Shown piece after piece: positions 1 through 64,000 of a stretch of DNA of 64,000 nt. The DNA lies in the IMG/VR virus record IMGVR_UViG_3300034159_000051, positions 32,001-96,000 of that record. One strand, given 5' to 3'. Position 1 is the first letter of the stretch. Each line of letters begins with the position of its first letter. The notes under the pieces are model-generated. The model searched no databases. It was given only the letters and a program-made list of their open reading frames with translations, and was not told where the DNA came from. The position numbers and the translations under genes are program-made. Source of the stretch: a virus.

Positions 1-81
1 ATTTTAGCGACCGCAAATTAACCGGGCAGGTGCAGGTGACGGATCAATCTGGCAATATAACCGCCGCGGGCTTCTAAAAAC

Positions 82-1569
82 ATGGCAACCACAACGAATG
101 TCCCGGCCCCTGTGTTGGGCGAAAACGGCTGCGCGGTCCCCGCTGAAAGCGAAATCCTTGCTGGCGTTCAGTCTGACATCAACGCCTCTTTCGGTAGCAA
201 CTTAAACTTCACCACGACGTCTGGCGGCCGCACGAACCCGACGCCGCAGGGCCAACTCTCCAATTCGATGACGGCCATGCTTGGCTTTGTCAATGACATG
301 TACCTGTTTTTCTGCAATCAAACAGATCCGGCCTATGCGTCAGGGCGCTTTCAAGACGCCATCGGGCGCATCTATTACATCGATCGGATCAAGTCGGAGC
401 CGACCGTTCTCCAGGTCTCCTGCATCGGCCTACAGGACGTCCCGATCCCGGTAAATGCTACAGTCCGGGACCAATCCGGCAACATCTACAGATGCACGAC
501 GGCAGGCGTCATCCCGTCGACAGGGGCGATCACGCTCCCTTTTTCATGCACCGTTGACGGGCCGATCGCCACGCCGTCCGATATCGAGATTTATCAGTCC
601 ATCAGCGGATGGGATTCGGTGACGCTTATCTCAAGCGTCGTCGGGCAGGACGTCGAGAACCGCGCCAATTTCGAGACGCGCCGCTCCGAATCGACCGCGC
701 TGAATTCGCGCGCCATGATCCAGTCGATCCGCGCCGCGCTTCGGGCGCTTCCAGGCGTAATCGACGCTTACGCCTACGATAATGATTTGGCGACATCGGC
801 AACTATCCAAAATGTCACCATCCCGCCCCACTCGATTTATATCGCAGTCACGGGCGGGGACTCGGCGCAAATCGCGCAGACGATCTGGGCAAAAAAAGGC
901 CCCGGCGCGCCTTACTATGTCGGGAGCGGGACGACAGCCATCGAAATCCAGGACACCGATGGATACGTCCCTCCCTATCCGACCTACACGGTGTCGTACC
1001 AAGTCCCGAACGATCTGCAAATTCTGATCAAAGTCAATCTGCTCAATACGCAGTACGTTCCAGGGAACGCGGCAAGCCTTGTTCAGCAGGCCATCTTGGC
1101 GTCATTCTCCGGTGGAGACGGCGGACCGATTGCCGGGCGCATCGCCGGCGAGTTGTTGGCTAGCCGCTTCTACGCATCCATCGCCTCCGCGACGATCAAC
1201 GGCGAGATGAACCCTCACTATCTTTCATGGGCGCAAATCCTCTCGATCAAGATCGGGTCGCCGAACTCGGCCGCAGCCTCTTTCACCGGCTCAATCGGCG
1301 CGTCGACCCTGACAGTCACAAGCGTTGCGGATGGAACGCTGGCCGTCGGGCAGACCCTGTTTTCCGCAACGGGCGGCGTTATCGCAGGAACGACCATTAC
1401 AGCCCTTGTGAGTGGCTCTGGAGGCACCGGAACCTATACGGTATCGGCGGCGCAAACAGTCGCCTTGAGGGCTATGACGGGCGTTGTGGCGACCCTTGAC
1501 GCGATTGTGCCGAACCTCGATCAAATCCCGACAACATCGGCGCCGCTCATAAGCGTCGCGCTGGCTTAA
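82..1569 (+). CDS. Baseplate J-like (Mu gp47-type) wedge protein
   Basis: 495-aa ORF with [23 protein letters not shown] and 'SIRAAL..LPGV.D' motifs typical of baseplate J proteins; followed by DUF2612-like and tail fibre genes. Confidence 0.85.
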
Positions 1570-1586
1570 GGGATTAGAAAAAAAAG

Positions 1587-2477
1587 ATGACAGGATTCTC
1601 CCCGATCTCCACGTCTCCTGTTGGAGACCCATTCCTTTCCACATTCACACCAAACGCTTCGTCGGAAAAAACCAGCGGTCCGGATTACCCATTTCCGGGC
1701 GGGCCTGGATCAAACGGGGTTGGGTTGGCCGCGATCGGCGTTGCTCCGACCGGCGACATCTCGCTTTTCGCCTTTTGGGATACGGTTTGCTCCCAATACG
1801 CCAACGCTCCGATTATGATGGGGATTTTGCAGCGCTTCCGCGAAGCGGTGGACCCTACAGAGCGGTTCGATGTGTGGTTTGACGATGTCTGGAACATCCA
1901 GACGGCGAAAGATGTCGGACTCGACATATGGGGCCGCATAGTCGGCGTCAACCGCTGCCTAAAGGTGGCGATCCCTTCATATTTCGGCTTTGCCGAGGCG
2001 CTTCCTTCGTCTCTGACCTGGAACACGGGGGAATCCCCATCGAACACGGGGGAATCCCTCTTTCAGTATGGCGGCTCCTTCTACGCAGGCGGGAATCTGA
2101 CTGAGAATTATCGCCTGGAGACGGAAAGCTACAGGCGCTTGATCTTGGCCAAAGCCGCGCAGAACATCACGAACTGCTCGATCCCGCATATCAATCAAAT
2201 CCTGCTGCGCCTGTTCCCAAACCGCGGGAACGCCTACGTTACGGACGGGTATAAAAGCGATCGATATTTTGGCTTCGCCGAATCGCGAAACGCCCTGACG
2301 TTCGGAGAAGGCGTCTTTTATAATGGGCAAAGCGTCCCGACCATGATCATGAGTTATGTTTTTGAGTTTCCTCTGACATCTGTCGAATTGGCTATCGTTA
2401 CGCAGTCCGGCGTGCTCCCGAGGCCGACCGGCGTCCATGCATCCGTCATCGTTAACGGCGTCACGGTCCTGCCCTGA
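1587..2477 (+). CDS. DUF2612 family baseplate protein
   Basis: SQYANAP, WNIQTAKDVGLDIWGRIVGVNR, YRRLILAKA and LPRPTGV motifs; position after baseplate J. Confidence 0.8.
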   Translation: MTGFSPISTSPVGDPFLSTFTPNASSEKTSGPDYPFPGGPGSNGVGLAAIGVAPTGDISLFAFWDTVCSQYANAPIMMGILQRFREAVDPTERFDVWFDDVWNIQTAKDVGLDIWGRIVGVNRCLKVAIPSYFGFAEALPSSLTWNTGESPSNTGESLFQYGGSFYAGGNLTENYRLETESYRRLILAKAAQNITNCSIPHINQILLRLFPNRGNAYVTDGYKSDRYFGFAESRNALTFGEGVFYNGQSVPTMIMSYVFEFPLTSVELAIVTQSGVLPRPTGVHASVIVNGVTVLP

Positions 2478-2506
2478 CGCGCAGCCGAAATCGCCTTCAC
2501 CAAAAC

Positions 2507-2530
2507 ACCGCCGCTTCGGCGGTTTTTTTT
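2507..2530 (+). terminator. Intrinsic terminator
   Basis: ACCGCCG-CTT-CGGCGGT followed by a T run. Confidence 0.7.
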
Positions 2531-2551
2531 ACGCCCAAAGGTGGACATCCT

Positions 2552-3778
2552 ATGAAGCTTTCTGCCGTTCCCTACAAAATCCCCGTGGTTTGGGCGCAAA
2601 ATGCGGGAGTTGGTTATATCACCAATCCTATTCCGCAAACATCGCAAATCGGCGTTGTCGCGGGTCGGGCTTCCTGGCCGGATGGTTTCGTGCCCGCCAG
2701 CTTTGTTCCGACTGGATCAGGCGGGACGCCTCCCTGGGGGCAGGATTTCAACGGCGTCCTCAACATCGTTACAGCGTGGTCGCGATGGTATAATGCGGGC
2801 GGAACAGTTCTTTATGACCTTTCCTTTTCGAACACTATCGGCGGGTATCCGCGCGGCGCGATCTTGGGGTCCGCAGTAGCTGGTCAGCTTTGGCTCAACA
2901 CGATCGACGATAATACAACAAATCCCGACGCAGTTGGCGCGGTCGGCTGGATCGCCATCATCACCCAGGCCGCCGTCAAGCCGTCAGCCGTCATTGATTT
3001 TTACGTGAACGGCGCCATCGGAAACGACGCCAACGACGGATTGGCGAACACAGTAGGCCATGCCTTTGCGACCCTTCAGGGAGCCGTCAATTCGATCACA
3101 TCGAAATACATCGCGCTATATCAGGCTGTGCTCCATGTGTCCGACGGAACCTATGCTGGCGTCAGCATCGGGCCGTCCGCGGTCGCAAATTGGTCTCTCG
3201 TGGGAAACACGGCGATACCCTCCAGCTGCCTCATCTCCGCGACCAATACCTCCAATAATAAAGGCAGAGCCGTCTATGTAAGCGGGGGGTCCGCCAGCGT
3301 CGCGCTCGATGGATTCATATACCAATCTTATTTTGAGAACGTCGTGTCCAACGGGGCTCTTGTCACGTTTTCCGGTTCGTGCGGGTTCAACGCGCCGACA
3401 AGCGCCTTTATTGGTCTTGGCGCTTATTACGGTGGACGCATCGTTCTTTGCGGATCGCACACCTATACCGGCGCATTCTCAAGCTTCATCTTCGCGTCAA
3501 ATAGCGCTTTGATTTTGGTTGGAGACTCCGACGGCATTACAAATCGACCTCTAACATTGACGGCTTCCGGAACGCCGTCATTCTCCGGCGCTTTTGCGGG
3601 TTGCACAGCAGGCGGCTCATTGAGGTTCTATCCAGGTCTTGTGACTTTCGCCGGGTCAGCGACCGGGCCACGCTATGCAGCCACGCTAAATGGGACGATC
3701 GACACCAATGGCGCCGGCGCGAGCTTCCTGCCGGGAACTCTGGGCGGAGGGACTTCGACAGGCGGGCAATATTACTAA
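2552..3778 (+). CDS. Tail fibre protein
   Basis: N-terminal GRASWPDGF..GGTPPWGQDFNG..IGGYPRGA baseplate-anchor module; G/S/T-rich C-terminus. Confidence 0.8.
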   Translation: MKLSAVPYKIPVVWAQNAGVGYITNPIPQTSQIGVVAGRASWPDGFVPASFVPTGSGGTPPWGQDFNGVLNIVTAWSRWYNAGGTVLYDLSFSNTIGGYPRGAILGSAVAGQLWLNTIDDNTTNPDAVGAVGWIAIITQAAVKPSAVIDFYVNGAIGNDANDGLANTVGHAFATLQGAVNSITSKYIALYQAVLHVSDGTYAGVSIGPSAVANWSLVGNTAIPSSCLISATNTSNNKGRAVYVSGGSASVALDGFIYQSYFENVVSNGALVTFSGSCGFNAPTSAFIGLGAYYGGRIVLCGSHTYTGAFSSFIFASNSALILVGDSDGITNRPLTLTASGTPSFSGAFAGCTAGGSLRFYPGLVTFAGSATGPRYAATLNGTIDTNGAGASFLPGTLGGGTSTGGQYY

Positions 3779-3798
3779 TACGGAGTTCTGATTGAATC

Positions 3799-5817
3799 AT
3801 GGGAAACTCCCCGAACTGGTCTTATAAATACGTCCCAACTACAGCCGAGTGGAACTTCTGGTTTGGCGCAAAGCAGGATGATTTGTCGTTATCTGCGGCG
3901 TCCAGGATTGCGCTTGTCGCAGGCGCCGGACTTCCAAACGGGTTCGCCAAGCTGGATGCTGGCGGGCTCCTGCCACAAGAGGTCTTGCCGGCGAACGCTG
4001 GCAACGTGCTGTTGTCTGGTACGCCATCAGGCGGTCAAATCGCGGAGTGGGTGGATGGAACGCATATCCAGGGGTCGGCGACAACTGGAACTGGCGGCAT
4101 CGTGCGCGCTGCAGCTCCAACGCTTTCGAATCCGATCGTCGGAACCCAGCCTCTTGCAGACAACTCGACCAAAGCGGCGTCAACCGCGTATGTCGAGATG
4201 GCGCTTGCCAGCGTCAAGGCATACGGGGCGAAGGGCGATGGCGTAGACGTGACATCCTCCGTATCCATTGCGAGCGGAGATGCGGCTTTGACTGTGTCTG
4301 GAGCGTCTTTTGCATCAGCGGACGTTGGCAAGGTTATTGCCGTGCCGGGGGCTGGAACAGCCGGGGCGACGCTATGGAGCACAATTTCCGCCAGGACGTC
4401 ATCAACACAAGTCACCCTTGCGAATGCAGCGTCAACCACGCTTTCCGTCGTATCTAAAACGGTGTCCTATGGGACGGATGACACGGCGGGAATTCAAGCT
4501 GCTGTTAACCACGCCGTTTCTAATTCTCACGGGCTATATGTTCCGGCCGGCATCTACTTTGTATCTAATATAACGCTTCCGCACGACACGAGACAGGATT
4601 CAGGATTAAAGGAGCATCTTGTCCCAGCCATCAATTTCGAATCCGGGGCGGCGTGGCGAAAGACAAATGGCGGGGTTCCGAACTATCTTTTAGCGTCCGG
4701 AAGATGGGCGGACAATACAGGGTATTCGAACTCTCCAATAATTATTCGGAATGGCGTTTTTGACGGGTTCGGAATCGCCTATTCTTGCTATGAAGATATT
4801 TCCTACTGGTCAACATACGAAAAGTGCGTGTTCAAGAACGCCGTTTATCACGGCTATCATGCGCCACAGACGACAATGAATGTGAGCACGCCAACAACAT
4901 CTCGTTCGAACACAATTCTTAATCGATGCATGTTTCATGATAATGGATATAATGGAATATATGTTGATCCTGGTGCAGTAGCAGTTGCGGACTTCTGGTT
5001 CATTGACAATATAGCGTATAACAACAAGCGCGAAAATGTAAATATTCTCCAAAGCGCCGGATGGGTTATTAAGGGGAATCATTGCTACTACACGGTAGCT
5101 CCATCCTCTGGAACAGCAAGCGCCATTGTGCAAGGCGACTATAGTGCTCCGTTTAGTGGGAATATCTGGGAAGGGTATTCAACGACGCATTACGGGTTGC
5201 GTTTGGTTAATTCAGGGACGCACGTCACACTGGAGGGAGACAGCTTCGAGGTTGGGCTTGGGCTTGATTGCACTTTCATAGGATCGGAAGCCACGACGCG
5301 TGTTCTTGGGTGCTCATTTCATGGTTCCTCTACTCTGAACCACGGCACAAACAACGCGACGACAGAGGTTCGCTCTATCGGAAATGTCTTCGAAGCTTCG
5401 GCGCCTTACACCTGGAGCGGCGGAGGCGCTGGCGTGATTAACGCCATCGGCGACACGATCAACGGGAACCGATTCATCATCGAGGGAACTCAGACGTCTG
5501 GATCTGTCACAGGGCGCGCGATACGCGGCATAACCTACCCAGGTGCTTTTCCATATTCGGTCACTAGCGCGACAAAGGATGTTATCCGCTGCACGGCTGC
5601 GCTCGCCGCCGATATCACTATAACATTCCCAGCGTCCCCACTGACAGGGCTTCGCTACCGGGTCATCAGGACCGCGACGGCGACCGGAGCCTACAATATC
5701 CTTTTGAAAAATTCAGGCGGGACAACCGTCGGGACCATGTCAACGGCTGCAAAATTTTTCGACATGGAATTTGACGGGACGGCCTGGATTATCACGGCGG
5801 CAGGCGACGCCGCCTAG
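3799..5817 (+). CDS. Tail spike / depolymerase with parallel beta-helix (pectate lyase-like)
   Basis: SVKAYGAKGDG and GTDDTAGIQAAVN motifs; N/G-rich beta-helix repeats; lower GC in the central part. Confidence 0.75.
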   Translation: MGNSPNWSYKYVPTTAEWNFWFGAKQDDLSLSAASRIALVAGAGLPNGFAKLDAGGLLPQEVLPANAGNVLLSGTPSGGQIAEWVDGTHIQGSATTGTGGIVRAAAPTLSNPIVGTQPLADNSTKAASTAYVEMALASVKAYGAKGDGVDVTSSVSIASGDAALTVSGASFASADVGKVIAVPGAGTAGATLWSTISARTSSTQVTLANAASTTLSVVSKTVSYGTDDTAGIQAAVNHAVSNSHGLYVPAGIYFVSNITLPHDTRQDSGLKEHLVPAINFESGAAWRKTNGGVPNYLLASGRWADNTGYSNSPIIIRNGVFDGFGIAYSCYEDISYWSTYEKCVFKNAVYHGYHAPQTTMNVSTPTTSRSNTILNRCMFHDNGYNGIYVDPGAVAVADFWFIDNIAYNNKRENVNILQSAGWVIKGNHCYYTVAPSSGTASAIVQGDYSAPFSGNIWEGYSTTHYGLRLVNSGTHVTLEGDSFEVGLGLDCTFIGSEATTRVLGCSFHGSSTLNHGTNNATTEVRSIGNVFEASAPYTWSGGGAGVINAIGDTINGNRFIIEGTQTSGSVTGRAIRGITYPGAFPYSVTSATKDVIRCTAALAADITITFPASPLTGLRYRVIRTATATGAYNILLKNSGGTTVGTMSTAAKFFDMEFDGTAWIITAAGDAA

Positions 5818-5840
5818 CAGCCACGGAGTCTAATTGAGCT

Positions 5841-6254
5841 ATGGGAAACTCCCCAAACTGGTCCTACAAGTACGTCCCGACCACAGCCGAGTGGAATTTT
5901 TGGTTCTCCCAGAAGCAGGATGATCTTGGGCTGTCGCTGCAAACCCGAATCCTTTTGCAGGCCGGGCTGAATACGGCCAACGGCATTGCGACGCTTGATG
6001 GAAATGGAAAGATTCCATTCGCGCAGCTCCCTATTGTCAAAGGGACTTTTACGCTTGCGGCAAACGAGACGACGACGACGGTCATCGTCACCGGAACCGA
6101 CTTCACAAGCACGGCTTTTTGGAGCCCTATAACGGAAAATGCAGCGGCGCAAATGTCGCTGCTTCGCGGGTCTTGCGCCATGAATTCGTTGAACCTGACG
6201 CACGGAGACAACCCGAACACCGACCAAACATTTTCCTATTTCGTGGTCCTTTAA
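5841..6254 (+). CDS. Small tail-associated protein sharing its N-terminus with 3799-5817
   Basis: Identical first 22 aa, MGNSPNWSYKYVPTTAEWNFWF. Confidence 0.7.
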   Translation: MGNSPNWSYKYVPTTAEWNFWFSQKQDDLGLSLQTRILLQAGLNTANGIATLDGNGKIPFAQLPIVKGTFTLAANETTTTVIVTGTDFTSTAFWSPITENAAAQMSLLRGSCAMNSLNLTHGDNPNTDQTFSYFVVL

Positions 6255-6275
6255 TTTCTCTCCAGGAGAAGACGG

Positions 6276-7799
6276 ATGACTTTTTTGCGTCTTGCGGCGG
6301 CGATCGTCGCGCTTTTTGCGTCGTTCTCGCTTGCCTTCGCGGCGGCATCGAAGGTCTCGACAAACGACGGCACATGGAAGAGCCCCGGCGCGATCCCGAT
6401 CACATGGTACGGGGCGATCGGAGATGACGCTTCGGACAATTGCACGGCGCTTACCGCTGCGGTCGCGTCCGGCGCGAAGGCGCTTTTGATCCCGCCCGGA
6501 ATTTTTAGGACGTCTTGCGCCATAACGCCCGCCGCCGGCCAACAGATTACGGGGACCGCAAAGAGGCAGTCCATCATCAAAATTGGGTTCAGCGGCAATC
6601 TCTTTGTTGTAAGCAACGTCGATGTCGTTCTAAGTAATTTCAGTATAACATCAGCAACCCCAAGGACAAGCGGTTGCTATATCTATGCAACAAACAATGT
6701 AATGGTCAGCGATATAGTTGCGGACAATTATTATTGCTTCGCTGACAACGAAGGGGCGAGTTCAGTCGCTCGGATCAACACTAAATATTCTAATATTCAC
6801 ACCTTTAGTCCGACCACTACGGCGACGTCGGCGGGCGGATGGTGCATCAAGTGGCAGAACTACACCTCGGTCTACGCATCCAATATTCTTTGCAGCGGAT
6901 ATGCAGGCGTCGCACAGCCATCGTATGGGTTGATCATCGCGGACGGCGATACGTTCATTGGAACAGGTCTGCATATTGTTGGGCACGGCTTGAACCTTCG
7001 AATCTCCCCAACGGCAGGAAATTTCGCCGGGGCGGTTCAAATCGCGAATTCGCTGTTTGATAGCGCTTACACGACGGCAAATGTTGCGATCGATCCTCCA
7101 TCTACGGCAAATGTCGTTGGGACTATGTTCGCGAACGTCGAAATTGGAAACTCGACGGGAACGGGCAACCACGGCCTTATTCTGGATGGCTCCGCCGGGA
7201 CGGTCGATGGTTTCGCCTGCTCAAATTGTCGCTTCGAACACAACACCGGCAGCGGCGCTTATCTGATCGGGGCGAATGCGAAGAATATCCACATCAACGG
7301 CGGATGGAGCGCAGGAAACACCCTGGCCGGAATCAGCGTCGGCAGCGTTTCAAACGCGACCATCAGCGGATTGAAAATCGGACCGGCTGGCGGATGGGGC
7401 GGAAACGGCAACGGCGGCATCGACATCTTAGGCGGCACGACGCCAGTGAACCTTGTCATAGCCGGGAATGTCGTGACGGGGAACACAAACTACCAGATTG
7501 GGAATTTCAGCTCGACGACAACCACAAAAATCAGCGGCAACTCGGGATACAACCCTGTCGGCGTAACGGCCGCCGCGACGACCTGCGCCAGTCCCTGCAC
7601 GGTCACAAACGGCCCAAGCCCATCGACCTATTATTTCAGGCAGTCTGCGACGAACACGGCGACAATCACGCAGGGAGGCCAGCAGACGGCCGCGCTCGCA
7701 AACGCCTCGACTTACTATCCTATTGAGCTGGGGCCAAACGAAAGCGTCGTCGTGACGTGGGCGACCACGGCCCCGACTTATACGATCTGCACGCATTAA
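6276..7799 (+). CDS. Beta-helix (pectate lyase 3-like) protein with signal peptide
   Basis: AGGAG RBS; hydrophobic N-terminus ending AFAA; WYGAIGDDASDN..LLIPPG motif. Confidence 0.7.
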   Translation: MTFLRLAAAIVALFASFSLAFAAASKVSTNDGTWKSPGAIPITWYGAIGDDASDNCTALTAAVASGAKALLIPPGIFRTSCAITPAAGQQITGTAKRQSIIKIGFSGNLFVVSNVDVVLSNFSITSATPRTSGCYIYATNNVMVSDIVADNYYCFADNEGASSVARINTKYSNIHTFSPTTTATSAGGWCIKWQNYTSVYASNILCSGYAGVAQPSYGLIIADGDTFIGTGLHIVGHGLNLRISPTAGNFAGAVQIANSLFDSAYTTANVAIDPPSTANVVGTMFANVEIGNSTGTGNHGLILDGSAGTVDGFACSNCRFEHNTGSGAYLIGANAKNIHINGGWSAGNTLAGISVGSVSNATISGLKIGPAGGWGGNGNGGIDILGGTTPVNLVIAGNVVTGNTNYQIGNFSSTTTTKISGNSGYNPVGVTAAATTCASPCTVTNGPSPSTYYFRQSATNTATITQGGQQTAALANASTYYPIELGPNESVVVTWATTAPTYTICTH

Positions 7800-7825
7800 G
7801 CCATTGCAATGGCGGAGACTTCGCT

Positions 7826-9070
7826 ATGGAATTGACCCCATCCCAAAAGCTCCTTTGCGAGCGGATCATCAATGTCTTTGAGACCAGCAGCATTCATGGA
7901 GACTACGGGAATATCAGCATCTTTCGAGATGGCCCTGGCCGGATACGGCAGATCACGTTTGGTCGCTCACAGACAACGGAATATGGCAATCTTCGCGAGC
8001 TTGTCTCGATGTATGTGGAGGCGGGCGGCGTCTATTCCGAGCGCTTGCGCCCATTTGTTTCTCTGATCGGACGACAGGCGCTTGTCAATAACGTGGCGTT
8101 CAAAGACCTCTTGAAGCGGGCCGGGCGCGGCGACCCGATCATGGAGACGACGCAGGACGCTTTCTTCGATAAGCGCTATTTCCAGCCCGCGCTCAAGTGG
8201 GCGCAGGATCACGGGTTCTCGCGGGCGCTTTCGGTGCTCGTGATCTATGACAGCTTCATTCACTCGGGCGGGATACTCGACTTGCTCCGCGCCCGGTTTT
8301 CGGAGCGGCCTCCCAGCAAAGGCGGCAGGGAGGAAGTCTGGATCCGCCAGTATGTCGAGGCTCGCAACGATTGGCTGCGCACGCACTCGAATAGAATTCT
8401 CCGCCCAACCGTTTATCGGACGCAATGCTTTTTGCGCGAGATCAAGCGCGAGAATTGGGATTTGGCTCAACTCCCGATCGTCGCTCATGGCGTTTCTGTC
8501 GACGATAAGCCCCTTGCGCAATCGAGTTCCGCTCCCGTTGCGTTCTTGTCCGACTACGCCGATGCATCCCTGTTTTCGAGTATCATCTTCAAAATCAAGG
8601 AGATCGCCATGTTTTGGCAAGCGGTTCTCATCAACCTTATCCCCAACTTAGCCAGTAAGGTCATCAACATGGCGAGCGATGCTTTTGCGACTGAAACAGC
8701 GCCAGCCCCCGCCAAGGCGGAGGCAAAGGTGGAAACACGAGCGGCCACGGCCGGCGTCAACCTCAGCAAGACGACGGTCGCGACGGGTCTAGCCGGGACG
8801 ATCTTTGGAACCGTCATCGCCATAGCGTCGCCTTTTTTGATCGCGCTCGATCCGAGCGCGCAGCATGTCATCAGCGGCGTCTTCACCGGCTTGGCGGGCC
8901 TCGGAGCCGTCATCGCGTCTGTTTGGCAACTGTTCCACCTGAATGCGACCACATCGGACAATACGCTGTCGATGATCAACAGCGCAACGGAGGCGGCGAA
9001 GCAGCTAGCTGATATTGTCAGCAAGCCAGGGGCTCAACCATCGGACCCTACCCACGCGGCGAGCGCATGA
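7826..9070 (+). CDS. Chitosanase-like (GH46, lysozyme-fold) endolysin with membrane C-terminal part
   Basis: IINVFET, DGPG..QITFGRSQTTEYGNL, QDAFFDKRYFQPA and YDSFIHSG motifs; two hydrophobic helices near the C-terminus; start taken at ATG 7826 after GGAG. Confidence 0.75.
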   Translation: MELTPSQKLLCERIINVFETSSIHGDYGNISIFRDGPGRIRQITFGRSQTTEYGNLRELVSMYVEAGGVYSERLRPFVSLIGRQALVNNVAFKDLLKRAGRGDPIMETTQDAFFDKRYFQPALKWAQDHGFSRALSVLVIYDSFIHSGGILDLLRARFSERPPSKGGREEVWIRQYVEARNDWLRTHSNRILRPTVYRTQCFLREIKRENWDLAQLPIVAHGVSVDDKPLAQSSSAPVAFLSDYADASLFSSIIFKIKEIAMFWQAVLINLIPNLASKVINMASDAFATETAPAPAKAEAKVETRAATAGVNLSKTTVATGLAGTIFGTVIAIASPFLIALDPSAQHVISGVFTGLAGLGAVIASVWQLFHLNATTSDNTLSMINSATEAAKQLADIVSKPGAQPSDPTHAASA

Positions 9071-9435
9071 GCAGCCGCGAATATCACGAACTAAAACACG
9101 AGCTTGTCCGTTTAAAACAAGACCTTCACCACCTGAACCAGGAGATAAAACGCATGAAGCTTGACCTCGACAAAATCAGGGCGGCCGCCGCGAAACTCGT
9201 ATTGGACGTCGATAAGCTCCGCGTCGATGTCCCCGCTGCGATTCTGGCGGCGGCGGCAGGCGCAGACGATGCGGCAAATCAGGCCGCTATCGACGGCATC
9301 GCCTTGGCGCTCACAGGCGTCTCGGAATCTCTAACGGCGCTTGACACAAGCATCCATCCGGCGCCAGCCGAGGAGCCAGTTCCTCCTGTCGAAGCTCCTC
9401 CCGCCGAAGCTCCTGCGGAGCCGGCCGCGGCCTAG
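9067..9435 (+). CDS. Coiled-coil protein of the lysis region
   Basis: ATGA overlap with the upstream gene; heptad pattern; P/A/E-rich tail. Confidence 0.55.
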   Translation: MSSREYHELKHELVRLKQDLHHLNQEIKRMKLDLDKIRAAAAKLVLDVDKLRVDVPAAILAAAAGADDAANQAAIDGIALALTGVSESLTALDTSIHPAPAEEPVPPVEAPPAEAPAEPAAA

Positions 9436-9688
9436 AACCTATCGGATTTCCGGGGAAGCTTGGCTTTCCCGGTTGTCTCCGTTATCGAGTATCCGGTTCA
9501 TGCGCCGCCTCGCGGAAAGAAGCGTGACCTTAAGGCCAATGTCATTTGGATTGCTTGTTAGTGCAGACTCAATCGCAGTAACCTTGGCGCAGGCTGCATT
9601 ACGTTCATCCACCAAACCTTCCATCTATAATTTTTTCCTAGAGCAGCCTATCTGGGAATGCCGGGGAGCTTAGGCTCTTCCGGTTGTT

Positions 9689-10327
9689 TTGCGTTTCACG
9701 CAACCCAAAACCGAAACGACCCAAATGGAAACCCAAACCACAAGCAACGAGGCCACGCGCTCTAACACGCGGCCCCGTCTAGCCGCAGCAGAGGAGACTG
9801 CCTTGGCGTCCCAGCATATGAATGGAGTTTACAACGAAAGCGGAGGCGATGCTATTCCGTCGTCAGATCAAAGTTTATGGAAAGTCATAAGGGCGGAATG
9901 GCGCGTGATCGGAATGGTGCTCAGTCCGTTTGCTCTAGCCCTCGCGGTCTACTTTGTCCCGGCGACACAAGGCGGGCTTGATGGCGTCCGCACCGAAGCC
10001 GCGGCGAAACTCGAACTCACAAAGACCGATATCGGCGGCCAGCTAAATCAGGTAAAGACCGAACTCAATGGTCAGATAGCCGTCATTACAACTCGCATCA
10101 ACGGGCTGCAGGAAACCTTAACTCACACCCAATCCGGCGTCGATGAACTCCTCCGCCGATCGGCCCCACCTCCCCGCCAATACGATTCTCCCCAGATCGC
10201 GGCGTCTTCGTCCGCCCCTCCCCAAGATAATCCCCCCCAAGAAGCTCGCAGAGCTACGAAAAAGAAGCCGATCGCGGCCAAGCCGCAACCGCAGCCGCAG
10301 CCGACCGGATTCCTCTTTTTCAGATAA
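9689..10327 (+). CDS. Single-TM coiled-coil protein (holin- or spanin-like, uncertain)
   Basis: One hydrophobic helix followed by a coiled coil, inside the lysis cassette; start uncertain. Confidence 0.45.
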   Translation: MRFTQPKTETTQMETQTTSNEATRSNTRPRLAAAEETALASQHMNGVYNESGGDAIPSSDQSLWKVIRAEWRVIGMVLSPFALALAVYFVPATQGGLDGVRTEAAAKLELTKTDIGGQLNQVKTELNGQIAVITTRINGLQETLTHTQSGVDELLRRSAPPPRQYDSPQIAASSSAPPQDNPPQEARRATKKKPIAAKPQPQPQPTGFLFFR

Positions 10328-10527
10328 GCGTTTATGAGTTTTATTCCGGCCAACGAAGAGGATAATGCAACCATCCATTTGTCGCCTCTGAGCAACAGCG
10401 CACACAGGATTCGTCCTAAGAAATCACTTTTTGTTTCGAATATCGGGACAAATCGCGCTAGGGCGTAGTCCCCCGTGTGTTGTGTTTGTTGCGTCTGCGT
10501 TGATCCATTCAACAAAGGACTCAACCT

Positions 10528-11220
10528 ATGAGGCATATCCGTACCCTTCTCGCAGCCGCTGCGCTGCTCAGCGTCGCGGCTTCGGCCCAGGCGGCGGACC
10601 TCTACCCTGGAAGCACGAAAGACGCGCCTGCCTCCTCTTATACGGCAAATACGTGGACTGGGTTTTATGTTGGCGCCGGCGTCACAGGAAACTTTGTGGA
10701 CCACGTTCTTTCCAACCCATCTGGGTCAACTGTGTTCGATGGACTGGCGGCACAAGGCGTGGGAGGGTCGTTCTTCGGCGGCGTGAATTATCAGGTTCAG
10801 CGGATCGTTTTTGGCGTTGAGGGGAACTTCGATCTATCAAACGCCGATACATCGCTTATCGCCTCTGATGACGAGGTTAGGCTTGCCCTCAATCACACTT
10901 GGGGCGTAACCGCTCGTGGCGGCGTCCTGGCCACGCCTCAAACACTGATCTATGGCAAGGTCGGCTATGGCGGCGCCGAGTTTGAGGCCAAAGGAACCAT
11001 TGTTTCGACCAAGAACGCGACAACCTATTCCTCCGAGGGGATGATCGCTGGCGGCGGCATCGAGACGCGAATCTGGGAAAACTTCACGATCCGTGCGGAA
11101 TATTCATGGCTCGGCTTGGACAGCAAGACAATCGAAGATGCAGCCAAGTTCGACACGGACATTCAGACGGTCAAGCTTGGCGTCTCCTATTTGATCCCGG
11201 TCAAAACGCCGTTGAATTAA
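10528..11220 (+). CDS. Outer-membrane beta-barrel protein, Omp25/RopB-like
   Basis: Signal peptide AQA|ADL; WTGFYVG, VFGVEG, GGGIE and RAEY motifs; terminal aromatic beta-strand. Confidence 0.85.
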   Translation: MRHIRTLLAAAALLSVAASAQAADLYPGSTKDAPASSYTANTWTGFYVGAGVTGNFVDHVLSNPSGSTVFDGLAAQGVGGSFFGGVNYQVQRIVFGVEGNFDLSNADTSLIASDDEVRLALNHTWGVTARGGVLATPQTLIYGKVGYGGAEFEAKGTIVSTKNATTYSSEGMIAGGGIETRIWENFTIRAEYSWLGLDSKTIEDAAKFDTDIQTVKLGVSYLIPVKTPLN

Positions 11221-11264
11221 GGGTTTTCCGGGACGGGATTCCCTCCCTTAGACCCGGAAATAGA

Positions 11265-11304
11265 GGCGGCGCTCCATCGTACAGACGGAGCGCCGCCAGT
11301 TTTT
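11265..11304. terminator. Hairpin between the convergent late and early regions
   Basis: GGCGGCGCTCC...GGAGCGCCGCC followed by a T run, at the strand switch. Confidence 0.6.
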
Positions 11305-12811
11305 TAGGACGAACCATCGTCCGATATTTCTTCCACCCCCGCCTCCCTGCGGATCACGTTCCTGATTTTGAGACTTCCGGGGATGGTACTCAGCCAAAGT
11401 TCGGCCCGATGCATAACGCTCAGCAGGGCTTCGATCCGTTCCTCAAGCTCTATGATTTTGGCTTCACTCTCCGTCGGTTCGGTGAAAAATTGGGCGGAGC
11501 GCTCTGCATCTTCATCGACTGCGCTCATGGCTTTGCCTCGGCGGATTGACCATCGAATGTGAAATGGCCGGAATGACCCCACCCGGTACTGTTCCATTTC
11601 AGGCGTATTGATTTGGATGGATTGGCCGGATCGAGACAAAGACCGCCATCGACGCCAGGATTTTGCGCCATCAGGTTCGCAGCGGCCAAGCAAGCGTCCG
11701 CCGACGGGAACGGGATCGAATAAGAGAACGACACCGTCCCGATCTTGCCCGTCAACCGGATATCCGATTTGTAGAAGTGGAAGAGGCCCATAACGGGCGG
11801 GACGGTTTGGGCTTGCGCGCTGGCCGATCCCAGGACCGCGATCGCGGCTAAATACAAGATTCTCAAAGCCAAACCTCCACGATCATCCGATCGTCGTCGC
11901 TCCTACGGGGCTGCCAGAAAAGCTTGCGCGGGAGTTGGGCGCGCACGCTCTCAAGCGTCTTGCCTGCAATGAAATAATCGGTTTGCAGGATCTTCGGTTT
12001 TGTAAAGGACATGCGCGCGACGAACTCTTCCGGGTCGTCAGAGGTTCGGCAAACCGTCCATATCGGGCGCCGGTCCGCATTCTCGACATGGATGATTTCA
12101 AGCGGCGTCAGGGGCGCTTCGACCTTTTTCTCAGGCGTGATATACCGCTGCTTTTTCTTCCCGCCGCCGAACCTGAAATGATTGATCATGGCTTTTTTAC
12201 CTCGCCTTCTGACGCGGCAGCTTCCAGGGTTCCGCTCCACGTTTTGGCGCAGATATCTCCAAAAAACGCCATGTCGTTCACATCCCAGAATGCTCTTTTA
12301 ATGCGCTCTGTTGGCGTCATAGCCGCTAGAGCGCGAAGAGCGGCGCGCATCTTGTTTATCCATTCTGCGGCGGTATCCGGGTTCGCAGCCTTGAAATCTT
12401 CCCATGAAGTCCAGTCCAGCTCGAAAGCGGCTTTTGCCATTACTTCTGCCGGTATTAGTGTCTCGCTCATTGTCATGACATCGCGCTCCTGGGCGGAACG
12501 CGCTGGATCGTATTATCGAGCCCAGAGCTTTTTGCGTTGGCGATAGAGTTGATCACGGCTCTCATAAATCGGCCCAGCGTATTTCCAGCCGCGGCACCGT
12601 CAGGCTCCGACGCTGCGATCAAGGCGCCGGACGCAAGGGCTAAAGCCGCAAGGGCCTCATCCTGCGAGAAAAAGACCTCCTGCTCCTTTGAATCCCCAAT
12701 TGTCACAAGCTTAAAGATCCCGAGGGCGAGCTTATTGGCCCGTTCGTTTTTCTCATCGCAGGCGACTCTCTCGCTGCAGGCGTCGCACTTGATTTCGCAC
12801 ATATCTGCCAT
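11304..12811 (-). other. Five tightly packed small hypothetical CDS (11304-11528, 11525-11872 with signal peptide, 11863-12189, 12186-12476, 12473-12811)
   Basis: Overlapping stop/start codons on one strand; GGGGATCAGA motif at the 12811 start. Confidence 0.6.
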
Positions 12812-12825
12812 CTGATCCCCTTTCT

Positions 12826-13791
12826 TTAGTCCGCCACTATGGCGCTAAGAGCCGCGGCGACTTGTCCGCCGTGGTCTGCTCTATTGTCATCATACCGCAG
12901 AATCGTTTTTATATCCAAGTGTCTAGAGAACTTTCCAACCTTTCTGAAATCGCCGCCAAAAACATCGAGCGCCGCGGTGATGGCGCTATGGCGCAGGCCG
13001 TGCGGACGCGCAATGATGCCGATCTCCTCGCCAAGCTTCCGCACGATCTTATGGATGGCGGACCCGCTGAGTCTTGTATGCGTCGGAGGCGTCGAGAGGC
13101 TGATAAAGAGCGGAGCGTCCGCCGCATCGTCGCCGCGCAGGGCGAGCCACGCCGCCAGGGCGTCGCGTACAACCCCGGCCGGGAGCGTCAATGTCTCGCG
13201 CTCGCTTCGCCCCTTTCCCATTATCGAAAGCGTTCCGTTGAGGTCGACATGCCCGACATTGAGGCTGGCGATCTCCCCTCTCCGAAGCCCGAGGCCAAAA
13301 CCCAACAGCAGAATCGCGACGTCGCGCGCCGCCTTGTTCGGGTTCTTGTGCTCGCCAGCCGCCTTGATCATTTTTCGGACGTTGGCGACCCCAGGCCCCC
13401 GCGTATCGCGGTAGGCTTGCGTAGCCTCCCCCTTGATCTCCAGGCGCAGCTCTGTCGCCCCGAACCCGCGAGCGGCCGTCACGAATGAATTCAGCGCGAA
13501 CAGGCTGCGATTGATCGAGGATGGCGACAAGCCCTCCTTGAGTTTATTCTGCCTCCATGCAGCTACTACGGCGCGGGCTTGGCCATCATCAAGAGCAAGA
13601 AACCACCGGATCGCATCAGCAAGATCGCCAGCCTTTACAAAGGAAGCAAACGCCTTCAATTCATATTTGTAAGCGCGCTTCGTATTGTCCGAGGGGAACC
13701 CGGCCAGCCATAGGCCGAGCGCCGTTTCGGCGGTAATATCCTGGGTAAGCGTCAGGCTACGCCCTTGGCTTATCTCAATTAGATCGTTCAC
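12826..13791 (-). CDS. Tyrosine recombinase (XerC/D-like)
   Basis: RDVAIL..GLRRGEI, GKG, HGLRHS, RHLDIKTILRY: R-K-H-R-H-Y catalytic residues. Confidence 0.92.
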   Translation of the reverse strand: MNDLIEISQGRSLTLTQDITAETALGLWLAGFPSDNTKRAYKYELKAFASFVKAGDLADAIRWFLALDDGQARAVVAAWRQNKLKEGLSPSSINRSLFALNSFVTAARGFGATELRLEIKGEATQAYRDTRGPGVANVRKMIKAAGEHKNPNKAARDVAILLLGFGLGLRRGEIASLNVGHVDLNGTLSIMGKGRSERETLTLPAGVVRDALAAWLALRGDDAADAPLFISLSTPPTHTRLSGSAIHKIVRKLGEEIGIIARPHGLRHSAITAALDVFGGDFRKVGKFSRHLDIKTILRYDDNRADHGGQVAAALSAIVAD

Positions 13792-16700
13792 TATTTTACC
13801 TCGATAAAGGCTTCGGACTGCTTCACCAGCTTGTCGACGGCCGCGCCGATCTTGCCGGGTTCATTCTGGCAGAGGACGATGCAAACATCCTGATCCTCGC
13901 GGTTGATGATCTTGCCCGCTGTAAGGCTGACTTGGCCGGTCCTTAGCACCTCGCATTCGTACCGGCCCCCGCTGTCGATAAAACGCTGGGCCAAGGCCTC
14001 GATGGCAGCGGGCCGATGAATGACGCGCGGCTCGCGGCGACCGTTTGGAAGGAAGAACTGCGTAAAGTTGATTCCCATTGTCTGATCCCTCAAAGAGTTA
14101 GAGTGCTTGATCAACATAGTAGAAGACAAAATACGGATAGCCGCTGGATGCGTTACACCCTTCCGAGATAGCCAAGCCCGTTGTTGGCTTCCCAAAGTAT
14201 GCTGACAGGAATTTGTTCATATCGGCTTTCGTAAATTGGTCAATGCGCTTCCTCGGGACGCTGGCGCACGCTTTCTCCCATGCCGCATTATCCCAGCCGC
14301 GCATCCGATCATCGTAGGCGGCTTGCACGCCTTTGGCCTTTAGCTTGTCGTGCGGGACGGTGCGGAGAATGAAGTGATCCGAGTAGCTGTAGGGATGCGC
14401 TTCTTTGGTCCGCTTTTCTCGTGCCCCCCATTCCGTCCAGTCGTAACGATCGAAAGCCTCCTCTTCCAATCCAAAAGCCGACATTCTGTCCAGTATCTTG
14501 TGTTTCGAAATCATGTCTGATCCCTCAAAAGAGTTAGAACTTAACCGGCTCGCGGTGGCCGCGCTCGATCCAATGCGTCGGAGCGTAGCCCTTGTCTTCC
14601 GCAATCTGCTTGGCCGCAGGCAACGACATGGCTCCATCAAGCTCGATAAGCTCCACGGCCTCTGCGACTTGCTTGCGCAGGTAGAACGGCGCTCGCGTGA
14701 ACTCCCTATCGAAGACGATCATCTCTTCTGGAAAGCCTGGAATTGGCATCGTCTGATCCCCTTGGTTTATATCTCGCGCGCCCGGCCAGTTTCAATTGCG
14801 CCGTTCATTCGCCTCTCCCCGCAGCCGGAACCCAGATTTCAAATTCAGGATCAACCATGCGGACGAATCGAACGATGTCTCCAAATTTGTAGAAATGTTG
14901 GGCCTTAAGCCGCACTCCAAGACGGAGGGAGGCTTCTTGTCTCCTTTCCGGGCCAAGGGCCGAGCAGACAAGCTCGCTGGCGATCTCCCCGTTCCAGCTC
15001 CCATCGTCGTTGATATCGACGCATAGCGCCCACGGCGATTCTCCCGGCAGGCTGACCTTGAAAAACTCACCGACTACCGGATTCCTTAGCTCTCCCGGTG
15101 GCGCCATGATTTGATCCCTTCTCTGACCTCTTCTTGATTGCGGCCTTCGCGGCGGCGCGCGCCTTTTCCCGTGCGCCGTAGGCGATGCAGCCGCTGCTGA
15201 GCTTCTTGCCGTCCGGAAAATACACCTCCCAGAGGTAACCCTTTGTAAGCGGCGGCTCAGACCCCGGATGAAACGGCACGTTAATGACTTCAATCCGCGG
15301 TTTCTTCGGCGTCTCTTTATTCACGATCTGATCCCCCTTAGTGAGTCACGACGCGTTCGTCTTGGCGATGATCATCAGGGGCAAGGTCTTCGCCGCCGCC
15401 GTCATCCTCATCGTCGAGTATGGTTTCGATGTCGATCCATTTTCCTATGAGGACAAGGGAGAGCATGCCCCATCCCGACTGAGAAAGCCAAGCAACCCCC
15501 AGCGCGATCACAATAATCCCGCCCAGGACCATCGCGTTGTTGCGATAGACGGCCAGCGTTTTTTCTTCGTTCATCATTGTTTAGGCTCCGCCTTATTATC
15601 GATTGCGTAAGCTGCAGCCAGCGCGGCTCGCATTTCTTCGAAGCTCCGCACGATGAACGGGTCGCTCCAGCTTCCTCCGGTTTCGCCGGGTCCGGTTTGC
15701 TCTATCGTGTCGCAGCCATACCATTTGAGCAATGCTGCTTCGATGGCTTCCTTTGACGGTTCCATGATCCCGACCTTCATAGTTCTGATCCCTTAGTAAA
15801 TGACTTTCCAGAGCTTATCGGGTCTTAGGTAGTTTGTTCCTCCGCTCATAAAGACGCCTACGAGCAGATCGCCCTCTTTCGTATCTCCGCCATGATAACG
15901 ACGACGGTGATCCGCCAGGACTGTGTCGGCGCGCTTGAAACAAGTCACGCGCTTTGAGTTGCAGGCGACAATATAGTCGATATCGGACCGCGCAGGGTCC
16001 GCTACGCTCTTAAGAATGACGCTATCATCTACCGCAAGGTTGTCTTCTGTGGCGTCTACGAGCTTCATGGATTTGGCCTCTCACTCATCCAAAAATGGGT
16101 CGGCATCGGACGTCCACCCGGCGCCATCATAGACGTCGAGCATCTTGCCATAGCGGAAAAGAGCAACCGTTCGCGTCGGAATCGCATTCGCATTTCTTGC
16201 ATCGAACATCTCAATGGCGATTTGACGGGCGACGCGCTCATCGGTTCCGAGGTGGAACCCGTGTTTGAAAGACGAACCTTCAACGGGCTCGATTGAAAGA
16301 ACGAAAGGCTGGTCGCTTTTCATGGCTCTGATCCCCTATGAATAATATAGCCGTTTTATGGTTATATAGCAAGCCCCTTCTCCGCACATACATCGTCCAA
16401 GAATTTGTCTACCTGCGGCTTATCCTGGTGCGACAGCAGGAGCTTAATCGCGTCGACCAGCAACCCTTCGGTGGAATACTTTTCGCCCTGCAGGCGGGCC
16501 AGCTCTTTCGCGAATTCTTTTTGTCCTGTGCGACAAAGGTGGGTGTATAGCCGATCAAGGATTGACGGAGCCATGACGGTCACTCGTCTTCTACTTCAGC
16601 CAGGATCTCGGACAGCTCCGTCCCCTCGATCCGAGCGTAAGCAAGTTCGGCAAAGCGCCAGCAGGCGCGCTCTTGCGGGTGACGGGCCTTATCGAAGCGA

Positions 16701-18933
16701 TAGCCTTCTGGAACGAGATAGCCCTGAGCTGCGTAGAATTCGCGCGCCAGCTCATTCGCTTGCTTTAATATTTCTTCTGGGGTCTTCATGCTGCATCCTC
16801 CGTATCCCAATTGCGAGCGCGAGCTTGCGCTTTGTAGGCGCGATCTGCCTTGATCGAAAGCGCGGAATATTTCGGCTCGTTGCCTATTTCGTATTGTTCG
16901 CGGGCTTCCCAGAGAAGAGCGTCCGTCTCGCCTTCGCTCGCAAGCTCGGCGTTCAGCATTTCCCACCAAGCAACGAAGCTTAGCTTTTTCTTGGTGAGGG
17001 TCTTTTCCCGTTCTGTGAAGGCCATGATTCTGATCCCTTTTCCGAGTTTTTAATTTAATAAATAACTGCAAGTCTTAAGCACGTATAGCCGAGTTCGGTC
17101 GGGTTCCCGTCCCATATTTTGAGGGCCTCGTCAGCGTCTATTTGACGTCCATGCGCAGCGGAGATGTATTTGCAGATGGCTTCGTCTTTGGACTGAGCCA
17201 TCGAAAGGCTAACCTCTTTTCCGCTTGGATCGATTACGACCCAGAATGTTGTTTTCGTCGCCATGTCAACGCGGCCTTGTTTCGGAAGTGAAGCCGATTG
17301 TGAACTGACGCCAGATCCACGCCTTTTGCTTGACGTCCCAGGCGAACCCTTCGTTTGGGTCATCCGGCATATTGACCTTGATCATGATCACGTTGCGGTA
17401 TTCGTTGATGGCTTGGCGCAGGCAGGTCTTGGTCTTGCGCTGGGTCCAGCCGAGGTGGAGGAAAAGCCCGCCCGGGCCACGAAGCGCCATCTCATATTTT
17501 GTCGTCTTGACTGATCCCATCATGGACATGGTTCTGGTCCCTTGGTGGAGGGCGCTTAATGTGCGCCGCCTCGGCTTGCTCAAACTTGCGCTTTTCGCCT
17601 TCACGAATTAGGGCGCAGATTTTATCGTTGACCTCCGTTTCGATCCCGGCTGCTTCAAGCAAGCCGAGGATGTCATCTTCGAGTTGTGTTGTATCGCCGC
17701 ACTGCACATCGCAATGGCGGTCCCAGGCCTGAGAGGGACATGAGATCATGACCGGGCCGCCTGTTTTCGCTGAAACCTAAGTTTGTCGAGTTCCCAGTAG
17801 GTTGGCATATCGTCATCAAGCGCCGGGGCGATATTCACGCGGACGGCTGAGTCGGCCGGCAGGCAGCGATTAGCCTCGGCCTCGGCTTCCTGCGGTGAAT
17901 CAAACAGTTGCGCGCGCGACCGGTCCGCCCAATAGGCGCCGCTCCGCTCCATCGATGGGAGCAGATAGATGTGGAACGGCTCTGGGATCTGTCCAGGATG
18001 GTTCGGCCCGCGAGCCGGACGGAAATCCGTGGTCGACATCGAACGAACGACCCATTTCTTCTGAAGAACTGCGCGGAGAGCTTTGATTCTTTCTTCGCGT
18101 GACTGTGTCATCTCTATATTCCTCTATCTGATCCCTTGGTGGAGGTGCGCTTAGCGCGCCTCGATAACCTGCCAAAACTCCGAACGAGCGAAGTTCCAAT
18201 ATTTGGCCCTGTAGTCATGCTCTTGCATTAGAACACCTTCAAGGTGAGCAAAAGCATGATCATGGTCGGCCTTCTGCTCGATGGCTTTCATTGCGTGGGC
18301 TCGGCCAAGGTTACGCATGATGTTTTTGCAAGCGGTGCGATAGGCTGGGTTCTGTTCAAGTTCTGAAAGTTCTTCACGGAGCGCCATTTGATTTGTTCCT
18401 ATCTGACCCCTTGAAGGAGGGCGCTTATCGCGCCACCTCGGCCTCGATGATTTCCTTACGAACGATGCGAACGCCTTCCTTTTTGTTCGCGCAGCTTTCG
18501 GAGGCTTGGTCGGCGGCGATGCGCGTGCTGGAAAATCCAGTCTTGAGGGCTTGTCGGTGCTGGCCCTTGAGGACGGCGCCGGTGATCGGATCAAAAGACC
18601 AAGGAATGTCGAGTTCGACGAGCCAGCCGTAACGAAGCGTGGCGTTTGTCGTCGTGCGCGAGATCGCCGATCCGTCTTCGAAGGTCACCGTGAGTTTCCG
18701 TTTTGCCATTTTCGTGCTTCCTGATCCCTGGGGGCGGCCGGCGCTTAGAGCGCCTCCACCAAATTCACCGTATCCATGACGCGGGTGTGCTGCTTCGCGT
18801 TCGGATCAAGGCACTTCACATCGGCCATCCAGCGCTCCTTGCTCCTGCGGGTGCTGAGCCAAGGGCCGTGAACGATTTCGTAGGATTTCCCGTTCAGCTT
18901 GTGTCTGTAAACTTTTCCAGCTTCGAGTTTCAT
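13791..18933 (-). other. About 20 small early hypothetical CDS (e.g. 13791-14078, 14098-14514, 14534-14749, 14805-15107, 15067-15324, 15338-15577, 15574-15780, 15793-16068, 16081-16323, 16362-16583, 16580-16789, 16786-17025, 17055-17264, 17492-17749, 17746-18111, 18425-18709, 18745-18933)
   Basis: Contiguous minus-strand ORFs; many starts preceded by AGGGATCAGA; no recognisable domains. Confidence 0.6.
16344..16372 (-). promoter_or_regulatory. Sigma70-type promoter
   Basis: TTGCTA-17 nt-TATATT on the minus strand. Confidence 0.65.
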
Positions 18934-18966
18934 TTTCGTGTCCGTCTCTCTGATCCCTATGTCATA

Positions 18967-18995
18967 AATATAAGCACTTCAAAGACGGTTGGCAA
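18967..18995 (-). promoter_or_regulatory. Sigma70-type promoter
   Basis: TTGCCA-17 nt-TATATT on the minus strand, in an intergenic gap. Confidence 0.7.
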
Positions 18996-19047
18996 GAGAA
19001 AAACGGTTGCGATAATGCTAATTTAAACAACCGCTCAACCCTTCAGG

Positions 19048-19446
19048 TTAGCGTGCGCATCCGGCAACCTTAAGTGGGTTTATATCCACCCATAGCCGAC
19101 GCCTATTCCATGCAGCAAATAATTCGATGTTTGATTCCGGCGGCGGGTCTTTGGTTGTGAGCAGCGTTTCGAACTCGGCGGCGGTGCGCATCCACTTGAT
19201 CCTGTCGCAAGCGACGCAGGCCGTGTAAATATTATGCAGGCCCGACGTGCCGCCCCGGCTCGCGGGCGTGGCGTGATCGCCGACCGCGCCTTCAAGCGGG
19301 ATCGGCTCGAAACAATACCGACACCGACCGCCGTCGCGCTCATAGGCCAAGAGCTTGATCCGCCGCCGCCTCTTGCTGTTGTGCCTTCCGTTGTTGGCTC
19401 GCGACGTCCGGGCGCAATGTCCGGCGCTGCCGATCACGGCGCTCAT
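19048..19446 (-). CDS. HNH endonuclease
   Basis: ERDGGRCRYC..DHATPASRGG...NIYTACVACD. Confidence 0.85.
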   Translation of the reverse strand: MSAVIGSAGHCARTSRANNGRHNSKRRRRIKLLAYERDGGRCRYCFEPIPLEGAVGDHATPASRGGTSGLHNIYTACVACDRIKWMRTAAEFETLLTTKDPPPESNIELFAAWNRRRLWVDINPLKVAGCAR

Positions 19447-20060
19447 CGGGGCCGCCCCACAAATAGGTCTTTTTGCGACAAATCGACTTTGGATGCAGGG
19501 CGCGGAGAATATTCCGGGGCCGCTTGCCGCCCCCACGAGACCCAGTTGGGACGCTCCCCGCGCGCGAACAACTCTATATAAGGACCGGGAGAACAGGCCT
19601 CGATCAGCGCGTACTGCTCATCGGGTTTTCGCGAGTGCTCCCGCTTGCGGGTGGAGATAGAGTTGACTTGTCTGCGGCCGGGCGCAAGCGTGCGCGCATT
19701 CTTGCCGCGAACTCCGAATAGCAGCAGTTCCGTCACGTTACGGAAGTAGAAGCCGACGCCGCGCCCGTCCGGGCCGCCATCCTTTCGGATCTTGTGCCAG
19801 ACGATGTTGGTTTTGTACATAAATCCCCACGCTTTCATTACCTCTCCGGCCTCAAACAGAAGTGCGTTCGGCGTCCAAAGGTACAGATGGCAGGTCGGCG
19901 CCGCTATCTCGGCGACAGGCAACGCCTTGATTGCGTCCAAGGCCATAGTTTCGTAGCGGTGCAGCCGTCCATGTTCCGGGGCGACCTTTCCCGTCGCGTT
20001 TTGAAACCTCCACGGCGGATCGCAAAGGATAGCGCCGAAGCGTTGATTGGGGAGAATCAT
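19443..20060 (-). CDS. MT-A70 family N6-adenine methyltransferase
   Basis: ILCDPPW, CHLYLWTPNALL, WGFMYKTNIVWHK, REHSRKP and ELFAR motifs. Confidence 0.92.
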   Translation of the reverse strand: MILPNQRFGAILCDPPWRFQNATGKVAPEHGRLHRYETMALDAIKALPVAEIAAPTCHLYLWTPNALLFEAGEVMKAWGFMYKTNIVWHKIRKDGGPDGRGVGFYFRNVTELLLFGVRGKNARTLAPGRRQVNSISTRKREHSRKPDEQYALIEACSPGPYIELFARGERPNWVSWGRQAAPEYSPRPASKVDLSQKDLFVGRPR

Positions 20061-20446
20061 CTGGACGGCCCTTCGAGTGTCGCGATCCGGGCCTGCAGCT
20101 CGCGCCAAATCTTCGGAGCCCGCTGCGCAAGCTGGGCGCGGTCGGTTCCAAGGCCGGCCGCCGGCCAAACGACAGTCACTCCCGCGTCCATCGCCTGCGC
20201 GATTCGCATCCAGGCGCCCATTGTTTTTTCGACCCACTCATCGTAGTTTGCGTCGCAAAGGAAGGCATAGGACGCCATGGATGGCGCGCGTTTGGTGGCG
20301 ATCCCGACGCAGTTCGGCTCGCCCCGGCATTCCTTGGCCTGCCCGCCGAACCCTCGGCGCGCGAAGTTGTCGCCGAACACGTAAAGGCGATCGGGATGGC
20401 GGCGGATTTCAGCTCTGACATACCAGTCAACGATCAGAGCCGGCAT
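20057..20446 (-). CDS. Conserved phage protein (YVFGDN..G.GGQA motif)
   Basis: LYVFGDNFARRGFGGQAKECRGEPNCVGIATK and GLGTDRAQL motifs, which recur in phage hypotheticals. Confidence 0.6.
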   Translation of the reverse strand: MPALIVDWYVRAEIRRHPDRLYVFGDNFARRGFGGQAKECRGEPNCVGIATKRAPSMASYAFLCDANYDEWVEKTMGAWMRIAQAMDAGVTVVWPAAGLGTDRAQLAQRAPKIWRELQARIATLEGPSR

Positions 20447-20729
20447 CGCCACCACTTGCGCGCAATAACGATTGGATCGGACCATCTTTTGATCTCTGCG
20501 TCCGATATGAAGATCGACCCGTTCCCGTAGTTATCTTTGACGCCGTATCCGGGGGCGAGGAGTTCGCTCTGCTTTTTGAATCCGCGCATAGGTCGAACGT
20601 AAAAAACGACGTTGCACGGCATCGTGCGCCAGAGCGAATGGTCCATGAAATATTCGGCGCCATTCGAGACGCGGAACCGGACGCGAGGGAGGTTGTCGGC
20701 TTCCAGTTGCCGGATAGTTGGGATCGTCA

Positions 20730-21191
20730 TCAGCTATCGTTCCGTCTCGGCGGTTGTCCTCTAACTAGAAAATAGATTGCAAACGGTAAAACAAGCACCA
20801 TCAACTGGATGAAAATAGCATTCCCAAGGCACAAACGAGCTTGCGCTTCATCTAGGGTGTATCCAAAATCAACAAAAACATCGGCCAATATTGAATCTGG
20901 TTGCATCCTCGGAATTTTAATTGAAAACAAAGAGACGGACAACTGAAGCAGATTCCAAAGGAATATCCATATAAACAAAATAATATATATGATTTTTACT
21001 ATGAAGTTTTCTGAATATAAAACATAGACCGGGATCACCGACATAAATATTATGTTTGAAAGAACTGACCAAACTGACCAAAACCCAGCATTGATGAACG
21101 AGGATAGATAAGTTTCAATACAAACAAGAAGGATCGCGGAAGCTAGCGCGATCGACAAGGCAACACGGTTGACGTGCAGCGGCATTTGCAT
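20730..21191 (-). CDS. Low-GC multi-TM membrane protein
   Basis: About four hydrophobic helices; visibly AT-rich relative to its flanks. Confidence 0.6.
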   Translation of the reverse strand: MQMPLHVNRVALSIALASAILLVCIETYLSSFINAGFWSVWSVLSNIIFMSVIPVYVLYSENFIVKIIYIILFIWIFLWNLLQLSVSLFSIKIPRMQPDSILADVFVDFGYTLDEAQARLCLGNAIFIQLMVLVLPFAIYFLVRGQPPRRNDS

Positions 21192-24100
21192 CACGGTTTC
21201 ACCCTCAATTCCGACGGCAGGGCAAGCCAAAGGTCGGCAACGGCTTCTTCCGGTGTTGCGCCTTCAAAAATCCACCCCATCAAAAGCTCGCTGTAATGGC
21301 GATAAGACGCCACGTAGCGGCCGGGCTTCTTTTCCAGGGAGAACCAGCCGCGTCCGCCGCGCCCGTCCTCGATTTCTTCCGGGCACCCGTCGATCAACTC
21401 CTCAAGCGCCGGGCTGTAGGCGATAGGAAGCGATGTCTGCCAGGGCACGGCAGTCTTATTTCCAGCAACGACGTACTCTCCGCTTCCCGGCCCGAGATCC
21501 TGATAGACCGGTTGTCGCCAGCCGGCCTCTTTGAGCGCCTGCGCCTTTTTGAAGGATAGCGTCATGGCGTCACCTGCTTGAGCCGTTCTTCGCAGGCGCG
21601 AAGTATGCGCCGGAATAGCTCTTGATCTGCCTCAACGAGCGTCGGCGACGTCAGGCCCGCTTGAAGCTCCATTTCTGCGAGCGCTTGGAAGGAGGTTTCG
21701 AGGGCGGCGTAGCCATTTGCTTTACATGCGCAGGTCCGCGCGCCGTCGGCGACCTCCTTATCGTCGCAAAAAACACGGCGCCCATCTACGGTGGCTCCGC
21801 AGCAATCCTCATCCCGGATCGCTGCGGACACCTTATGCCATAGCGTTTTGAAGGGGTCGTTAGAGGCCATGAACGACAATCCTCTCGATCTCGTCGTCGG
21901 TCAGCTCGTACAAGATAGCTTTTTCGCCAACCCGGATATCATCGAGCGTGAAGAAGACCTTGCTGTCCGCATTTTCGCGGCACGCCGCCAAAATCCCCGC
22001 CAAGAAATTGCGCGGCGTCAGCGGGACAATTGGCCCCGGTCGTAAGGATTCCGGGATGAGCCGCGGGCTGATCTTGAGGGCGACGCAGTAAAGAAAATAG
22101 CAGACGCTCTCCGGCATGAGACGATGAAGCGTCACCCAAAACCGATTGATCACGATTTCCTCCTTTGGAATGGATTCCAGCGCCGCGGCCGCGGCTGCGC
22201 CCTGCATCCTGACTCGTTGGCGTTGACGCCCTGGATGCAGGATAGGTCATAGAGGCCGTGCTCTGCGTCGAGTTCCGTCTGCACACGCTCGTCTCTTACG
22301 CGCATGAGTTCGAGCTGTTGCTTCTCGCGCCGCAGACGGTATTGATCAACCCCCTCCCACGCATCCAGCTCCCCAGACCAGTGATCGGCTGTCTCAGGCT
22401 GGATGCGAGTAGCCTGCGCCGTGGCCGGCTTGACGACTTCATACGTCGTATCGATCACGGCCGGTGGCGGACTTGGCGAGGAGACGGCAGGAAGGGTTTG
22501 CTTTTCCTCCTTCCCAGTTTGTTGTTCCTCCTCCCCAAACGTAGCGACGGTGTGACGCCCAACTAGAAAATTAACGGCCATTGATCACTCCTTTTACTTT
22601 CTTCGTAGTCGAGAAACGAAGCGTCATCTCCGCTGGCTCGACCTTCATCGCGGACCGCCCTCGCCACCCTTTTTATGGAAGGCGCAGAGTATTATTTTTC
22701 CGATCTCGACGGTGACCCCTCCGAGGATGGCGCTGAACGCTAAACGCCAAAACCAGCCTGGGCTTTGATCGAAGCCGCCGGCGATATGGAGGGCGGACCC
22801 GACAACCATGGATGCGGCGAAAATAAAAATAGGATTTGATGTACGCATCACCCGTCACCTATCTTGCGTTCGATGCAATAATGGTCCGCGAACTCCTCTA
22901 TTGTGTGCTTGCCGTTCACGAGGCCGACGATATGGTCATGCAACTCTTTAAGCGCGTAGGCGTGCACGCCGCCATACATCTTGTCGCCGCGCTTGGCGGC
23001 GGACCCGGCGTTCTCGATCAGGCCCTTGAGGTTGACTTTCATGCCGCTCATCTGATCCCCTTCACTTTCTAATGGTACGGCGGAAAATAGAGGCGGCGGG
23101 CGGCCATGCCTTGCCGCTCGTCCTCGCATTTTTCAGGCTGCGGGCAGGCGATCGCAGCGAAGTTTCCACCCTTCGAAATCGGATCGTAGATCGATGTCGA
23201 ATACAGGTAGCAGTTGCAGGTCGAGCACCAGACTTTGCATTCGCACGGGTCTTCGGCGGCTTCGGTCATGTTGCGATCCAATAAGCTCCGACTAAGAGAC
23301 CAACACAAGGAATCGCCGCAAGAATAAAGGCCGCGACGGCGCATCCCTTATGGGGCGCGCCAGGATCGTATCCCCAGCCTGTTTTTGGGTCTGGCATAGG
23401 CATTACGCCAATGATAATTCCAGGGCCGTACTTGCGTTTGGTCATCGGCTCATCTTCCCTACACAAACATCTGCAACCAGTTGTCTTCTTCGTCGTAGCG
23501 GACGCCGCAGCGGATCAAGGTGATGATGTCCTCCTCAGTCGCCGCCTCGGCCAGCGCTTCAAGGTCGACGTCAAGCCCGATTTCATCGTGCCCGGCGTCG
23601 CCGACGATATCGCGGTTGCCCGGAACAAGCTTATCGAGCAAGAGGAAGGCGCACAGGTCCGGGCGCTTGCTTAGCGGGTTCTCGATGCGGCTGAATTCGA
23701 GGAGTTCTCCAGTCCCGTCGGTATCTGTTCCGTCGTATTTTTCGAAGGTCTTTTTTAGGTCGATCGCCATTAATCTGATCCCTTTCAGTTCTTAACTTTT
23801 AACGGAATGCAGGGCATTTTGCAATGCCCTGCATTCGGACGGCGATCGGATCGTAGCGGTCGCAATGCGCCTCGATGACTATCGTTTCGCCGTGCAAGAC
23901 GATTTCCATGCGGCGCCACTCGAAACGCTGCCAGCTTTGCATATAGGATTTCGGAGCAAGCTGGAGCCAGCATGTTTTTGCGTTCGGGCAGGTCTTGTTG
24001 GTGCACATCGTCAGATCGGCCACGTCACCCGGCCCCCAAGAATCGGCCGCGCCGGTTCAGAGCCGCCTTGTATTGCCGCTTCACGCCGTCGTCGAGTTGA

Positions 24101-25210
24101 GATAGAGCCGCATCCGTCAACCACCCGCCGTAGGGATTGCCGTTGTGCTTGATCAGGTCGAGCTTGATCGCCTCGGCGAGTACGCTGGCGATGGTTCTCG
24201 GCCCAAAAGGAAGGGCGAGGATGGTTTGCCCAACGCCGCCCTTGATTGTCCCCATGGCGTAGGCCTCAATCACCTTTTGGATCGTCAGCTTCTCGCTCAT
24301 TGCGCGCTCCTGACATGCAAAAGAGCGCAGGTTGCGCAGACATAGATGCGCCGCACGTTGCCGATCGCATAGAACGGTTGGCCGGCCGTCATCGGCTTAT
24401 GGCACGGCCCGTCGCATATCTCTCCGGCCCTAGCCGTAAAATCGTCGACCTTCATGGCGTCCACCTGGACCGACTCTTGCGTCGTCGCCTGGCTTATTAT
24501 GGTTCGATCAGCCATTTGCAAGTTTCTCCAGAAATTCAGCAAGTTTTTGGAGATCCCCCGCCGTGATCTCGATAAGGCGCATGCCACCGTTTTGGTCTGG
24601 CGCGGCGCGGGAGATGAGGGACTCCCTCGTGGGCATGGTTTTGGTCGCGGAAGCCATTTCGATGAATGGCCTCGCAACAATAGGGTCGTAGATATTCATA
24701 GGCTTATCGGACATCTGATCCCTCCTTATGCGCCAGTCATCGCCGGGGCGAGTTTGTCTGCAAACATGGTTTTTGGACGCGGCGGCGGTGCGCTGCACGC
24801 TATCAGGTACATAAAACAAAGGATTGAAACGTCGGACAAGGTCAAGGCGAAGCCATCCATTCTCCAGCCGAGAAGCGAATGCGTCGGGACAAAAATAGAT
24901 AGGATAGTCCACCAAAAGAGCCTAGAAAAAACAGAATGATACCGCTCTGGATTGGCTGATGTCCCGGAGTGTCTTTCCGCTTGCATGGAGCGGATATAAA
25001 GATAAAAGACAAGCATGGCCGATATTCCAAGCCCAAAAGGTCTGTAATCAAAGATCATGCATGACGCATATACAGAACCGATGTACACCGCCAACGTCAT
25101 GCGCGCTTGCTGGAAGCAGGATAGACCAGTCCACCATTCCAGACGCCATGAAACAGGCTCGACGACATTATCGAGGAACCATATATCGAATTTTGTAATC
25201 TTGCCGAACA
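21191..25210 (-). other. Run of small hypothetical CDS (21191-21565, 21562-21879, 22150-22581, 23459-23770, 23799-24023, 24025-24300, 24726-25210 and others)
   Basis: Packed minus-strand ORFs, several with the AGGGATCAGA motif. Confidence 0.5.
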
Positions 25211-25824
25211 TCTTCTTTCTGATCCCTTTCCTTTTTCGGCTTCTTTGGGAAGCCTCTCGACTTGATGGCGACCTTCGCGCCATCGCTTTTCTGAAAGCCC
25301 CTCGACTTTATGGGCGCCTTCTTCCTGCCCTTTCCGGTTTCGCCGCGGATGCGCTTGCCCTTGGCTATGATGGCGAAGTCTTTTTTATCTTTTTCTAGAG
25401 AGCAAGGGTTGCAACACCAGTACTCCTGATTTTCCGGCCGGTCCGGGTCTTCCCCGGGGGAGCACAGTTCTCGCGCCTTGACATGCTCTCTGCGGAGATT
25501 GTTTCGCGCTAATATTCGGCCACAGCCGCACCCGCACCGGATGTGAGCGCCGTGATAAAACAATGCGTCAAGGGTTTGCGCCTCCGTCGGCGCCCGGCCG
25601 CGCAAGCCGGGTTTCAGGCATCGTTCGCGGACAAAAGCTTGGATGGCTCTATCGAATTGCGTATCCGTTATCGATAGCCTTGATCCACACCCACACCCGC
25701 AGAAGGCAGTCATCCTTTGCCGGAAAAGGATAATAAGCGCCGTCGACACATTGATCGGTTTGCGCTTCGGCGCTTTGGCGACGATGAGCGGCGGCTTCAT
25801 CTTCGGAAGCGCAAGATCGCTCAT
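25168..25824 (-). CDS. Cys-rich HNH-like endonuclease
   Basis: Two CGCGCG motifs; REH..EN..WCCNPC; basic IKSRGF tail. Confidence 0.55.
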   Translation of the reverse strand: MSDLALPKMKPPLIVAKAPKRKPINVSTALIILFRQRMTAFCGCGCGSRLSITDTQFDRAIQAFVRERCLKPGLRGRAPTEAQTLDALFYHGAHIRCGCGCGRILARNNLRREHVKARELCSPGEDPDRPENQEYWCCNPCSLEKDKKDFAIIAKGKRIRGETGKGRKKAPIKSRGFQKSDGAKVAIKSRGFPKKPKKERDQKEDVRQDYKIRYMVPR

Positions 25825-26073
25825 GTGCCGCAAACCCAAATAGGCTTCTCGGTCCGGACCGCTTCCGGCTCCGTCCGATCAAAATAGGCGTATTCGCCTT
25901 CGAAGCGAATGGTGCGCCCATGTTCGGAAACCTCAGCCTTAAGGTAGGTCTCTGTGTAGCCGGCCGCGGCGAGCAGCTCGCGAACCATCGCAGCCGGGAT
26001 CTGCGTCGTAACGCAGGTGGACGGCAGCTCCTTGGCGAGCTTCACCAAATCCTCTACGGAATCGATATTCATC

Positions 26074-27063
26074 TCAAAAGCGATCTGCATTGTGCATCCT
26101 ATCGAAAATCGGCGGCGTCTGCGCCCAAGTCCGGCCATCGAGCAAAGGCATGGATATTTTCTTGCCGCCTTCGAGGCGCTGTTTCAAGAAAAACGGCGTG
26201 GACGAGGATACGCATTGATCACGAAGGTCTCGCTCCCACTCGATCTTCATCGGGCGGGCGAACGGGCCGCTTTCGCCGCCGCAGATCGCCCAATCGAGGC
26301 GCGGCTGATCCTGGCTTTCATCGAGCCAATCATTAAGCGTGACGCCTTCCAGGTAAGGCCGCAGGTTGACCTCGCCGAGCATCGGCTCGACGGAGACGCC
26401 GCGGACGGCGGCCGGCGTCCGAAGCAGGTGCGGGATATGCTCATCGGCGGCGCGCTGGTCCTCGGCCGACACCATCAGAACGACGTTCTGAAGCGGCCAC
26501 GGCGTTGCGTTGCCGAGCGGTTGCGGGAGCGCGGCAATTTTCCATCGTTCCGAAGCGACGCATTCTGACGTCGAAAGCCCGTCAGTCCTGTTATTCGGGT
26601 TATTGGAAAGATGATCCAACATCCGTGCGGAGCGCTTCGTCAGAACGATAAAGACGTGCTGCTGGCATAGCGCCATCACAGCGAAAATTTTATCGATCCA
26701 GCTGTCCGGCACGAAGAAGCCGAACAGATCCGTCATCGAGCACACAAAGATGACCCGGCCGCGTTTCCAGCGGATCGGCTGCGTCAGCATCTTTTCATCA
26801 AGGAAGAGACGAGACTCGCCGTTGCGGTAGCCCTTTTTCTCCTCGCAATAAAGATTGCCCGGCTTGAACTCAAGGCCGGTCCCGAGGCGCATATTCATGT
26901 TCTCGGCATAGCAGAATCGGCACCCCTCGCTGACGTGCTCGCAATGCCAGCCGATGCGCTCTTTGCCGCTGCCGTCGTTCTGGATTTCCCAGAACTTCGC
27001 GCGGATCGGCGTCCAGGTCGACCCGCCGTTTGTCCACTCGATTTTGGTTCTCGCCGCCATCAC
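26074..27063 (-). CDS. DUF5131 (phage Gp37/Gp68, radical-SAM-like) protein
   Basis: TKIEWT, CEHVSEGCRFCYAE, IFVCSMTDLF, LTKR, SVEPML, WAICGGESG and FFLKQ motifs. Confidence 0.92.
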   Translation of the reverse strand: MMAARTKIEWTNGGSTWTPIRAKFWEIQNDGSGKERIGWHCEHVSEGCRFCYAENMNMRLGTGLEFKPGNLYCEEKKGYRNGESRLFLDEKMLTQPIRWKRGRVIFVCSMTDLFGFFVPDSWIDKIFAVMALCQQHVFIVLTKRSARMLDHLSNNPNNRTDGLSTSECVASERWKIAALPQPLGNATPWPLQNVVLMVSAEDQRAADEHIPHLLRTPAAVRGVSVEPMLGEVNLRPYLEGVTLNDWLDESQDQPRLDWAICGGESGPFARPMKIEWERDLRDQCVSSSTPFFLKQRLEGGKKISMPLLDGRTWAQTPPIFDRMHNADRF

Positions 27064-27934
27064 GCCGCCTTTTGTTCAAGAGGTGTGCCATTAGGGATGA
27101 TGTCTTCGACGTCGAAGCGATACCCCTTGATCAGCCGCTTGAATGCAACCGAGGACGTCATGCGGAGCGTCTGTCGCCCGAAGGCGTCGCCTTGCGGGCT
27201 AATCCATTCGCGACGAAAGAATGTGCGCTCATGGCACCCTTTCGGGCGGTAGCGATCAACAACCGTGATCCGGCATTTTCCCATGCCGTGGGCATATGTG
27301 AAAGAACCTCCATTGCCTTCATTTTCGGTGATGGCGCCGGGCTTCCATTCGCCCTTCGGCCCCTCAAGAAAAGGAGGGTCATACGGCTTCCAGATGAACG
27401 GGTATTCAAATTCGTAGATTTCCGCCGCCTCGGCCTCTTCCGTCTGTTTTTTCATCGATCTGATCCCTTTTTGCTTTGATTCGAAACTATACCACGCCAA
27501 AGCCGAAGCTCAAAAGCCTCGCCTTGGTTTTGTCTCTATTTTCCGCGTAATTCGGTACTCTTTCGGATGCATAAACGCGATGACAAGGTCGCAGGAAACA
27601 GTCGACGATCCCTCATCATGCCGAAAGTCCGACGTGATCTGGACCCCCTCAAGAAGATCGCGAGCGACCTCGATAGCTTTTTCCGCAAGCGGTCCGGCCA
27701 CGCCCTGCGCGAGTCTGAACTCAAGCTCGCGAACAAGGTGCTGGAACGTCGGCTGCGCCCGCGCGTGATCGAAGGCGCTGAACACGTTCTCCAGGTGGGC
27801 GAGACGCCGCACCATCCGATCGAACTTCGCCTGATACAAGATGGCATCATCCTCCCGCTCCTGCTGCTTATTGAGGGCCTCGGCGCGGTTCCGGGCGGCC
27901 GCCAGGATTTCATCTTCGTGCTTGGCTAAGGTCT

Positions 27935-28480
27935 TCACCGTCTCGGCCTCCTTTTTTCGCCGCTCTCCTTCCATTCCTGGATATCGAACCCGATTTTTTC
28001 ATACAGGAAATTGAAAATCTTGTTCGTGACCTCGCAGAACTTCTTTTCGCTGATGCTGTTCTCGCCCAGCGTAGCGATGCTGGCCGGGCGCAGGACGGCG
28101 ATGCATCCTCCTTCGACCTCCTGCGGCCAACCATAAAGCTTGTTCATGCGATCAGATTCCATCTGCGCCATCAAGACGCGCATGGAGAACTCTTTTTCTT
28201 TCTTTGTATTAAACGGAAGGGCCGCATAAGGCAGGATGTGCCCGGCCTTTACCGTTAGCCATTTACGCAACTGCGTTTCGTCGATCGGCGTGAAGTTGTC
28301 GATTTTTGCGAGCGTCTCCGCATCAGTCGGCCAAACCTCAAAAAGATGAGCGATGGCCGCAAAGAGAAGCCCCATGTGCTTTTCAGAGCGGGCGTCGTCG
28401 AGGATGTATCCACATCCCGGGCAATACGGAACCCCATCAGCCCACCTGATTCGTGTCGGTATTTTCTGACCCCTCGCCAT
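27935..28480 (-). CDS. DUF1367-like phage protein
   Basis: RSEKH..LFAAI and QLRKWLTVKAGH motifs; located near recombination genes. Confidence 0.5.
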   Translation of the reverse strand: MARGQKIPTRIRWADGVPYCPGCGYILDDARSEKHMGLLFAAIAHLFEVWPTDAETLAKIDNFTPIDETQLRKWLTVKAGHILPYAALPFNTKKEKEFSMRVLMAQMESDRMNKLYGWPQEVEGGCIAVLRPASIATLGENSISEKKFCEVTNKIFNFLYEKIGFDIQEWKESGEKRRPRR

Positions 28481-29666
28481 GGATTACTCCACAATCGGAT
28501 CGAGGTGCTTGATAGCGAGCATGATCCAGATCGTCCAGGCGATGGCATACGCCATCGGCCTAAAGACATAGGTTGCAAGCCCCTCCTTTGCTTGGGCGTA
28601 ATCTCGGTCGAGTTGCTCGCGCTCGGCGTCGGCGCGGAGCTTTTCGTTCTCCGGCGAACGCCAGTTGTCGTTATAGGTCATTCTTTGTCCACAAGAGCAG
28701 TTAGAGCAGCGATCTCATGCAGCGCCGGCAGCACCGGCCCCAGCTGCTTGACGATCTTCCCGACGGCAAAAGCGACCTGCATCCGATGCCTGCGAACGTC
28801 ATCCGGGAAATCGACATGTTTTTGCTCCCCGCGCAGTTCAAGGAACTCTTTGTAATCCTGGACGATTTGCCGGAACCCGTCCAAAAGCTCCTTGTGACTG
28901 AACAGCGGCGCCGCCGCGGTTTTTGGCCCGTTATCTTCAGCCATTCGATATGTCCTTCCTCTGTCCAAATCGCCCGTGCAGAGCGATGATTTTATCCAAA
29001 GTCACGGCGCGCATCTCCCGCGAGTTCCATTTTTCGGCGTTGCCGCTGCGCTTGGCGGTTTGATCCAGGTCCGACCAGATGTCGCGCAGAAGCTCGCGGG
29101 CGGAGACGGCCGCCGCCCGGCAGCGCGCAATATTCGCCCCCTGCTCAAGGATGGTGGCGTGCAGGGCCTCCTTTTGCGCCTGTAGCGTTCGGACCTGAGC
29201 TTCAAGGGAGTCGACCAGTAAAACCGCATCCGCCGCCCTGTTGCCCGGCAGGCTCCATCCGGCCGCCTTTCGAAGCCATGTCGTAATTTCGCCGATCATG
29301 CCGTCCCCTCGATTCTTCTCTTAATCGAATCAATATTCACCTTTAGCCACCTCAGCGTGCGCAGCGTGTCAAGTAGCCCCCGAAGCCGGAACTCGGCGTC
29401 GCCCGGCCCCATTGATCCGGCCTCCACCTTGTCGCGGTAGCAGTCCTCTATGCACTCAAAGACGATCCGGACAGATTGTATCTGATGGTCGATATTTGGA
29501 TTCTGACTTAGCCCCGGCTCGATCCATCGAGGCGCATACGCCTCGATATGATAGGGCTCGCCTTTCCGCCGCGTCTTACGGCCGACGAGCGGATCCTTGG
29601 GTGGATGGGGCGGCCCCTGGACAGGCCCCATCGCCCTCCTTTTTTGCCGGTTGCTCCGCGCCATGG

Positions 29667-30952
29667 TCAGAACTTGATGCAGAGCGGTTCGATCCGGCCG
29701 TCCAAAATCGCCTGGACGATGTTCGCCGCCTTCGCCTTGCTGATCCTGCCAGCATCCGCCACGCCAGCGATTACAGCGTCGATGATCGCAGTGCGATGCA
29801 GCACGTTCGCTTGGCGCTCGGCCTCTAGGCGGTCTTGGGTGGCGAGAAAGGCGAGGCGGGCCTGCTCGGCGTCTTCAGCCTTCCGGCGCTCCTCTGCCGC
29901 CGCCAGTTCGGCGGCCTCTTCGCGCTCGCGCTGGATGCGTTTCTCAAGCTCTTGCTTCTTGAATTCTTCCATGATGGCGTGCGTTTCAAGGCAAGCCGCA
30001 ATGTCCTTGCGGGCTTCGGCCATCAGCTCGTCGTAGCGCGGACGGAATTCCTGCCAGTCGCGCTCATGCGCCGCGACCGCATCGAACCCGCTGGCAAGAT
30101 ACTGAACGCGCTCCAATGAATTGTAAGGAGAGGTAATGTCTCTCACCATGCCGCACAGCGCGGCGAGCGCGGCCTCGTGACCGGCGATCCGCTTGCCTTC
30201 GGCCTGGATGAGCGCTTCCGCCTGCTCGGCCTCCTGGCGCTTCCTGGCGTCCTCCTCGGCTGCACGCTTGACACGCTCGGCGCGGAACGCTTCCAGCTCG
30301 GCCCGGTCCGCCTCATCCCGCGTAAGTTTATCAATACTTTCCTTTAGAGACTTGATCGTAAAGACCTTGGCCTCGACGCGGTCGACATCCCCATTGATCG
30401 CCTCCACGGTCGCCAGCCGGGCGCGGAGCGTCGCGCTGGTGTCGTCGGCGCTGATCATGCGGGCGGCGTCGAGAAAATCCAGGTCTTCCTTGATTTTCGC
30501 TTCGCGCTTGGCTTCCTCAGCCTTCCAGACGTCAAGGTCTTTCCGAACCCGCTTAACCAGCGCGTCTATATCCTCAAGGATATCCTTTTTATCATCGTTC
30601 ACGGCTTTGGTCTTATCGCGATACTCTTTCGTCAGCTGCTTCGCCGCCTCCTCGATTGGGGACTTGCGCAGCGTCAACTGCTGGTAAGCGAAGGAGGTGA
30701 TCTCGTCGCGCTCGGCCTTCGTTCCGACGGTAAGCTTCCGCGCCTCAAAATCCTTGACGCGGTCCTTCAGCTCAGCCAGGAAAGCGGCGCGGATTTCCGC
30801 TCTTATCAGAACCGACGAAGGCCTGCCATTGACATAGTCAATGGCGGACGATTTCAGCTCCAAGACGGCGATTTCCTGGCCGGTTGCGATCTTCGTCAGC
30901 CCCGTCTCTTCGGAAGCCTCAGCCACATTTGGCATAGTCGAATTGTCCATGA
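29667..30952 (-). CDS. Long coiled-coil protein of the recombination module
   Basis: E/A/K/R-rich helical protein next to the exonuclease/ERF genes; AAGGGATCAGA before the start. Confidence 0.6.
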
Positions 30953-31545
30953 TGATCTGATCCCTTTTGTTTACATCCTGTCTTTTTCGACGCGGGCGAT
31001 CCGCGACAGGATCTCCGGGACGCTTTCCCTGACTGCAACCGATTCCTCGGAGCCAAGAACATTGAGCCACGACTGATAATCATTTCGAAGCGTTGGCGTG
31101 TAGGAAACGATCGTATCGATCCGAATGATCGCGGAACGGTTATCCGCCAGCGTCAGGACGATGCTGCGCGTTTTGTAAAGCTCCGCCTCCATCATCGAAA
31201 GGACTTCCGCTGTGGTTGGAATAATCACGTCTTTCATCGATCTGATCCCTTATGCGCAGTCGCGAAGAATGTTGCAGATGGTCAGGCTGTCCCGACTTGG
31301 TTTCATTCGCCCGGACGGGCTATAAACATCTAGCTTCATGCCGACTGGTTTTTCGGCATCCTCGCGCCCAGCGAGCGCGGCCTCGTAGATGTCGAGAACT
31401 CGCTCCAATGCGAGCGTAGGATTGACGCGACTCATGCCGCCACGGCCGCGCGCCTCCTTAATGAAGTGGCGCAGTTCTCCGATGGAGATGTCTCCGCTTC
31501 TGGCGATGCGCTGCGCTTCTCGTTTATTCATTCATCTGATCCCTT

Positions 31546-32178
31546 TTATACGCCGTAGGCGCGAACGCGCTCGACGACGTCTGCAAGCTCATTGTTAAAC
31601 CTATCTACTTCGTTTGACAAGAGCCGAATATAGGCCGATTCCCGGTAGGCCCTCACCTTGTAATGCATCGTCTTCGCGCTGGGCGGCTTGCGATAGTAGA
31701 CAAAGAGATCTGTCCATTCCCTTTCTGCGACCCAGAGCTGGCCCTGGACCTGGGCCTTGAATTTTGGCGGGAAATCGGCCTTGAGAATCATCTCGATAAT
31801 CAAGTCAGGCAGGCAGGTTTTGATCTCCAGCATGCCGGCGGCGGCGATCAGGGAATCGGGCGACGCGCCCTTCTCGCCATTCTTGATGAACCCGACCTGC
31901 ACCGGCTCAGAGTCAGTCAGGAAGGCGTAAAACTCGCGCGCCTCGGCCTCCAGGTCTTTTCCCCGCTGCATGTGACGGTTGGAGTAGCTCTCCATCGGCT
32001 CGCCGGAGATAATCTCCCCGGCGAGCTGCAGCATGTATTTTCGGCGCGTCAAGCTTTCGGGCGTATCGCGTCCTTTGGCAGAGACGGTCCCGAACCTAGA
32101 GGCCGTCGGGATGCCTTTCCTGACCTGAAACCATCGATCAGTGCCTTGCTCAATATCGTCAAAGATTTCAATCGTCAT
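31546..32178 (-). CDS. YqaJ / lambda-type exonuclease
   Basis: EQGTDRWFQVRKGIPTAS, GASPD, LEIK and QVQGQLWV motifs. Confidence 0.92.
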   Translation of the reverse strand: MTIEIFDDIEQGTDRWFQVRKGIPTASRFGTVSAKGRDTPESLTRRKYMLQLAGEIISGEPMESYSNRHMQRGKDLEAEAREFYAFLTDSEPVQVGFIKNGEKGASPDSLIAAAGMLEIKTCLPDLIIEMILKADFPPKFKAQVQGQLWVAEREWTDLFVYYRKPPSAKTMHYKVRAYRESAYIRLLSNEVDRFNNELADVVERVRAYGV

Positions 32179-33125
32179 TTTTGGTTCTGCGCCCGAAGAG
32201 TCTCTCCCTTCTTTTTGCTGAGAGCCGCCACAGCGCGGTCGAAGTGCTGGGCGTGGATCTCTGCATAATTTCCAAACGCGACGCCGAACGCCTTGCTTGC
32301 CCATTTGCAGAAGGCGGCTTCGTTCACCTCGACCTCTTTGGCGAGCAGTTTTATCTGGATCAACTGCTCCTCGCTCAGCTTCTCCGGGCCGGACCCGCCG
32401 TTAGCATCGGCTGTCGCTGCATCGGCCGTCTCCTTGTCTTTTCGGCTGGCGAGGCCGAGGGCCGTCCTAAGCGTCGCCGTTTGCAGGATCGTGAGGGCTG
32501 AGTTGACCGCCTTATGGGGCGGTTTGTTGCCGGATGTATCTGGCCCCCCCCATAATTTAACTTTGATGCTGTGCCCGCCATGATGGGTGACGATGCAGGT
32601 CACCGTGATTTTCTGGCTGTACTCCCCAGGATTGTCGAGCGGTATCAGCTCTTGCTCGATTTCGAACCGGTGACTGATGCCGTACTTGCTTAGAGCCGGG
32701 ACGGCCTTGTCGTAGATCTCGGCCATCGTCGTATAGTCGTAGTCCGTATCCTTCTTGTCGGCCGCGCCCGCCTTCGCGGCGTAGCCGACATGAGCGTCCT
32801 TATCGAGCACTGTAATCTCGCCCTTGGCGAGGGCGAAAGCTTCGTCGAACTTACGCTTGGCTTCTGCGGCGGCAAAGCGCTCGTGCAAGGTCACAAGCTT
32901 ATCGATCGTCGCAAGAGCAGCTTCCCCGCCCGTCAAAGCAAGCTGTTGGATTGTGCTCATAATAGCCACGGACTGCGTTTGTTGAACCGGGGCTGTTTCT
33001 GCGACCTGGATGGGGACGCCATATCGTCCGCCAGAGACTACCTCGTGGCTTGTTTGGCGGTTTTCCTGGTGGTTTCTTTTATCGTTTTCCACGGGCTCGA
33101 AATCGTTTTTGTCGCCTGACGCCAT
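32175..33125 (-). CDS. ERF family single-strand annealing protein
   Basis: Y.YTTM.EI...VPALSKYGI, VTC.VTH.GGH, PDTSGNK..SALT; adjacent to the exonuclease. Confidence 0.8.
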   Translation of the reverse strand: MASGDKNDFEPVENDKRNHQENRQTSHEVVSGGRYGVPIQVAETAPVQQTQSVAIMSTIQQLALTGGEAALATIDKLVTLHERFAAAEAKRKFDEAFALAKGEITVLDKDAHVGYAAKAGAADKKDTDYDYTTMAEIYDKAVPALSKYGISHRFEIEQELIPLDNPGEYSQKITVTCIVTHHGGHSIKVKLWGGPDTSGNKPPHKAVNSALTILQTATLRTALGLASRKDKETADAATADANGGSGPEKLSEEQLIQIKLLAKEVEVNEAAFCKWASKAFGVAFGNYAEIHAQHFDRAVAALSKKKGETLRAQNQK

Positions 33126-33685
33126 TGCCTGATCCCTTCGTTTCTTGGTATCGCTCCGAATGCAAGAATTATACTTACAAGCAGAATCACAGTCCAGCTA
33201 ATAGTTAGAATTACGCCCTTTAAAATCTTCATCGCCTCACCCCATTTTTGGAGGAACGCGTGACTATTTCTCTCCGTTCTGATCCCTATATGAACGCCAA
33301 TCTACTGGCGTTCATTTGTAACTTCGAGGGGCGGAGCCTCAAGCCGCCCGGTTTTTCTCTTTGATCTGCCGATCAATTCTATTAAGATGCTCGGCTACGT
33401 CTCGACTGAAGCACTCGCTGTGCTTTTTGACCGTTCGCGCAGCCTTTCCTGACGCCGCAAACGCAAACCCGAACTGCGTGTCGTATGAGAGGGCGAGGCC
33501 GCGGGATTCGAGATCGCGCCACGCTTCGAGATCCGGCCCATCGCGCCCGGTCAAATACGTGTTCCGGGACGCAATGCCGAGCGGGTTTTGCGCCAAGCCA
33601 AGGCCGTGGCGGATCATGTTGCGCTGGTGCTCGCTCAGAATTGCGGGCGCTTCGAGCGTTTCCATCATCTCGCAGAAGTTCCTGC

Positions 33686-34078
33686 TCATGACGCCGCCTT
33701 TCGGTTGTCGCGTAACCGCTTATCGCGCTCTGGGCTTTTGACCCGACCCTGGCCCGTTGGTCCTGGCCGATTATCGACTAAGCGTCGATCGTGATCCGGG
33801 TTTTTAACCCGGCCCTGGCCCGTTGGTCCGGGTCGATTCGTCGCCAAACGCCTGTCGTGCTCCGGGTTCTTGACGCGACCTTGTCCGGTCGGACCCGGTC
33901 GATTCGTCGCTAGACGCCTGTCGCGATCGGTGTCCTTGACACGACCTTGGCCTGTCGGACCCAATCTGTTCGATGCAAGGCGCTTGTCCCGCGAAGGGTC
34001 TTTGACGCGGCCCTGGCCGCCTTGCTTAACAGCAGGCTCATCCGCGGTCGGAGCCTCTTTTTCTTTGGTTTTCGCCAT
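33686..34078 (-). CDS. Basic protein with five 22-aa repeats
   Basis: Repeats of GQGRVK(D/N)PxxDxRLxxNRPGPT; 66-nt periodicity. Confidence 0.7.
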   Translation of the reverse strand: MAKTKEKEAPTADEPAVKQGGQGRVKDPSRDKRLASNRLGPTGQGRVKDTDRDRRLATNRPGPTGQGRVKNPEHDRRLATNRPGPTGQGRVKNPDHDRRLVDNRPGPTGQGRVKSPERDKRLRDNRKAAS

Positions 34079-35947
34079 TGTTTGATCCCTCATTTTTCAA
34101 GCCAAGTAACTTCCCACGGCCGCATGCCTGGGACGCCGTTCTGCCGCCGCATGGCGCGGTGGATCGGAAGCGGCTCTTTGGCGGGTTCTGGAGCGGATAC
34201 CGCGGCCGGCTTGTCCACACCTGCGTACTGGTCGGACGGCGTTGCGCAGTCGATTTCGATCAGCCTCGCGCGCCAATAGTCGCGGAGACGCTCGCGGCCA
34301 TAGGCATCCTGGATAGCCACATCGGCCACGGTCAGAAGCATGCACCAATGGCAGGGCGGGTGCTGATGGCAATGGCACTCGCCGCCTAGTTTTTCCTCGA
34401 TTTCATTATATTCATTATCCTGGTGGGTCATAGCGTCTTCCCTCCCTGCCACCATGCCGCGACGATTTCATAAGGAAGATCGACGCATCTATTAGGGCGC
34501 CCATCAAGAGGGGTTATAATAGTCGCAGTTTGACCATTGCTAACAATGTAAGCAATTTCGTTTCGCGTGTAATAAACCAACACGTTTTTCCCATCCGGGG
34601 TAGTTATAACAAGGTCTTCTCTAGCCAACCCTCCAGGGATTTCCACAATTCCACTCATAGCGCCTTGCCTCCCTCGCCAAATTCATGAACCGTCGCCTCG
34701 CAGTCGTCCTCGCCTTCATCATCAGCAAGGTGATCGTAATCATAGATCACGACGCGAGCCGGGCCGGTGCTGGAGACGCCGGAAACGACACCGCCGCTGA
34801 CCTCGATCTTGATCTCGGGAATGACGGGCAGAGGAGTTGCATCATCTCGGATGGCGTCTGCGATTTTCTTCGCCGTTACGCATGTTACGGTGGCAATTAG
34901 AGCGGTCGTTGGTCCAGGTGTGGTCGGCTTCGTATTCGCCCAGATGTCGGCGATCTTCCCGGCGCGCTCCCGTTCAGCCATTAGCGCCAGTTGGACGATG
35001 CTGCGTGTATTCGCAATGGCTTTATCGGGGCACCCATCCAGATTGGACTGGATGATCTCAAGATTGGACTGGATGATTTCCAGAACGATTTCATCGAGCG
35101 TCTTGTTTTTCGGCGCGGAGCGGATAACGGAGCCGGTTTCGGCCTTTTTCGCAAAAAGCGCGGATTTCGCGAGGTCGCCAAGGCTATTTTTGTCGTCGGT
35201 CACGGCTTGATCCTCTCGATTGACCAAAGCGCCACGCCTCCGACAGAATGCTTGAGCCGGACAACCGGCTGGCCATGGCCGAGCCGCCAAGGCTCTCCGT
35301 CGATTTCGGTCTCGATAAATTCGTCCTTGCCGCGGATAGGGCGATACCGAACAGGCGTCCCGTCCGGGTGTTTGGCGATCCACGCCTGCAATTCGGGTTC
35401 TGACATCGGCTTGGGCGGCTTCACGGTTTCACCTCGATAATGGAGTTTTGGGATGCAAAGATGCTCGACCGTAGCGCGTTCACGCGGCGACCCTCTCCAG
35501 GGCGCGTCGCACATCGAAGCAACGGCTTTCGATGTCGGTCCGCAGGCGGCGCTCGGCCTCAAGGGCTTGACAGACAGCCAAGTGATCGAAAGAGGAGTAC
35601 CTTTTGTCGCGCCGTTCAAACCAAAAGACATAGTTATCGTCCTGCATAGTCAGGCGTTCGATAACTACATCAAGAAATCGAATGAGGCGACCTCCGAGCA
35701 ATTTTCCATCCACCGTGAACCGACGGAGAAGCACCTTGACGGAGACGCGCTCGCTCGGCGCCAAAAAGTCAAACGGCCTCAACATGCTCTCGCGATCGTA
35801 ATGCTCTGCGAAATTTCGCGGGTCTCGTAAAATCGGTTTCGTAGTCATCTGTTCTGATCCCTGTTACCGGGCTCCGGTTGAAACCGAAAGCCTATATACT
35901 AAAAGTAGGCAGTTTCTAGACGCTTGGCAAGCGGAATTTTTTAAAAG

Positions 35948-36586
35948 TTAAGAATTTTGCCCAAGACGGCGAAGCCATGCGTCCACGGGGCATAAGATTC
36001 CAAGCAAATAGGAGTTGTACCACTCGATCTGCGTCAGGCTGACGACAGGCGCCTCTTTCGTGGTCGGCGCGAGGATGATGCGCTTGCCGACGAACGAAAG
36101 GCGGCGTAGTAATAGAGCGTCCCCGACCCTCGCCAGCACGATGTCATCCTGTTCCGGGTCCAGATGTCGCGCGAAAAAGAGGATGTCGCCGCGTTTGATC
36201 GAGGGCTCCATTCCGTCATCCGGCGCCGCCATCGCAAACCCGCCATCGAGCTTGAAACACGTTCCGGCGTAGCGCTTGGCGCGGACCGCCCCGGCGATCG
36301 CCGCGTCAACGGTCTTTTCCACAGTCAAAATGAGCGGGAGCAGATGCGGCAGCGGGGCCGTGAAATAGCTGGGCGGCTTCCGAAGCGCTTGCGCCAGGAT
36401 TTCGAGCAATTGTTGGCTCCAGCGCCTTTTTTTGCCGTGCTCCCATTGGGAAAGCGTCTGCGGCGAAATGCGCCGACCAAGAAGCGGCTCCAGCGCATCA
36501 ATAAGATCAGAGGCCTTCCATTTTAGCTCGAATCGAGCCATGACGATTCGTTGACCGACGAGCCTCCCAGGCGACGGCGCTGGCAT
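35948..36586 (-). CDS. CI-like repressor (HTH plus S24-like domain)
   Basis: ISPQTLSQWEHGK helix-turn-helix; DDGMEPSIKRGD S24-like fold; lies at the divergent switch. Confidence 0.75.
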   Translation of the reverse strand: MPAPSPGRLVGQRIVMARFELKWKASDLIDALEPLLGRRISPQTLSQWEHGKKRRWSQQLLEILAQALRKPPSYFTAPLPHLLPLILTVEKTVDAAIAGAVRAKRYAGTCFKLDGGFAMAAPDDGMEPSIKRGDILFFARHLDPEQDDIVLARVGDALLLRRLSFVGKRIILAPTTKEAPVVSLTQIEWYNSYLLGILCPVDAWLRRLGQNS

Positions 36587-36826
36587 GGTCGCTCCTTTGA
36601 AAAACTGGAGCCGACGAATCTTGACAAGTTAATCGGCGGGATTTAAATTTTAAGACGACGAGGCAAAAGTCAAGCTTTTCTTAGTAGCGTTTGTTCGGGT
36701 TAGCGTTGTCCAGATATATGCCCGATAAGACCGGGTCGCGGCGACAAACGCGACCCGTGTTAATTTTTATCCACGACACGGCGCATGGTGGCTTGCGCCC
36801 AGCTTGCAAAAGCGAGGGAAAGCCGC

Positions 36827-38122
36827 ATGCACAAAGATCAGCCCAATCACCCCTATAAAGGCGTTTTCGCCGCCGTCGCCCTTATCGCCGTCATCATCGG
36901 CCTGCTTTCGGCTGGCGTGAATGGGTGGTTCGGCTGGCAGACCGGGAAAAACACCGCCTTCGTCGGCTGGATGCATTGGGGCTACGTCGCGGCGCTGGGA
37001 TCTGGCCTCTTTGACATTCTCAAAGATTTCCTGCCGATTTTGGTCGTGATGGCGCTTACCCGCAAAGGCTGGGATTGGCGCTTGCGCCTGATCGCCATTG
37101 TGGCGCCGACCGCGCTATGGATTCCGCTCGCTTACAATTCATGGACTTACGCCAGCGGTGCCGCCATGCTGATCCAGTCTAACATGGCGGGCGTTCATTC
37201 GACTGAGGTCGAAGATAAGCGCCTGCTCATGAACGAAAAAAAGAGCCTGTCGGCCAGGAAAAACGGCTGGGCGGCGGAAACCAAAGAGCCGACCGCGATC
37301 GAATCCGAGATCCAGGCCCACATGCTTGATCCAAAATGGAGATCGGCGGGGGAATGCGTTTTTGCGACAAATGACAAGGAGCGCGCCTATTGCAAACGCT
37401 ACCATGAGCTTGTCGCCGCCAAAAAACTCGCAGAGAGGCAGTTGGCCGAGCAGAAGAAAACAGACGACCGCTTGACCGCAATCGAGGAGAAGCTTTCGGG
37501 CATGGCGGCCGTCCTCGTTACGCCAGAGACGGCGAGCCTGCCGATCGAGGATGAGGAGACGCGCGCCAGCAAGGCCCACCTATGGGCCGCCCTTCTGGAG
37601 GGCATCCCGACGGGGCTCCCGGTCATCCTTTACGTTTTCGCCGTGCTTCTGACGACGGAAGCCGAGGCGGCGGCCAAGAAAAGGGCGGAGGAGGAGCAGG
37701 CTTTAGCGGCTATCCCTATGGTCGCAGCCAAGCCTGCACGCCGGGCGGCCGCGCCGAAGATCGCGCTAGAGCCAATGACTGAGCCGGAGGCTCAAAGAGC
37801 GGTCGAGGCCTTGCAGCCGGACGCCCCGGCCGAGCCCCTGGCTCTGCCGAAGCCAAGCGCCGAAGCCGATACTCGGGCGTTTGAGGCCGCGGTCGAACCC
37901 TTAACCGGAGACGTCGCTTTGCCCGCCATCATAGCGGCGTGCGAGGCCGCCGCCGGCCGCCCGGTCGACTCGCGGACGGTCGCCGCCTTCCTCCGCGGCA
38001 AGGCCGGCGTGAGAAAGCTTGAGACGCGGGCGTCTTACGAAGGCAAGCGCGCGGTTTGGTATGCCTTCAGCGGGGCCGGCAAGCGCAAAGGACCGCGCCT
38101 TGTCGCCAGCCGGGCCGCTTAG
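36827..38122 (+). CDS. Multi-TM coiled-coil membrane protein
   Basis: Three N-terminal TM helices, a coiled coil, a further TM, then an A/P-rich linker. Confidence 0.65.
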   Translation: MHKDQPNHPYKGVFAAVALIAVIIGLLSAGVNGWFGWQTGKNTAFVGWMHWGYVAALGSGLFDILKDFLPILVVMALTRKGWDWRLRLIAIVAPTALWIPLAYNSWTYASGAAMLIQSNMAGVHSTEVEDKRLLMNEKKSLSARKNGWAAETKEPTAIESEIQAHMLDPKWRSAGECVFATNDKERAYCKRYHELVAAKKLAERQLAEQKKTDDRLTAIEEKLSGMAAVLVTPETASLPIEDEETRASKAHLWAALLEGIPTGLPVILYVFAVLLTTEAEAAAKKRAEEEQALAAIPMVAAKPARRAAAPKIALEPMTEPEAQRAVEALQPDAPAEPLALPKPSAEADTRAFEAAVEPLTGDVALPAIIAACEAAAGRPVDSRTVAAFLRGKAGVRKLETRASYEGKRAVWYAFSGAGKRKGPRLVASRAA

Positions 38123-38520
38123 CGCCGCGCCGCCTGCTGTTGGATGAATGCGGTCTGCCGGCACTCTTCGCAAGCGTCGCTCGCATTCGCCGCGCTCAGA
38201 ATTGAGCTTGTGCGCCGCGTCTCATAGCGCCCGCAGACGCAGCGCACGACCCAGAGGGCGCCGCGGTTCGGCCGGCTCTTTCCCGTCGCGGAAAGGCCGG
38301 CCACAGTCAAGCGCCCGACGCTTCTGTTGATCAGGTTCGGCGTCGTCGAGTTCCTGGGGATCGGACGCATCGGAAGAGGGACGTCGGAATGTTGCTGGGT
38401 GATCTTCTTCTTGGATTCGAAGACTTCGTCGACTTGCGCCGTCACGCGCCCGGCTTTGGCGTCGAGCGGGGAAGAGGCAAAGATGCGATCGAACTGTGTG
38501 GTTCGTGGTCCTTTGGACAT
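38119..38520 (-). CDS. Small Cys protein resembling the N-terminus of HNH/AP2 homing endonucleases
   Basis: GRLTV..WVVRCVCG..CEEC; AAGGGATCAG before the start. Confidence 0.55.
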   Translation of the reverse strand: MSKGPRTTQFDRIFASSPLDAKAGRVTAQVDEVFESKKKITQQHSDVPLPMRPIPRNSTTPNLINRSVGRLTVAGLSATGKSRPNRGALWVVRCVCGRYETRRTSSILSAANASDACEECRQTAFIQQQAARR

Positions 38521-38682
38521 AACGCTGATCCCTTGATCACACCCCTGAAAAAGAACAGGGCCGCCCAAGCAGCAGTTGCCAGCGGGCAGCCCTTTTCTAA
38601 AGGGATCAGAAGCCGGCCTCCATCCTCAGCGTCGCGTTAACGTCGCAAGTAGGAGAGGCTCTGATAGAGGGAATATAGCAGG

Positions 38683-39138
38683 ATGCTCCAAGGTTTACAA
38701 CCCCGCCTAACAGCCGCGCAATATCGCGCGCTGATCACGAAGAAGACCGCGGCGCCGAAGCGCTCCAAGGCCGGCGCGCGGCCGGACATCTCCCTGTCGA
38801 TCTATTTTCGATCGGCCTGGGAGGCTAATTTCGCTCGCTACCTGAATTTGCTGATGAAGATGGGCGTCGTTGAGAGCTGGGCGCATGAACCGGAAACTTT
38901 CTGGTTCGAGGGCATCAAGCGCGGCACCTGCAGCTACAAGCCGGATTTCAAAGTCTGGTATGTCGGCGACCCGAAGCCGGAATACGTCGAGATCAAGGGC
39001 CGCGTCCTGCCGACGGATAAGACAAAATGGAAGCGGATGGCGAAATATCACCCCGGCGTCCGGCTCGTGATCGTCGGCAAAAAAGAGTATGCCTGGATCA
39101 GGGCAAAGTGGGCCGGGGCGATCCCGGCATGGGAGTAA
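38683..39138 (+). CDS. PD-(D/E)xK endonuclease (DUF1064-like)
   Basis: FRSAWEANFARYL, YKPDF and YVEIKG motifs. Confidence 0.8.
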   Translation: MLQGLQPRLTAAQYRALITKKTAAPKRSKAGARPDISLSIYFRSAWEANFARYLNLLMKMGVVESWAHEPETFWFEGIKRGTCSYKPDFKVWYVGDPKPEYVEIKGRVLPTDKTKWKRMAKYHPGVRLVIVGKKEYAWIRAKWAGAIPAWE

Positions 39139-39487
39139 GGTATGACGCAGAAATTCAAAGATGCAACCACGGCAAGAAAGTACGTGAATGATTTCAAGCA
39201 CATTCTCGGGCGCGATGTGTCTTTCGTCGAGACCTCTATGCATAGAACCATCCATTTCGACACAATGACCGACGAGGACGCCATCTGGGTCGCAGAGCAG
39301 CTCCGCGAAATAGAGCTTGAGGCGGCGCAGCGATCACGCGGCAGAAGAGGCGCAAATTAATTTTTTAGGCAAATGTAAGCAGAAGCGAGCAAAAGCGAGC
39401 AGCCGGAGCGCCGCCCCGGAAATTGGTTTGACACTCAATTTTGTTGAGCGCCAGAATTTGGCGTTCAAACCGCCCGGAGCCAAATCG

Positions 39488-40351
39488 ATGACCCTTCCCG
39501 CCGAGATCGTAGTAGTTCGCGACGGCACCCCTATGGTGTCAACTTTACAAATCGCTGAGCTTTACGAAAAAGAACATAAAAACGTACTTTCAGCCATAAA
39601 AAACCTGCAAGTCTCTGATTCTTTTAGAGAACTTAACTTTAAGCTCTCTGATTACAGCGTGGATGGCCAAGTGAGGCGTTACCCTATGTTTTGGGTAACC
39701 AGAGACGGGTTCTGGCGCCTATCGATGGCGTTCAGTCAGACACCCAAAGCGGCGGATGTATGCGAAGGCATTATCGAGGCGCTAAACTGGGCTGAGAAGC
39801 AGATCCTTAAGGGCAAGGGATCTGTCCTTATCACCGATATGGATGCCGAACAGCTTTTCCAGCTCGCAGCGGAGCGCGCCCGGAAAGAGCGGATCGAGCG
39901 AGATCAGGCGATCGCCAATGAAAAGGCGACCATTGAGGAAACGAGAAAACTCATAACCCAAGAACGTGGCCACCAGGAAAGGACCAACCAGCAATGGAGG
40001 GATGAACTAACCAAGCTGGGAAAAAAAGCTCTTTACCTAGCGAACAATCTGGCGAAGTCAGCTCAGCAAGAGCAGTTCGACCTGACGGTCATCCAGGGCG
40101 GGAAAAAACTTGGAAATGTGTGTGAGTGGTTCGGCGAAGAAATGACCCCAAGCACTAAGCCGGGCTTCACCCTCAGTCGAGACAAAACATATATGCAATA
40201 TTTAGCTTGGTGCGAAAGCAAAAATAGAAAACATGTTAATTTGAATGAATTTATAGCCACCCTTGTGAGGGAGCTTGGGGTCGGGTTCAATTCGACCTCT
40301 GGAGTCTTTATCGGCATTGCCCCAAAAAGCGATAATTCCAAAACTGGGTAG
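39488..40351 (+). CDS. Rha family regulatory protein
   Basis: STLQIAELYEKEHKNVL, LNFKLSDY, YPMFWVTRDGF motifs. Confidence 0.85.
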   Translation: MTLPAEIVVVRDGTPMVSTLQIAELYEKEHKNVLSAIKNLQVSDSFRELNFKLSDYSVDGQVRRYPMFWVTRDGFWRLSMAFSQTPKAADVCEGIIEALNWAEKQILKGKGSVLITDMDAEQLFQLAAERARKERIERDQAIANEKATIEETRKLITQERGHQERTNQQWRDELTKLGKKALYLANNLAKSAQQEQFDLTVIQGGKKLGNVCEWFGEEMTPSTKPGFTLSRDKTYMQYLAWCESKNRKHVNLNEFIATLVRELGVGFNSTSGVFIGIAPKSDNSKTG

Positions 40352-40643
40352 CAGTTCGCCTTGACGAACGAGGTCCGGTTTCATAATTTACAATTCCTGT
40401 GAGGCTCATCCGTGGTGCCACGCCAAGCAATCACGCAGCAGCAAGTTTCCTGACGCTCATCTACGGCGCCACAACGCCGAAAAACGACGATGCTGAAAAC
40501 AAAAAGGCCAGCCTCTGCTGGTCTTTTTGCGTTTCTGGGCCTTGTTCCCGCACAGCTTGCCCACCGGCGCGGAAAGTCTCTTGCCAAAGCAAATGGAAAT
40601 AGCTTATAAAGGCTGCAAAAGCCAGCAGGAGAGCACACGGGTT

Positions 40644-40838
40644 ATGGAATATCTTCCTTCGCAAGAAGCCGCCAGGAAGCTCGGCGTTTCCGATCAAACG
40701 CTTCGAAATTGGGCTAAAGCGGGAAAGATTGATTTCATTCGGACAGCCGGGAACCAGCGCCGGTACAATGTCGAGTCCATCATGAGAGAAGCGCGAGAGC
40801 GCGCGGCTGAGGATTGCAGAGGCAGGGATCAGGCATAA
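40644..40838 (+). CDS. MerR/excisionase-like HTH protein
   Basis: EAARKLGVSDQTLRNWAKAGKI..RT.GNQRRY; AGGAG RBS. Confidence 0.8.
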   Translation: MEYLPSQEAARKLGVSDQTLRNWAKAGKIDFIRTAGNQRRYNVESIMREARERAAEDCRGRDQA

Positions 40839-41040
40839 GAAAAAGGACGGAGCCGCCACAGCACCGTCCTTGAATTAGAAAACCCAACGGAACCCGACCA
40901 GGAAATCCAAGGGCACCTCACGAGGTCAATCGCTTAACCGGCTCGCGCCGATCACGAGGTCATGCCTCCATGAAGAAAGGCACTGTCATGATATATACAG
41001 GTGCTAGTCGCAGCCGTCAATTCCTTGAAGGAATTTCGGC

Positions 41041-42522
41041 ATGATGCGCAGCGAAAATTCCCATCACGATGTCGATGATTTTCAGCAGCCGCGGGCCGTA
41101 GACGCCGAGCGGGATGATGTTCCTTGCGTCTCTTCTTCCTTTCGAGAGCAACACGATTTTGGAGGCGCCCCCGTGACCACAGAAACGCCGGTGGTCGGCG
41201 ACCGCAATGCGTCTGAAGGGTGGATCAATGCCCACCGCGCCATGCGCAAGAACCCTACCGTTGGGTTCCTGAATGAGGATGGCTCCCGCAGGCGAAACGC
41301 AAAAAAAACGTGCGAGGGAATGGCGTGGTTAGACCTTTGCATGGAGGCCGGCTGGAAACCACAAACTTACAATAATAAAGGAAGAATGATCACCCTTTTG
41401 CGCGGCCAGTTTGTTGGCGCTCGCGCATGGTTGGCCGCCCGATGGGGATGGACCGAAGATGAGGTGAAATGGTTTCTTAAAAAACTTGTTCGAGACGAAA
41501 TGATCACGCTCGGATCTGGCGATCGTGCCGAAGAATCGCACCAGGATCACACCGGAACTGCGCCCAATCAAACAGACAAGAGCGCCCAATCAAACACCAA
41601 AAAGAGGGCTCACTTCGCAAACGTCATAACCGTCTGTAATTACAACATTTATCAGACGGCAAAAGAGCTTGAAACGCTCCTTTCCAGGCACCCAACACCC
41701 AATCAAGCGCCCAATCGAAACGATACGAGCGCCCATCCAGCGCCCATCCAGCGCCCACATATAGAAGAAGGAAATAAGGAAAAAAAAGAAGAGAGAGAGA
41801 GAGAGGATATCGGCGAACAGCGCGAAGTCGCGCCGCCGCCCCCACCGGTGGAAGCGCTCGCTCCGGTTCGGATGAACTGCACGGCGATCATCGCGCCCGG
41901 GTTCTCGATCCCCTACTCATCGATCGCCGCCGCGGCGACATCGACCGGCCTCGATCCGGATCGAGCGAAGGAGCTTGCGTTCTCGATCGCCGAGGAATGG
42001 CACGAAAACGGGAGAACGCCGCGGTCCCCCTCTGGAATGCTCCTGACCGCGTTCAAGAAGCACGTTGAGGCCGGGAAGCCGAAAGAGGACGAGCCGGTGC
42101 TCTTCGATCTCGGGCCGCCCGACGTGCGGCCGAAGCGCGTCACAAAGGCGGGCGTCCGGCTCGACGCGGATTTCGTTCTGCCGGAGAGTTGGCGCGCCTG
42201 GGCGAAGCAGGAGCACGCCCTTCAGGACGGCCAGATTGACGCCGAGGTCAAAAAATTCGTGCGTTGGTGGACGGGAGCGGACGCCAAGAACGCGGCCAAA
42301 AAAGACTGGAAACGCACCTGGGAAAATTGGGTGGACCGATCCGTAAGCTCCGGGCGGATCGCAAAGGCGGTTGCGACGCCGCAGCAACAGCAAGTCTTCA
42401 ATCCGCTCCCGTATCAGGAATCGAACTGCTCAGATGTTGTTTGGCAGAAGAGACTCAAGCAGTTTCTCGAAAAAGGCGCCTGCACGCTTGAGCAGGCTGT
42501 CGCTCGCGGGTTCCGGCCATGA
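41041..42522 (+). CDS. Replication initiator (lambda O-like organisation)
   Basis: GWINAHR, AWLDLCMEA, LAARWGW, ITVCNYNIYQ N-domain; internal iterons; KKDWKRTWENW C-terminal motif; start may be GTG 41174. Confidence 0.8.
   Translation: MMRSENSHHDVDDFQQPRAVDAERDDVPCVSSSFREQHDFGGAPVTTETPVVGDRNASEGWINAHRAMRKNPTVGFLNEDGSRRRNAKKTCEGMAWLDLCMEAGWKPQTYNNKGRMITLLRGQFVGARAWLAARWGWTEDEVKWFLKKLVRDEMITLGSGDRAEESHQDHTGTAPNQTDKSAQSNTKKRAHFANVITVCNYNIYQTAKELETLLSRHPTPNQAPNRNDTSAHPAPIQRPHIEEGNKEKKEEREREDIGEQREVAPPPPPVEALAPVRMNCTAIIAPGFSIPYSSIAAAATSTGLDPDRAKELAFSIAEEWHENGRTPRSPSGMLLTAFKKHVEAGKPKEDEPVLFDLGPPDVRPKRVTKAGVRLDADFVLPESWRAWAKQEHALQDGQIDAEVKKFVRWWTGADAKNAAKKDWKRTWENWVDRSVSSGRIAKAVATPQQQQVFNPLPYQESNCSDVVWQKRLKQFLEKGACTLEQAVARGFRP
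41560..41810 (+). repeat. Iteron-like GCGCCCA(A)TC repeats plus a purine tract; putative replication origin
   Basis: About seven GCGCCCAATC/GCGCCCATC-like copies inside the initiator gene, followed by an A/G-rich run. Confidence 0.65.
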
Positions 42523-42992
42523 AAAGCGCTTACGATCTTTGCTCGGAAGAAGGATTTCGCCTCAAAAGTTACAGCTACGGAAAGCAATACACCACCTGCC
42601 CGAAATGCTCAGCCTCTCGGCACGGTTCGAACCGGAAGGCGAAATGCCTGGGCGTCAAAATCGACGAGCTTGGCATAAAGTGGGCCTGCCATCATTGCCA
42701 GGACCACGGCTACAGATTTTACGACGAAGGGGATCAGAATGCAGGAAACAGAGGCCTTTTCCCAACGTGGGTTAGACGCGGAAGTGGCTTCGGACCTCGG
42801 CGCGACATTCGAGAGCGGGAGGTTCGTGTTTGCGTACAAGAGCCACGGCAAGCCTACATTTCGAAAGATCAGGAGGCCCGGCAAGGAGTTCCACATCGAG
42901 CCGAGCGGGGCTCCTCTGCATTTTTGGAACATCGACAGCGTTCGGAAGCTTGGGTCGAAACCGAAGCATCCTCTCGTAATCACCGAAGGTGA
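42519..42992 (+). CDS. Primase zinc-binding domain as a separate ORF
   Basis: CPKC..R..KCL.V...WACHHC, like the T7 gp4/Twinkle zinc finger; C-terminal part overlaps the next gene out of frame. Confidence 0.65.
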   Translation: MKSAYDLCSEEGFRLKSYSYGKQYTTCPKCSASRHGSNRKAKCLGVKIDELGIKWACHHCQDHGYRFYDEGDQNAGNRGLFPTWVRRGSGFGPRRDIREREVRVCVQEPRQAYISKDQEARQGVPHRAERGSSAFLEHRQRSEAWVETEASSRNHRR

Positions 42993-44157
42993 GTTCGACA
43001 CCTGCGCCATCAAGCAATCCTGCAATGGGGTCTATGTCCTCAGTGTCCCGAACGGGGCCAACGGCCAGCAATCGGCTGGCGCCATCTACCCGAACAAGGA
43101 CACCGGGTTCAAGTATCTTTGGGATGAAAACGGCCGGCTGATCCACGAGATCGACCAGTTTGACAAGATCATCTTGGCCACCGATGGCGACGAAAAGGGG
43201 ATCCTGCTCCGGCAAGAGCTTTCCATCCGCATCGGACCCGGCCGCTGTTGGTATGTTCTCTATCCGGAGGGCTACAAAGACCCGAACGACATCCTTCTGA
43301 AATGGGGGGAAAGGGGCGTCGCCCGGCTGATCGATATTGCGCGTCCGATCCGGCCGGGCCATCTGCTCAAACCGAGCGAGCTTCCAAACACAGGCCCTAT
43401 CACCACCTATTCGACGGGTTGGGCCGGGCTTGATCCGCTTATGATGGTTACTCGCCCTGAACTTATGGTTGTGACCGGCGTTCCAGGCCACGGGAAAACG
43501 CTATGGGCTCGCCTGCTCTCGTGCCATTTGGCGCTCGCGCATGGTTGGCGCACGGCCTTCCTGAACCCAGAAGACCCCCATGAGCGCCTTGTTCGGGACA
43601 TCAGGAGATTCGCAGACGGGAAACTCGCCGAACTGCAGGAGAAGGGCTGGAAAAGCGCCTCCGACTGGATCGATCATCATTTTCGCATCTCAAACCCCCC
43701 GATCGACGAGCGCATCACGATGCCGTTCGTCTTCAACGAGATGGAGACATCTGCGTTCCAGCATGATTGTCAGGTGTTCGTCACCGACCCTTGGTCCGCC
43801 ATTTCTCACAACAGGGGAAACAGGACGGACACCGAATATACAGAGGATATTTTAGAGGATATAAAGGCCAAAGGACGAAGACTTAACCTTCTAAATAATA
43901 TCATCGCTCATCCAAGGAAAATCGACGAAGGCGTAAAGCCGGATCTCAACACGATCAACGGCAGCTCCCATTGGAGAAACAAGGTCGACCATGGCGTCTC
44001 TGTCTATCGCTCGACGCCTGACGACGATTTTGTCCAGGTTTGTCTCAGGAAGTGCAAGGATCACGAAACGATGGGCGTTCCGGGCACGGCCTGGATGACT
44101 TACAAACGGGAGACCGGAGACTACACCGTAGACGACATAAACAAGACAGATAAATAA
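42739..44157 (+). CDS. TOPRIM primase - SF4 helicase (T7 gp4/Twinkle-like)
   Basis: ITEGEFD, SVPNGA, ILATDGDEKG, KDPND; Walker A GVPGHGKT; FVTDPW; IAHPRK. Confidence 0.92.
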   Translation: MQETEAFSQRGLDAEVASDLGATFESGRFVFAYKSHGKPTFRKIRRPGKEFHIEPSGAPLHFWNIDSVRKLGSKPKHPLVITEGEFDTCAIKQSCNGVYVLSVPNGANGQQSAGAIYPNKDTGFKYLWDENGRLIHEIDQFDKIILATDGDEKGILLRQELSIRIGPGRCWYVLYPEGYKDPNDILLKWGERGVARLIDIARPIRPGHLLKPSELPNTGPITTYSTGWAGLDPLMMVTRPELMVVTGVPGHGKTLWARLLSCHLALAHGWRTAFLNPEDPHERLVRDIRRFADGKLAELQEKGWKSASDWIDHHFRISNPPIDERITMPFVFNEMETSAFQHDCQVFVTDPWSAISHNRGNRTDTEYTEDILEDIKAKGRRLNLLNNIIAHPRKIDEGVKPDLNTINGSSHWRNKVDHGVSVYRSTPDDDFVQVCLRKCKDHETMGVPGTAWMTYKRETGDYTVDDINKTDK

Positions 44158-44516
44158 AGGGATCAGATATGAAACACCGTAACCACAAAGACCGCTGGCG
44201 TCACGATGACGCCGACGAAAACGAAGGCTACGAATCCGGCCCAGATTGGAGAAAGGCGCAAGCCGACGAGCTGGGCCGGATGAACGGCGCCGCCGGGCAC
44301 ATTGACGCGATCCCCGCGGCGCCCAAGGAAAGGCCCACCTTTACGACGCCGCCCGGGCCAGCGTTGGACATGATCAACGTCATTGCCGAGGATTTGACCG
44401 CAACGCTGCAGCGCTCCGACGCGCTAGAGAGGCGAAGCCAGATCGCCTTGTGGCTGATCTTCGTCGGCGTAGCCTCGGGCGCTGCGATCGGCTTTTATCT
44501 GGGGCTTATCAGCAAA

Positions 44517-45112
44517 TGAGCCAAGTTTCCTCTGGTTATGAGCGCAAGGAGCACGACCTCTACCCGACGCCGGCGTGGGTGACGGAGGTTCTGATTGCGC
44601 ATATTGAGCGCTCTTGCGAGCTGCGGTATGGCGGCGTTCATGAATGCGCAGCAGGCGAAGGCATGATGGCCGACGTCCTCGACGCGGTCCCAGGCATGCG
44701 ACCGACTTATCGGAGCGACATCCGGCATTGCGCGGGCCTTGATTTAGTTGGGGATTTTTTGACGCTCGATCGCTCCCCGCGGCCGAACATCATCACAAAC
44801 CCGCCCTTCGGCCAGCGTGGCGCTCTGGCCGAGCAATTCATTGAGCACGCCTTGCGTTTGACCGAGGACTCCGTGGGAATGGTCGCTATGCTGCTTCGGG
44901 TCGATTTCGATAGCGCCAAGACACGGCGCCACCTTTTCGGAGACAACCCGGCTTGGTCCAAAAAACTCGTGCTCACCTCGCGCATCAAATGGTTTGACAT
45001 GCCACCGGAGCCCGGGAAGAAAAAAGCCGGGCCGAGCGAAAATCACGCGTGGTATATCTGGGATTGGAAGCACGAGGGGCCGGCTACGATCGCCTATGGG
45101 GGTCGCTCATGA
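44517..45112 (+). CDS. Phage DNA adenine methyltransferase-like protein
   Basis: DLYPTP, ECAAGEG and IITNPPF motifs. Confidence 0.8.
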
Positions 45113-45874
45113 GCGACAATCCAAAATTCGAGACGTGGTGCTGCTTGGCCAAAAGCGCGATCACGATGGACGGCAAACCGCTCCCGTTGGTGACGGAGCT
45201 GCTCTACAAGGTCTGCAACGACGACCCAAAAAAGTTCGATCGCGCTCTGGCTATGCTTCGCGCGGCGTTTGAGGCCGGGGAAAAAGCGGCCGCACCGGTC
45301 AAGGAAGGCCAGTCATGAGCGAAGGAATCGAAGCGGCTGTCATCCAGGAAGAACTCGCGAAAAAAATCGGGCGGCTCTGGATGCAAGTGAAGCCGTCGCC
45401 AGACGCGCAAAAGATCAGGGCGCGGCTCTCTACGGCCTTCGATGGCGAAGAGTCAAAGGACGGATGGCTCGGAGACAACCTTCCGGATCATGTATGGAGC
45501 CTTGTCGATATCGCAGTTCAGGCTGGAATCGGCCACGCTAACGCGGAGGCTCCGTGGCTCGCATGCGAGAAATGCGGTGAGGAGCACGAGCCGAACATCG
45601 CGGAGATTTTTAAAACGCACGTTTCCCGAATCTACGAACAGGCGGCGGAGGCCGAACGCAGGGCTTCTGCGGCCGAGTGCAGAATCGCAGAGCTGGAGGC
45701 GGCCGGGAGGGCTCTTTACGATCACGCCGTCGATGTCCGCATCCACCAGGACGGATTTTACTATGCGTGGTGGAATAAGTTTTCGCCAGACAGCCGGGAA
45801 AGGCTGAAAACCCTTCGGATCGGGCTTATGGCTGCGTGCGCAAAATGGCGCGCCGCCATGAAAGGCAGGAAAGC

Positions 45875-46387
45875 ATGACGGTTTTCAGCGGACGAACCCT
45901 CCGAAAGGCCGGTATTTTCGAACCATTCTCAGAGCGAAGGCTGGACAGAGCGTCGGGCATGACCGCCGGCCTGTCGCTATGCGGGTACGATATCTGCATA
46001 GACGGAGACACGACGGTTTATCCTGGATTCACAGTCCTTGCGGGATCGCGCGAGCGCTTCGCCATCCCGAAACAGGCGATGATCGTCATTTGCGACAAGA
46101 GCACCTTGGTAAGAGAGGGCATTTTCGTCAAAAACACGGTGGCGGAGCCTGGGTGGTCCGGTTGGTTGACGCTGGAGCTTTCCTACGCTCCGCTCATCCA
46201 TCCCAATGATGGATTCTTTAGGGTTCTCGGTAAGCGTCTCCTTTTGGCGACCGGTTTTTATCCGCCGTACATCTTGAAGGCGGGAACGCCGATCGCCCAG
46301 GTGATCGCTCACGAAATCGACCTTCCGACGGAAGGCTATTGCGGCAAATACCAGGACCAAAAGCGCGGCCCGCAGCCGGCGCGCTAG
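45875..46387 (+). CDS. dcd: dCTP deaminase / dUTPase family protein
   Basis: GLSLCGYD, DKSTLVREG, NTVAEPGWSGWLTLE, PIAQV and Y.GKYQ.Q motifs. Confidence 0.85.
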   Translation: MTVFSGRTLRKAGIFEPFSERRLDRASGMTAGLSLCGYDICIDGDTTVYPGFTVLAGSRERFAIPKQAMIVICDKSTLVREGIFVKNTVAEPGWSGWLTLELSYAPLIHPNDGFFRVLGKRLLLATGFYPPYILKAGTPIAQVIAHEIDLPTEGYCGKYQDQKRGPQPAR

Positions 46388-46398
46388 ACCGCGGCTGT

Positions 46399-46427
46399 TT
46401 GCCTTTCCTCGGAAAATCGTCTATATT
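46399..46427 (+). promoter_or_regulatory. Sigma70-type promoter
   Basis: TTGCCT-17 nt-TATATT. Confidence 0.65.
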
Positions 46428-46454
46428 CAAACCCATAAACAAGGGATCAGAACA

Positions 46455-47153
46455 TTGAGCCAGCATGAATCTCTCACCTTGCTCGATCATGTTGTCGAGC
46501 ACGAGCGCCTTCAGGCCATCATCAACGACCTCAAGGCCGATCAGAAATCCGTCATCAAGGCGGCCCGCGCGCAGGGCTTTGATTCAAAAGGGTTTCGCGA
46601 GGTCATCAAATACTATCGCATGAGCGAAAGCGAGCGCGAGGAGTTTGAGGCCATTCGCGAGCTTATGATGCGCGAAATGGGCTGGCTGGCGGACACGCCA
46701 CTCGGCTCCGCCGCTATCCGCCGCTTTGAGAACGCCTACCTTCCAAAATCGCCTGAGAACGGCGCCAACGGCCATTCTGGGCCGCAGGAAGGCGGAGAAG
46801 CCCCAGAAGGCTCCGACGCCGCCCCGAAGCGTCCGGGCCGCGCACCGGCCGTCCCAAGGCCACCAGAAAAGACTCAAGAGGAAAAGGAGGCTGAACTTAA
46901 GGAAGAGTTCAGATTAGCTCTTGAGGCCGGGACTGAAGCCGGAAAGCAGTGGGTCGAAAACGGGCAAGACCCAAAATATGGCTTTTTAAGCAACCCGTAT
47001 CTTGGGTTTAACCCGTGTCGCCTTGAATGGGCCAAGGGTTGGCGCTCCGCAACGGGAAGCGATGGCATGGAGTTGCCGCCACACCTCAAAAGTAAAAAGA
47101 AACCCAAAAAGAAGAAGGACGACGACAAAAAAGACGGGAAGGATGGGGAATAA
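46455..47153 (+). CDS. GapR (DUF2312)-like nucleoid protein with C-terminal extension
   Basis: VEHERL...DQKSV..AARAQGFDSK..REVI...ERE.FEA; LADTPLG.AA motif. Confidence 0.7.
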   Translation: MSQHESLTLLDHVVEHERLQAIINDLKADQKSVIKAARAQGFDSKGFREVIKYYRMSESEREEFEAIRELMMREMGWLADTPLGSAAIRRFENAYLPKSPENGANGHSGPQEGGEAPEGSDAAPKRPGRAPAVPRPPEKTQEEKEAELKEEFRLALEAGTEAGKQWVENGQDPKYGFLSNPYLGFNPCRLEWAKGWRSATGSDGMELPPHLKSKKKPKKKKDDDKKDGKDGE

Positions 47154-47974
47154 TGAAAGATTTGACCCCCCTTTACAGGGACATCGAAAAGCTATTGCGT
47201 GAGATCGTCACCCAGCACGGCAAAGCTCTTATCGAGACGCAAAGCGAGTACGGCGCCGGCGCAATCTCCATCAACGTCACAGCGAAAGTTGGAATCGGCG
47301 GGAAAAACCATGAATTCTCACTCACGCTGGATGTGGACCGGGACGACAAAGACGAAACCGACGACGATGACGACGAAGAGGAGTGCTCCGGAGAATGGAA
47401 AATCCAGTAAAAATTGTGTCTCGCCCGACCCTCGAAATCAAGGTCACGCGCGGGGATACCCTGGAAACAAACAGCGACGTCCAGGTGTGGGTGAACGATT
47501 TTCTTTTTGTCTCAATCCATTATGATTGGCGCTTCACCTCAAACGCTCATCAATGGGATCTGGGAGAGCAAATCGCTGGTGCTCTAAGGAAGGCCGTCAA
47601 AGAGCACCCTGGGGTATCGTAGCCGTCCGGTTTTTGTGGTATCGTGGCTGGATTAAAAGAAAGGGATCAGATGACAAAAGAAAAACCAGTGAAGCCGCCG
47701 CGCGGCGTTGTCGCCATCATCGCCGGTCCGGATGGCCACGTTTGGGCGACCGCCAATGATTTCAACGATTACAGCCGAGACCGAGATAGCGAACAGCTCT
47801 GGGCGCAAACAATAAAAGTGAAGGAATTTGTCGCCTTCGAGCTTTTTAATCGGTCATGTAACCAGAATATCATCGGCGTAATTGAAGCGCACGAGCGCGA
47901 GGCCTTTATGCAGAGGCTCATTAGCAAAAGAGGCTTTCGCCTCACCATTCAAGCAATCGGCTACGAGGGATCAG

Positions 47975-48970
47975 ATGACAAGCAATTATAGGCGACCTAG
48001 CGATCTTCCGGGGCGCTACGCCCCAAGAGGCGGCGCCGCCGACGACAAAAAGACGGCGATGCAGCGCCAAGAAGAAAGAATCAAAGAGATCCTGGGGCCT
48101 TGGTGCACCGTCAAAGACAAGAATCCGCCGCATCCTATTTTCCCGCGCCATGTCCGTGATTCTCTTCAGAAATGGATGATCGAACTCACGCCCGAGGCGG
48201 CGGCCGGACTAAAAGCGCTCAAAACTGAGCCCAGGCGGTCCGCCCTGCTTCACGGGAAACCGGGAACAGGAAAAACCTCTTATACGCACACATTCGCGGC
48301 GCATATGGGGCTTCCCCTGGCGATCGTCGATTCCAACCGCGTCATTGAAAAATGGGTAGGAGAGTCGGCGGCGAACTGCGGGCGTCTCCTCAAGGCGATG
48401 GATAGCGTCTACGATCAATGCCTCATTTTCTTCGATGAGATCGACGCCCTGGCGACGGCGCGAACCGGCGAGGGCGGGGCATCCAGAGAGCGCGAGCAGG
48501 CCATGAACGTTCTCATGACCGGTCTGGAGGATTACAAGGGCATCTGGGTCGCAGCCACCAACCTTGAGTCGAACCTGGACGGCGCATTCTGGCGGCGTTT
48601 CAATTTGCAGGTCCATATTCCGATGCCAGGGCCTGCGGAGCGCTTTGCAATCATCCGAATGTACGCGGAGCCGCTTTATCCAAGCGATGACGCCACCCAG
48701 CTTTTGGTCGACGCCACCGCAAACGCATCGCCGGCGCTCATCAAGGATTTGATCCAAGGCGTGAAACGAAACATCGTTTTGTGGCCGATGATCTACCCAG
48801 GCCGCGAGTTGATCCCATCTGATCTATTTAGGGATGTCATCACCTCCCTCTCTCCGCCTCCAAAACAAGAAAAGCCGCCGCTATGGCTTACGGAGAGCGC
48901 CGTTGACGATCTCGATAGAATGGACTGGCCCTGGCGGGATACGCCGCCCGAAGGAGAAGACGAGGAATGA
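47975..48970 (+). CDS. AAA+ ATPase
   Basis: GKPGTGKT, KWVGES, FFDEIDA, ATN and LD.AFWRRF motifs; GAGGGATCAG-ATG start. Confidence 0.92.
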   Translation: MTSNYRRPSDLPGRYAPRGGAADDKKTAMQRQEERIKEILGPWCTVKDKNPPHPIFPRHVRDSLQKWMIELTPEAAAGLKALKTEPRRSALLHGKPGTGKTSYTHTFAAHMGLPLAIVDSNRVIEKWVGESAANCGRLLKAMDSVYDQCLIFFDEIDALATARTGEGGASREREQAMNVLMTGLEDYKGIWVAATNLESNLDGAFWRRFNLQVHIPMPGPAERFAIIRMYAEPLYPSDDATQLLVDATANASPALIKDLIQGVKRNIVLWPMIYPGRELIPSDLFRDVITSLSPPPKQEKPPLWLTESAVDDLDRMDWPWRDTPPEGEDEE

Positions 48971-49370
48971 CAACCCCATCCAGAACGCCGCGAGATGTTA
49001 TGAAGGCGCCTGGGAGTGTCCGGGCCGCTCTAGAGCGCAAAACGGCTGCGCCTCCAGAAAATCCCGCATTCGAGCCGTACCAAAGGCCGGGCGGCTTCAA
49101 GGGCGGCCCCAAAAAAAGCAGGCACTTTGACGAGCCGGATTATATCCGGCCGTTCATCCTCGCGACCCAAGACGGCAAGCCCAGCGCCGATCGTGGCGTA
49201 GGGATCGCGCGCGATTGCGTCGGCGGCGTGTGCGCCGGTGCGCAACCGAATGTCACAATCCTTTATCCGAGAGGAGGGAAGGGAGTCCCGGTCGTCGGGG
49301 ACTGGAGAGACATATATAGATGGTGGATCAAAGGCTATCCGAAATGCAAGCTCCCGGTTTAGCCGCTGGC

Positions 49371-49399
49371 TTGCGTAGCGATTAAGCGGAGGTTATAGT
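49371..49399 (+). promoter_or_regulatory. Sigma70-type promoter of the guide-array operon
   Basis: TTGCGT-17 nt-TATAGT immediately before the first stem-loop unit. Confidence 0.7.
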
Positions 49400-49530
49400 C
49401 TTTGAAAGAGGGTCGGCCCAGAGAACATATCCATTCATAGGCCGTATTGCGGTTGCCGACTTTCTTTCAAAGCCGCGCCGGGGCCAAGCGCTGCCTGTAA
49501 CCCGATACCGGTTTTCTCTGGCGCGGCTTT
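49400..49530 (+). ncRNA. Two leader dual-spacer stem-loop units
   Basis: stem-GGCCC-AGAGAACAT-loop-TATTGCGGT-TGCC-stem; stem-GGCCA-AGCGCTGCC-TGTAACCCG-ATACCGGTT-stem. Confidence 0.65.
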
Positions 49531-49551
49531 GAACAAACGAAAGGGATCAGA

Positions 49552-50346
49552 ATGGAACACAACAAAGCAACGGAGACGCCAAGGTTCGCTACGCCTCCGG
49601 TGTTTGCCGTCTCTCAATTCGAAAAACAGCGCATGCTCATCCTCCATGCATGGTATTCCGATTTTATCGCTGAGGGCGGCAAGCCGGTTGAATTTATGCG
49701 CGAGGTTATCGTGCGTATCCACCGCGTTCAGACCGTTTTTGACGGCAAGCTGTCCGTCAACGCGTTGTTCGAACCCATCCCGCCCCGGGCGGATGATAAC
49801 CCCTTCGATTCCTCTTCGGCTGGCCCGGTTTCTGGCGCCGACGGCCACACCACCAACGCCAGCCGATCCCCCAATGAGCAGGGCCGAAAGGATGGCGCCG
49901 AAAGGCTGGTCGCTGATCGCCCTGCTCAGCATGAAAGCGCCTCCGGCCAGGAAGCAGACGCTCAAGGTCGCGAGCCGAGCGCCGGAAGCGCTCCCCAAGA
50001 CGGCGGGCGAGGTCATAATGACCTTGCCGGCAACGGCCGCCACGTTAGCGCCTCGCCCGTCCGTCGAAACACCGGTCCCAATGAGCTGCAGCGGGAAATC
50101 GCCCGAGAAGTCGCCCAATCGGCCGCCAAGACGATCCTGGAAACATTCCGGTTCGCGAACGGGTCCGCCCTCGGCGAGGTTTATCTTAACGACCTCGAAA
50201 ACTACGAGATGAAAAGCTCCGTTGACGCCTTTGTCGCCCGGCAAATCCGGCTCGCGTTCAAAGGCCACCCAAATTGCCGGGTCAAGGAGCTGCCTCTTGG
50301 GACCATTGAGGCGATCGTCAGCCGAGCCAACAAAGAGGCCGAGTGA
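49552..50346 (+). CDS. Hypothetical protein whose central linker is encoded by four guide-like units
   Basis: AAGGGATCAGA-ATG start; globular-looking ends; stop overlaps the start of the Nop-domain gene. Confidence 0.7.
   Translation: MEHNKATETPRFATPPVFAVSQFEKQRMLILHAWYSDFIAEGGKPVEFMREVIVRIHRVQTVFDGKLSVNALFEPIPPRADDNPFDSSSAGPVSGADGHTTNASRSPNEQGRKDGAERLVADRPAQHESASGQEADAQGREPSAGSAPQDGGRGHNDLAGNGRHVSASPVRRNTGPNELQREIAREVAQSAAKTILETFRFANGSALGEVYLNDLENYEMKSSVDAFVARQIRLAFKGHPNCRVKELPLGTIEAIVSRANKEAE
49818..50060 (+). ncRNA. Four dual-spacer stem-loop units inside the CDS
   Basis: Same stem-GGCCN-9nt-loop-9nt-CGCC-stem grammar as the downstream array. Confidence 0.75.
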
Positions 50347-51209
50347 TGGGCGAGGATATCGAAAGGCTCGTCGAGCAGATCCGCTATTGGCACCGGCAGC
50401 GCTGTTTCGCGATGGAACAGCGCAAGCGATCGGTTTTGGCCACGGCGGCTTTTTTGCGCATCGACCTCGGCTGGAACCCGGACCTTCCTAAAAAAGAGCG
50501 CGACGTCATCTCCGCCAAGGCGCTCGACATGCTTAAGCCGGGCGGCGTCGCCCCAGAACATCCTATGTTCGAAATGATCATGGCCTCCCATGCCGCGCGG
50601 GCGCCGTTTCTCGGCGTAGAGACAAAGGCGACGAAACAAATGGAAGCGCTCGCCAAGACGTTGCCGGTCTGGAACGCATGGGCGCGCGACGTCCGGGCGT
50701 TCGGCCCGCGATCGCTTGCCGTCATTGTCGGAGAGGCTGGAGACATTGGCTCCTACAGCACGCATTCGAAGCTTTGGAAACGCATGGGCCTCGCCGTCAT
50801 CAACGGCGTGCGGCAGGGCGGCCTGAAAAAGACGGCCAAAGCCTCGGAATGGATCGAGCACGGCTACAACGCCAAGCGCCGCGCATCGTCCTTTGTGATC
50901 GGAGATTGCCTTGTGAAGCAGGGCGCGGAGTTCCGCGAAGTCTATCTCGCCAGGAAGGAATATGAGCGCGCCAAGGCCATCGAGCGCGGTCTGATCGTTG
51001 CGCCGGCCGCCAAGATCCCAAAAGGCCAGGAGGAGCATTACATCTCCGACGGCCACATCCATAAGCGCAGCCAGCGCTACATGGAAAAGAAGCTCCTGCG
51101 CCGGTTATGGCAGGAATGGCGGAAGATCGGCAGGGAGGACATGACCCAACCTGGAGACGCCGACATCCCGCCGCTCGCTATGGAGCGCGTTAACGAGATC
51201 GCCGCATGA
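50343..51209 (+). CDS. Nop-domain RNA-binding protein, TIGR-TasA-like (IS110 C-terminal homolog, no nuclease domain)
   Basis: Coiled coil, then VRAFGPRSLAVIVGEAGDIGSYSTHSKLWKRMGLAV (Transposase_20/Nop-like), GYN..R and GHIHKRSQRYMEKKLL..LW..WR; no RuvC/DEDD or HNH domain visible; adjacent array. Confidence 0.85.
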   Translation: MMGEDIERLVEQIRYWHRQRCFAMEQRKRSVLATAAFLRIDLGWNPDLPKKERDVISAKALDMLKPGGVAPEHPMFEMIMASHAARAPFLGVETKATKQMEALAKTLPVWNAWARDVRAFGPRSLAVIVGEAGDIGSYSTHSKLWKRMGLAVINGVRQGGLKKTAKASEWIEHGYNAKRRASSFVIGDCLVKQGAEFREVYLARKEYERAKAIERGLIVAPAAKIPKGQEEHYISDGHIHKRSQRYMEKKLLRRLWQEWRKIGREDMTQPGDADIPPLAMERVNEIAA

Positions 51210-52128
51210 GCGGCGCGCGGGAGGCCAGTTCAGCTACGCCGAGCGGCCGCTTGGTTATCGCCTCCCGCGACTCGGTTAAGCAGGGCCAGCGTACTGACGC
51301 CGAGAGGCTGGTTATGGATCGCCCTGCTTTCGAATCAGGAGAGGCCATTGGCTAAGAGCCGCAAGGACATACTGCATCCGCCTCTCCTTTCCTTTTTCTC
51401 GGGTCACAGCAAACGAGCCGATAGGCCACGTCAACCTTTCCCGAGAATCCGGTTAAGCAGGGCCTTGCCAATAGATCCGAAAGGCCATGGTCCGGACGCC
51501 CTGCTTTCCCTTTTGCGAGGCCCAACACCAGCCGCCGAAAGGCCATCCTTTCTGCGCCTCGCAATCCCTTTTCCTTGGGCCAATACGTTCGCGCGAAAGC
51601 CAAGCTCGCATCGCCCAAGGTTCCCACTTTGCGAGGCCAAACTCGCGCTGCCGAAAGGCCATGGTTTCAGCACCTCGCAATCCCCTATGGGCGGGTCCAA
51701 GTCTCGTCGCCGCAAGGCCGAGGACCGAATTCCCGCCCAACCCAACGACGGAAGGCCAGCGATCGCGCTCCATCGAAGGTCATCGAATTGGCGCCTTCCG
51801 TCCCCCTCATTCAAAGTTTGCCGGGCCATTCATGAATTGCCGCACAGCCAAAGAGCTAACGCCCGGCGCCTTCTTTGTAGGGCCAGAACTATCGCGCCGG
51901 AAGGCCGCGTCGACTCTGCCCTGCAAAACTATTTCGCGAGGCCAGCTAGCGATTGGCGAAAGCCCAAACCAAAAACGCCTCGCGATCCTCAACGACGGAA
52001 GGCCATATTACGCGCGCGCTACAGCGCCATGGACTTTTCGCCTTCCGTCTTTCTATTCAGAGTTTGCCAGGACAGCCTTCTAATGCCTAACGGCCACCCC
52101 TGCTTTTCCTGGCGCTCTTCACAAGAGT

Positions 52129-52205
52129 GGTCCCGTAGCTCAACTGGACAGAGCGCCAGCCTTCTAAGCTGGGTGTTGGGGGTTCAAGTCCCTCCGGGAT
52201 CGCCA
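52129..52205 (+). tRNA. tRNA-Arg(TCT), embedded in the array
   Basis: GGTCCCG acceptor stem; CCAGC-CTTCTAA-GCTGG anticodon arm; GGTTCAAGTCC; encoded CCA. Confidence 0.95.
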
Positions 52206-52583
52206 ACCCTTTGCCGGGCCGGATTACTATCGCCGCAAGGCTATCCACGAAGCGCCCGGCGATCCCTTTGCGAGACCTCCATACGGATGCCGAAAGGCCA
52301 AAAATGGGACGTCTCGCATCCCTACAGCCCGGCCACCTCCTGCGCGCCGAGAGGTCAGTCAAACCACGCCGGGCTACTTCTTGCAGGGCCAAATCAGATG
52401 CGTCGAGAGTCCATTTTTCCGGCCGCCCTGCATCCTATCCGCTTCGGCGGGCGCGCGGCCGCGGATGGAAAGTCGAAAGGCCGCCCTTGTCTTGCCGCGC
52501 GCAACCCTTTGCCGGGCCACTGCCTAAGCGCCGAAAGGTCAGGTTATCACTGCCCGGCGATTCATTTACAAGGATGCGATTTC

Positions 52584-52883
52584 TTGAACGACTTTCCGAA
52601 AGCTCTCAATGAATGGCAATCCAAGCTCTACGATCTCGGATACCCGGGGCCTTATGAAGCGGGATCGATGATGATTGCCGCTACGCGAAAAAGAAGAATC
52701 GATAATTTTAGCCTTGTTAGATATTCCCCCAGGGACTGGCATGCCGAAGTAACATTCAAGCCCGACCAAAGGCCGGCAACTGTTGATCACCCTTATGGCT
52801 CCCTTGAGGGAAAGGGCAAGACCCCAGAAGAAGCCGTCGCAAATCTCATGATTGCGCATCCTGAACTTTGGCGGGTAGCATAA
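52584..52883 (+). CDS. Small hypothetical protein inserted in the array
   Basis: AAGGA then a TTG start; non-repetitive; ends GKTPEEAVANL, like 21191-21565 (GATPEEAVADL). Confidence 0.6.
   Translation: MNDFPKALNEWQSKLYDLGYPGPYEAGSMMIAATRKRRIDNFSLVRYSPRDWHAEVTFKPDQRPATVDHPYGSLEGKGKTPEEAVANLMIAHPELWRVA

Positions 52884-64000: not shown

What the first reader, a model, noticed from the sequence alone, without database searches (positions are those of the whole stretch)
49818..50060. Four guide-RNA units hidden in-frame inside a protein-coding gene
Seen: within ORF 49552-50346 are four consecutive units with intact outer stems and 9+9 spacers: GGTTTCTGG/CACCACCAA, AAAGGATGG/GTCGCTGAT, GGAAGCAGA/CGAGCCGAG and TAATGACCT/CCACGTTAG. 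The second uses the same GCAGGGCC...CGCCCTGC scaffold as downstream units 2 and 5. The frame stays open and encodes a disordered-looking linker between two globular-looking ends. Inference: dual-coding DNA, where processing out the guides would destroy the mRNA of this gene and uncouple the downstream Nop gene, forming a feedback switch. Alternatively the array invaded a tolerant linker.
Basis: partly seen in the sequence, partly recalled or inferred. Interest (0 to 1): 0.82.

Follow-up and report, generated by a model that had tools for sequence, protein, structure and literature searches.

The report
Guide RNAs inside tasA partner gene
In a peat phage, four hairpin guide-RNA units of an RNA-guided DNA-binding system (TIGR-TasA) sit in frame in the floppy middle of the protein gene just before tasA, so one stretch of DNA seems to serve as both protein linker and guide array.

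Summary
Confirmed. The window is part of a 129,260-bp phage record. It carries a stem-loop TIGR-TasA system: tasA (50346-51209; the ten best Foldseek hits are all Tas structures) followed by 26 two-spacer hairpin units.

A covariance model built only from those 26 units finds three of the four claimed units inside ORF 49552-50346, at E 5e-7, 4e-7 and 1e-4. The third unit is degenerate (E 1.2).

The ORF looks like a real gene:
- The phage's start-associated 10-mer abuts its ATG.
- Its stop overlaps the tasA start.
- It belongs to an unnamed family that lies directly upstream of tasA in 11 of 11 independently fetched loci.

In 14 of 14 loci the frame runs through the linker. Thirteen carry hairpin units there and one has none. 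Between two relatives the scaffolds are 83/97 identical and the spacers 9/36, with compensatory stem changes and a 66-nt whole-unit indel.

I read the DNA as dual-use. Expression, processing and the proposed feedback switch are untested. In the papers I searched, intragenic tigRNAs are described only for tas itself (Xu 2026 preprint). This scan has already noted the same layout in other genomes.

The parts
49542..49551 (+). Phage start-associated 10-mer (AGGGATCAGA), ending directly before the ATG of the host gene
   Evidence: There are 42 copies with at most 1 mismatch in the window against 3.76 expected. Of those, 37 of 42 are followed within -2..+15 nt by a start codon opening an ORF of at least 50 aa, against 435 of 2000 random positions. 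This copy is exact and sits 0 nt from the ATG.
49552..50346 (+). Host gene: 264-aa partner protein of TasA. It has an N-terminal helical hairpin, a disordered linker and a conserved C-terminal domain.
   Evidence: ORF listing. hhalign against the family profile A4 gives probability 98.4%, E 9e-15. Homologues were found. AlphaFold2 model. No Pfam, PHROG or PDB sequence match. The antisense ORF 50268-49435 has no conserved counterpart in the related loci.
49816..49866 (+). In-ORF guide unit 1 (residues about 89-105)
   Evidence: R1 40.6 bits, E 5.4e-7. Nine of 9 stem pairs form and the unit starts in codon phase 0.
49876..49927 (+). In-ORF guide unit 2, with the same stem as downstream units 2 and 5
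   Evidence: R1 41.2 bits, E 4e-7. 10-bp stem and 34-nt loop.
49939..49989 (+). In-ORF guide unit 3, degenerate
   Evidence: R1 12.7 bits, E 1.2. Eight of 9 stem pairs form. The layout is kept but the central mini-hairpin is weak.
50002..50061 (+). In-ORF guide unit 4, with a 12-bp stem whose two arms are read as mirror-image codons
   Evidence: R1 30.4 bits, E 1.1e-4 at 50005-50058. 12-bp stem and 36-nt loop.
50062..50346 (+). Coding region of the conserved C-terminal domain. Its stop (50344-50346) overlaps the tasA start.
   Evidence: pLDDT about 93. GC by codon position is 0.64/0.42/0.72, like the other genes of the window. No in-frame ATG, GTG or TTG lies between 49765 and 50209.
50346..51209 (+). 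tasA: Nop-domain Tas protein without a nuclease domain (287 aa from the ATG; a GTG lies at 50343)
   Evidence: phmmer hit to PDB 9MTY, E 3.2e-9. 9MTY is the TasR RNP. AlphaFold2 pLDDT 87. The ten best Foldseek hits are TasR or TasH structures, best E 1.8e-7, followed by IS110-family recombinases.
51217..53193 (+). Downstream stem-loop TIGR array of 26 units in three blocks: 51217-52115, 52211-52560 and 52894-53193
   Evidence: Read, aligned, R1 hits.
52129..52205 (+). tRNA-Arg(TCT) gene between array blocks 1 and 2
   Evidence: ARAGORN. Rfam tRNA, 65.3 bits.

Best explanation
The four hairpins are units of the phage's stem-loop TIGR array, that is, two-spacer guide RNAs for the nuclease-free Tas protein TasA. 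They lie in frame in the intrinsically disordered linker of a conserved, so far unnamed gene that is translationally coupled to tasA.

The stretch 49816-50061 is used twice:
- As mRNA, it is read from the ATG at 49552 through to 50346, giving a Gly/Ala/Pro/Arg-rich tether between two folded domains.
- As RNA, each unit folds into an outer stem that presents two 9-nt spacers flanked by box C-like and box D-like motifs, the form TasA binds.

Selection acts on the RNA scaffold and on keeping the frame open, not on the linker's amino acids.

The layout most likely arose when the array grew into, or moved into, a linker that tolerates any stop-free insert of 3n length. Units are GC-rich and rarely hold stops, so this costs little.

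Shown here: the anatomy, statistical identity with the neighbouring array, family-wide conservation of the layout, scaffold-versus-spacer evolution and frame maintenance.

Inferred: translation of the linker, processing of these units and their loading into TasA. Units 1 and 2 look fully canonical, unit 4 is borderline and unit 3 is decaying.
For: 1. The units match a model trained only on the downstream array, and the RNA folds into four hairpins.

2. The neighbouring gene is a Tas protein.

3. The gene looks real.
- An exact start-associated motif abuts the ATG.
- The stop overlaps the tasA start.
- Both ends have a coding-like GC pattern and fold confidently.
- The C-terminal domain has no start codon of its own.
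- No shorter, C-domain-only homologues turned up, and all 23 representative hits are 177-293 aa long.

4. The gene pairing is conserved. Twelve loci were fetched through the partner protein alone, and a tasA homologue lies directly downstream in 11 of the 11 loci with room to show it.

5. The frame is maintained.
- In 14 of 14 loci a single ORF runs from the N-terminal domain through the linker to the C-terminal domain.
- Over 1083 linker codons in 13 loci there are 0 in-frame stops, against 20 and 37 in the other two frames (L004 row left out).

6. The units are conserved as RNA.
- There are 27 in-ORF R1 hits (E < 1) in 12 loci, with 25 distinct stems. 212 of 243 stem positions pair, against 44-55% when the 3' partner is slid.
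- Hairpins with a stem of at least 10 bp number 24, against 5.07 +/- 2.03 in codon shuffles (maximum 12 in 300 shuffles).

7. L002 versus L010 shows guide-like evolution.
- Scaffolds are 83/97 identical and spacers 9/36. Third codon positions of the C-terminal domain are 49/91 identical.
- One stem carries two compensatory double changes.
- The two genes differ by one 66-nt whole-unit indel.

8. In relatives, in-ORF units show the complementarity between the last bases of the two spacers as often as units outside the gene do: 8 of 16 against 10 of 25.

9. Precedent. Stem-loop tigRNAs embedded in frame in disordered parts of tas genes have been recovered by small-RNA sequencing (Xu 2026 preprint, sections 5 and 11 read).
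Against: - There are no RNA or protein data for this phage.
- Unit 3 is not significant, and unit 4 scores below all 26 training units.
- In this window 0 of 4 in-ORF units show the last-base complementarity, against 14 of 26 downstream units.
- CTT, the processing motif reported by Xu et al., lies within 12 nt upstream of 1 of 4 in-ORF units and downstream of 0 of 4. For downstream units the figures are 12 of 26 and 14 of 26.
- The linker lacks the usual GC dip at codon position 2 (0.78/0.62/0.66). This is expected if the RNA dictates the sequence, but it means codon statistics give no support for translation.
- An open frame over four units is likely by chance: 20 of 26 downstream units are stop-free in that phase.
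- The closest homologue of this particular gene, P0002, was seen only as protein. Its DNA could not be fetched.
Confidence: 0.72

Rival explanations
1. Relic or exapted array. The hairpins descend from guide units, but in this phage they are no longer processed or loaded. The stretch now serves only as a flexible protein linker, and the stems persist by recent descent.
For: - Unit 3 is degenerate and unit 4 is sub-canonical.
- 0 of 4 units show the spacer-end complementarity seen in 14 of 26 downstream units.
- The CTT motif is largely missing between the in-ORF units.
- None of the 30 guides has a target in the phage's own genome better than decoys. That holds for the downstream units too.
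Against: - Units 1 and 2 score inside the range of the working-looking array.
- Across 12 loci the stems stay paired although their sequences differ.
- Between L002 and L010 the scaffolds are more conserved than third codon positions while the spacers are replaced, which is not what neutral decay gives.
Confidence: 0.15
2. Cis-regulatory reading, the reader's feedback switch in its strong form. The main role of the in-ORF hairpins is to be bound by TasA, or cut, on the operon mRNA. This would throttle translation of the partner gene and of the coupled tasA. Supplying guides would be secondary.
For: - tasA has no start-associated motif of its own, and its start overlaps the partner gene's stop, so its translation probably depends on ribosomes passing the linker.
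- No sigma-70-like promoter or plus-strand terminator was found between 48800 and 53285.
- Xu et al. raise a link between tigRNA maturation and tas translation for guides inside tas.
Against: - Nothing here measures regulation.
- Spacers turn over freely. That fits guides better than fixed operator sites, although scaffold binding would not need fixed spacers.
- Relative L006 keeps the gene pair without any unit in the linker.
- In 5 or 6 of 14 loci the two genes do not overlap.
Confidence: 0.1
3. Not dual-coding. The ORF is not translated through the linker. It would be either two small genes or a chance open frame in GC-rich DNA, and the four units would be an ordinary non-coding upstream sub-array.
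For: - A clearly spurious 511-aa ORF (51348-52883) runs over most of the downstream array.
- Two of the three linker frames are open.
- The linker's codon-position GC pattern is not gene-like.
Against: - The N-terminal part has no stop and the C-terminal domain has no start.
- The start motif sits at 49552.
- The same single-ORF layout holds in 14 of 14 divergent loci, with 0 in-frame stops against 57 in the other two frames.
- The window's four units are spaced in multiples of 3.
- No split forms were found.
Confidence: 0.05

Closest known systems
Intragenic stem-loop tigRNAs inside tas coding sequences (Bifidobacterium longum BlTasA; TIGRFinder survey). Xu et al. 2026, bioRxiv 10.64898/2026.09.09.750476. 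Sections 11 and 12 read in full; passages of sections 5, 13 and 21 read.
   Same: Stem-loop units lie in frame in disordered segments of a protein gene without breaking the frame. The same box C / 9-nt spacer / box D layout applies. The authors likewise suggest a link between guide maturation and translation.
   Different: There the host gene is tas itself. Here it is a separate, conserved gene of unknown family upstream of tasA. I found no mention of such a gene in the passages I searched. Figures and supplements were not visible.
Stem-loop TIGR-TasA system of a Peromyscus leucopus gut contig (PlTasA). Faure et al. 2025, PMC12045711, section 9 read.
   Same: A nuclease-free TasA. [quoted passage not shown] The array is split into sub-arrays. 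Each processed RNA is a single stem-loop.
   Different: That array is described as lying in non-coding sub-arrays. Here one sub-array of four units lies inside a coding gene, and the main array has 26 units.
tasParB-tasA operons. Faure et al. 2025, PMC12045711, section 44 read.
   Same: A conserved accessory gene sits in an operon with tasA, with arrays upstream of, downstream of or between the two genes.
   Different: Those loci have dual-repeat arrays and a ParB-like protein. Here none of the 26 family members matches a ParB Pfam family, and the units lie inside the gene, not beside it.
Eukaryotic box C/D snoRNAs hosted in introns of protein genes (recalled, not checked here).
   Same: Guide RNAs with box C/D architecture are cut out of the transcript of a protein-coding host gene.
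   Different: Those guides sit in introns and are never translated. Here the guide sequence itself is read as codons.

Membership tests
Stem-loop TIGR array unit (tigRNA) | Variable but palindromic outer stem of at least 5 bp | tested here: met
   The stems span 9-12 bp: perfect 9, 10 and 12 bp in units 1, 2 and 4, and 11 bp with one C-A mismatch in unit 3. The minimum-free-energy fold gives four hairpins.
Stem-loop TIGR array unit (tigRNA) | Two 8-12-nt spacers, each between a box C-like triplet and a box D-like doublet, with a short connector between the two halves | tested here: met
   All four units read as triplet + 9 nt + CG/TG, connector, triplet + 9 nt + CG. Model R1 is significant for 3 of 4. 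The box C triplets vary (CCC, CCA, CCG, CTG, TCG, TCA), as they do in the downstream array.
Stem-loop TIGR array unit (tigRNA) | Tandem units next to a tas gene, on the same strand | tested here: met
   The units are 285-530 nt upstream of the tasA start on the plus strand, and 26 further units follow tasA.
Stem-loop TIGR array unit (tigRNA) | Transcribed, processed to single stem-loops and bound by Tas | not testable with these tools
   No RNA run holds this DNA. This needs small-RNA sequencing of a TasA pull-down.
Stem-loop TIGR array unit (tigRNA) | CUU motif at the base of the stem, marking the processing site (Xu et al., section 11) | tested here: inconclusive
   CTT lies within 12 nt upstream of 1 of 4 in-ORF units and downstream of 0 of 4. 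For downstream units the counts are 12 of 26 and 14 of 26.
TasA (nuclease-free Tas protein) | Nop-domain fold shared with solved Tas proteins | tested here: met
   phmmer hit to 9MTY, E 3.2e-9. Foldseek ranks 1-10 are TasR or TasH structures with probability 1.00, best E 1.8e-7.
TasA (nuclease-free Tas protein) | No RuvC or HNH nuclease domain | tested here: met
   The protein is 287 aa, and 258-291 alignment columns are covered by the Tas core. There is no Pfam hit at E <= 0.1. The only PHROG hit is the transposase family phrog_4285, over residues 91-265.
Intragenic tigRNAs as described by Xu et al. 2026 | [quoted passage not shown] | tested here: not met
   The units lie in ORF 49552-50346, a different gene in a different frame from tasA. 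It works like that case but is not an instance of it.
TasParB accessory protein | ParB-like domain | tested here: not met
   No ParB family among 26 members scanned against Pfam at E <= 1. No PDB sequence match for the family profile. Foldseek gives no hit at E < 0.2.
TasA partner-protein family (unnamed, defined here) | Conserved C-terminal domain of about 90 aa, encoded directly upstream of tasA | tested here: met
   hhalign probability 98.4%, E 9e-15 against profile A4. tasA follows in 11 of 11 testable loci fetched through this protein.

The most novel reading that the evidence does not exclude
The linker of the tasA partner gene is a living guide array. Units are gained, lost and given new spacers while they are being translated, so whatever mechanism renews TIGR spacers works inside an open reading frame. 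TasA binding or cutting of these hairpins on its own operon mRNA sets the level of both proteins. This would be an RNA-guided system that autoregulates through guides written into a coding sequence.
Probability: 0.25. Interest if true: 0.8.

Novelty: new variant of a known kind. Interest (0 to 1): 0.58.

Why it matters
TIGR-Tas systems are new (2025). How their arrays arise, grow and renew spacers is an open question that the discoverers state themselves (Faure 2025, discussion passage seen).

Guides written in frame into a second, conserved gene show three things:
- The array is not confined to non-coding DNA or to tas.
- Spacer replacement and whole-unit gain or loss happen under the added constraint of keeping a frame open. 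That narrows the possible mechanisms.
- Many TasA systems of alphaproteobacterial phages and prophages come with an uncharacterised partner protein that no annotation names.

For annotation, array finders that mask coding sequence, and gene callers that distrust low-complexity linkers, will both misread such loci. For engineering, it suggests guides can be nested in a coding sequence at little cost.

Tried and rejected
- Complex prediction (TasA plus the C-terminal domain of the partner): no verdict. I use it neither for nor against binding.
- The look-up of sequencing runs: no RNA holder listed. Two DNA runs of peat metagenomes may be the source of this DNA.
- Function of the partner protein:
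  - No Pfam, PHROG or PDB sequence match.
  - Foldseek against the PDB gave nothing at E < 0.2. The weak hits recur on ribosomal protein S13, Fpg/Nei and sIHF, which I recall as helix-two-turn-helix proteins. This is a lead only.
  - The protein Atlas gave scores below 0.9.
- Self-targeting: none of the 30 guides (26 downstream plus 4 in-ORF) has a site in the 129-kb genome, in either arrangement, with a gap of 0-6 and at most 3 mismatches, that beats reversed-spacer decoys. The two 2-mismatch hits lie in the array itself.
- I did not scan public collections for 18-bp targets. At that size of collection chance matches are expected, so a hit would not be informative without host information.
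- Searching viral contigs with the 264-aa protein alone found no relatives. A family alignment was needed.
- L004, an AT-rich locus with 33% Tas identity: its upstream 180-aa ORF is not shown to be a family member (hhalign probability 6%). I dropped it from the family counts. It is still one of the 15 ORFs in the shuffle tests, where it contributes 1 and 0 hairpins.
- Mirror-codon test on the 22 homologues known only as protein: 34 mirrored stems against 22.0 +/- 4.3 in shuffles, with a shuffle maximum of 34. This is weak support only.
- Hairpins with a stem of at least 8 bp are a noisy measure: 40 against 18.2 in shuffles, with per-locus counts often within the shuffle range.
- The hairpins at 49400-49531 are not significant with R1 (9.2 bits on the plus strand, 11.3 bits on the minus strand), so they are not counted as units.
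- Rfam has no family for the units.
- Codon phase: 21 of 27 in-ORF model hits start in phase 0. Hit boundaries shift by 1-2 nt where stems are bulged, and the loci are related, so I draw no conclusion beyond noting a preferred phase.

Full report
**What the region is.** The window is bases 32001-96000 of a 129,260-bp virus record with direct terminal repeats. DNA runs that hold it come from peat metagenomes. On the plus strand lie:
- ORF 49552-50346 (264 aa)
- a 287/288-aa ORF, 50343/50346-51209, whose start overlaps the first ORF's stop
- from 51217 to 53193, 26 hairpin units in three blocks, interrupted by a tRNA-Arg(TCT) gene and a lower-GC stretch

The second protein hits the TasR chain of PDB 9MTY by sequence (E 3.2e-9). 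Faure et al. 2025 name 9MTY as their TasR RNP model. Its AlphaFold2 model (pLDDT 87) has TasR and TasH structures as its ten best Foldseek hits, followed by IS110-family recombinases. With no nuclease domain, it is a TasA.

The 26 units share one plan: a variable palindromic stem, a box C-like triplet (mostly CCA), 9 nt, CG or TG, a small GNRA-capped mini-hairpin, a second triplet, 9 nt, CG, then the other stem arm. This matches the stem-loop TIGR arrays of Faure et al. (section 9) and the box sets used by TIGRFinder (Xu et al., passage).

**The observation.** To avoid circularity I built covariance model R1 from the 26 downstream units only and searched the whole window without filters.
- Units 1, 2 and 4 score 40.6, 41.2 and 30.4 bits (E 5.4e-7, 4e-7, 1.1e-4).
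- Unit 3 scores 12.7 bits (E 1.2).
- The training units score 38.1-52.3 bits.
- Nothing outside 49816-53193 reaches E < 0.1.

The 265-nt stretch folds into four separate hairpins (z = -4.15). So three units are statistically the same kind of element as the array, two of them fully canonical, and one is decayed.

**Is the ORF a gene, and is the linker translated?**

Evidence in this phage:
- A 10-mer noted by earlier readers of this scan occurs 42 times in the window against 3.76 expected. It precedes a start codon in 37 of 42 cases, against 22% of random positions. An exact copy ends at 49551, directly before the ATG.
- The N- and C-terminal parts have gene-like GC by codon position and fold confidently, while residues of about 81-170 do not.
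- There is no in-frame start codon between 49765 and 50209 and no stop before 50344. The conserved C-terminal domain can therefore only be made by reading through the units.
- The antisense ORF has no conserved counterpart in the related loci.

Evidence from relatives:
- The protein has one close homologue (P0002, 40% identity) and 21 distant ones of 177-293 aa, and none shorter.
- Using an alignment of the core family, I fetched 12 further loci from viral, genome and metagenome collections. The four loci from genomes are Hyphomicrobium, Bauldia, Zhengella and Aminobacter.
- In 11 of the 11 loci with room to show it, a tasA homologue follows immediately.
- Two of the three loci fetched through TasA also have the family upstream. 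For the third, L004, homology is not shown.
- In 14 of 14 loci a single ORF runs from the N-terminal domain through the linker to the C-terminal domain.
- Over 1083 linker codons there are 0 in-frame stops, against 20 and 37 in the other two frames. The non-coding array of this window has 0.013-0.018 stops per codon position.
- In 8 of 14 loci the gene's stop overlaps the tasA start.

The partner family has no Pfam, PHROG or PDB match and no convincing structural neighbour.

**Are the in-ORF units conserved as RNA?** R1 finds 27 hits (E < 1) inside the partner gene in 12 of the 14 loci.
- Their 25 distinct stems pair at 212 of 243 positions, against 44-55% when the partner strand is slid.
- A thirteenth locus, L005, has four hairpins with 9-13-bp stems that R1 misses.
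- The fourteenth, L006 (190 aa), has no linker and no units in the gene. It has seven hairpins with 9-16-bp stems immediately upstream of it.
- Long-stem hairpins are about five times more frequent in these ORFs than in codon-shuffled versions: 24 against 5.07 +/- 2.03.
- The region ahead of the C-terminal domain lengthens with the hairpin count: r = 0.80, about 15.5 aa per hairpin (a noisy measure).
- The stems are conserved enough to appear as motifs in the protein alignment, because the two arms are read as mirror-image codons.

**The clearest test.** L002 and L010 are close enough to align base by base. In two shared units:
- stems, boxes and centres are 83/97 identical
- the four spacers are 9/36 identical, about what chance gives
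- third codon positions of the C-terminal domain are 49/91 identical

The scaffold is therefore under purifying selection and the spacers have been replaced faster than silent sites change. That is the behaviour of a guide array, here inside an open reading frame. One stem shows two compensatory double changes. L002 also has one extra unit as a 66-nt, 22-codon insertion.

In the window's own subfamily (P0002, P0006 and P0009, seen as protein only), the residues encoded by the scaffold of unit 2 are conserved and those encoded by its spacers are not. This is inference from protein sequence, because the DNA could not be fetched.

**What argues for caution.**
- Staying open over four units is cheap. 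Twenty of the 26 downstream units are stop-free in the phase used and two of three linker frames are open. A 511-aa spurious ORF covers most of the downstream array. The window alone would not prove translation. The comparative data do most of the work.
- This window's four units differ from its downstream units in two small ways. None shows complementarity between the last bases of its two spacers (0 of 4 against 14 of 26; in relatives, in-ORF units show it in 8 of 16). The CTT motif that Xu et al. tie to processing is nearly absent around them.
- No RNA data exist.

**Mechanism.** Most likely (about 0.7) the stretch is used twice: translated as a disordered tether, and folded, bound and trimmed as guides for TasA. 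Xu et al. show that such proteins act as RNA-guided repressors (section 12).

Nothing here tests it. Relatives without overlap or without linker units show it is not obligatory.

**Novelty.** Xu et al. (2026 preprint) report stem-loop units inside tas coding sequences, in disordered regions, without frame disruption, and recovered them by small-RNA sequencing for BlTasA. Faure et al. say TasA lacks clear associations with other proteins, apart from tasParB in dual-repeat loci.

Searches for papers combining tigRNA with intragenic, and TasA/TIGR with accessory and stem-loop, plus passage searches in the three relevant texts, found no description of guides inside a second gene or of this partner family. 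Figures and supplements could not be seen.

Earlier agents of this scan reported the same layout in at least four other genomes. That agrees with the family-wide picture found here but is not independent proof.

I class it as a new variant of a known kind.

Noticed in passing
window 49400-49531: Two hairpins lie in the gap upstream of the partner gene: an 18-bp stem at 49400-49472 and an 8-bp stem at about 49479-49531. By eye both have a box/9-nt/box layout like degenerate guide units. R1 does not support them (9.2 bits on the plus strand, 11.3 bits on the minus strand). Folding of 49390-49555 gives z = -2.2.
   Followed up: partly
window 52129-52205: A tRNA-Arg(TCT) gene sits between array blocks 1 and 2.
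   Followed up: no
window 52570-52883: A lower-GC stretch between array blocks 2 and 3 holds the only gene-like part of the spurious 511-aa ORF, roughly its last 100 codons. It may be a small real gene nested in the array.
   Followed up: no
L007 4475-4663; L002 6840-6893: In relatives, the first units after tasA lie inside a C-terminal extension of the tasA ORF. In L007 there are three units spaced 69 and 72 nt apart. This fits the intragenic-tas layout of Xu et al.
   Followed up: partly
L006 2254-2725: A relative whose partner gene has no linker carries seven hairpins (stems of 9-16 bp, loops of 31-44 nt) directly upstream of that gene. The upstream sub-array can therefore sit before the gene instead of inside it.
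   Followed up: partly
L009 3441-3664: In this locus further units lie between the partner gene and tasA, within an open N-terminal extension of the tasA frame. The linker of the L009 partner protein is a three-fold protein repeat of about 24 aa, matching units of 72 nt.
   Followed up: partly
window, 42 sites (for example 46442, 47966, 49542): The 10-mer AGGGATCAGA precedes start codons on both strands (37 of 42 copies). tasA and the array have none.
   Followed up: yes
window 51217-53193 and relatives: The last bases of spacer A and spacer B are complementary in 14 of 26 downstream units. About a quarter would be expected by chance. In relatives the count is 18 of 41 units.
   Followed up: partly
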